Assembly (NCBI RefSeq): GCF_009914755.1
Contig: NC_060931.1
Source of the DNA: the human T2T-CHM13v2.0 reference genome, Homo sapiens
Strand: one strand, 5' to 3'
DNA: 64,000 nt
The notes under the pieces were generated by a model. That model made no database searches, had not been told where the DNA came from, and was given only the letters and a program-made list of their open reading frames with translations. The number at the start of each line of letters is the position of its first letter. The first letter of the stretch is position 1. The translations under genes and the position numbers were made by a program. Positions 1 to 64,000 of the stretch are shown piece after piece.

Positions 1-3000
1 GAGGTCTCTAGACTTACAATGATTTCTATGTCCACTCTTAGGAACTTTTATTTGCTCATTTGGGCCAGGTGGCATAAAATCAAATGGTGCTTAGAAGTGA
101 CCACACTGGTATCAGGTCATGAAGTGTGCCCCATTTCTGTCAGGGAAGCATTCTCCTGAGAAGTCCTGGTTTGTGCCAAGCATTGTTATCTTGGATGACT
201 TGGGTCCTGGTCCTGAAATTGAGCATGTGCTTAAAATGACAAGAGGGAGTAAATAGGACAAGTAGATAGGTTAGCCTGGTCATTCCTAGGTCAGAGTGGC
301 TTCTGTTGAGAACTGAAAATTAGGCTGAAGCCTTTGCAGAGCAGCTGGACAGATAAGCATGGAGGAGAGTGTATGCACACTGGAGAGGTGGGAAGAGGGA
401 GGGGAGAGGACGAGGCTCAGATAGAACAAGAGAGTGCAGGAGAGGGGCAGAGATGCTGTGGTAGACTCTGGAACCACCAGTGATGCTGCTGTCATCCTGG
501 CAGCTTGGAAGCAGCTATCATCCTGGCTGCCGCATCTGGCCCCTGTGACAGCTGAAACCAAAGGTGGGACTGGCTGGAGCTAACTAGAACTGGTTTTCCG
601 CAGTGAGATTTCACCCCACACAGAAGAAGAGAGAAGAAGGCTCAGACTGGGAATGATTCAGTGACGTGTTCAGCTGCCTGGTGTGTTATAGTTTGAGCCA
701 TCCCAGGAGGTGCAAATCTTCAGCACTTTGGACTAAAAACAAACGCAGACTTATGCCCTGACCATTCCAGCGGGCAGCACTTGCTGTCTGATCGGACATG
801 TTTCATTTTAGGAAATTGCTCATTTCTGTTAGTCTCAGGGAGCTATCATGGACCAGGAACTGCAGTCTTTTCTGGTGTGGGAGTCTGGGATCCTAAACTG
901 TTGTGAGACCCCTGCTACATGCCCTTAAGTTTGAAGGGGCAGTTTCAGGAGGTAAAGATTAGGGGCTCTTCTTTAGAAGAGTCTAAGCCTTTACAAGAGT
1001 CTTTACGAGACTCTTTCCGCGTTGTCGAAACCCCATAGGTTAAAATGTCTCATCTGTGTGCTCTGCACAGGCACACAGAGGCCTGAGTCGAATTTAAAAG
1101 AAGGCACTGGGCACCCAAGCCCTTCACCCTTTTCTAAAAGAGGAGCACATGAGCTTTGCATTGCAGATGCAATTTTTATTTTTAAACACCGTAAGTGATG
1201 GCGTGTGAGCAGTGACGCATCCACAGCCAGCTAATCTGTATTGTGTAAAAACACACAAACCACAAATTATTTTTAAAAGGGAAGAAAGCAGAAGAACAGA
1301 TGCAGCAAACTCCTTGTATCACGTGAATTGAGGAGAAAAACTCCACCAGATGCGTTTCTGAGCAACAGCAGAGGGAACACTAGCATGCCCAGATGGGGCA
1401 GGGAGTTCTGTCTGCCTGCTTCTCTGGGGAAGACACCTTTCTTTGTGTCCAATTTCCAGGACAGTGACACTGTCTATTTTTGTGTGCATGTATTTCTTCT
1501 TTCTCTTTCTTTAAAAAAAAAAAAATTAACAATTACATACATATTGAAAAGTACAGCAGTCAGAGAAGTGTGCAGTATTGTTACAAAGTGAGCCAACCTG
1601 TAACTCAAGTCGCAGAAATTTACCCGGCGAAGGCCTGTGTCTTACTCAACACACCTGGGTTATGAAATAGCCTATTATATAACCCAGCTCCCCTTACATT
1701 TTTTTTAAAAATGAGATTAACATCTAAGAAGTAACAAAAATGGTACTCCTTGGACCATGACTAGAACTAAATGTTGTTTTCGTGAATGCGGTTAGAGACC
1801 TTCTGGATCAAGAAACACAGAGCATCCGAGTGGGAAGCATTCTGTCTTCTGTCCTTGGCTCCAGTAGCCTGGTTGGGCTGCATGTTCTCCATGAGGATGA
1901 GTGGTGGCCAGATCTCCGGACCAGGTGGAAGGCTGTGCAGGGCATCCCTTCTCTGTCGGTTTCCTGGGTGGGGCTTGGTCACTGGAGTGGGGATGCGCAG
2001 CGAGGGGCAGCTCAGGGCTGGACTCTTCACTGCTGTCTTCTGATGGTCTCAGCTGGAAGCTGCTGGGTGCTAGTCTGCACTGAAGAACCCCCAGCCCAGT
2101 GGGGGAGGCAAGCCGGGCACAGAGCAGTGCGTCATGATGGGGGCACAGGATTCCGTGGACATTGGCAGCAGGCATGCTCACCACATCTTGGGGTGAGTGG
2201 GATGGCAGGGAAGGGTCCCAGAAGAACTGATGAGGAATGCCAAGGTGGAAGTGCCAACCAGCAGAAGTTAGATGGAGAAGAGGCCCAGAGAGCAGAGTTC
2301 CCGAGAGGGAGAGTGTGCAGAAGCCTGGAGCCTGGAGAGGGGAGGAATGAAGGCGGGATGAGGTATGGCCAGAGAGCAGAGGGAATGCCACACAGGAGGA
2401 CAAAGGAGAGATGCAGCTAGATGAGGAGAGAACAGCCACTTCATGCCAGCCTTGGGAGGTCCCCCGGGGAGTGCGGTCCCCTGAAGGCAGAGGCAGAGGG
2501 AGGCCATGGGAAGCACCCAGGGCTGGGCTCTGGGTGTATCTTCTGTGTTTTGATGGAGTGCTGCCCAGAGGTGCTGGGTCCCCTGTCCTAGGAGAGTCCT
2601 GTGTCTAGAAAAGCTCCAGGGACCACGGCCTTCAGATGGCCCTGCCTGTGGACACTGCGAGTATTGTTTGGCCTTCAGTGAGGGGCAGTCTTGATCAAGA
2701 AAATGTTCCTAGGGCTATGTTTCCAAGAGGAATTCAGAAACCCAGGCCGTCAGGTCCCGTGGTCAGCAGGTGGCCAGCGGCAGAGCGGCCACACCCATCC
2801 TGGTGCCCTCTCTTTATGGCTGCCACCTCCCTCTGGGAGGGCCTGGGGGACCCTGACACCATTCTGTGGGAGAGATGACAGTAAAATTAGGCTGTGGACA
2901 TAATGTGAGCATCTTGAGAGTTCAGGAGCCTCTTATCCCCATTTGCATCCTCAGAGCCCTGCAGGTCCCCACCAGTCCCAGGACTTGCCGGTTCTGGGTT

Positions 3001-5371
3001 TATTTTGTGTGGTCTTTGAACTCCATATTTTGCGTTCTTTTCATCACAGAAGAACTATGGCTACTTCTATTGTGAGGCCAAAAGAAGACCTAGTCCATCT
3101 GAGAGGGACCTGCAGAATTCCAGTTCCATGTGGTGAAGAGGATGTGGGTGTCTGCAGTACTGAATTTGGTAGTATGCTGCTTGCAGTGAATGTCCTCTCA
3201 TTTGGCACATCCCCCAGGCCCTGAGGGCTTCCGTGGGAACAGCTTTAGCTTCAGATCCAGGTCCAGGCACCATAAGTACATGTTGGAGGAAGAAATCCTT
3301 GAATGAATGGATGAATGAGTGAATGATTGAATTCCAGTTTCAACCTGAGGCAGGATATTTGAGTTAGTGATTTTTACCCCAAAGTAATTCTGGCATCCTA
3401 CTCCATCTCTTCCTTGTGACCCTCTCCAAGATGAGTGTGTTTCCTTTTAAGGTGGGGGCAGCACAGAAGACTTCCCCATCCTGGTTCCTCCTCCTGCCCC
3501 CTTCCTTCCCAGGCTTGTTACCTCTGCATTTCCCTTGTATCAGAACCTAAGTCTTCTGAATCAAATCCCCCTAGAACTTGTGAACATTCATCTCAGATCT
3601 TACACTCATGGGAAAAAGCCCCCCATATGGCTTTCCATGGATGTGACTCTACAACCTAGGAGGAGTCCCAGGCCAGGCCTGGGCTGGACCCGGAAGAGCG
3701 AAGGAATTGATCATGGAGCTCTGCCATGGGAGGTGGTTGGAGAGGCAGCAGGTGGTTCTTCATTGGGCCTCCACATCTTCATTTGCCTAACCTTTAGTTT
3801 GGAGGGATCAGTTTCTTTATCAGAAATCCATATGTCCCTGAGTGTGCCAGGAATAATTAGTTGATTCCAATGGTGATTGAATGTGTCCTCGCCTAATCTA
3901 CCAACTACTAGACACAAATACTCACAAACCTGGAAGCTACCAAAATCTTTCTCTTTGCAACTGCGAAATCCTTCCTAATGCCCCAGACAGAGCTCCAATT
4001 TCCAGCCCATCCCTCTTGGATCCACATCCTCTTTTGTTCATTCATGTATTCTGGTAGTGATCAGGTGTCATGGGTGCTCACTCTGCAGGGACCTGGTAAG
4101 GTCCCAGACAACAGGAGAGGCAGGGCGCCCTTCTGAGTTCCCCAGCAGTTAACTCTTAGTAACGTGGGAGGGGAACAGGCTTCTTGGAGGGATGCTCATT
4201 GAGACCAGACACATGCTGAGACCTGAAGTGGGGAAGGGGGAGCATGCGGGATTTACTCATGGGAGACATGAGGCGACTCCTGCCTCCCTGACCCAGTGTG
4301 CTGGGGGCAGAGCAGCCCAGTGGATGGATGGCTGGCTCCCTGATGGAATGATGTGGTGGCAATGCCTCACTGCCTGCCTCTCTCCATGGTATAGAGGTGG
4401 GTTCCTCTATAAAAGTTTCCCTTCATAAAAGAAGTAGAGAAAGCCATCAGAGAAGGCCCGACACCTTTATAAACTGAGTTTCTAGCAACTTTGCAATTTT
4501 ATTTAAGAACTGATCTCGCTTATATGTGGAATCTAAAAAAATTAAACTTATAGAAGCAGAGAGTAGAATGGTGGTTAAAAGAGTTGGGGTGGGGGCTAGG
4601 GTGGAGTGGATTGGGGAGATGTCAGTCAAAGGATACAAAATTTCAGTTAGATAGGAGGGATAAGTTCAGGAGATCTCTTGTACTTCATGGTGGCTGTAGA
4701 GAATAACAATGTATTCTATAATTGAAAATTACTGAGAGTAGATTATAAGTGTTCTTATCACAAAAAAAATGGTAAGGATGTGAGATGTGCATATTAATTC
4801 ATTTGATTTCACCATAACACAATGTATAGATATTTCAAAACATTATGTTGTATACCATAAATATATGTAGTCATGCCTTAACAACTGGGATACGTCCTGA
4901 AAAATGTGTCCTTAGGCGATTTCTTCATTGTGCAAACATCCTAGAGTGTATTTACACAAACCCAGATTGTAGAGTCCACTACACACCTAGACTATATACG
5001 GTATGGCCTATTGCTCCTAAGCTGCAAACCTGCACAGCATGTTACTGTACTGAATATTATAACTGTAACACTATGGTAAGGATTTACCTATCTAGCTAAA
5101 CATAGAAAAGGTACAGTAAAAATATTGTATAAAAGATAAAAATGGTACACCTATATATAGCACCATGAATGGAGCTTGCAGGATTGGAGTTGCTCTGGGT
5201 GAGTCAGTGAGTGAGTGGCGAGTGAATGTGAAGGCCTAGAGCATTACTGTACACTCCTGTAGATTTTATAAACACTGTGCACATAGGCTACACTAAATTT
5301 TTTTTTTTAAAGTAACTGCTGTGATGTTAGGATGACGACAACATCACTAGGCAATAGAAATCTTTCAGCTC

Positions 5372-6918
5372 GTCTCCCGTCTCCCTCTCCCATCTCCCTC
5401 TCCCTCTCCCTCTCCCATCTCCCTCTCCCTCTCCTTTCCATGGTCTCCCTCTCATGCCGGGCCAAAGCTGGACTGTACTGCTGCCATCTTGGCTCGCTGC
5501 AGCCTCCCTGCCTGATTCTCCTGCGTCAGCCTGCCCAGTGCCTGCGATTGCAGGCGCGCGCCGCCACGCCTGACTGGTTTTCCTGTTTCTTTGGTGGGGA
5601 CGGGGTTTCACTGTGTTGGCCGGACTGGTCTCCAGCTCCTAGCCGCGAGTGATCCGCCAGCCTCGGCCTCCCGAGGTGCCGGGATTGCAGACAGAGTCTC
5701 GTTAACTCAGGGCTCAATGGTGCCCAGGCTGGAGTGCAGTGGCGTGATCTCGGCTCGCTACGGCCTCCACCTCCCAGCTGCCTGCCTTGGCCCCCCAAAG
5801 TGCGAAGATTGCAGCCTCTGCCAGGCCGCCACCCCGTCTGGGAAGTGAGGAGCGTCTCTGCCTGGCCGCCCATCGTCTGGGATGTGAGGAGCCCCTCTGC
5901 CTGGCTGCCCAGTCTGGAAAGTGAGGAGCGCCTCTTCCCGGCCGCCATCCCATCTAGGAAGTGAGGAGCGTCTCTGCCCGGCCCCCCATCGTCTAAGATG
6001 TGGGGAGCGCCTCTGCCCCGCCGCCCCGTCTGGGATGTGAGGAGCGCCTCGGCCCAGCCGCGACCCCGTCTGGGAGGTGAGGAGCGTCTCTGCCCGGCCG
6101 CCCCGTCTGAGAAGTGAGGAGACCCTCCGCCTGGCAACCGCCCCGTCTGAGAAGTGAGGAGCCCCTCCGCCCGGCTGCCACCCCGTCTGGGAAGTGAGGA
6201 GCGTCTCCGCCCGGCAGCCACCCCGTCCGGGAGGGAGGTGGGGGGGTCAGGCCCCCGCCCGGGCAGCCGCCCCGTCCGGGAGGGAGGTGGGGGGGTCAGC
6301 CCCCCGCCCGGCCAGCCGCCCAGTCCAGGAGGTGAGGGGCGCCTCTGCCCGGCCGCCCCTACTGGGAAGTGAGGAGCCCCTCTGCCCGGCCACCACCCCG
6401 TCTGGGAGGTGTACCCAACAGCTCATTGAGAACGGGCCATGATGACGATAGCAGTTTTGTGGAATAGAAAAGGGGGCAAGGTGGGGAAAAGATTGAGAAA
6501 TCGGATGGTTGCCGTGTCTGTGTAGAAAGAGGTAGACATGGGAGACTTTTCATTTTGTTCTGTACTAAGAAAAATTCTTCTGCCTTGGGATCCTATTGAT
6601 CTATGACTTTACCCCCAACCCTGTGCTCTCTGAAACATGTGCTGTGTCCACTCAGGGTTAAATGGATTAAGCGCGGTGCAAGATGTGCTTTGTTAAACAG
6701 ATGCTTGAAGGCAGCATGCTCGTTAAGAGTCATCACCACTCCCTAATCTCAAGTACCCAGGGACACAAACACTCTGCCTAGGAAAACCAGAGACCTTTGT
6801 TCACTTGTTTGTCTGCTGACCTTCCCTCCACTATTGTCTTATGACCCTGCCAAATCCCCCTCTGCGAGAAACACCCAAGAATGATCAATAAAAAAAAAAA
6901 TAAAAAAATAAAAAAAAA
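5372..6918 (+). mobile_element. Full-length SVA (SVA_D-like): CCCTCT hexamers, Alu-like domain, VNTR, SINE-R, poly(A)
   Basis: Hexamers ~5372-5413, Alu-like ~5420-5800, GC-rich VNTR ~5800-6410, SINE-R to AATAAA at 6887-6892, A tail to ~6918. TSD agaaatctttcagctc (5356-5371) and agaaatcttttagctc (7432-7447). Confidence 0.97.
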
Positions 6919-7431
6919 TATGGAAAATTCAACAATACTAGAATAGCATTCTTCCATGGAGCTGAGTAGTTGCTACACACTTTGAACAGGACAGGTAGTC
7001 ACCAGTTTGTTCCAATACTACCTTTTTCCATTTGTCCTTGATACTATAGGTCAAGTGAAAATGCAGAAATTATTTTTCTTGCATTATATCTTTCAGATGT
7101 AAGAGTAAAGTGAAAGAGAAAAGTGAAAAATTGATCAGATTTATGTCTTCATAAACATCTGATAATGAGAATTTTGAAGAAAAGTTTGTGTGTTTTGAGA
7201 AAAATGGGCAACAGTGTGGGAGATTGAAATAGTTAAAAATCTAGGACTTGACAAAGCCAGGACGTTTTACTAAGTTATGTGATCAGCCTATTGTATTTCC
7301 TGTAGGCCCAACCTGGTCTTAAGAAAAAAAAAAAAGAAAAGAAAAAAAAAAAAAAAAGAAAGATATTTTCCTGAAAAACTAAATCAAAACTGGTTAATAA
7401 AACTTTAATAAACCAAAAAAAAAAAAAAAAA
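6919..7431 (+). other. 3'-transduced unique sequence carried by the SVA
   Basis: Lies between the SVA poly(A) and the right TSD copy. Ends in AATAAA (7396-7401 and 7407-7412) and a poly(A) at 7415-7432. Internal A-rich tract at 7321-7361. Confidence 0.9.
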
Positions 7432-8969
7432 AGAAATCTTTTAGCTCCATTATAATCTCATAGGACCACCATTGTATATATGGCCCATTATTGACAGAGA
7501 TGTCATTATGTGGTACGTGACTGTAGAATTTTTATTTGTCAATTAATAAATAAATAAGCTCACAAGATGTGTTAGGTGAGCAGGGCGCTCTTTGGGGCAT
7601 CACGCATGACTCAAAGCACTTCAGTGCTGGAATGTCAAGTCCTTCTTCCCTGAAAATCGAAAGTTTTAAATGATTAGACATTCTATATTCCTTGGTATGT
7701 AGGGATGAAATGAACCCCATCTGTCAATACACAATTTCTGATTGATCACTGCTTTGGCCTTGTCTCCTTCCCAGGAGGCCTCAGCAAGAGCCATCTCTGT
7801 GGGTGTGCCAGCCACGGTCACTCTGGTGAAGCCCGCCTTCTCCTGCTACCACCTGTCTTGGGGGGCCCGATTGACTGCTGTGCTGTGGCCTGAGCAGTGC
7901 AGCTGGTGGGAGGAGGTGCTCTTCTAGATATGCAGACAGCCCTCTACAGGGAGGGGTGGACCACCGAGGAGAACCAGAAAGAGCCTCTTCTTCTCCTTCT
8001 CTAAGGCAGAGCACCCTAAACATTGCCCACAGGCCCTCAATTTCACACTTACCCAGCCAGTCCAAGCAGGAGGCACACATTTTGCATGCACACATTCTTC
8101 CACTGGAATCTGGGAGCTCTTTTGCTTTCCGGGAAATCCAAAGGAAGTTCTCAGAAATTGTGGTGTCTTGCCACCGCAGAATACCCAGCACAGAGTGACT
8201 CAGACCCATCTATTTATCAAGGTGGCCCTCACAAGCAGTTTCTCCTTTGGGTATCAGGAAACTGAGTTGACACAGTTTTCCAGGGTAGGGACTGTCTTGG
8301 TGATAAGAATTTTTTGGGAAGAGAGATTTTAAATTTTCATTATGGAAAGCTCATTACCTGCCCCCCCTTTAGAATTTTAACTTGCCTGATTATTGGCATG
8401 GCCTGAGAAGTGGGGAGGATGAGGACTTGCTGAGAGAGGGCAGGTGTGGGTGGCAGGAGCATGGCATTTTTTGGGAATGAGGCCTCATGTCCTGGGTTAG
8501 CAGTCATGACATCTGAAACTCCCAGGACTTTTTTCTTGGGCTCCCTGGGCAGCCTGGGCCAGCTCTGCAGAGCCTTGAGGTCAACAGTGGGTGGGGAGCA
8601 CAGACTGCCTGACTTCAGGAACCCTTTTCCCTCTTCTGACTGAGTGACAGCATCCTCTCTGAGTCTCAGCTGCTTCGACCCTAAAATGGGGGTAAGACCT
8701 CTTGCTTTACCCCTTGCTGAGACACTGGGCAGACTACCTTCAAAAGCTATGGTGGTTCCCAACAGTGAGGGAGGTGGGGAGTGCTTTCCTGGGGGTCGTG
8801 CACCGTGAGTACCAGAACAGAAGGCCTGTGGGTGCAGGTTGGGAAAAGCACCTATGGACTGTCGTGAGCTCCCCCTCCAACCTGTTGAATGGGATTGTCC
8901 TGAAGACCAACCCTAATGCACGCTCCGTGGGACACCTGGCCCTATGTAGGCATTTATAAAGAATAGCTA

Positions 8970-9405
8970 TTTTTTTAACTTTTATTTTAGGTTCAGGGGT
9001 ACATGTGCAGGTTTGTTATATAGGTAAACTCATGTCATGGGGGTTTGTTGTACAGATTATTTCGTCACCCAGGTACTAAGCCTGGTAGTACCCAATAGTT
9101 TTTTTTTTCTGATCTTCTCCCTCCTCCCACTCTCCATCCTCAAGTAAACCCCTAGTGTGTGTTGTTCCCCTCTTTGTGTCTGTGTTCTCATCATTTATCT
9201 TCCACTTATAAGTGAGAACATGTGGTATTTGGTTTTCTGTTCCTGTGTTAGTTTACTAAGGATGATGGCCGCCAGTTCCGTCTGTGTTTCTGCCAAGGAC
9301 ATGATCTTATTTTCTTATGGCTGCATAGTATTCCGTGGTGTATATGTACCACATTTTTCTTTATTCAATCTGCCATTGATGGACATTTAAGTTGATTACA
9401 TGACT
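8970..9405 (-). mobile_element. 5'-truncated L1PA13-16-type 3' end
   Basis: ttttattttaggttcaggggtacatgtgcaggtttgttatataggtaaact. Degenerate TSD taaagaatagctatt / taaggatagctgtt. Confidence 0.85.
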
Positions 9406-9829
9406 TTAAGGATAGCTGTTATTTATTACCCTATAAATCTTAAATTCTTCCTGTTCTTTTCTAAGATTTATGGGTATTTTCTCCTGCATCACATTGCTTT
9501 AAGCATGCATAATTTTGCTTAAGCTAAGAGGCCAATTCTAAAAAGAAGAACTTACTTTCAGGGAATCATTAGCCTCACATTCCAGTTTTCTCTCAAGGAC
9601 ATTGTGGGATGTTAGATTTGTCCTTCAGAACATTCCTTTTGGGAGGTTAACATGGAGGGTTTGTTTGGTTTCTGCTTTTTTATTCTGGTCATCACTGAGA
9701 TTACATTTCTCAGACTGGATTCTTGCTAGAGGTTGTGGTTGCCGGCTCCACGTTAAAAAACCCGTCACCAAGTATCTCATCTCCTGTCCCTGCTCATTGC
9801 TCCACGAGCCCAGCAGTAGCTCTCAAACA

Positions 9830-10390
9830 TGAGCATGCACCAGAACCACTTGCTTGGATAATCTCAAAGTTTCTTTCTGCAAGATGCTTATTCATCACAA
9901 AGGGGCAAACAGCAACTTTCCATTGGAGATATCTAATAGATACCACCTAAACCAGATGACCTGAGTTAACATCACCTGTAATGGGACATACCTGTCATCC
10001 TGTATCTCTTGATAGGATGCCCAAGAAGAGTAAAATCTTATGTCTGTGGTATTTTTGCCAAAAATGCATAATCAGAATTTAATCACAAAGAAACAACCAA
10101 CACGCCAAATCTGAGAGGCAGTCTACAAATAACTGACCAGTACTCTTAAAATATTCTGAAGTTATGGAAGACAGACTGAGAAACAGCCCCAGATTGGAGG
10201 AGACAAGGAGAGATGGCAACTAAATACGCTGTTGGGACCCTGGACCCAAAAAAGAACATTTGTGGACAAATGGCAAAATGTGAATATAAGTTATAGAGTA
10301 GTTCATAGTATTGCATCACCATTAGGTTCCTGATTTTGATAATGTACTATGTTTTGTAGGAGGTTAACTTTGGGAGAAGCTGGGTGAAGA
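9830..10390 (+). mobile_element. Ancient L1MC/ME 3' UTR fragment
   Basis: Diverged motifs such as ctacaaataactgaccagtactcttaaaa and ttcctgattttgataatgtactatg. Ends are approximate. Confidence 0.6.
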
Positions 10391-10429
10391 TTCCCAGCAA
10401 CTTCTCTGCACCAGGGCATGGAGAAAAGC

Positions 10430-10625
10430 ACTCAGGTGTGGGAGCAGGAAAGGTCTGGACTAGGTTCGAAACTTGTTTCTGATGACTATCAGCTGAGTGA
10501 CTCGGGGCAGGTCCCATTACCTGGCTGAGCTTCTGTTTCCTGATCTGCAACCGGGGATGAACTGCCCGCCTCCTGGTGTTACTGCAAGGATAAATGAGGT
10601 GCTGTGTTTGGTTCACAGTAGGTGA
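10430..10625 (+). mobile_element. MIR
   Basis: MIR core-like ctgagcttctgtttcctgatctgcaac...ggataaatgag. Confidence 0.55.
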
Positions 10626-10942
10626 TACTCCCTTCCTACTGCCTTGCCTCCCCAGCTGTAAACCATCAACTCCTCTTCTTTCCTTCTTTCCAGCCTTTCC
10701 CCTGACCTGTCCCTTATCTCTGCCAACCCTCACCATGCACCCTCTTGGATGGTGTTTTCAAACAAAGCCTGCAGGTGCATTTACTCCCAAGGTCTAGAAA
10801 TCTGAGATGAGAAACTTTCTCTGTTTCTTGCTGGATGGAGCCTGAGGTAAAATTGAGCCCTGCATCCTGCCTCAGCTGTCTTTTTGTGAGTTCTGGCTTC
10901 CCATAGAATTATCATTCAAAGGGTTCTACCTGACCTGCCTGC

Positions 10943-11085
10943 AGTTCGCAGTGTGGTCCCTGGACCAGCAGCATCAGCATCATCTGAGAGCTTGTTGGAA
11001 ATGCAGAATCTCGGGCCCCACCCACAGACTCAAGACTGCACGTGTGCAAGATTCCTGGGTGGTTCATGATTCAAGCTTGAGACTT
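10943..11085. mobile_element. MER5A (hAT-Charlie MITE)
   Basis: gtgtggtccctggaccagcagcatcagcatcatctgagagcttgttggaaatgcagaatctcgggcccc. Confidence 0.75.
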
Positions 11086-13012
11086 TCTCCACTCGAGGAC
11101 TTGTCATAGAGGTTGATTCCCAGGTGAAAGAACAGCTTGCCTTCTCATTGTGTGCCTCCACAGTGGAGGCTGAATAGGAGTCAGTGTGAGAACTGAGAAA
11201 TGTGAAGATGGGTTAGAAAAATCTGCAGGACATGCATCATTCCCTGTCAGGCCCTTGTGTGGAGTTCTCTCCCCAGACATTTCAGGGGCCTGAGATCCTG
11301 CTGACAGCCTAGAATTTCAGCCAGGACCTCTGTATGGGGTTTCCTGGCCAGGATCTTGCCTGGGGGTGCTGCTTATTTTCTGCAGGGACTTGGGTTTCTC
11401 ATCCTGTTCGCTAGCCGGGGTGAAGCATGCCTGGGGCCTCCACATGGTAAACTTTTGCTGCCAGAGCAACTCACAACCAGGACTGTAGCCTGGTTCTGAG
11501 GGTGTTGGAGCTGGCATCCAGGCTCTGCGAGGGTGTCCACAGGAAATGAACTGTACAGATTGCTTTTAAATGATAAGAGGCTTGTGGCAAGACTGAATAA
11601 TTCTCAGCTTGATTCAGGTACTGAATAGGCTGTATTTTAATCTAAGCTAACGTTTCTTGAATGACTCGGTGTCCGTGAGAACCAAGCCATGTGCTTTATG
11701 TTTCTCGTTGTTTAATCTTCACCATGACCCTGCAAGGTGAAACCGCCACTAGCCCCATTTTATGGCCCTGAACACTGGACCTTACAAAGGCTAATGTGGC
11801 CCAAGGTCATGTAGCTTATACGTGGAGCTGGGATTTGAACCCAGAATTCTCTTGAGTTTGGAGCCCAGCTTTTGAACCGTGTGCTGTACTGATCCCAGCT
11901 CCTGCCTGGCATCTGAAGCAGGACAGTCAAACCAACGGCTTCTTACAGGCAGGGCGGAGGTCATGGCCCTGCAGGCTCCTTCCAGCATCTGTGTCCTTGC
12001 CCTGGATTAATCAGGTGAGGCGGGATGTGCTGGTGGCCACTCTTGACATGTCAGGGATAAGTGTTGGGTTCTGGGTTTGGGTCTCTGGCTCCCAAAGAGG
12101 GAAGAATTTTGTGCCTGGAGATGCAGGGTCAGAATGCCCCCTTTTTGCATGGTAAGTGGTGCTCATGACAGTGCTGCTCCTCGTGGCAGGGCCATGCCAG
12201 TGTGCAGGAGGCACACAGTAACTTTGAAGTGTGGGATTTCGCCTGGGTTCAGGGCATTCTGGGAGTGGGCTGCACACAGAAGGGAAGTAGCTCAGAAAGG
12301 CACCGCAGGTCACACCCACACCATGCAGTCGCCATTCCTGTTTTGTGTTCATTTTCTTTCCTTTCCCCCTCCCTTTCTAACAGATAAGCAAGGGAAAGCG
12401 GAAAACCACCAGAAACTCTAAATTAACACCTGCCCGGTTTAGTTTATCCTTTCTTCCTCAGGATTCCAGTGCAGGAGAGGCTGGTGTTTTTAAAACCCAG
12501 TTCTCTCTTAGACTCAGCTGAAAGGCTCAAAGGTAATTAGCTGTTATGGAAAGACTGCATTGTCATTTTTAAAGGCTGCCTTGTGGGAGTGATCATTATC
12601 TGCAGCAGGATAGGAACACGGCAATAAAAATAGACCCCAGACCCTTGTCTGCAGGAGCTAAAAGAAACCAACCAATTGGTATAATGAAAATTAGGCAGTG
12701 GGCCAAAAGTTGCCATTCTCTCACTTTTTAGTTAGAAAAAGTGTCATAAAGAGAATACAGTTTATTTACTGTTAAAATTTAGTGGATTCAGAAAAGCAAA
12801 AATAATGACAAAGAATCACCCATAAATACTACCACTCAGAATAGCTGCTGTTAGTGCCTCAGCAAATGTACTTCCAGTCTCTAGCTCCGGTGCTCATGAA
12901 TAAATGTTTATTTGTACAGAATGGAGATCACGCTGATGTATAATTTTATAAACCACTTTTTTTTTTTTTTACCCAATAACATTTCAGTCTTTTCCTATGT
13001 CAAATGCCCTTT

Positions 13013-13332
<320 letters not shown>

Positions 13333-15231
13333 TAAATGCCCTTTTAAGTAGCATTTACAATGGCTGCATTGGATGAAGGCATAATAATTTATCTAAGAAC
13401 AGCAGCAATGATGATGAGGAGGAGGAGGAGAAGGAGGAGGGACTTTTGTGTAGGACTTGCTGTGAGCCGTGCCCTATGCCAAACCCTTTTACAGGAAACT
13501 CATTAGGCTGTGTGGGTGTGGGTTGTCTGCCCACCTAAGTGAGACACTGACCTTCCCTTAGGGTGCCCCAATGTGATTTAGGGGCCCTCCAAGTTTTTTG
13601 CAGTTGCCCCTGGGACAGATGAGGAGGATCCCAGCAGAGTGAAGCCTGCAGGTACCCTAAGCCTAGCAGACAGACCGGGCTCACCTGGGCTGCAGAGCCT
13701 GGAGCTGCCACCTTCCTGGGTGCACCTCTTCCCCCTCTATATTCCGGAAGGCCTCCCGGAGTTTCTGAAGTGGCTAGAAATTACTATGTGACAGTGTTTT
13801 TGTTTGTTTGTTTGTTTTTTAAAAAAAGAGCCTTAGGATAGTGTGGCAGATGTCTGTTAATGACTTCCTGGGTATGAGATCCTGGGCTTGATACTGAGAT
13901 GTAGAAATGAATAAATTATGGCCACTGCCTTCTAGGAACTGGTGGAAAAGACCATCTTGGAATCCTTATGAGACAGGGCTAAAGCTTAGCTGTGCATAAA
14001 GCCAGGGACATGGTCCAGGCTCATTTCTGTTCTCACCACTGGCCTGTGTATCCAGTTCATTCCCACTCCCCCACTGTCAACCACGCTGACTTTTAGCAGG
14101 GAAGGAGTTGGTGTGTTCAGAGACCTGGCCCTCAGGGAGGTGTGAGATGGACAGGGAGGGGGGTCACCAGGATAGAGACAACACAAACAGGCATCACATT
14201 CCATGAGAAACAAAAGCCGGAAGGAGGTTCTGGAGGTGGCAGTGATGTGAGACTTTTTGTCCCTTACTCGCTTCTGTATTATTGGGTTTTTCTTTGCAGT
14301 GAGAGTGTAGTCATGTATTATTTGTATAAATAGAATCATTTAATAGACAAACAATGTAAGGAAACAGTTTTGCTCTAGGCTTTTCAAAGATTCATCTCCT
14401 TACACATTGTATCATCCCTAAGTCATTGCAACGTGATGATTTTGCAGTGAGAAAGATATGGCCCACATTTTAGGTGGGAGAGAAGGGAGTGGCCTGTAAA
14501 GTATTTCTGGCCTCTCTGGAGCTTTGCAAAGGTTTCATGTGTTCTTGCCCATGCAGCCTGCAGGTTTTGGGTCCCAGCGCTGCATCTGAAGGGGTAAAAG
14601 CGTGGTGCTAAGTGATGATCTGGAAAACTGAGCAGGTTAAAAGCATAGAATGTGATTTTTCCCCACGTGAAATGGCATTGGATTTTTAATTATGTATTTA
14701 ACTTTTGAAAATGGTAAGAAATTCCCAAAGTGAGCAGCGAGGTGGGGAGTGAGTAGCAAGCATAAACCAGGTCTCTGGCTATTTTTAAAGTGTGACTGCC
14801 TCAGCAAAGTGGAGTTTTCTGCAAAGTGGAGTCAAGGATAGCAGAGAGTGGCACAGACAAAACCCCATAGAAACTCTCTCTCAGACTCTGGGGTAATGGG
14901 GGCACTGACCTAAATAAGGACAGGAATCTGCCAAGTACAATGAGCTCAGGCTGCAGGACAGGCGGAATTGAGGGCGCTGTGTCTTCCATTCACACACCGG
15001 CCCTGTGTGCATTCAGGCCCCAGATGACATGTAGGCCACTGCCCCATGCCAGCCAGACTGCCCCAGCCCCACCCACAGAAGCTTTCCTGGTTCAAAGGGC
15101 TTGATTGAAGATTGAGTGATAACAGGGCTAAATCCCTGACCAGAAACACTAGCCGAGACATAGGATTTTATCGTAATAATCCCAAGAAATGAGCGAATCT
15201 CCTTGGGCTCCAGGGCTAGGTCAGAGAGAAC

Positions 15232-15523
15232 AGTTCTCAGTGGACTGTCAGCCATGGGGCTGTGTGCAATGTGAGCCACATATGCAATTTTAAATTTTCT
15301 TTTAAAAAGGCAAGAAGAAACAGACAACAGTCATTTTAATATTTTTTATTTAATCTAGTATATCTAAAATATTAACACTTATGCACATAATCAATATGAA
15401 AACTATTAAGGAAATGTTTTACATTCTTTTTGTGTACTCTTCAACATCTCAACTCAGATCTGCCGTATTTCAGGTGCCCAGTGGCCACATGTGGCTTATG
15501 GCTGCCATATTGGACACCAGCAC
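15232..15523. mobile_element. MER33/MER3-type hAT relic
   Basis: Terminal gtggccacatgtggcttatggctgccatattggaca and an AT-rich core. Confidence 0.65.
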
Positions 15524-15698
15524 TAGAAGCCATACACTCAGCACCTTACAGAGTGGGGCTGGAAAGCTGCAAGGATGCTGTCTGGGCCCATGAAATCCTT
15601 GCATCTCATGTAGAGTCCTCCTAATATTCATCTGCCATTAAAAACAAAAGCATTACACCTTCATAAGTTATAGGTAATAAGAATTATTTACATTTTCA

Positions 15699-16119
<421 letters not shown>

Positions 16120-17785
16120 TTATTGAGGGTCTGCCAGGTGCTAGGCCCTAATTTGCATACAACTCCTGCATTCCTAGAGTTTGGATTCTAGTGGAAGAGG
16201 AAAACAAATCATGATGTCAGCGTGGTTCGAATGGTAGTGGGAATATGAGTGCAGCTCGGCAACACATGAGAAACCTTTAATCTGCCCATGATATCAGGGG
16301 ATGTTCTTCAAAGGAGGGATATTTGATTAGAAAAATACAGAATGAGGAGCTCTGTGCTGGGCAGATAAGTGAGGGTGGAAGGAGCACTGCACGTTCTGAA
16401 CATAGTCCATTTGGGGCAGAACTTCTGACCCTGGTATGTCCATTTTAGACCCCAGACAGGTTAGGCCACCTACTTGAAATCCTACCACGTGTTCACAGGA
16501 GATGGGGCTGGAACCCAGGAGTTTGAGCTGGTCAGTCCTCAAGCAACAATTCATCTTGAAAAGGTGGTTCTTTATGCAAGGTCTTTAGGACGGGGATAAG
16601 CGTGGGAAGGGTTCCAGCCCTAGAACCTGCTCGATCAGGTGACCTCAATTCCAGGGTCCTTTCCTGCGTGCAGCTACCATTTTTGGTTTTGAAATCTGCA
16701 GAATATTTTGAATACAATTCTGCTGTGTCATCATGCTAAAGTTCAGTAAGGATGTGTGCTTGAAGTCTGTTTATAAAGTGTTTCTACTTTAGTAATCCTC
16801 GAGTCTTAGAAGAAGAGTCACCATTTCCTGGAGATTTTGAACCCCAGGTGAACTGGCTGCTTGTCTGGAATCTCAGTGCAGGAGTTTTTTTTTTTTTTTT
16901 TTTTTTAACCTAGACAGGGAGCCAGTCTCTTGCCTTTGTTCACACAGGCCATTGGCCACCACTAGGGCAGAACAGAGACAGTGCCAGTCTGAAGCCTGCG
17001 GCCCTCCAGGAACGGTGCCTCCTCTGTACTCAGCAGTTTTTATTTTTATCTCATCAGCGTGTTCCTCCTTTTGAAGTGTGAATCCTAGTGACCCAAATGA
17101 GCTGTCTGCCTGGGCCTGGGCCAACAGGACCAGGTTACTTGAGTTCAGTGGAGACCCTGGGCTGCGGTGGCAGGGATGCTGGTTCCTGTGTGACTGGATG
17201 GGGGTGGGGTAGGCAGGCTTACTGGGGCCAGAGGCACAGGCAGCCTGCTCAACTGACAGATTTTCAAACCAGGAGGACTTCATGCTAAAAATAAACTGGA
17301 TCCTGTATTCCCCCTCCCTCATTTGCTTCACAGCAGCCCTTTACAAAGAGTAAGCAGCATTTGCACAGTTTAGATGTTAACATTTAGAAGTGCAGAATTA
17401 AGCATGTGTACCTCACAGTGTTTGGCTGTGGATGCAATTCAGGCCCAGTGGCTTTGACAGTTGTCTCCATGCTGATGCATTGGAACAGTGTGGTGGAGAG
17501 TGGTTTAATACTCAGTGGTTGGGCATTGGGGGTGTGCTGTGTCACTGGAATTGAGTGGTCAGCAGTGGTGCCTGATGCTGGAGGCAGGGAGTCTGGTAGA
17601 GTTTGAGAAACAGGAAGGCAGATGGGCCCCCTATCCCTCTGTTGGCTGATGCCTGAGACACACTTGGTTTAGAGGGAAGAGAAAGAATACTTGTGGGTCC
17701 TCTATGCTGTAACAGGAACTGTACTAAGTACTTTTCCTGTGTATTCCTGTGAGTTCCACACAACTAAGCATATCCTCATTAGAGG

Positions 17786-17970
17786 CAGTGATGCTTCAAG
17801 GGTGGTTCCCAGACAGCAGCATCTGCGTCACCTGGGAACTTGTTAGGAATGCAGATTCTCAGGCCCTGCCCATGGTCTATGAAATGAGGATTCAAACGGG
17901 GTCCAGCAGTCTGTGGTTTAACAAGCTCCTGGGTGATCCCCGTGCACGCTAAAGCTTGGGAACCTCTCCT
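17786..17970. mobile_element. MER5A
   Basis: cagcagcatctgcgtcacctgggaacttgttaggaatgcagattctcaggccc. Confidence 0.75.
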
Positions 17971-17989
17971 GGAGAGGTAGAGCGCAGAC

Positions 17990-18185
17990 CTGGAGCTAGA
18001 CTGGTCTCAGGCCTCAGGTGTTTGGCCTTCGACAAGTTGTGCAACCATTTCTGTGCCTCAGTGTTCTCATCTATGAAGTGGGGGTAATAACAATGGGGTT
18101 GTGTGGGATTACATTAAGCAATGTATGTTAAAACCAGCCATGGTACTGGGCATGTGGTAAGCATACCATAAGTGCTTGCTGTAAC
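17990..18185 (+). mobile_element. MIR
   Basis: ctgtgcctcagtgttctcatctatgaagtgggggtaataaca core. Confidence 0.65.
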
Positions 18186-18682
18186 TCACTAGCTTTGATC
18201 CCATGTCTGTTTAACTTCAAGGCTGTTTACTCATTATTTTATACTGACTGTCTCTTAGCAACCTAACTCAGTTAGTGATTCAGGTGTCTAATTCTGCAAA
18301 AACAAAAACAAAAAAAGTAGGTTATTCTATAGGTCAAGGCTAGCAAGGTGGTTTCCTTTCTCATTGCCGGCTCTGTTTCTGTAGTAGGGGCCACCTGGTG
18401 CCCTGTGAGGAGGATTGTAGAGCCAAGCCTGAGCTAGGCATATACACGTGTGCCGTTATTGATGAGAGATGTCTGTCGTGGGTGTGCAGGGGTGTGATGT
18501 GCCCTCCTCTGCTGATGCTGGTTTTTGCCAGTCAACTTAGTGTGAATTTCTGATCCTTTCCTGTAGCTGGGTTTTAATGGGAGGCTATTAAGAGCCACTA
18601 CTGAATACCGCGGGCCAGAGGAGTCATGTGGGCTGCACATGTTTAGGGCCAATTATCAGGAGACTGCATGTGGTTTCTGGGC

Positions 18683-18905
18683 AGATCTCGCGTGAACTAC
18701 CAGAGCAAGAACTCACTCATTACTGTGGGAAGAGTACCAAGCCATTCATGAGAGATCCACCTGCATGACCCAAATACAGATATGGAAACTATCCCATTTC
18801 TGTATATGGGATATAAGACACATATCCCAATAGACACCACCTCCAACATTAGGGATCACATTTCAGCACGAGATTTGTTGGGGGGCAAACATCCAAACTA
18901 TATCA
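18683..18905 (-). mobile_element. MST (MaLR) LTR fragment
   Basis: gaactcactcattactgtgg...ggatcacatttcagcacgagattt...acatccaaactatatca. Confidence 0.75.
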
Positions 18906-19469
18906 GGCACCTCGTGCTGGTTGGCTGTGGAGATGACTGAGTCCAGCCAGTGCAGAGGGAGGAAAAGCTCCCTTAGAGGGTGGAGGAGGTCTCGGGGGAG
19001 GATGGAGAGGACGTTGAGGCAGGTTTGGACTTCCTGCAGGCAGCGAGGGTTTCCAAAGCAGACAGGCAGCTGGAGATGAGGTGGTGGGTGGGTAGGGGAA
19101 GTGGAGGGAAGGCAGGACCCCAGTTTTAAGAGTTAATTGTTGTAACAGAGCAGGAAAGTGATAATAAGGGCCCAGAAATACAGGTTGAGTGTTTGTAAAG
19201 AAAATTTCAAACTTGTTACTGATGGGTTTTTTGAGTGATTTGAATAAAAGGAAAAATAAACCAGATTCCTTGGTGGAGAAGACTACATTTCATAAAGATG
19301 ACAGTTCTTCTAAACCAATGCAAAGGGTATTTAATATGAGTCCAATGAAATCCCCATGGAATTTTTAGGAACACAACAAAATAGTTCTAAGATTCCTCTG
19401 AAAGAATGACAGCTGAAAATAGCGAGAGGATTTTTTTTCATGAAAGAGGATAATGATGTCTCCTTCAGC

Positions 19470-20230
19470 TTGTTCCCTGCATACCTTCCAGAGCTGTCTT
19501 TTTAAAACATGAATCAAATCCTGGCTGCTTGTGTCATCCTGCGGCTATTAGAATAAACCTGAGCCCTTCCCTGGGACCTGTGTGGCCTGCCTGGCTGGCC
19601 TTTGACACCTCCTCCCTCACTCTCTTGCTCTCCCAGCTCCAGCTGTCCTGCCTTCCCTCTCCTCCTAGAAAACATCAAGCTTCTTCCCACCTGCGCATTT
19701 GCTGCTGCCTCCGCGTAGACCTTTTCCTTTCTCATGACTCACTTGTTCTTGTGATGTTCTTGTGGCCTCTGCTCAAATGGCTTCTCCAGGAAGCCTTCCC
19801 TGACCACCCCATCTCCTAACACTTGTTCCTGTCATTTCTTCTCCTCTATTTTCATCTGAATTACACACTTTATTTATAGTGTGGTGGCTCAGAGCATAGG
19901 CTCTGACCTGAGCTGCCTGCATTTGCATCTGGCTTCACCCCTTACTGCTGTGTGCCCGTCTAGGCATCAGTTTTCCTCATCTATGTAATGGGAATAACAG
20001 TGTCTATGTCATAGGGCTGTTGTAATGTGACATGAAAAGAGCCTCACGAGCCTGTCACACAGAGTCAACAGATGTTGTTGCTTGTTCAACCTTCATTCAC
20101 CCCACACCAGAAAGGGAAGCAAGACAGAAGCGCCTTGTCTGGTTCACTGGCAGTATCTTCGGTGCCCTTCGGTGCCCAGAACTATACCTGGCACATTCTG
20201 TGGCATGGTAAATAACTGTTGAATGAATAG
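19470..20230. mobile_element. L2 3' fragments with an embedded MIR
   Basis: gaagccttccctgaccacccc; cctggcacattc...aaataactgttgaatgaat L2 tail; MIR core at ~19960-20040. Confidence 0.55.
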
Positions 20231-20623
20231 CATGATAGTAAAACATGCTATACATGCGCAGTGTTAAAATAGCAATTGGTGTCTGAGTAGAGATACAGAT
20301 TAAAGGAACAGCATAATAACTCCAGAGCCAACCCTAGCATTTATGAGAATTTAATAGATGGTGAAGCAGCGGCACAAATTAGTAGGGAGACAAGAAGGAT
20401 AATTTAGTAAATGACCGATGAAAAAAAATTAGAACCTCTCCTCACAACATTTATCAGAATAAATTCCAACTAGACATTTCAAATTCTAAGAAAAACTAAG
20501 AAAATATATGAGGGTATCTTCTTTTCTAGGGAAGGGTTGTCTTTTTAAGCACAAAACCCTGAGAAAAAAATCAGAAAGAAGAAAGAGCAGTGGATTCGAC
20601 TACTTTTAAAAATTACCTTTTGT

Positions 20624-20983
<360 letters not shown>

Positions 20984-21502
20984 TCAAGTGACAGAAAAAA
21001 ATGTTTAAAGCCTGTAATATAGAAATTACTTACATAAATCTAAAGGGAAGGTCATTTATATCTCAATAGAAAAATTAGCCAAAGGAAAGATATAGAACCT
21101 GCACAGAAGAAATACATGCAGCCAAGTAGCTATAGGGGAAATGTTTAACTTACGGGTAATCAAACAAATGCAAAGTAAAATGAGATGTCAGTTTTCCTCT
21201 ATGAAGTAACCCAGTGGGGACTGTGTTAAGAAAGATACATTTCTAAATTGCTGGGGGGAGTGTAGCTAGAAATAGCTTTTCTGTCACACAGTTTGAAGAG
21301 GCTTAACTATGTACAAATCTTTTGACCCAATAGGTCCACCTCTGGAAATCCAGCTTAAGGAGATCGTCAGAAATGCATCCCATATATATGCAAAGATATT
21401 CATTAATCATAAGTCAGAAAAATGTGAAAAAATTAAATACCCAGCAATAGAGGAAACAGTAAATTATAGTACATATACACCAGAATATAATATAACCATT
21501 AA

Positions 21503-21845
<343 letters not shown>

Positions 21846-22142
21846 AATGTAGTGGTTCTTAACCTCTGTTTGCATCATGCTTGCTAATGTCCCATTGGCC
21901 AAAGGAAGTCACATGGCCAAGCCCAGACTCAGTGGGAGCCGACTACACAAGAGGTGAGTACTAGGGGGCCACTGTGTAACCATCTATCGTATGTATTCAT
22001 GATATGATTGCAGTTTCTAAATATAAGACACAAAGACACATGTACATGTAGGAATATACCAGTATGTAAACAGTGGTTATTTTAAATTTATTATTTGTAT
22101 TTTCAAAATTTCCTATAACAAGCATATATTTTATCATCATTA

Positions 22143-22514
<372 letters not shown>

Positions 22515-23854
22515 CTAATATACTATGACACATTCAGGAGGTGGTTGAGTGGATGGAATTAACTGGCACTGGTGGCTTTTTAGATGTGGTGGATGAAGTG
22601 GGGAATGGGGGCGTTCAAGAATAGTGTGACTCGGGCTTGGTCTGATGGTGTCTGAGATGGGGAAAAGGGATGTGGTGCAATTTGCTTGGAAAGTCTCATT
22701 TACCATGTTGAGTTTGAAGTTCCTGCGAGGCACTGTAGTTAGAGGCCCAACAGATGTTGAAAAGACAGAGTTGGAGTTCAGAAGCAAAGCGAGGATTGGA
22801 CAGAAATATTGTTCAGATTATTGGTGGTCATTGTGAGGGAGAAAACGTGATTGCCCAGGAGTGGCATAGAGGAGGTCGGAAAGAGCACAGAAGACAGGTC
22901 CTTGAGTTCACCAACATTGAAGGCCCTGGCAAAGGAAGCGTCAGGCCAGCTCTAACTCCAGACACTGCTTCAGTGTGACTCCACTCACAAGACCTTTCCT
23001 GCCCACAGCCTTAACTACCCCTTACCCCATCACATGTAGGCTCAGCATCCTATGCTTGTCATTTGGAGGGTCTGACATGTTTGTCATGAAATTGATTGGT
23101 GGGCGTGTACCCCCCCGGATTGTCGGCTCCACAAGAGCAAGGGCAGGGCAGGGTCTGTCTTGTCCTCTGTTCATCACTGTTGTCTACAGCAGTGCTTGAC
23201 ACAGGTTTTCTGGGAGGCTGAGTGAATGAAAGCATGTGGCAGCCAAACCTGGGAAGTGATGGATAAGGGGGGATCCATAGGATGGATAAGAATTCAGAGA
23301 AGATGTTGGTGGTCCAGGAGAGTTTTGAGAGAAGAGTTTCAAGGAGACAGCAGACACCAGTGCCAATGATGAGAGATCAAGAAAGATGGGCTCTGGAAAG
23401 ATCTAGAAAGAGCAAGCTGTCTTAGAGTAGGGATGGAGGCAGGTCCTGGGGGAAAGGAATGGATCGATTCTGTCCAGAGCACAGGTGGGTTCACTGGTCT
23501 TGGGAAAAGCCGTAGAAGCTCTTCAGAGTGGGCAGGACAGCAAAGAGGATGGGACAAATATGGAAGAAGGAAAGAAGTTCACATAGTAAACTGACATCAT
23601 GGCTCTGGGTCCACTGGGCTGACATTTGGTTTTTCAGACAGCATCCACAGGAAGTAGCTGTCCTATTTGAGAGATAATGTTGGGCTGTCCCATCTTGCAC
23701 CCCCACAAAGCCACTGGCTATCCCCCAGAGCGTGCTGTGGCTCCTCATCAACAGGTCTGGTCAGGGAGATCATCAGTGATTCTGTGTAAAGTTGGCTGTG
23801 GTGTAGTCTTCGTCAAAGTGGCATCTTAATTTGGTCTTATATCCCATTCAGTCT

Positions 23855-24000
23855 GGTCGCATCTGCCTCTCCTGGGAACTTGTTGGAAATGCAAATTCTC
23901 AGGCCCTACCTCAGAGAGACTTAAGTAGGAAAGTCTGGGGCTGGGGCCCAGCCGTGTGTTTTAGGAACATTCCCGGGTGATGTTCACTAAACATGGAGAA
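23855..24000. mobile_element. MER5A fragment
   Basis: cctgggaacttgttggaaatgcaaattctcaggccctacc. Confidence 0.65.
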
Positions 24001-26314
24001 CCTTTATCTTACTCCAGAAATACAAGCCAGCAGTTGTTGCAACCTAACTAGCGCTGGCTGACATTGACGCAGGAGCTTCCCAGCAGGAATGGATGTTTCT
24101 TCCCGCCGCCTTCTTGGAAGTGCTTTTGAAGTTGACTCCACTCAGAACCTCCTTTGGAATTCCCTGAGCGGAGAGAATCAAGCTGGTATAATTAGAGGCC
24201 CCTGTCATGCAGCCACTCGGTATTACGGGGTCAGCAGTTTCTGCTGGGATCCCAGGCAGCTTTCCAGGCTTGACTCTGATCTGCACATGAGGTTCTGAGC
24301 CAGTGAGGAGCTCCTGGGCCCCCCTGAATTTGGTATTTTAAATTGTAGACTATGAGGGACCAGAGGGGCCTCAATTGCAGGCTGGAGGATAGGGTTTCAT
24401 GCATAGCAGCTGGAATTCATAGCAGTGGCGTCTGGGACCCATAGCTTTGAAGACACGGGTGAGATGCTGTTGCTTAACGATAACCAGACACGAGCCGAGC
24501 CCACCCGCTGCTGCCCTCCCTGTGACTCTGCACCCCGCAGCGCTGCACCAGGGCAGTAGGCGCTTTGGCGCCATGCGGGGTCATCAAGCCCCTAAATGCA
24601 CCCTCCTGTTCCCCAGGAGATGAAAGCCGATTTGGCGGGGCTGGGGGCTGCTGCTGCTGCTTTTAAGGGGCCCAACCTTTTAACTGCAGCTCTCAGTATG
24701 GACATCCAGCAGCAGATGTTAATTGCTGGAGAGGTAGGTGGAACGTTTTCCTCTTTGTAATGCAGATGCACAGATATCTAGAGGCCAACCAGATCCCCAC
24801 ACATCCGGAAGCTGATTCCAGAAACCAGGTTTGAAATTTCACAGCCAGCCAAAGCTCTCAATGCAGAATAAGTGCCCATTTGTCCCTGAAGAGGGATGCC
24901 CACTTGCATTCTCAAAGCCTGTAGGCACCATGTGTTGGGGCCATTGCTGCCTGGGATTTTTGTGCCAGTCTGTTCTGCACTGTTGAGTGCAGCGTTGTGG
25001 TTAGATCCTTGGGGAGTAAGGGCTGGTCCCCTTCCCCTGATGTTAGGGCTGTTTCTGGGTGGGAGGTGAGAGCAGGCAAGTGCCTGCAGTATCTCTGGGA
25101 GACCCTGCTCCCCTTCTGGAAAATCTCTGGGCCTCCCTGCAGACTGCAGGCATGTGTCCAATACAACTAAATTCTTTTACATTTTGTACACTTCTGTGGG
25201 TAAGTCTTCCTTTTTAGCCAAAGACAAAGAGAGGATGGGAGCCCTACCTCCTCCTGGGTCTAGTTTACCCATATGATTTTGAGCCAATGGGTAAATCTTT
25301 TCAAATACCTTTTTTTCCCTCTCTCTCCAGTGAGTGGGCTTTAATCATGCTTATTACAGCTGGTGGGCCCCCACATAAAACCTTTGGGGCAAAATATTGA
25401 TAGTAGTTAGATTTGGGAATCTAAAAATCCTATACATAGTATTCTAGTTTATCCAGAGAAGTATATCCAATTATCAAAGGAGAGGAAGGAGAGAAGAGGT
25501 TCCAAAGCTCAGCTAAGTTGTTTGTTGACTGCCCCGCACAAGGCTGCTGAGCTTAGAGGACCTTTCCATGTGACTCACAGTGGTGGAGACAGTTCCCTGG
25601 AACTGTTCCCCTCCTGTCACCATTGCTCACTGGTTCTGAGGAAACAATTGGCAATCGTCAGTAAAATCTTCAGTCTCTTTAGTGCTCAAGTAAATGTAAA
25701 TTTAAACTGCGTAATAACACCTTTTCCACCTATTGGATTGGTAAGGATTTTCAAAATTACCCAGAGCAAGGGAGTGGATTGTGCAACTGCTAGTGGAATT
25801 GTAAATCTGCAAAGCAATTTTGCAAAAGTTATTACACACCTTAAAAATGCACACAGCTCTTGACCTGGCACACCTGGGAAGGTATTGTTTGAAACAATTA
25901 AAGTTGTGCAGAGTTCAAAGTTTTTCACCAAAGCGAAAAATGTGAAATGGCCTTGATGTTTAAATGTTCAAAAAGACTTATTAAATTATAGCATGTATCT
26001 ATATATGTGTATATATCTCCATTAAAATTATGTCAAATAATACTTAATGACATGAGGTCATATGACAATGAATAATAATGACAGTAATTTACAACATTAC
26101 TTGGTGGCAACTTAAAATAACAGACAACAGCACATACAATATGATTCCCATTTTATTAAATGTATACATTCATATTTTAAAGGTCTAGAAGGATACATAT
26201 CAAGACCTTAATGGTAATTCCTAGGTAGCAGAATTATAGCTGATGTTTCCTTTACTTTTTTCTGTATTTTAAAACTTTTCTGCCATAACTATATGCTTTA
26301 TAAATGACTGCTTT

Positions 26315-26943
26315 TGTTAGTGGAAAGGGGTCCCAATCCAGACCCCAAGAGTGAGTTCTTGGATCTTGCACAAGAAAGAATTTGGGGCAAGTCCATGGAG
26401 TAAAGTGAAAACAAGTTTGTTAGGAAAGTAAAGGAATAAAGAATGGCTACTCCATAGGCAGAGCAGCGGCATGGGCCACTGGTTGCCCATATTTATGGTT
26501 ATTTCTTGATTATGTGCTAAACAAGGGGAGGATTTTTCATGAGTTTTCAGGGAAAGGGGTGGGCAATTCCTGGAACTGAGGGTACCTCCCCTTTTTAGAC
26601 CATGTAGGGTAACTTCCTATAAACTGTCACTTACAAACTGTCATGGCACTGGCGAGAGTGTCTTTTAGCATGCTAATGCATTATAATTAGTGTGTAACGA
26701 GTAGTGAGGATGACCCGCGGTCACTTTCATCACCATCTTGGTTTTGGTAGGGTTGGGCCAGCTTCTTTACTGCAGCCTCTTTTATCAGCAAGGTCTTCAT
26801 GACCTGTATCTTGGGGCAACCTCCTATCTTATCCTGTGACTTAGAATGCCTAACCTCCTGGGAATACAGCCTAGTAGGTCTCAGCCTTATTTTACCCAGC
26901 CCCTATTCAAGATGGAGTTGTTCTGGTTCAAATGCCTCTGATA
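26315..26943 (-). mobile_element. MER41 (ERV1) solo LTR, copy 1
   Basis: The right end is the reverse complement of the MER41 start (TGTCAGAGGCATTTGAACCAGA..CTCCATCTTGAATAGGGGCTGGGTAAAATAAGGCTGAGACC). Tandem TTCNNNGAA at 26546-26554 and 26567-26575. Confidence 0.9.
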
Positions 26944-27509
26944 ACTTTTAAAACAAATAACCAAAAGATTCCTGTGAAATGTGCTCTTATAATTGCTATT
27001 GTAAACAACTCCCTGCCCAGAGAACCTAACTGGCTGGTTTGTGTTACAGGGAGAGAGGGGGGATTGCTTTTTACTGATTAGAGAGGCCATGGGCTCTAAC
27101 AAAACCCAGAGGTGAATTTCACCTGGCCTAAAAGGAAGAGAAACCTTGCTAAGAGGTGAAAGGTCAGCAGTGAATGCCAAAGGAGGAATTTTGGCTGGAG
27201 TATTAATTTGCAATCACAGACCCTGTATTGTGTTAGCTAACTTTCTAATTTTCAGTATGCTCTGAAAGCAGAAATTTCTTTTTCTCTTGTGTGTTCAGTT
27301 AATCACTCTTACTCTTTCCTAGAGAAATGAAACAAGAAGTTCTTAAGATGGTGGCAATGAGTGGTTGAGAACAGCAGCAGTAAGCCTGGCTGGGCAGAAA
27401 CGATACTCTGATTGTTATTAAGAACTGCGTAACGGTCCCTAGGGGCCCAGGGCAGAGCCAGTATCATTCTATTTTCAAGTGCACGAGGGGGGCTCATTTA
27501 TACTGAATA

Positions 27510-28036
27510 CAGTAGTCCCCCTTGTCCTCGGAGGTTATCTTCCAAGACTTCAGATGTGCCAAACCCTATATACTGTTTTTTCCTATCCATACATACCTAT
27601 GGTAAAGTTTAACTTATAAATTAGGCACAGAAAGAGATTAACAACAATAATAATAAAATAGAAAAATTCTAATAGGAGGGGGAGGAAGAGGAGGAAAAAA
27701 CTAAAAAAAAAAATTATAACAATAGACTGTAATAAAATTTATGTGAATGTGGTCTCTCTCTTTCTCAAAACACCTTATACTGTACAGACTCACCCTTCTT
27801 CTTGTGCTGATGTGAGATAATAGGAAGGCTGCTAAGTGTCTAAAGGATGGGAAGCATCTGCAGATGAAGACGCTGAGCAAAGGGAGGGTTCACATCCCTG
27901 GTGAGACACAGCGGTGCAGTGTGAGATTGTGAATTGTATATTTCCAGAATTTTCCATTTAATATTTTTGGACTGTGATTGACTGTGGGTCACTGAAACCA
28001 TAAAAAAGTGAAACTGCAGATATGGGGTGACTGCTG
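27510..28036 (-). mobile_element. MER44 (Tigger7-derived) DNA transposon
   Basis: TIRs cagtagtcccc ... ggggtgactgctg, flanked by TA. Confidence 0.75.
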
Positions 28037-28695
28037 TACTATGTGAAAATATCACCCTCTTTTTGCTAAAAATATGTGATCAAATGTAAAGTTGGGCCTT
28101 AGAAATAGGCATGTTATGGTGGCTTGACAAGCTTAGGATGGGAACATTAGAAGGTGGAAGAGAAGTAGGCTGGTGGGAAGGAGAATGGCGATTTTGTCCA
28201 GATGAGGAGGGAATTTGGTTAATAAAAGCTTAAGGCTGGAGCCTAGGAGAAAGGCCTGGAGGAGAAGTGTTAATACTGGGTTTAGGTAGAGCAAGAAAGT
28301 GGGGTTTCGGGTTGGTATCTGGAAGTCTGTAGGAAGTTCCCTACAGAAAATAAGAGAAATTATTTTTCCTTTGTGGGAAATATCAAAAACCAAATCATTG
28401 GATTGTAACATACTTTGAAATCCATCTTAGAAAATAAGATGGATCGATGTCTGATTGGGTGGGCAGATGTGTGATAATGATAATGCTAATTGTGGAATGT
28501 AGGCAGTGTGTCTATGAGTCTTCACCATATAGTGCCCTAAACTTTCTTGTAGATTTAAAAAATTCAAAATTTAAACGTTAGGAACAAAAGAGCAACTAGA
28601 TGGCAAAGCCTAAACTCGTGGTCATTTTACAGGAAAAAAAAAATCAAGTAACAAGGAATCTCCTATGAATTCCAAAATACAAAAGGTGGGGAACT

Positions 28696-28803
28696 GGCTG
28701 GGTGTGGTGGTGTACACCTGTAATCCCAGCACTTTGGGAGGCCGAGGCAAGAGGATTGCTTGAGTTTGAAACCAGCCTGAGCAACTTAGCAAGACCCTAT
28801 TTC
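28696..28803 (+). mobile_element. FLAM/Alu left monomer
   Basis: Monomer followed by a purine tract in place of the A tail; degenerate TSD aaaaggtggggaac / agaagtggggacc. Confidence 0.85.
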
Positions 28804-29002
28804 AAAGAAGGAAGGAAGGAAGGAAAGAAAGGAAAGGAAGGAAAGGAAGGAAGGAGAGGGGAAGGGAGGGGAGAGAGAAGGAAAGAAGAAAAGAAGAAGA
28901 AGGAGGAAGAGGAAGGAAGGAAAGAAGGAAAGAAGGAAAGAAAAGAAGAAGGAGGAAGAGGAAGGAAGGAAAGAAGGAAAGAAGGAAAGAAGAAGAAAGA
29001 AG
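28804..29002 (+). repeat. 199-bp pure polypurine (GAA/GGAA/GAAA) tract
   Basis: No pyrimidine occurs from 28804 to 29002. Confidence 0.95.
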
Positions 29003-29065
29003 TGGGGACCAAAAACAGCCCAATCCCCTAATTACTGGCCTGATAGTTGGCCAGCATGCATTTAA

Positions 29066-29154
<89 letters not shown>
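29066..29154 (+). repeat. Compound microsatellite (GA)n(GT)23
   Basis: Read directly from the sequence. Confidence 0.97.
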
Positions 29155-29155
<1 letters not shown>

Positions 29156-29943
29156 CATTCTCACAGGCTTGGATACACATAAAGAGATATATAAAACATG
29201 AAAGATTACAGTATTTGAGGGGAAGCTAGTGAATGGAAAGGAAAGGTAGGAAAATCAGACATGATTGGCCCCTGGAAGTCCATCCCACATGGCCTGAGCA
29301 GGTTGCGGGAAGAAGAGCACAGGAAAATGGAAGTACAGAAGGGAACAGGCCCAGCTAGAGTCCCCTCTGCTACCAGGTGAGGTCGTGGAGGATGGGGATG
29401 CTGTCCCCACAGTAGATGCAGAAAACTAGTTTGATCTTGTTGTTTCTCATGCTTCCTCCAGTGAAAGCCAAGAAATAATCAAAGAACAATTCAGGAAGAA
29501 CAATTGGGAAGAAGGGCGGTAAAAATGACTTTTTCCTGAAGGAACAAATACCTTCAGATGATGTTTGCAGCATTTTCTGATTTTATTGAGCAGATGGCTC
29601 CTTCTTGGGTGAAAGCATGTTGAAAAACTTAAGGGGGAAGGGAAAGGCTCAAGTTCCAAGGAGAAGTCCCCAATTCACTTGGGTTAGGGAGGTGAATGGT
29701 ACCAGTCAGAGAGCCCTCCTTGCTTTGAAGACATCTGGACTTGTATCATCATAACCACGTGGATTAAGAATAACCAAAAAGAACCTCATGGAAGTTCCAT
29801 AGCTTCATCTCTTGCCAATTGGATGTGACACTGGGGAGGAAGTTTGGGATGAAAGAAAGAGGTACCTGTAGAAGCCCTGAGCTCCAGTGGCAAATGGCAC
29901 TTTGCTCTTTCTATTCATTTGGCCCCGTTGTCCTCATCTCTAG

Positions 29944-30422
<479 letters not shown>

Positions 30423-31359
30423 AACTACGCTGAATTTGTAAATTATCAAGGTAGTAATTTTTCTCAGTTTGAGGGAAGAGTTTCATCCTTCAGTTTAAAA
30501 TAACCTAATATGTAATTTCTTTTCAACATTTTATACAACCTTATCTTTTGGAGCTCTGTTCCGTATCATCTTTTAATAAACTTGCATTTTGAATGAATGT
30601 TACAGCTTTGAAAGTATTTAAGAGCCAGCTCTATGGTATGTGTTTTGCTTATTATCTGTGTATCTTTTTACTTTTAGCTTTAGAAGATGGAGAGCAAAAC
30701 TGTTTTGTATACTCAGCTCCAGAAAAGTTATAATATTCTTTGTACTTCTTTAAGAAGGATGAGCCTGGATTGATCTGGAATTAAAGTGCTAACTGTTAAA
30801 GAATGTAATCAGATTATTTAATAATAATAACAGGGACACTGCAGGACTGCATATACCAGCCTGGCACCATAAAATCTGAACTCAGCAATTCCACCGTAAC
30901 AGGAACATTTTCAGGTTGTGGGTCAATCATTTAGATCCTGTTTTTTTAAGTGGCTAGAATACCAGTGTGATTTTGAGGAATGAAAGCTTTATATTCTGAT
31001 CAGTTCTAAAAAAGGTAAGAATCATGTATGAGGTCATGTCCATTTCAATTCAGATAAATATAATAACTGTCATTTATGGTGTACCTATTATATACTAGAA
31101 GCAATATATTGTAATAAATGCCATTTCAATGATTTTCTAAATAGCTGCAGTCATTATCCTGATTTTACAGATGAGAAAATCCAATCTCTGATCAAATGCC
31201 TTTTTATGGGACAGGTCCTCTGTGTCCCCCCCACAGCACACTGGCCACACATGTACCTGTGCTCCCTGTCACTCATACTCCCTTACCTGGCTTTATTTTT
31301 AATACATTTATCATCACTAGACACATTATATAGTGGCATTTATTTTATATTGTATTCAG

Positions 31360-31812
31360 GATCGTTAACCCTTGAACAACATGGGGGTTAGGGGAGCCAA
31401 CCCGCCCTCCCCTGCAAAATTGAAAATTCACATAGAACTTTTGACTCCTCCAAAACATAAGTACTACCAGCCTACTGTTGACCAGAAGCCTTACTGATAA
31501 CCTGATAGTCAATTAACAAGTATTTTGTATGTCATATGTACTGTATGTTGTATTCTTACAAATAAAGTAAACTAAGGAAAAGAAAATGGTATTAAGAGAA
31601 TCATAAGGAAGAGAACATATGTTTACTAGTCATTAAGTGTAGTGGATTATCATAAAGGTCTTCATCTTTATCATCTCCATGTTTTGAGTAGGCTGAGGAG
31701 GACAAGGAAGAGGAGGGGTTGGTCTTGTTATCTCAGGGTGGCAGAGGCAGAAGAAAATCCACCTGTAAGTAGACCCGCACAATTCAAACCTGTATTGTTC
31801 AAGGGTGAACTG
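31360..31812 (-). mobile_element. Tigger2a/MER28 relic
   Basis: TIR-like gttaacccttgaacaac ... attgttcaagggtgaactg followed by TA. Confidence 0.8.
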
Positions 31813-31883
31813 TATATATAACAGAAATATTGCACATTATATAATTATGTGATAATTATATAATGTTTGTTGCAGATCCTTCC

Positions 31884-32649
<766 letters not shown>

Positions 32650-34069
32650 TCACACCAGACTGGTGACTTGAAATGGGCCTTGGTGGGAGTATGTAAGACA
32701 CCACAGAAATTGGCAAATGAGGCAACTCCTCTGCATCCCCCACCCCTAGAGCCAGTGGTTAAACATTGACCTGCAGGCCACCACTCCCCACCCCTCATTA
32801 GAACGTAAGCTTCGTCAGAGTCAAGATTCTGTTTTGTTCCTTGCCCTATCTCTGGTGTTGAGAACTATGCCAGGCACATAGTAGATGCGTAGTAAATATT
32901 TGTTGAATAAATAAAAAGCAGTGCATGCTTTTAAATTATACAAGCTTGGCCTCATCCCTGTGTGGACCCTGAATAAGCCACTTCATTGCTCTGAAGCTGT
33001 AAAATAGAAATCGAAATCCCTGCCTCTTCAGTTAAGGCTTAAGGTATCCCAAAGCCAAGGGTCAGGGGGAGAAGGATGAAAAGTTAATATTGTAGTGTAC
33101 AAATCATACAGTCAGTCCTTGAATACTTAGTTTAGCTTTAGAATCTGCAGTTTGTTACAACTGTGTCTGCAAGGAGAAACTTGCAGATGTAAGTAAAATA
33201 ATATAATCAAGGCTTAGCAGGGTACCAACATCTGGAAAACACTTTCAACTGAATCCTCTTTCTCCTCTTCATTGGTTCTTTCTACATTTCAGTCTGTTCC
33301 CCTGCCTTTTCTTCCAAATTTTCCAGGAATAAAATTGCCTAGTCTACTTTAGTTTTATCTCCTGCAGTTAAGCCAAGTCATTAACTTTCTAATGGACTTT
33401 CCTGTGGAGCCTCAGATCTTAAATTAGGTTAAATGTTTCAGCTTTTTAAAAAGTGGCATTAAATAGGCAATTTGCTGTTGGGAAAAAAAGCTTGTATATG
33501 GAAGTGTTTCCTAGTCTTTGGTCAGCAGCCAGCCTGACTTTTACTGTTCATCATCACCCCTGTTCAGTGGGATCTCAGTGGAGTGAAAGGTTTCAAGTTG
33601 ACTGGAAGCAGAGCTCTTTCTCTGTGCCTTCCCAAGGTGGGTATGAGAAGGAGAGATCGATCCTTTACACAGGTGGATAGAAAACGGGCCGACAGTCAGT
33701 CCACTCATAATAGCTGGACAAATGTTTCCTTGTTTAAGGATGCATAAAGACTAAAAAAAGGCTGTGGAAAAGTCCTGCAGAACAAGGTAAAAGCAAGAGC
33801 TTCTGTAGACTGAGATGGAGTTTCTATTTTGAAAAACCATCTACAGCAGACTCCAGAAGATAGTTTTGGGAAAATATGTGGCATCCTCAGTATACAGCAA
33901 AAGGACATGGTCTCCCAGGGCCAGGAACAGTAAAACGTGAAGAAAGGATATTTGACATGGAAAAGCAACAGAAAGGGAAAAGCAAGGAGATGGATTCCAT
34001 AAGGAAAGGTTTTAAGGATCCAATAGCAGAACTAAAATCCAAATTAGCAAGAGTATAGAAAAGTATTCA

Positions 34070-34541
34070 TGTATAGTAAACTGAATAATGGCCTCCAAAA
34101 GTTTTCCATATCCTAATCCTTGGCACTTGTGAATGTTACCTCACATGGAAAAAAAAAAAGTTTTGCAGATTTGATTAAATTAAGGATCTTGAGGGGTATG
34201 GGGGTTATACTGGGTCATCTATGTGGGCCCTAATTGCAATCACAAGTGTCCTTGTAAGAGACAGGAAGAAGGAGATGTGATGATAGGAGAGAAAGCGACA
34301 TGACCATGGCGACAGACTGGAGTGATGAGGCCAAAAACAAGGAATGCAGGCAGCCACCAGAGACAAAAAAAAAATAGGCTCTCCTCTCGAGCCTCCAGAG
34401 GGAGTGCGGCCATTCCGATAGCTTGATTTCAGCCCAGTGAGCCTGAGACTTCTGGCCTCCAGAACTGAGGGAATGACTTTCTGTTGTGTTAAGTCACCAA
34501 GTTTGTGATAATTTGTTAGAACAGCCACAGAAAACAACACA
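34070..34541 (+). mobile_element. MLT1C/D MaLR LTR within ancient L1M remnants (~33800-36630)
   Basis: ctgaataatggcctccaaaa...gaatgttacctcacatgg...aagtcaccaagtttgtgataatttgttagaacagccacagaaaac. Confidence 0.8.
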
Positions 34542-36950
34542 AATGCCATGGAAAATCAAATCAGTGATATGAGTCAGGGTGAAACAAGTCGAGAAAGATT
34601 CTGGAAAATATGAGAAAAGAAGAACAAGAGACAGGGTTATACATGTGGAAGATGGAACTGACCACCCACATTCAGATTTTTGGCGTTGGTGATTATTGAA
34701 ATCAGTGATCCGTCATCCAAACTGTGATGGAAGGAAACCCCGTGCTCACGAGGGACTGTGCGTGAATATCAAAGGCCTCACTCAACCACATTCTGAACAA
34801 ACTCAGAAAGAGACGGCCACATCTGAGCATACCCTGGGAATAATAAAGAATAACAACGATAAGAGGGGGACAAGCATTTCATCCAAACAGAGAAAAAAGT
34901 AACAAAAATTAAGTCGACTTTAGACTTGTTCTGTATAACAAAGAGACTGTGTTTACAGAACCTGTCAGAAGATTAAAACATCTGGGAATTAAAAAAAAAT
35001 TTGGCTCTATTCCCAGGCCCCATAACACCAACCTACGTGTGGAGCCTGAGAATCTGAAGCATTAAAAGTTCTTCGATTATCAAGTAAGTTTGTGAACCCT
35101 CTACAAAATTTGGGGGTTATGTAGCAACCCAAACAATTTTATGCTCAGCTGAGTTGCCTTTTGTCTGTGAAGCCAATCAGAAAGACATTCTCAGATGTGC
35201 AGGGGCTTAGGGAAGTATACAAACATGCTCCTTTCTTTAAAATTCACTTTAAAGACATGTCTTGGATGCTCAAGAGTTAAAACAGAGCTCAAGAGTAGCT
35301 AACATAAGCACCAGATTCCATAAAACTAGAGAGCAGTTTAAATTATTGTTATAAGTCTGATTAGCAAACAAATGCAAATGTCAAAAATTGTTCTTACAAT
35401 AAACTATGTAATGGAAAGACAACCAAATGCCTGTATTCTGGATCTAAGCCTTAGAGTATTGCTAATGAAGATCAAAGAGGGAAGGGGAGATAAGGGTTGT
35501 AATGCTGCTTGTCCGAAATGGGATGGTATCAAGAAAAAGTTGTTTCAGTCTTTATTCTAATCCTCAAGAAGTGTTAGTGGCTAAAGAAAGGCTCTGAATG
35601 ATGAGTACTAATAGCCGCCATTCCGAGAGGCTTATGAGGGAAGCAGCGTGCTAAGTACTTTACCTTAGTCACCTCTGCTCCCGGCCACAGAAGCGGGCGT
35701 CAGTCTCTTTCTCTTCCCACCTGCTGCTGAGTTCTTCAGGTTCCTTAAGACCCTGCAGCCAGTAGGCAGTGCAGCTTGAACTGACTCTTGTTTCCTACAT
35801 TAATATGAAAAACTTAAAGTGAACACTGATAGATCCAAAAACATGTTCAGGAACTACTCAAATGCTTGGGAAATGGAAACGTGAACTCAGCACAAAGTAG
35901 ACCCAAAAGAGTCTCAATACACTTTACTAATCAGGAAATAAATACACAGGGTGCTTCCCCTAAATAGAGTGCACTAGAACTATAGAAAATAAAATTTAAA
36001 ACCAAACTACTTAGAGATAGAAAAACACAATTCAAATAACCATTGAATCCAACAAGAGGTCAACACTACAACTGTAGACTACATAGATAGTAACAAGAAG
36101 ACTGCATAATGAAATTTGAAACAAGGATAAATACATACTTAGAGAAAAAAGTATGGCTTTATATATATAATAAATCATTTAAACAAAAGAAGGTGACAGA
36201 GAAACCAAAGAAAACAGTGGAAAATTGGAGAAAGGAATTAAGATAAATGTGAACCTTAATTAGAAAAAGAATGGTACAATTGATAAATCCTAGTGCTAAT
36301 TTTTCAGGAAACCAACAAAGTAGACTGATTTCTCACAGATCTAATTTTCAAAATGAGAAAAAATATCTACCCATCTTAAAGAAGGGAGGGGGGGTGGCCA
36401 GAAACAGATGCAGAGGTGATTATTAAGTTTAAAGTGATTACTTGTATAATTTTGTGCTCAAAATTTGAAAATCTGAATGGATTGGATAATTTTCTTAAAA
36501 AATAGAATATACTGTAATTGATTCAAGCAGTTGAAAACCTGAATGGAATAAAAAACTTGGGCACTGTCATCAAAGAAGTTTCCTGCCCAGATTGTTTTGC
36601 AGACTAATTCTTTCAAACCCGCTAAGAACAGTTACTGCCCAAGCTAAATTCCACAGAGATTGTTCTGTGCTGACATCCTAATCCCGCACTTGGCTTTGGC
36701 AAGGAAGGGTGTCTTGGCAGTGACAGGATGCAACGCTGTCAAGGACATATTTAGGAAAAGCAGCTCCTTCTCCAGAGCTCATCCCTCCTCCTGGGCGTGT
36801 CCACTGATGTGCAGATGCTGACGGCCCCTGTGTTTCCTCAGCTCTGAGCCAATAGAGGAGGAAAGTAAGCATGGGGGAAAACAGGCCTGCATGTAACACC
36901 CATGATGTCTTCTAAAATTTGGTGATAAAAACAAGAGACAAGAAATTTTT

Positions 36951-37400
36951 GGCCAGGCGCAGTGGCTCACACCTGTAATCCCAGCACTTTGGGTTTTTTT
37001 GGTTTTTGTTTTTTGTTTCGAGACGGGAGTTTTGCTCTTGTTGCCCAGGCTGGAGTGCAGATGCAGTCTTGGCTCACTGCAAGCTTCGCCTCCCAGGTTC
37101 AAGTGATTCTCCTGCCTCAGGCTCCCAAGTAGCTGCGATTACAGGCACATGCCACCATGCCCAACTAATTTTTGTATTTTTAGTAGAGAAGGGGTTTCAC
37201 CATGTTGGTCAGGCTGGTCTCAAACTCCTGACCTCAGGTAATCCGCACACCTCAGCCTCCCAAAGTGATGAGATTACAGGCATGAGCCACCACACCCGGC
37301 CTAATCCCAGCACTTTGGGAGGCTGAGATGGGAGGATCGCTTGAGCCCAGGAGTTGGAGACCACCCTGGGCAACACAGTGAGACCCCCATCTCTATTAAA
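36951..37400 (+). mobile_element. FLAM monomer split by an antisense AluS (pieces 36951-36993 and 37302-37400)
   Basis: taatcccagcactttggg is duplicated at 36976-36993 and 37302-37319. Confidence 0.88.
36994..37301 (-). mobile_element. AluS inserted into the FLAM
   Basis: Antisense dimer with a T-rich tail, bounded by the 18-bp duplication. Confidence 0.93.
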
Positions 37401-37560
37401 GAAGGGTGGGGGGATTCCTTCATTAATTTCCTCAGAAGTTAACCTGGAACTTTGCTTGAAAGGGAAAAGAGGCGTGTTCAGACATCTGGATTGATGCCAT
37501 TTGTGAATCTGACTTTCATGAAATTCCTTAAGTAACTCCACCCCACATAAAACAAATACA

Positions 37561-37861
<301 letters not shown>

Positions 37862-39149
37862 CTGCTGTGGAAAATCAAATCAGTGACGTGAATGAAGGAA
37901 AAAGTTATTCTGCAGACACAGCTGGGGCCAGGCCTGCCAGGATTTTACACAGTTGTGTTTGATTAAGTCCTCCTCAACCACCTACAATAATGGATAGGAT
38001 TGTGATAGATAGGAGGATATTCGTGTTTATTGATGGGAGAATTTGAAACATAATCAAGATAGGGGCTAGTTTTTGTCATGTGAGGAGAAGTGTGCCAGGC
38101 ATTAGGGAGGTTCCTTGGGTTACCTCTGGGACTCAGAAATGAAAGGGGACTATTCCTAGTTTTATTACTAGGGCTGTTATTAAGGATGAAAATTGATTAA
38201 TAGGTTTGTCACAGAGACATGTGAGTAGAGAGTGGCCATTGCCCCTGGCCTCCGGGCCCTGGCTGTGATTACACCTTTGCTCCATGTTCTCCTCTTGGGC
38301 CTCCTCTCTCCCTTAGAGAGAAAGGCTGCCTGGAGAGCCCCTTTCCCCAGGTTTACACTGCTGAACCCCTCTTCTAAAGGCACGTGCGGAAACCCCTTCC
38401 CTGTCACTTGCTGTACAGTCTGGGAGACAGTGTGGGCTGATACATCAGGTACAGGGCCTGTGTCGCCAGCATTGCTGGAGGTGCTGGGGTTTGGTGTGGG
38501 CTCTTCAATTTAGGGTCTTCACATTCTTCTCTTTTTCTTGCAGAGGAGGGTGTGGAAGTATTATATTATAAAACAAAACTAGTCCAGGCATCATTAACAA
38601 CTTTCATGATCTTTAGTTTTCTTCCAAATCCTGCAAATGGTGATTATACTCTGAGAGAAAAACTGGGTCCCGTGACTATATCATTTGGGGAGGGAGGGAA
38701 GGCATGGAGGAAAGAGAGAGAAAGAGAATGTGAATGCACAGCTTTGAGAGGGACTGTTTGTGCTTTAATAATTGCCTTCACTTGGATAAGGCTAAATACC
38801 TGCTGGCTTTGCGTTTTCTCCTTGGAAAATCATGCTGTGAGAAGCCACCCAACATGTTGTACCTAGATTTTAATGTCGTCATTTCTCCTCCTTCACTTCT
38901 ATCCACTTCTCACCCACTGAAACCTGGCATCATCTCCACCACCCCCTGCAGCCGCTCTCTCCAATGCCACCAGCCTTTGCTTACCTGGTATTCTGTAAAT
39001 TCTGAACAACTGGCTACCTGCCCTCTTGCAGCACCCCCTATGGCTGCTGGCCGTGTTCTCCGGGTTTCCCTTCTACCTTCCTGGCAGTCCCTTTGCCGCT
39101 TCCATAACAGCCTCCCATTCCTGTTTCCAGCTGCTAATTGTTGATGGCC

Positions 39150-40160
39150 CTTGGGCACCTACCCTGGACTGTCTTCTCTGTCCTCACAGCCTCCTGGATG
39201 GTCTCTCCCCTTCATCACCATCCTCCCGCTCCTGATGTCCAAATCTATAGCCCAGGACTTGCTGGGCTCCTCAAACTCCACTCAAAGGTCCCAAAGCCCT
39301 GAACCCCAGTGTATCCAAGACCAGACTCGCATCTTCAGCCCTGCTTGGCTCCCTAAGTAGATGATCCCTTCAGCCCCCAGTTTCACAAGGTGGAAACTGG
39401 AGTAATGTTTCTTTCTTGTTCCCCTCATCTGTTCATTCATCAGGCCCTACCAGCTGCTCACCTGTGTAGAATTAGCCCAGTGCCATTTGCCTGCACAGGC
39501 CACCTTCATCTCTTACCTGGACCCGTCCTGGGTCTCTCTACCTCCAGCATTGCCACCCCCACCCCATCCCCATCCATTCTCAACACCATGGCCATATTTT
39601 TATTAGTTACTTTCTGTGCCCCCGGGCCTCTGCCACATCACTGCCCTAAATTATTTGTGACTACTCCTTGCCAGACTCCTTGATGTGGCTTGACAGACCC
39701 TCTGAGCAGGGCCAGCCCCACCTGTTTCTGCAGAATAATCCTTGAGTTCCTACCTCCTACCTTCAGTCCTGCCTCCCCATGTCCATGGTCAGCATGCAGT
39801 CCCTGAGCAGGCCATGCTCACTCTGTCCCCTTGTTCCTTTGCTCTTGCCGTTCCTGCCACCCTACCTGGAATGCTCCTGTCCTCCCCTCTGCTGTGTAGG
39901 CCTGAAGGTGTGAGCTGATGGGCTACTCCTCAGGAAGCCTCCCAGCTTTGTGCAGTGCCCTTCCAGCAGGCACATGGCGCCATGTGTTTGCCTCCTGAGA
40001 GTGCCCATCACGCGGCTGATGCACTTACCTGGTTCCTCCATTAGACTCAGATGTCTAGGGGCAGAGGCTGCTTTTGCTCATCAGTGTGTCCCTAGCACCC
40101 AGGAGTGCCTCGTGCATACTGCATAACCTTAGATATTTTATCCATACAGTGAATGAATGG
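39150..40160 (+). mobile_element. L2 3' region remnants
   Basis: cctggaatgctcc, tcctcaggaagcctccc, tccctagcacccagg...gtgaatgaatg tail; highly diverged. Confidence 0.55.
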
Positions 40161-41447
40161 ATCCATCATATAGCATTCATTGTCTGTTACATATTGCTGT
40201 GTCTCATGGACTATACTATGTCATTTAATAAACGCAGTGGGAACTCAAAGTGCCAGAATCCTCAGAGAAAGGGAGCCAGGGTGAATCCTGACTCTAGCAT
40301 CCTTTAGGTTGTAATCTATTCTGGAAGCATAAGTGTCTCTATAGTTGAGGGTTTATCCTTTAAGTGCTTTTGAAGCATCCATAGAGTTATCCCATATCTG
40401 TCTTTTTGGGGGCCATCGAGGCTTATGTGGTCCGTGTCCCATGCCGTCCTGGACTGCAGGGGTGCCCTCTGGCTTCTGTCACCTCAGTGCTGCTGCTTGT
40501 CTTCTGTGCTGTCAGTGTCTGCCTGGCACTTTCCCCATCACCCTCTCTAATCCCATTGTAGATCTTAACTGCACGCATTCTAGGTCTTTCTAAGTGTTGC
40601 TCATCCTGACTTCAGAACTTGCCCTTCAAGCTGTCATTTATCTAAATAAATCATTGCTATCAGCTGCTTTTGTGTGATTTGCCACTCTTCTCAAAGTAGG
40701 GTACAGAAAAAGAAATTATAGTTCATTGCAGCTTTCATCTGCTTGGGGCTGTGCTGTTCTCAGAGGATGAGGACCAAGCTCCAGGCCGCTAACAGACACA
40801 ACCTCTTAGGCCCGGATCTACTGGTCCATGTTGGAACCCAGGAGAGTCTCAGGAAGACACCTCTCTCTTCCTCGGGCATACGCTGAAGCAGCTTCCTAAC
40901 CCCTGCGGGCCCTTGTGGAGGGCAGGAACTGTGTGTTCATCTTGTCCCCCAGACACACGGCAGTTTCTGAAATATAGGAGGTATTCAGTATAAGTTTGCA
41001 GAATCAGCAGAAGAAAGGCGGGGAGGAAGAGGCAGAATTGAAAATATGAGATACCAGATTCCCTTCCAGGGCAAAAAGTTAGATGGTGTCAAGTGGAGGA
41101 TTTAGTACGTGGGCTTATTGCTGCTTCATATGTCTGAAATTTCCTCCCAGGGAGTATCTGATATGCTAGAAGAATCTGATATCATAAATACTGAAATAAA
41201 TACCATAAACTGGAAGGGTTTCCAATAAGGTTAGAAATAAAATCAGGACAGTTATATAACAGGAAGCACCTCAGAATACCCTTAAGGACTGCAACTCTCA
41301 GGAGGACAAAACAGCTTTCTGAAGAAATCCAAAGTTATGAACAGCTCTAGCAGTAGCTTCTTAATATTAATATGCACTGCCCTCATTTTGAAACACTTAA
41401 CTGTGTAGATCTGAGTGTCTTATCATCTTCTCTCCCTCTGCCCCTAA

Positions 41448-41797
<350 letters not shown>

Positions 41798-43171
41798 TTG
41801 CTGGGTTTTAGTAGTATAAGAATGTCTCTGGTTTGTTTGTTTTTGCCCCTCCCCCTACTCCTAATGCATAATACTATTTGGTATTGGTTTTAGAGCAGAA
41901 AATAAATGGGTTTTTATCTCATATGCCGATTTCAGTAGATTGGTTGTGGCTCACTGGAGTGTTGAGAAGAATTTGGAAGCTGAATCTAAGTTCAGTGGGG
42001 GAGAGTTCTGTGGAGGCTGGGGGGTTGGAGGGTAGCACTGTGCATGCCAGGCCTGTGCCAGGTGTGTTCTAGAGGACAGTAACTCATGAGAGCAGGACAT
42101 GGCATCCTTCAGGTTTTGACTTAAATCAGAGTCAGTTGAAGTTATTTTAATGTCATTTTCATTTTAGAGCCTGAAATTGTTGGTTTTCAAATCTTGTTCT
42201 GCTGTGGCTTGAATGTAATATCTTAGTGAATAGTAGGGAGAAAAATAGAGCTGAATATTTTAACAGTGTTGAGATCTTTTCTTTAAGCTGTTGCCATTTG
42301 ATACCTGATACTAAATTGGACTTCATGACCATAAAAGGGGCAGGAATGGGAGACTATCTGAAAAGTCCCTCCAGTGTAAATATTTATCATGGTTATTTCA
42401 GAGGCAGATTAGGCTTCTGAAATTTGAGCTACAACTGGATAGTCCTAACTTAGCATATAAGTTGCTGTCCAGATTGGTAACCTGGAATCTAGATTTGCAC
42501 AGTGGGAATCAGAATGTGCTGAGGAGTGGCCAATGGCCTTGACCTGCCACCAGGCATATTTCATGAATGACAGTCAGTTACATAATTCACGTAGTACCTT
42601 TCAACAAGGGAGGATCCACCCAGTCATCTTGTTTGAGGCATTCTTTTCAGAAGGAGAAACTGAGGCATGGCCTTTGCTATTACCCATTCAGGCTGGAATG
42701 TATGAGCTATGATAGCAACTTGGCCTGAAGGCCTCCAGGCCTGGTCAGCAAATAAATTCCTTGAGCGCTTTCCATGTGCCAGTTGTAGACACCACAAATG
42801 TAATTATGAGCAAGAATGTCTCAGCCCCCAGCCTCAAGGAGCTTCCACGCTTGTTGGGAGGAGACAGACAAAAGCACCCCGATATACTCATGCTTCAAGG
42901 TAGCACAAAGACCACTGAAGAAAATAACATATTGTGATCTGGGATGCTGGTTTAACTCGGGTGTCCAGGGAAGTTTGCTTGGAGGAGATGGCACTCCCAG
43001 TTAGACTGGAATGAGGGGATGAGACAGATGGTGTTGGAAAGATCCTGGGGAAGACCCCTCCAAGCCAGAGAAACAACAAACGCAAACCTGCCTAAGAGAT
43101 GGAACAAAAGCCAACGGGGTTGGAGCAGAGAGAACGCCCACACTCCTGTCCATGAGCCTGGATGTTTGCTA

Positions 43172-43514
<343 letters not shown>

Positions 43515-43685
43515 TGATTTGTTGTTGGTGTTGGTGGTTTCTTATAAGCCTTGAAAACTTTCATTGCACTTCTTGAAGCTGCTTTTAAATTAGCCATTGT
43601 ATTTGGTGAGACAGTGTTTGCTTAGTTGTACAAAGGGTATGAAGAATTCTATAAATTAAGGTGAACTTAAAAATTGCCTAATTCT

Positions 43686-43983
43686 GACCAGATGTGGTGG
43701 CTCACACCTGTAATTCTAGTACTGTGGGAAGCTGAGGGAGGCGAATCGCTTGAGCTCAGGAGTTTGAGACCAGCCTGGGCACCATGATGAAATCCCATCT
43801 CTACTAAAAATACAAAAATTAGCCTGGTGTGGTGGCGTGCGCCTGCAGTCCGAGCTGCTTGGAAGGCTGAGGCAGGAGAATCACTTGAACCCTGGAGGTC
43901 AAAGCTGCAGTGAGCCAAGATGGTGCCAGTGTACTCCAGCCTGGGTGACAAAGTGAGACCCTGTCTCAAAAAAAAAAAAAAAG
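43686..43983 (+). mobile_element. Alu (J/S)
   Basis: Full dimer; TSD aaattgcctaat / aaattgtctaat. Confidence 0.93.
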
Positions 43984-44188
43984 ATAAATTGTCTAATCCC
44001 TTTGGAGGGAGGCATGTGCTTCAGAGTGGGCCTATTTCTATTCCGTAGAACCTGTGCGGGTTGCTGGAGGTGGAGAGGAAATGACCAGTGAGCATTCTGG
44101 GTGGGCAGGGAGTGTCGTCACACCATCCATAGCTGACCCACTCCCTAAACAGCCCCTTGGAGCTCTCATGCTTTTACTGTGTGCTGAG

Positions 44189-44537
44189 TCCAGCCCAGGC
44201 CTCCCCCACAGCCTCCAGCCCAGGCCTCCCCCATGGCCTCCAGCCCAGGCCTCCCCCATAGCCTCCAGCCCAGGCCTCCCCCACAGCCTCCAGCTCAGGT
44301 TTCCCCCACAGCCTCCAGCCCAGGCCTCCCCTACAGCCTCCAGCACAGGTTTCCCCCACAGCCTCAAGCCCAGGCCTTCCCCATAGCCTCCAGCCCAGGC
44401 CTTCCCCACAGCCTCCAGCCCAGGCCTCCCCTACAGCCTCCAGCCCAGGCCTCCCCTACAGCCTCCAGCACAGGTTTCCCCCACAGCCTCCAGCCCAGGC
44501 CTTCCCCACAGCCTCCAGCCCAGGCCTCCCCCACAGC
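44189..44537. repeat. GC-rich minisatellite, 25-bp unit (ccagcccaggcctcccccacagcct), ~14 copies
   Basis: Tandem units read directly, with variants cagc[a/t]caggttt, ccttcccc and cccctaca. Confidence 0.95.
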
Positions 44538-45148
44538 ATCGACCACCTGCTCATTGTGTCCATGAACACTTCAAAAGCAACATGTCAAAAAGGGGAAAAT
44601 ACCTCCCCTGTCAACCTACATGCAGTTCTCAATTCTGTCACCCTGGTTGCTGGCTGTAGCCTCAGTTCAGGCACCTGCACTGGAAACCAGCTAGTCATCT
44701 CTGCCCTTGGAGCCTCTATAGACCTCCTCTGTGATCGCCTTTTTTCCCAGCCTTCCTTCCCTGACAAAGCTAACCTGGTCCCTCCAGGAATCCTCTGGCC
44801 TTGGCTGGGCCCGGCTCCCCTCTGCATCTCTGTGTGCCCCTTTGGCATACAGTACATCATATTCTGGACTGGCTGTGAGTGCCTTCCAGGCAGGGAATGC
44901 CATAGCAATCATGGATCCTTGGTCACCTGCACACAGTAGGGCGCTGTCAATGTTTGGAAAACAAATGAGTGGCTGAGCAGGGTCCCTTTGCAAGCGATGG
45001 CTTTAGCTATTTGGGTGACTGTTTTTCTTTATATTCTTCTGAATGTATTCAAATTCCTCACAGTAAGTAGCTATCAGATACTTTTAGAATTTTTTATGGC
45101 AAAATGTTTATAAATAAAATTTAGCATTTTAACTCTTTTTAAGTGTAG

Positions 45149-45400
<252 letters not shown>

Positions 45401-45420
45401 TAGTAGAGATGAGGTCTTGT

Positions 45421-46627
45421 TGAGAGGTGACAACATGCTAGCAGCCCTCGCTCACTCTCGGCTCCGCCTCGGCGTCCGCTCTGGCCGCGCTCAAGGAGCC
45501 CTTCAGCCGGCGGCTGCGCTGTGAGGGCCCCTCTCTGGGGCTGGCGAGGCCGGAGCCGGCTCCCTCTGCTCGCAGGGAAGTGTGAAGAGAGAGGCGCGGG
45601 CGGAAGCGGCGCTGGCGGGCCACGGGTTCCAGGTGAGCGCGGGCTTGGCAAGCCCCGCACTAGGCGCCGCCGGCCGGCACTTGCTGGGCTTGATCGGAGG
45701 CTGAATCCCGTGCGTGGACCGCCGTTCCCTCTTCGCGGGATTGTTGGCCACGACAGCCGGTCTCCGTCTCTTTCTCGTTTCCCCTCTTTTCCTCTTGATT
45801 GTCTGGGACGAGCTCCCTCTGGGCTGCCTTAGTGCCCAGGCTAGGTGCCACAAAGTCCCGCTGCCAGTGCCAGTAAGAGGTGAAGCTGGCTGGGCTTCTG
45901 AGAGGTGGGGACTTGGAGAACTTTTCTAGCTGTCTCCTGTCTAGCTAAAGGTTTGTAAACGCACCAATCAGCGCTCTGTGTCTAGCTCATTGGATGGGGA
46001 CTTGGAGAACTTTTCTGTCTAGCTAAAGGATTGTAAACACACCAATCAGCACTCTGTGTCTAGCTAAAGGTTTGTAAATGCACCAATCAGCACTCTGTCA
46101 AGACGGATCAATCAGTGCTCTGTAAAATGGACCAGTCAGCTCTTTGTAAAATAGACCAATTAGCAGGATGTGGGTGGGGCCAGATAAGGGAATAAAAGCA
46201 GGCCCCCTAGCCAGCAGGGGCAACCCGCTCGCCTACCATACCAGGCTGTGGAAGCTTCGTTCTTTTGCTCTTCGCAATAAATCTTACTGCTGCTCCCTCT
46301 TTGGTTCCATGCTGCTGTAACACTCACTGCGAAGGTCTGCAGTATCATTCCTGAAGTCAGGGAGACCACCAACCCACCAGGAGGAACGAACAACTCCACA
46401 CGCGCCGCCTTTATGAACTGTAACACTCACCGCAAACGTCTGCAGCTTCACTCCTCAAGTCAGCGAAACCACGAACCCACCATAAGGAAGAAACTCCGAA
46501 CACGTCCAAACATCCGAAGGAACAAACTCCGGACACACCATCTTTAAGAACTGTAACACTCACCGCGAGGTTCCACGGCTTCATTCTTGAAGTCAGCAAG
46601 ACCAAGAACCCACCAATTCTGGACACA
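45421..46627 (+). mobile_element. Solo LTR12 (ERV9) LTR, 1207 bp
   Basis: TG...CA ends (tgagaggtgacaac ... attctggacaca) with a 4-bp TSD ttgt (45417-45420 and 46628-46631). CpG-rich U3, repeated caccaatcagc units, U5 repeats ctgtaacactcac. Confidence 0.95.
45955..46200 (+). promoter_or_regulatory. LTR12 promoter module: multiple CCAAT (NF-Y) boxes, GC box, GATA, AATAAAA TATA-equivalent
   Basis: CCAAT near 45964, 46042, 46083 and 46156; gggtggggc at ~46172; AGATAA at 46182-46187; AATAAAA at 46191-46197. Activity is not shown by the sequence. Confidence 0.6.
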
Positions 46628-46828
46628 TTGTGATGTTGTCTAGGCTGCTCCTGAACTCCTGAGCTCAAGCAGTCCTCCTGCCTTGGCCTCCCAAAGTGCT
46701 GGGATTACAGGCATGAGCCACTGCGTTGGCCCTCTAGAACTTTTTCTTTATCCCAAAGTGAAATTCCATACCTTTTAAACAATACCTCTCCATTCTCCTT
46801 TTCCCCCAGTCCCTGGTAAGCACCATTC

Positions 46829-47725
<897 letters not shown>

Positions 47726-48280
47726 GTTCTACTTCCTGTCTGTGTGAATTTGACTACTCTAAGATATCTCATATAAGTGGGATCGTATAGTATTTGTCTT
47801 TTGTGACTGGCTTACCTCATTTAGTGTGTCTCCAAGGTTCATCTGTGGCGTGGCATGTATCAGAATGTTCTTTGTTAAAGCTGAGTAATATAGTCCATTA
47901 AAAGTATATACTACGTTTTGCTTATTCGTTCATCTGTGGTAAACATTTAAGTTGTTTCTACCTTTTGGCTATTGTGAATAATGCTGCTATGAACATTGGT
48001 GTGCAATTACCTATTCGAGTTCCTGCTTTCAATTCTTTTGGGAATATACTTAAAAGTGAAATTGCTGGATCATATGGTAAAAATTACTTTTAAATTTAGA
48101 AGCATTTTAAATACTTTCAAAACGGTCATTTTGATTTAAATAAAAGGTCACCTTAAGATGGCAGGTGACATAGAAATGCAGGATGAAATTTCAGCCTTTT
48201 GTTCTTGCGACTTGTTAGATGATCCTTGGTGACATGAAATGATTTGTTTTCAAGTGTGGTTTTGATTTTTTTTCTTACAG

Positions 48281-48332
48281 CATCAAGCTTCTAGCTGTGC
48301 AAGAACTGCTTGACAGAGAGGCCTTGGAAAAG
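48281..48332 (+). CDS. Internal coding exon (52 nt) of an unidentified large + strand gene; peptide (x)IKLLAVQELLDREALEK
   Basis: Strong acceptor (tttgatttttttt-cttacAG ending at 48280) and donor (AAG|GTAAAT at 48333). Only one frame is open (1 nt + 17 codons; phase 2 in, phase 0 out); the other two frames hit TGA and TAG. The sequence is non-repetitive and the peptide looks helical. Confidence 0.8.
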
Positions 48333-49288
48333 GTAAATATTTTACTCTTCCTTCCACATTCACAAACCAAGAACGGAGGGCCACACATAAGAAAAATTCA
48401 ACTCCCTGTCACCAGAGACAGCCCCTACTGAAAAGACGGTCAGTTATTTTGTATTCCTGACAGCGAATCATGCAGAATTTTAATCTGAGCCCCCTACCTT
48501 GCTGACATTGTGTTCACACCTACAAACTCGGCTGTACCTGGCTCCCTCTGGGTTGTGTGCAGGTTGTGTGAAAGGCAGAGGCCCGTGCTGCAAGGGGCCA
48601 TACTCTGGAGGAGGCTTTCTGTGCTTTCAGCCATTAGGAGCCAGAGGCCTCACGCATGCCGGAGTCTGTGTTGGCCACCTCACTGCATTTCTGCTTGCTG
48701 TGTGTTATTATCTGGGTGTAGGGATGATGGAATTGAGACCCAGTAACTTGCCTAAGGCAAATGAACTAAGTAGAGGAGTGATGATTTGAATCCCAATAGT
48801 TCCATTTCCAAAACCAGTACTTCTCTATTCAGTAGTCAAGTTCATGCGTTTTTATCTCTTTTTAGGCTACTACTGAGGATTGAGAAACTGCCTCTCTGCC
48901 CCCAAACCAACGTTTCACTGTGCCCTGGAAGAGATCCCCAGTGTGTCTCGGCTTTCTATGTTCAAGTCAAGCCTGGGATTGGGGATTTTTTGCCAGTTGT
49001 GGGTTCAAGTTCGGCATGCATGGTGGGGTGGGCTCCACAAAACAGGCTGGGTGGGCACCAAGGAAGCCAGGCCCCCCTACTTGCCCATCAGGGGCCTCCC
49101 AGCTGATACCAAGCTCTCAGACCCTGGGGAGTTCAGGACTCTTCCTGCATGTGTAGCCGCAGGTGATAATTAGAATCTGTGTTGCTAACATGAAGCAACA
49201 GCACCCAAACGATATTCATTTGTTTTTGGTTAGAGAGACAAGCACTTGAACTATATTCGTTTATTTTTGGAATTTAAAATATTTGAGG

Positions 49289-49579
49289 GGGCTAGGTGAG
49301 GTGGCTCTGCCTGTAGTCCCAGCACTTTGGGAGACTGGAGGGTTGCTTGAGCCCAGGAGTTTGAGACCAGCCTGGGCAACATAGTGAGACCTCATCTCTT
49401 CAGAAAATCAAGAAATTAGCCAGGTGTGGTGGTGCACACCTGCGGTCCCAATTCCGCAGGAGGCTGAGGCAGGAGGATCACGTGAGCCCAGGAGGCTGAG
49501 GCTACAGTGAGCCAAGATCATGCCACTGCACTCCAGCCTGGAAGTCAGAGCAAGAGACCCTGTCTCACAAAATAAAATA
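49289..49579 (+). mobile_element. AluJ
   Basis: Diverged dimer with J-type gcttgagcccaggag. Confidence 0.9.
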
Positions 49580-50030
49580 TCTGGGTTAGTAGTCAGTCTG
49601 CTGGTTGGCACTAAGACAAATAAAGTCTTTAAAATGAACACCAACCAGTGGTGTGAGGGAAGAATGAGGTCTGAGCACTGCTTTGGATTTGATGTCCCCT
49701 CAACCTCATTTCTATCTTGGGTAAACCAAGGATAGAGCTGCTGCCTGACCTCAGAGAGGCAAAGTGAGAAACAAATGAGTTAATGTAGCAAAAGGGCTTT
49801 CTAAATGCCAAAGCACTCTACTCATTATTAATTCTTAATTACTTATATTAATTCTTAATATGCATTCAGCCATGAAAACATAGTGGGTCAGGCTATAAAA
49901 GACATCATCGGGCCAAATGGCAACATTGGATGTGGATAGTAAATGAGATGAAGGTATTGTATTAACATTAACATTTCCTGAAGTTGATAATTGGCTTGTG
50001 ATCATGTAAGAGAATGGCCTTGTTCTTAGG

Positions 50031-50187
50031 CAGCAGTTCCCAACCTTTTTGGCACCAGGGACCAGTTTCCTGGAAGAAAATTTTTCCGCAGACCTGGGTT
50101 GGGGGGATGGTTTCAGGATGAAACTGTTCCACCTCAGATCATCAGGCATTAGATTCTCATAAGGAGCGCACAATCTGGGGACCCCTG
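50031..50187. mobile_element. Short MER1B-like hAT element inside an L1ME 3' fragment (~49880-50400)
   Basis: TIRs cagcagttccc ... ggggacccctg; perfect 8-bp TSD ttcttagg (50023-50030 and 50188-50195). Confidence 0.85.
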
Positions 50188-50488
50188 TTCTTAGGAATTA
50201 ACACAGGAGTATTTAGGAATAAAGGGGCATGGTTATAACTTATTCTCAAATGATTCAAGGAAAAGAAATAGTGATGTATATATGTCAGACAGATCCAGAG
50301 AGAGAAAGATGAGAATAACTCATCAAGTAAATGAGGCAAAATACAAACAATTGATCCTTCTGTGTAAAGGGGTATGTGAGTTTCTTGTATGTTCTTGAAA
50401 CTTTTCTAGTATCCCCCCTCAAAAAATTGTCATCTTAATATTCATTATGGTTATTCATTTTATTTCTCAATTTAAAAAAACCATCAGA

Positions 50489-50824
<336 letters not shown>

Positions 50825-50879
50825 CTAGTGCTGGGGTGTATCAGTATAATAAAAATGCAGGTGCCAAAAATAACAGTTA

Positions 50880-51186
<307 letters not shown>

Positions 51187-51936
51187 TTATATCTTTTGAG
51201 CTGTGTGTACACCTGATTTAGAGAGGTCCCAGAGCTAACCCAATCTGTGAGTATTAACTACTTTCAAAACCTAACAGAGAAGTAGGGTCAGGGCTTATTG
51301 TGGCTGGTGGCGGAGCCAGTTGTGCTGCCCTGAGGATGTGATTTTGATGCTGAGGCTGCGGCGGAGCAGACCCTAAGCCCACCTTCCTAACTAGATTATC
51401 TTGGATTACTTACTTTCTCGTGCCTTAGTTTCCCAGTTTATAAAATTGAAACTATTCTAATTCTTAACTCACAGAGGTTGTAAGATGACTAATTAGATAG
51501 TTCACATAAAGGACTGCAACACTGTGCCTGGTACTCAGTGATCTCCAAGAGTTAGCTGCTGCCCATGTTCTTTCCTATTCCTCCTCCCCCACCCTGATTC
51601 TCTCTCCCCGAGTCTGCTGATGATTTTGTATTGTTCCCCCCATCTCAAAATGTGACCAGTAAGAAGCTTTACAAGATGGTCTGCATGTGTACAGGGGCCA
51701 GCAGGGAGCCAAATTCGCTGAGTTTCCTCCTCCTTCCTTCTGTTCATTCATTCATTCATTCCCTTATGCTACAGGAATTTGTTGAGCTTCCAGTGTGCCA
51801 GGCAAGTGGCAAACATTTCTTGAAAAGTTCAGAAGCAAACAGTCATCATGAGCTTGATAGCCAGTTACATTTTGAGTGACATATGATATATTACCTGGCA
51901 TAGTGCTATTTTGTGCATCAAGATTGGTCCAGTTGA

Positions 51937-52289
<353 letters not shown>

Positions 52290-52356
52290 TTACAGATTCC
52301 CTTCCACCTGGACTGATTAAAAAGCCAACAAGAAAAGTTATTTGTCAAATATAGAA

Positions 52357-52510
52357 CTGCGCTACTCGAAGTGTGGCCCACAGACCTGCAGCATTAGAAG
52401 CCTGTTAGAAACGTAGAATCTCAGCTCCCTGAATTCAGACCCCCTGAATCAGAGCTACATTCTAAAAAGCCCCCAGGTGATTATGTGCTCGAAAGTTCAA
52501 GAACGCTGCT
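52357..52510. mobile_element. MER5A
   Basis: ctactcgaagtgtggcccacagacctgcagcatt...aagcccccaggtgatt. Confidence 0.65.
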
Positions 52511-52703
52511 GTAGAGTATCGTTTATTATCACCATCGCTATTATTAACTAGTCAGAAAGAATCTATGAGTTGTCAATTTGACTTTTATGGCCAATTAAGC
52601 CTGGTTTTTTTTTTTTGGCACCAAAAGAGAAGAAGTAAACACCGTCATTCTATTTGTGAGAACCCAGTTTTTATTTTTAGTTCACCTGCGTCTTCCTTTG
52701 ATT

Positions 52704-53674
52704 AAGAAAATAGTCTTAATTCAATAGGTAGAGCCAGCAAAAAAGGGCTTAGTTAGACACACATTCTGCAAACCTCAAACCTCTTTTACTGTCATGCAGC
52801 TGAGCTTCAAATGACAACCGGCCTTTGAGTTTTGTAATCACTGAACTCCCAACACCCTGCTGTGATAGAACTGGTCGCTTCTAGCCAGACAGTCCCAACA
52901 GTGGGGACCTGCACAGGCCTCCTCTTTTAAGATGGAAGCTATTCTAAAGGGGCCATTTCCTTCACAAGTACTGGTGGATTAAATTTGAACAATAAAATAT
53001 TTAAATTATGTAAAACCTAATGTGAGTTCATGTCCTTTGTAGGGACATGGATGAAATTGGAAATCATCATTCTCAGTAAACTATCGCAAGGACAAAAAAC
53101 CAAACACCGCATGTTCTCACTCATAGATGGGAATTGAACAATGAGAACACATGGACACAGGAAGGGGAACATCACACTCTGGGGACTGTTGTGGGGTAGG
53201 GGGAGGGGGGAGGGATAGCATTAGAAGATATACCTAATGCTAAATGACGAGTTAATGGGTGCAGCACACCAGCATGGCACATGTATACATATGTAACTAA
53301 CCTGCACATTGTGCACATGTACCCTAAAACTTAAAGTATAATAATAATTAAAAAAAAAGAAAATAGTCTTAATTCAATAGGTAGAGCCAGCAAAAAAGGG
53401 CTTAGTTAGACACACATTCTGCAAACCTCAAACCTCTTTTACTGTCATGCAGCTGAGCTTCAAATGACAACCTGCCTTTGAGTTTTGTAATCACTGAACT
53501 CCCAACACCCTGCTATGATAGAACTGGTCGCTTCTAGCCAGACAGTCCCAACAGTGGGGACCTGCACAGGCCTCCTCTTTTAAGATGGAAGCTATTCTAA
53601 AGGGGCCATTTCCTTCACAAGTACTGGTAGATTAAATTTGAACAATAAAAGATTTAAATTATGTAAAACCTAAT
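52704..53674 (+). repeat. 318-bp direct repeat (52704-53021 and 53357-53674) flanking an L1
   Basis: Manual alignment gives 314/318 identity with no indels. Confidence 0.97.
53022..53356 (+). mobile_element. 5'-truncated L1PA2/L1PA3 3' end (~335 bp) with poly(A)
   Basis: tgagttcatgtcctttgtagggacatggatgaaattgg...ctaaatgacGAGttaatggg...aaaacttaaagtataataat plus an A tail. It has GAG at the diagnostic site rather than the L1HS ACA/ACG. Confidence 0.95.
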
Positions 53675-54064
53675 ATAAAAAGCTAAAAAGAAGTAGCAGT
53701 CTTTTAAGGTCTCATAGAAAATAAGTGCTTTTTCTTGCTAATATTAGGCCTTGTTATTAGGATCTTAGTATTTTAACTTAAAATGACCAGCCATTTGCCT
53801 AAACATTACTTGGTTTTAGGTAGACAGCCTTCCCATTTTTAGACGTGCCAAGGTTTTCCTGTTTTCTGCAGAGCCCAGAGCCAGCTCTGAGGAGGTTCCC
53901 AATTGGCAGAGCCGAGTTCTCCTCCCGGTGTGGCCTCTGCTGAGCTGCTGTGTCTGGCAGAGGATCTTCCCTGAAGGCCCCAGCCCCTTTCCTAGCCTGT
54001 GAAACTGCTCTCTGTGATTCCTTCCCACTCTTCGATACCTGGGCTTCATTTTTCAGAGTTGATT

Positions 54065-54541
54065 TTTTTTTTTTTTTTTTTTTTGAGACGGAGTCTTGCC
54101 CTGTTGCCCAGGCTGGAGTGCAATGGTGTGATCTCGGCTCACTGCAACCTCCGCATCCTGAGTTCGAGCAATTCTCCTGCCTCACCCTCCTGAGTAGCTG
54201 GGATTATAGGTGTCTGCCATTATGCCCGGCTAATGTTTTTTTTTTGTTGTTTTTTTTGAGATGGAGTCTCGCTCTGTTGCCCAAGCTAGAGTGCAGTAGT
54301 ATGATCTCGGCTCACTGCAACCTTCACCTCCCAGGTGCAAGCAATTCTCCTGCCTCAGCCTCCTGAGTAGCTGGGATTACAGGTGCCTGCCACCATGCCC
54401 AGCTAATTTTTTTGTATTTTTATTAGAGATGGGATCTCACCATGTTGGCCAGGCTGGTCTTGATCTCCGGGCCTCAGGTCATCCACCCACCTTGGTCTCC
54501 CAAAGTGCTGGGATTACAGACATGAGCTACCGCGCCTGGCC
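54065..54541 (-). mobile_element. Trimeric Alu (left-right-right arms)
   Basis: Full dimer at ~54236-54541 plus an extra right arm at ~54065-54235, inside one TSD pair cagagttgatt. Confidence 0.9.
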
Positions 54542-56067
54542 ACAGAGTTGATTCTTGATCACATTGTGAAGAGGGGGACATTTTGCCCTTGTGTACTCAG
54601 TTTTCTCGTATTTTCTCCACTTCCTTGCTCCAGTGGTCCTTACTGTGTTTGGGGGCTTTCCTGTTTCACCTGCCCTACTTACCATCAAATCACGTGTTCT
54701 GGGAAGAGGTGAATGGTGAACACAAGCCCAGTACATAGATACACAGAGACCCCCAAGGCATAAATCAGTAGGGTTCTAGTTTTTGCCTCTTATTCTTTGT
54801 CTTCATTTAGGTGCAGTAGATTGGGTAGGAGGTGGGGGCCCCTTGTGGGATCAGGCTTCTGAGTTTCTCTTCTCTCCTAACGCTACACAGAGCCAGTTCC
54901 CAGACTAGTAAAAGTGACTTGTCACTTATTTTTAAAATGTTATAAACCATACAATTAACAATCTAAATTCTTCAACCAATTTCTTCTTTCGAAAAATGGT
55001 TAGAACCATGAGCAGATGATCTAAGATGTGTGAGTGTCAGTGCATGTGACATTGGTCTGAAAAAGTGTTTTGGATTTAGATGTGCTTTTTTTGTCAAACA
55101 TCCATTAGGTCCCAAGAGCAAGAACTTGCTGTAAGAAGGATACATGTCATGCAGTTCTCTGTTGTTTTTGCTCTGAGAGTGGGACACTTCTGTTTTTCTG
55201 AACTTAAGTCACAGGGACTTGTTTCCCAGGCTTTAAACACAGGCCCATCTAAAGCCTTTAAAAGTGGCATTTCATAAAAGGAAATAAAAATATTGGTACA
55301 GCTTGATTTAGAAAGATCATTTTTCAATGACCCTTTCAAATGGCTTCCTGCAAAGCCACAAACAATAGTTTGGCCGGTCATTCCAGCTGGACCGTGGTAG
55401 GACCAGAGGGCGGACCACTGGCTGACCCAACCTGAGACCAGTGCCTGCCTGAGAAGCTGCCTGTGTGAGCTGGGCCCTCAGGAGACACAGGCCACCCACC
55501 TGGTGGCCTTGCCAGTGCTGCCGCTCCCAGATCATGACTCTGTTATAATTACAAGTCCACTGAGTTCATGCTGTGAGGGCAGAGGTGGGGGTTGAAGCCA
55601 GCCCTGCCATTTGCCAGCTGGGGGACATAGGAGGCCAGGTACTGGCTAGCCTCTGTTTCTTTTTAACATGGAGCTTCAGAATAATACCTATCCTATTAGG
55701 ATATTGTTATGAGAACTAAGTGAGATGTGTGAAATAAAAGCCGTTATGTATATCGTAAGCACCAAAGTGGCAGTAGCTGGTACTATCCCCTCTACTGCTA
55801 ATTAGCTGCTGCTGTGGTCGTCATCATCATCATCACTGGCATCTCGTCCTTACTTCTCTCTGGAGAAGCCCAACTTGAGATCGATCTGTTGCCATTAAAA
55901 GATGTGAAAGAAGTTGCATCCCCACTGCTCCTTTTGCCAAATTGTCTAGGAAAAGATGCCTGTCAGTCCTCCCTGCTGATAGGTGTTTTTTTTTTAGAAT
56001 TTCAGCTTTGGAGCCCAACTCCTATTCTAGTTTTCCTGAAGATGGAGCAGACCTCTAAGATGTCTTA

Positions 56068-56485
<418 letters not shown>

Positions 56486-57502
56486 CTAGTGGTGGGCAAC
56501 GTTAGAATGATAGCTTCCTGGGAATTTTCAGAAGGAAAGAGGATGATAAGCCATTTTCACATAGATGTGTGTGAATAACCTAAGGATGCAAAGTGCTTGT
56601 GTCTGTAATTGGTGAGGGTGTTTTCTGAATATACACACATGTACATCCATAAACACTACCTCTCTTATTACGTGCTTTTGGAGTGTTATTCACTATGATT
56701 TGGACTTGCAATTAATTTAGTTTCTGCAACAATTGAGTGCTTGCTCAGTGCCAAAATTATACTGTTTACCAACGGGGATAAAGTTATAAAGATACATGTG
56801 ATTATAAAGATACATTTACATTTGAATGGCATAGAATCCCAGAACTTCAGAATCAAGGGAGACTTTTAAAACCATCTAATCCAACCCTGTCATTTTGCAG
56901 ACAGGACATTGAGGCCAAGGGAGTTGAAGTGCCCTCTGCCCCAGGTCCACAGCAGGTGTGTTGGTAATCCAGGACCCATCACAGCAGACTGGGCTCCATT
57001 TCCCAGCTCCTTTAAGTGCAACCAGCTGCCCATCTTCTGTGATCTCATTTAATCTGAACATCAGCCTTAGCAGGCATACTGGACGATCCTATCTCCGCAT
57101 TTCCCAGGAGTGGGAGCAGGTCCATAGGATCAGTCCTGGCCCAGGTGATGGGGAACCAATGCCCAGATCTTCTCATAGTGTGACTTGTAGCAAAACAGAC
57201 TTGCACAGTTGGTGTTAGCCTCCTCCAGCAGGAGAGGCAGAGAATGTGGGATGGGGGATAGAGGACGCAGAAGGAGGTTCTGGGTTCCAGATGTGGACAA
57301 TGTCAAAGGAGCACCTAAAAGTGAAGGAACACACAGGGTGTGAGGGCTGCCTAGAGACCATCCACCTAGCAGGTTATGGGAGCCATGAGGACACGTGAGA
57401 GGTTGGAGGACGTGGACTGGACACACCTTTCATTTGGGCTTGGTGTCCAAATGAATTACTTCAAGAATCTTAACTTATAAAAATATATATACTTTAAGAT
57501 AC

Positions 57503-57799
57503 TTTTTTTTTTTTTGAGACAGAGTCTCACTCTGTCCCCCAGGCTGGAGTGCAGTGGTGCAATCTCAGCTCATTGCAACCTCCACCTCCTGAGCTCAAGC
57601 GATTTTACCCCCCTCAGCCTCCCGACTAGCTGGAATTACAGGCTTGCACCACCACACCCAGCTAATTTTTTCTATTTTTAGTAGAGAGTTGGTTTCACTG
57701 CATTTCCCAGGCTGGTCTCAAACTCCTGGCCTCAAGTAATCTGCCCACCTCGGCCTCCCAAAGTGCTGGGATTACAGGCATGAGCCACCACCCTCGGCC
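57503..57799 (-). mobile_element. AluJ
   Basis: Antisense dimer; agatact plus a T run on both sides. Confidence 0.92.
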
Positions 57800-58285
57800 A
57801 GATACTCTTTTTTTTTTTTTTTTTTTCCAAAAAAACACTGTGTTATTTCAAAAATATCAGAATGAGATTCTTCAGATCCCTTATTTATTTTCCCCCACCC
57901 CCGCCACACTTAGCCCTTCATGTAGTCAGAGCTGAATTTGAATACCACCTTGAGTGATCAATATTCATATATTTGTATAAATTTGCATTGGGTTGAGCAA
58001 GATCAGTGGCTAATCATGAGTAAACTCATTGTAATCACTTTCCTGGCTAAGTTTCTATCAGCAGGAAGATGGCAACTTCTCCTTGAAAGAGCTGGTGAGC
58101 AGATTGGGGGTGGGTACCATTGTGGAGCCCAGACTCCGCTGTATGGAGTCTAACTCAGGCTCACTGCAGCCACCACAGCTGCCACTAGCTCCACTTCACA
58201 AACTCAGTGCTCAGGGTCCACCCAGGACCTCGCTGCCGGAAAGTGGGCATTTTAGTTAGTTATGGGCTAGGCTCTGTGGTTCATT

Positions 58286-58288
<3 letters not shown>

Positions 58289-58338
<50 letters not shown>
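58289..58338 (+). repeat. (CA)25 microsatellite
   Basis: Read directly from the sequence. Confidence 0.97.
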
Positions 58339-58339
<1 letters not shown>

Positions 58340-59238
58340 TTTCTCCTTATTCTTTGAAAATCATCACAAGATATCAGGTATATTCAGGGGCTCTCACTAC
58401 CTTTTTCTTTTTATGAAAAGCTTTTCTTCTAAGTGAGCAAAAAAACAGAGTCCCCAAACAGGACTTTTAAACTGTCTTTAGTTCCCTCAGCTATCAAAGA
58501 TAAGCAAATTAAACCATGAGGGTTCATTTTAAATTTATTGCATTAGTGAAGTTTTAAAGCATGATGTGTAATGGTGAAGTTGTGTTGAAATCAGTGCCCC
58601 CGGCCACTGCTGGGGAGGGCAGGTGACATGGTGCTGGCCTTTTCCAAGTTCTTGGGCAGAGCATTTCATTAGTGTTTGTGATGTCCCCATCCTTTGACCT
58701 GTGATCCGGTTCCTGGGACTGTATCTTAAGGAAATGATCGATAAAAATGGAGAAATAATAAACACGCTATGGCATGCTTTATAACTATGAATAAGTGGGA
58801 GGCAGTTCAGTGCTATGTAGGAAGGGAGAGGTTAAAAAAATCCGTGGTAGGTCTACCCAAGGGCCTAGTATATATCCATCAAAAATGATAAGATCTTTTA
58901 GCCTCATAGAATTGTGGTATAATATTTGCTATGAGGGAGAATAAGCCGCTGTACCTACTGCGGTTACAACTCTGTAAAACATGTATTTATTCTTTGAACC
59001 AGTGTGTATTGAGTACCTCCTTTTGTCAGGGCTTATTCAAGGCTGGAACATGCCTACAGCTGTGGACAAGACCTTTCCCTTTCGTATCTCCTGTAGCTCG
59101 CATTGTAACTTAAGAGAAAAACCTTAGCAGTGACACAAATGTTTATTTAAATACAGTAGCAATAAGTGCTTTAAAAAAAACAGGTTGTCAAGAGGGAGGT
59201 CCTCACCTAATGTTCTTATGATATCAAAAAAATATTTA

Positions 59239-59540
<302 letters not shown>

Positions 59541-59760
59541 AAAAATACTAATTACATAACTTTTTTTCCATTTTCAGTTTTTAAAATCAATTTAATATTC
59601 CTGGACTGAACTTTTTAAGATCCACTTGGCAGCTGTGACTGGAGGAGCAGGAGGAAGGGACTAGAGGGATGGAGGAGCACAAGGCTAGAAGGGTAGATGG
59701 TGCATGGAGATGGAGCTGCCCTGAGTGGCCCAGAATCCTGCACAGGAGGCCCTTCTAGAT

Positions 59761-59977
59761 CAGAACAACCTATGGCCAGTCTGCAGGTGAAATCTGGCCC
59801 ATAGCTTGTTTTTATAAAGTTTTATTGGAACACAAATGTACCCATTCAACTTATTGTCTGTGGCTGCTTTTACACTATAACGACAGGTTAAGTTGTTGTG
59901 ACAGAGACAGTATAGCCCATAAAGTCCAAAATGTATCTTATTTGGCCTTTTATAGAGTTAGAGTTTGCCAGCTCTCG
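59761..59977. mobile_element. MER58A-like hAT element
   Basis: ataaagttttattggaacaca...tttggcctttta; perfect 8-bp TSD ttctagat (59753-59760 and 59978-59985). Confidence 0.8.
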
Positions 59978-60514
59978 TTCTAGATCAGTGGTGCTTGGCT
60001 ATTGACCCCTTTAAATATCAGATGAAAGCTTCATGCCCTCATCCCAGAAAGATGCGTATATGTACCTCTCCACATATAGAGGTACTCATTGAGTTTCCAC
60101 ATTCAGGAGGTCCCAGCACTGTTGAAGCTTCTCCATGGAGCCCTCAGGTTCATACTTCTTGACACTAGTGGAGGTAGGATTCATTTCTTTACCCCCAAAA
60201 TGTTGAAATAGCTTCTCTCATCTACCAAATGAGATGAGCCTAGTGAGGAAATGAATCAACCCTTACCAGTGGGGTTTAGTGCCCAGTCAACAGGGGGGCC
60301 ATTTATGTGGTTAGAGTCCAGTCAGATTTTAGACAATATCATGTCCCACTGGCACAGAAACAACATCCCATCCATTCTGTTTCTTTGGCTTATGGTTTGA
60401 CCCCATATGGGTTATTCTAAAGGAATTATCTGGTTTATAGACATCTATGCTCCCATTCTTAATCCTCTTCTTTCTAGAGCCATTTCCTTCCTCTATAACT
60501 TCAGACAAATGTAG

Positions 60515-60991
<477 letters not shown>

Positions 60992-62130
60992 TAGGAACCT
61001 GGCCCCTGTCCCAGTTCATCTAACAAATCATAGCTCACCTTCCCCAACTTCTAACCTAACCCAAAGCATTTTAGTTTTCAAAAGTTTTTTGCTTTCTAGT
61101 ATTAAAAAGTATTATGAAATAATTTTATGTAGAATTTAAAATTACATATATGCAATGATTTTTTGGTAATTTCTGTACAGTTATTTGATTTTTATAATGA
61201 AAACATTGATTTTATGTTGAAATATATATTTTAATTTTGCAGCCACTTAGACGCAGTGATATGAATTCAGGAGTGAGAAAAGGAAATCAATCCTGCTCGG
61301 AGCTTAGCTTATCTAGGTCAGCTGAGCTGCTTGGGGAACCTGCATCCACTGCCATCTTTTACTCACGATGGTTGTTTAATTAATTTTTCTTCATACTCTG
61401 AAAGTTTCGTTACTTCTTAGTCTTCTTATTGATTCTGGATTTATAGAAAAAAAGAACAGAAGTCTTATAATATCCATGCGGATTACAGACTCAGGCAGAG
61501 GCCAAGGCAGGGCCTACACCAAGGGCAGAAAGGTCATTTCAGTCAGACCTGAAGGTTTTGGGGGCGCAGTTGCCTTTTGCAGTTGTTTGGGTCTAAATGT
61601 GGACAGGAGAGCCAGGTTTATTCTGGCGGTGAAGAATCATGCCCCGCCCCCCTCCATGTTTTGCTATGACTTCTGTTAGCATCAACTAGAGAGAGTTTTG
61701 CTGGCCTGTCATGGTGGCTTGTAAATGATAGGCTGGTTTTGTGAACTTGTCTAGCCCATGGTTTAAGCATAGTGTGGCCATGCTAAAAACTTTTCCTGTG
61801 AGCTTTCTATCTCCTTGAGATGCCCTCTTTTTTCTGGGAAAGCATCTGGAGTTTCCAGTTCTGAATGACAAGAGTAGCTTATATCAGAATAACCTTCCCT
61901 CAAATAACAATATAAGCGCCAGGGAAAATGCACGTGTATTCGAAGGTACCAAAGTGTGGCCAAAACAGGGAGAAATGGAGGAGCTTCAGCCGCTGAGAGG
62001 AGGAACTAGCTGTTGGTGAGCTCTGCATCAATCTGGCTTTCCCCCTTATGGTACGCCCCAGACTGTGGGGGCAGGCAGAGCTCAGACAGAAAGTGGAGGT
62101 CTCTGGTGTGATAGCATGAGTGTTCTCTCC

Positions 62131-63432
62131 TTTTTTTTTTTTTTTTTTTTTTTTTTGATCAGTCTAGGTAAAGGTTTCTCAGTTTTTGCTAAACTTCTCA
62201 AAGAACATTTGGTTCCATTGGTTTTTCTGGGTTTTTATTTTCCTATCCTCTATTTCATTAATTTCTGCTCTCATCTTTATGTTTCTCTCCTTCTCCTTCC
62301 TTTAGGTTTAGTTTGATCTTCTTTGCCCAGTGTCTTAAGGTGGAAGCTTAGGTTATTGATTTGACATCTTCTTTACATCAGTAAAGAAGATCTACCCCCA
62401 TACATTTCACTCTAAACACTGCTTTAGCTAGTATGTTGTATCTTAATTTTAATTCATCTCAGAGCATTTTTAGTTTTCCCTTGTGATTTCTCCCTTGACC
62501 CGTTGGTTATTTACAAGTGTATTATTTAATTTCCACAAATTTGTGAATTTCTCATGTTATTGATTTCTAATTTCATTCCATATCACTGTGGTCAGAAAAC
62601 ATATTTTGTTTGGTTTCAATCCTTGTAAATGAATTGAGGCATGTTAGGGACAGCCTAACATAAGGTCTGTCCCAAAGAATGTTCCATGTGCACTTCAGAA
62701 AAATGTGTATTCTGCTTTTGTTGGGTAGAGTCTTCTGTGACTATCTGGAGGTCTAGTTGGTTTATGGTTTATGTTGTAGTTCAAGTCTTTTATTTCCTTG
62801 TTGATCTTCTATCTGGTTGTTCTGTTATTGAAAGTGGGTATTGAACTCTCCAATTATTATTGAATTGTTTTTTACTTGAATTCTCTCAGTTTTTGCTTTA
62901 TGTATCTTGGGGTCCTGTTATTAGCTACACATATATTTATAATGGCTTGGTTTTTTAATTGATTGACTCTTTTATTATGATAGGATGTTCCTCTTCACCT
63001 CTAGTAACAGATTTTTTTAAAGTCTATTTTTCTTATGTTGTCAATTCAGCTTTCTTACAGTTGCTATTTGCATGATATATCTTTTTCCATCCTATTACAT
63101 TCAGTTACGTATATCTTTGCATCTTAAATGTGTCTCCTGTATACAGCATATAGTTGGACCTTGTTTTTAATCCACTTTTAGTCTCTACCTTTTTATTGGA
63201 TTGTTTAGTCCATTCACATTTAATGCTATTATTGCTGTAGTTGAATTTATGTCTGCCATTTTATCTCTTGTTTTCTGTGTCTTATGTCTTTTTTTGTTCC
63301 TCTGTTCCTCATTACTTTCTTTTGCATTAAGTGAATATTTTCTAATATGGCATTTAAATTATTTTAATAATTTTTAACTATACTTTCTTGAGTTATTTTC
63401 TTAGTGATTGAGCTAGGATTTACCATATGTAT
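62131..63432 (-). mobile_element. Old L1M ORF2-region fragment
   Basis: gaatgttccatgtgcacttcagaaaaatgtgtattctgc and tgtgtctcctgtatacagcatatagttgg. Confidence 0.8.
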
Positions 63433-64000
63433 CTTTTTTATTATACTTTAAGTTCTGAGGTACGTGTGCAGAACAAGCAGGTTTGTTACATAGGTATACA
63501 TGTGCCATGGTGGTTTGTGTACCCATCAACCCATCATCTACATTAGGTATTTCTCTTAATGCTATCCTTCCCCTAGCCCCCGACTCCCTGACAGGCCCCA
63601 GTATGTGATGTTCCCCTCCCTGCGTCCATGTGTTCTCATTCTTCAACTCCCACTTACGAGTGAAAACATGCAGTGTTTTGTTTTCTGTTCCTGTGTTAGT
63701 TTTCTGAGAATGATGGTTTCCAGCTTCATCCATGTCCCTGCAAAGGACATGAACTCATCCTTTTTATGGCTGCATAGTATTCCATGGTATATATGTGCCG
63801 CGTTTTCTTTGTCCAGTCTATCATTGATGGGCATTTGGGTTGGTTCCAAGTCTTTGTTATTGTGAATAGTGCTGCAATAAATATACGTGTGCATGTGTCT
63901 TTATAGTAGAATGGTTTATAATCCTTTGGGTATATACCCAGTAATGGAATTACTGGGTCAAATGGTATTTCTGGTTCTAGATCCTTGAGGAATCACCACA
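63433..64000 (-). mobile_element. L1PA7/8-type 3' end, continuing past the window edge
   Basis: ttattatactttaagttctgagg...ggtatatacccagtaatgg. ORF 63643..63894(-) is the degenerate ORF2 C-terminus. Confidence 0.92.

What the first reader, a model, noticed from the sequence alone, without database searches (positions are those of the whole stretch)
52704..53674. L1 insertion flanked by a 318-bp apparent target-site duplication
Seen: a ~335-bp L1PA2/3 3' end with poly(A) sits exactly between two 318-bp direct repeats. They differ at only 4 positions (52820/53473, 52862/53515, 52976/53629, 52998/53651). The left copy starts at an L1-endonuclease-type site (att|aagaaaa), the right copy starts immediately after the poly(A), and the 5' junction (cctaat-g-tgagttca) resembles L1 aatgatgagttca, suggesting microhomology. 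Established: L1 TSDs are normally ~7-20 bp, and very long ones are mostly known from cultured-cell retrotransposition assays. Inference: this is a germline event with second-strand cleavage ~318 bp from the first nick. The ~1.3% divergence implies an age of millions of years. Recombination between the copies would cleanly remove 653 bp and restore the empty site.
Basis: partly seen in the sequence, partly recalled or inferred. Interest (0 to 1): 0.8.

Follow-up and report, generated by a model that had tools for sequence, protein, structure and literature searches.

The report
L1 fragment with 318-bp target duplication
A short piece of an L1 jumping gene in an intron of human EEPD1 is flanked by two near-identical 318-base copies of the DNA it landed in, a rare natural example of the oversized target duplications mostly seen in cultured or cancer cells.

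Summary
The unit occurs nowhere else in the 3.1-Gb genome. Between the copies, with no spare base, lies a 335-bp 3' end (53022-53356) of a high-copy retroelement: 2143 first-look candidates, and all 40 scored are 98-100% identical. A longer relative carries a reverse-transcriptase domain upstream.

The left copy starts at an L1-endonuclease-type site, bottom strand TTTTCTT/AAT. Four of 29 sibling copies share the same A9-G tail. This suggests that the AAGAAAA opening the repeat paired with the L1 RNA tail during priming.

The L1 piece carries at most 4 minority-state bases, compatible with the 1.26% divergence between the repeats.

Best reading (0.85): an endonuclease-dependent, 5'-truncated L1 insertion whose top-strand break lay about 318 bp from the first nick. 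The proposed 5' microhomology is not supported in register.

Ape orthologues, reads and SV catalogues could not be checked. It is a new natural member of a known kind, of moderate interest.

The parts
52692..52703 (-). Left flank. The first-strand (bottom-strand) nick is inferred between 52703 and 52704; the bottom strand reads TTTTCTT/AATCAAAGG.
   Evidence: The T-rich 3' end resembles the TCTT/a and TTTT/a cleavage sites tabulated for de novo L1 inserts in PMC5223499.
52704..53021 (+). Left copy of the 318-bp duplicated target. Its last base abuts the 5' end of the L1 piece.
   Evidence: 314 of 318 bases are identical to the right copy, and the genome holds only these two copies.
53022..53356 (+). 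5'-truncated L1-type 3' end of 335 bp, in the sense orientation of EEPD1.
   Evidence: 2143 candidates, 40 scored at 98-100%; 96.1-98.5% identity to 29 fetched copies. RVT_1 domain upstream in a long relative.
53024..53137 (+). Last 37 codons plus the TGA stop of the element's second reading frame.
   Evidence: translation. Pfam finds no family for this short tail.
53350..53356 (+). Remnant A tail of 7 A, or 9 A if the first two bases of the right repeat are counted.
   Evidence: The same TT-A9-G ending occurs in 4 of 29 sibling copies (L009, L020, L021, L024).
53357..53674 (+). Right copy of the 318-bp duplicated target, starting directly after the A tail. Its first 7 bases, AAGAAAA, may equally derive from the L1 RNA tail.
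53675..53695 (+). Right flank. The top-strand (second) break is inferred between 53674 and 53675 (CCTAAT|ATAAAAAGC), in an A/T-rich stretch that is not a canonical endonuclease site on the top strand.

Best explanation
This is one endonuclease-dependent L1 retrotransposition event in the germline of a human ancestor. It duplicated about 318 bp of its target.

Inferred steps:
1. The L1 endonuclease nicked the bottom strand at TTTTCTT/AAT (between 52703 and 52704).
2. The freed T-rich 3' end paired with a G-interrupted A tail of the L1 RNA (AAGAAAA) and primed reverse transcription.
3. Copying stopped after about 335 nt, giving the 5' truncation.
4. The top strand was broken not 7-20 bp but about 318 bp downstream (CCTAAT|ATAAAAAG). 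This was probably an independent nick, a replication discontinuity or a repair intermediate rather than the usual geometry-bound second cut.
5. Fill-in of the two long 3' overhangs copied the 318-bp stretch onto both sides of the insert.

Shown directly: the structure, the exact junctions, the nick-site sequence, the single-locus nature of the unit, and the low divergence.

Inferred: the order of events, the source of the second break, and the age (about 6 Myr at 1e-9 per site per year or 13 Myr at 0.5e-9, with a Poisson range of 1.7-32 Myr).
For: - Exact abutment of both L1 ends to a 318-bp repeat with 4 mismatches.
- The unit is found only at these two places in the whole genome.
- The insert belongs to a family with at least 2143 candidate copies. 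It is collinear with their 3' ends. A long relative has RVT_1 upstream on the same strand (E 1.3e-22).
- The bottom-strand sequence at the left boundary is TTTTCTT/AA. TCTT/a is among the cleavage sites listed for recovered de novo inserts (PMC5223499 passages).
- 4 of 29 sibling copies end in TT-A9-G like this one, and L024 continues AAGAAAAAAAG. The AAGAAAA that opens the repeat is therefore plausibly complementary to the RNA tail.
- Only 4 of 335 L1 positions are in the minority state among the 29 relatives, and none is unique. About 2 changes would be expected if the L1 is as old as the repeats (4 differences in 318 bp over two lineages).
- The kind of event is documented. TSDs over 100 bp occur in under 10% of HeLa events and in most events in NER-deficient cells. 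Tandem duplications of 1-10 kb at L1 junctions in cancers and clones are 'regarded as large TSDs'.
Against: - No outgroup or empty-site allele was seen, so the order 'duplication with the insertion' is not demonstrated.
- A 318-bp stagger is far outside the second-strand cleavage positions (+7, +11, +19 nt) quoted in PMC12633430. The second break therefore needs an extra, unidentified cause.
- The top-strand break site is not an endonuclease consensus.
- There is no in-register microhomology at the 5' junction.
- My control on sibling copies was weak. Only 4 of 17 truncated copies gave a clear TSD (9-20 bp); 13 were unresolved.
- A published survey of many contexts states that outside HeLa cells only canonical TSD sizes were found (PMC4805530 appendix). 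The prior for such an event is therefore low.
Confidence: 0.85

Rival explanations
1. An older 318-bp tandem duplication existed first. An L1 later inserted bluntly, with no TSD and no deletion, exactly at the joint between the two copies.
For: The hypothetical joint CCTAAT|AAGAAAA would also read TTTTCTT/AT on the bottom strand, an acceptable endonuclease site (derived). Short or absent TSDs are relatively frequent among 5'-truncated L1s (PMC2912911 passages). The divergence data cannot order the two events.
Against: This needs three coincidences: a recent small tandem duplication at this spot, an insertion at exactly its joint (1 position in 636), and a blunt integration. Nothing else in the sequence calls for a separate duplication event. 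The left boundary of the left copy is itself an endonuclease-type site. The long-TSD model predicts this; this rival does not.
Confidence: 0.06
2. The first nick and priming were the same, but the duplication arose by replication-based repair rather than by a staggered top-strand nick. Examples are break-induced replication or fork bypass from the reciprocal end, as proposed for 1-10 kb L1-associated tandem duplications. This is a variant of the mechanism, not of the identity.
For: The model is proposed for L1-associated small tandem duplications in cancers and experimental clones (bioRxiv 10.1101/2024.12.14.628481 passages). The top-strand end point is not an endonuclease site.
Against: The duplications described there are 1-10 kb; this one is 318 bp. 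The final sequence is the same under both routes, so nothing here discriminates between them.
Confidence: 0.2
3. L1 cDNA was captured, independently of the endonuclease, at a double-strand break that was repaired with a local duplication.
For: Only the short, heavily truncated insert and the non-canonical 5' junction.
Against: An A tail is present and the 3' junction is an endonuclease-type site with up to 7 nt of primer/tail complementarity. From my own knowledge, not from a call, endonuclease-independent events typically lack both.
Confidence: 0.03
4. Assembly artefact: a false duplication in the assembly.
For: None was found. No reads could be examined.
Against: The two copies differ at 4 positions and are separated by a complete L1 end with tail. 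This is not what a collapsed or duplicated assembly segment looks like. According to the hub note the window is T2T-CHM13. That this genome is effectively haploid is my recollection, not a call.
Confidence: 0.02

Closest known systems
Long-TSD L1 insertions recovered in cultured cells (HeLa; NER-deficient XPA/XPC/XPD lines)
   Same: 5'-truncated insert, A tail, T-rich/A cleavage site, and a TSD of hundreds of bp. Tabulated values include 242, 275, 277, 469, 503 and 516 bp (PMC5223499 tables).
   Different: Those are engineered elements in transformed or repair-deficient cells and are days old. This one is an endogenous element fixed in an assembled human genome, and its copies have had time to accumulate 4 differences.
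L1-associated small tandem duplications in cancer genomes and L1-expressing clones
   Same: A polyadenylated L1 insert sits at the joint of a tandem duplication, read by the authors as a large TSD (bioRxiv 10.1101/2024.12.14.628481).
   Different: Those are somatic and 1-10 kb long, and are explained there by break-induced replication. Here the duplication is 318 bp and inherited.
Canonical germline L1 insertion (TSD peak about 15 bp)
   Same: All hallmarks except size. In my own control, 4 sibling copies show 9-20 bp TSDs.
   Different: The TSD is roughly 20 times longer. Genome-wide surveys collected only TSDs of 5-30 bp and say longer ones still need study (PMC2912911).
HERV-K (HML-2) loci with 250-bp and 111-bp TSDs
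   Same: Inherited human insertions with target duplications of hundreds of bp, shown by sequencing the pre-integration allele (PMC5488345 abstract).
   Different: The element class and the integration chemistry differ (integrase rather than target-primed reverse transcription).

Membership tests
[quoted passage not shown] | The insert is collinear with the 3' end of the L1 family | tested here: met
   40 of 40 scored matches at 98-100%, out of 2143 candidates; 29 of 29 fetched copies align over positions 1-2 to 327-335. RVT_1 domain upstream in a long relative. The name 'L1' itself is recalled; no tool names repeat families.
[quoted passage not shown] | A-rich tail at the 3' junction | tested here: met
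   7 A, or 9 A counting the two shared with the repeat. This is short, as expected for an old insert (recalled).
[quoted passage not shown] | Endonuclease-type site (TTTT/AA-like) at the first nick | tested here: met
   the bottom strand reads TTTTCTT/AAT.
[quoted passage not shown] | Direct repeats of the target abutting both ends of the insert | tested here: met
   exact abutment, 314 of 318 identical. The length is far outside the usual 7-20 bp.
[quoted passage not shown] | Empty site with a single copy of the target in an outgroup or another haplotype | not testable with these tools
   No primate genomes, human pangenome or SV catalogue are held. The own genome has no third copy.
Endonuclease-independent L1 insertion | No TSD, no endonuclease-type site, often no A tail (features recalled) | tested here: not met
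   Searches show all three are present.
L1 3' transduction | The unique sequence after the L1 tail comes from a source locus elsewhere and is followed by a second A tail | tested here: not met
   the unit exists only at this locus. The right copy is followed by ATAAAAAGCTAAAAAG, which is A-rich but not a tail. The same unit also precedes the L1.
Pre-existing tandem duplication hit by an L1 | Two copies without the L1 in an outgroup | not testable with these tools
   No outgroup sequence is available.

The most novel reading that the evidence does not exclude
Inherited long-TSD L1 events may be an under-counted class of small tandem duplications in primate genomes. They would be missed because TSD finders stop at about 30 bp (PMC2912911) and short-read callers expect about 15 bp. 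On this reading the locus is one clean anchor. A scan of complete genomes would find many more and give the in-vivo distribution of distances to the second break. That distribution might show a periodicity set by chromatin or by replication intermediates (318 bp is about two nucleosome repeats; that figure is recalled, not tested).
Probability: 0.3. Interest if true: 0.55.

Novelty: new member of a known kind. Interest (0 to 1): 0.33.

Why it matters
Oversized target duplications show that the second break of L1 integration can lie far from the first. So far they rest mostly on HeLa, repair-deficient and cancer cells, and one survey argues they are not seen elsewhere. A fixed, precisely bounded 318-bp case in a complete human genome suggests, pending an empty-site allele, that the same outcome occurs in the germline and survives for millions of years. 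It also shows that L1 can create small local duplications in genes, here in an EEPD1 intron. The two repeats are a substrate for a 653-bp deletion that would erase the insertion, so such events may be lost faster than ordinary ones. This point is also made in PMC5223499. It is a single locus and changes no model.

Tried and rejected
- Pfam on the 37-residue frame tail and on two frames of the last 1.6 kb of a sibling copy found no family. RVT_1 was found only after fetching a longer relative.
- Rfam on 52000-54600 gave no match at gathering thresholds.
Other copies read AAAAATG[A/G]TGAGTTCA, with G in 6 of 29 copies. The target's last bases, AAT, align only with a 1-base gap.
- TSD control on sibling copies: the first script timed out and the rewritten one ran. 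Of 29 loci, 12 have L1 homology running to the locus edge and 17 end inside it.
- Of those 17, 4 gave a clear TSD: L011 15 bp, L016 at least 9 bp, L018 20 bp, L032 18 bp. Eight gave only 6-8-bp matches that may be chance, and 5 gave none. By eye, several flanks look like inverted L1 sequence.
- On the window the same routine over-extends to 323 bp with 7 mismatches.
- 3' transduction and a retrocopy of the unit were considered and rejected; see the membership test.
- Literature: seven searches and the passages read found no report of an inherited human L1 with a TSD of hundreds of bp. The library lacks most subscription journals.
- Two papers I tried to open by PMC ids recalled from memory, the HeLa study and the L1 subfamily-age study, were not held. 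A search for the TSDfinder paper found nothing. bioRxiv supplements are closed. I therefore do not claim it is unpublished.
- A genome-wide scan for other long-TSD copies was not attempted.

Full report
**1. Observation**

- 52704-53021 and 53357-53674 are 318-bp direct repeats.
- They differ only at 52820 (G/T), 52862 (G/A), 52976 (G/A) and 52998 (T/G).
- Outside these limits sustained in-register identity stops at once; only scattered single-base matches follow.
- The repeat finder reports the same pair independently.
- The unit has 40.6% G+C and 2 CpGs.

A search of the whole 3.1-Gb genome that holds the window finds the unit at these two places only. It is therefore single-copy DNA duplicated locally, not an interspersed repeat.

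**2. The insert**

The 335 bases between the copies (53022-53356) belong to a very abundant family.
- The genome search had 2143 first-look candidates. The 40 it scored were 98-100% identical, one being the query itself.
- Against the 29 other loci fetched, BLAST identity is 96.1-98.5% over essentially the whole piece.
- The piece keeps the last 37 codons and the stop of a reading frame, then an untranslated stretch and a short A tail.
- Pfam does not recognise the short frame tail or the last 1.6 kb of a sibling.
- A longer relative has an RVT_1 reverse-transcriptase domain upstream on the same strand (E 1.3e-22).
- The other copies end at the same point in A-rich tails and are cut off at many different 5' positions: 17 of 29 within 1.5 kb, 12 of 29 running to the locus edge.

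This is the behaviour of a LINE 3' end. No tool here names repeat families.

**3. The 3' junction**

The left repeat begins at GATT|AAGAAAAT, and the bottom strand reads TTTTCTT/AATCAAAGG. This is a T-rich/A site of the type cut by the L1 endonuclease. TCTT/a is among the sites tabulated for recovered de novo inserts in PMC5223499 (passages and tables seen).

An unexpected detail strengthens this. The window copy ends TT-A9-G, and so do 4 of the 29 sibling copies.
- L009, L020 and L024 appear, and L021.
- After the G, the sequences of the five copies diverge.
- L024 continues AAGAAAAAAAG.

Five independent insertions with exactly nine A and then a G are best explained by a source RNA whose tail began A9-G-A(n) (inference). 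The AAGAAAA that opens the duplicated unit would then be complementary to that tail, so the nicked T-rich end TTTTCTT-3' could pair over 7 nt before priming. These 7 bases in the right copy could derive from either the target or the RNA. The duplicated target is therefore 311-318 bp, and 318 if the nick is placed at the endonuclease-type site.

**4. The 5' junction**

In 29 other copies the sequence upstream of the truncation point is ...CCATAAAAAATG[A/G]|TGAGTTCATG. G occupies the position of 53022 in 6 of 29 copies and A in 23 of 29. The G at 53022 can therefore be L1-derived.

Upstream of it the target (CCTAAT) does not match L1 in register. I regard the microhomology as unsupported. This does not bear on the main reading.

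The top-strand break site, CCTAAT|ATAAAAAGC, is A/T-rich but is not an endonuclease consensus on that strand.

**5. Age and consistency**
- Four differences in 318 bp give a Jukes-Cantor distance of 0.0127.
- That corresponds to about 6.3 Myr at 1e-9 per site per year and 12.7 Myr at 0.5e-9.
- The Poisson 95% range across the two rates is 1.7-32 Myr. The rates are recalled values.
- The L1 piece differs from the majority of its 29 relatives at only 4 positions (53022, 53127, 53225, 53349). Each of these states is shared by 4-12 relatives.
- About 2 private changes would be expected if the insert is as old as the repeats, so the two ages are compatible.
- Mean distance is 1.9% between the window copy and the others, and 2.6% among the others. 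The sample is biased towards close relatives of the query.
- A citing paper places L1HS, L1PA2 and L1PA3 at under 12.5 Myr (PMC6639357 passage), which fits.
- Gene conversion between the repeats would make the age an underestimate.

**6. Mechanism**

The simplest history is a single target-primed reverse-transcription event: a bottom-strand nick at 52703/52704, priming on the tail, early termination, and a top-strand break about 318 bp downstream. Fill-in of the two long overhangs then duplicates the stretch.

Second-strand cleavage positions quoted from recent work are +7, +11 and +19 nt (PMC12633430 passage). A 318-bp stagger is therefore unlikely to be the usual geometry-bound cut. It points to an independent break or to a replication or repair route. 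One such route is the break-induced replication proposed for 1-10 kb L1-associated tandem duplications (bioRxiv 10.1101/2024.12.14.628481 passages). PMC5223499 proposes that a distal unrelated nick is used when the nearby one fails. Sequence alone cannot choose between these.

**7. Rivals**
- A pre-existing tandem duplication hit bluntly at its exact joint would give the same sequence. It needs three coincidences and does not predict the endonuclease-type site at the left edge of the left copy. I give it about 0.06.
- Endonuclease-independent capture is contradicted by the tail and the nick site.
- 3' transduction is excluded because the unit exists only here and also precedes the L1.
- An assembly artefact is unlikely given the 4 differences and the intact insert, but no reads were examined.

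**8. Control**

I applied a simple TSD finder to the 17 sibling loci whose L1 homology ends inside the locus.
- Four gave a clear TSD: L011 15 bp, L016 at least 9 bp, L018 20 bp, L032 18 bp.
- Eight gave 6-8-bp matches that may be chance, and 5 gave none.
- By eye, several flanks are L1 sequence in reverse orientation, that is, 5'-inverted copies.
- On the window the same routine returns the long repeat, over-extended to 323 bp with 7 mismatches.

The control is weak. It does show that ordinary siblings have ordinary TSDs.

**9. What is known**
- Large TSDs (over 100 bp) never exceeded 10% of events in HeLa. They reached 57-91% in NER-deficient lines, with tabulated values from 242 bp to several kb (PMC5223499).
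- The genome-wide human/chimpanzee study collected only TSDs of 5-30 bp and calls for study of longer ones (PMC2912911).
- Inherited HERV-K loci with 250- and 111-bp TSDs are described (PMC5488345 abstract).
- My seven searches found no inherited human L1 with a TSD of hundreds of bp. The library lacks most subscription journals, and two papers I tried to open by recalled PMC ids were not held. I therefore do not claim priority.

**10. Verdict**

The core interpretation is supported at about 0.85, except for the microhomology detail. The event is a natural, old, precisely bounded member of a kind already known from cell culture and cancer, and its interest is moderate. The decisive test is orthologous loci in apes and monkeys together with human deletion alleles, and it could not be run here.

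Noticed in passing
window 53343-53363; L009, L020, L021, L024 (3' ends): Five independent copies of this L1 lineage end in TT-A9-G followed by different sequence. This suggests a shared source element whose transcript carried a G-interrupted tail. Such a tail could serve as a lineage tag.
   Followed up: partly
window 54053-54546: A T-led (antisense) Alu-like block of about 494 bp contains two 173-bp tandem units at 86% identity and the start of a third (families D2 and D3). This is longer than a single Alu. It may be an internal duplication or two abutting partial Alus.
   Followed up: no
window 51934-52234 and 54063-54544: Alu-like sequences in inverted orientation (arms of 125-138 nt, 83-86% complementary) bracket the L1/duplication locus at a distance of about 2 kb.
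   Followed up: no
L004 (G000:C11:32155739-32159055): The locus holds two copies of the same L1 3' region on opposite strands (two rows). This may be an inverted pair or a 5'-inverted insertion next to another copy.
   Followed up: no
L009, L010, L015, L017, L021 (5' boundaries): Sequence just upstream of the homology break looks like L1 in reverse orientation, as in 5'-inverted (twin-primed) insertions. Their true 5' junctions lie further upstream and were not resolved.
   Followed up: no
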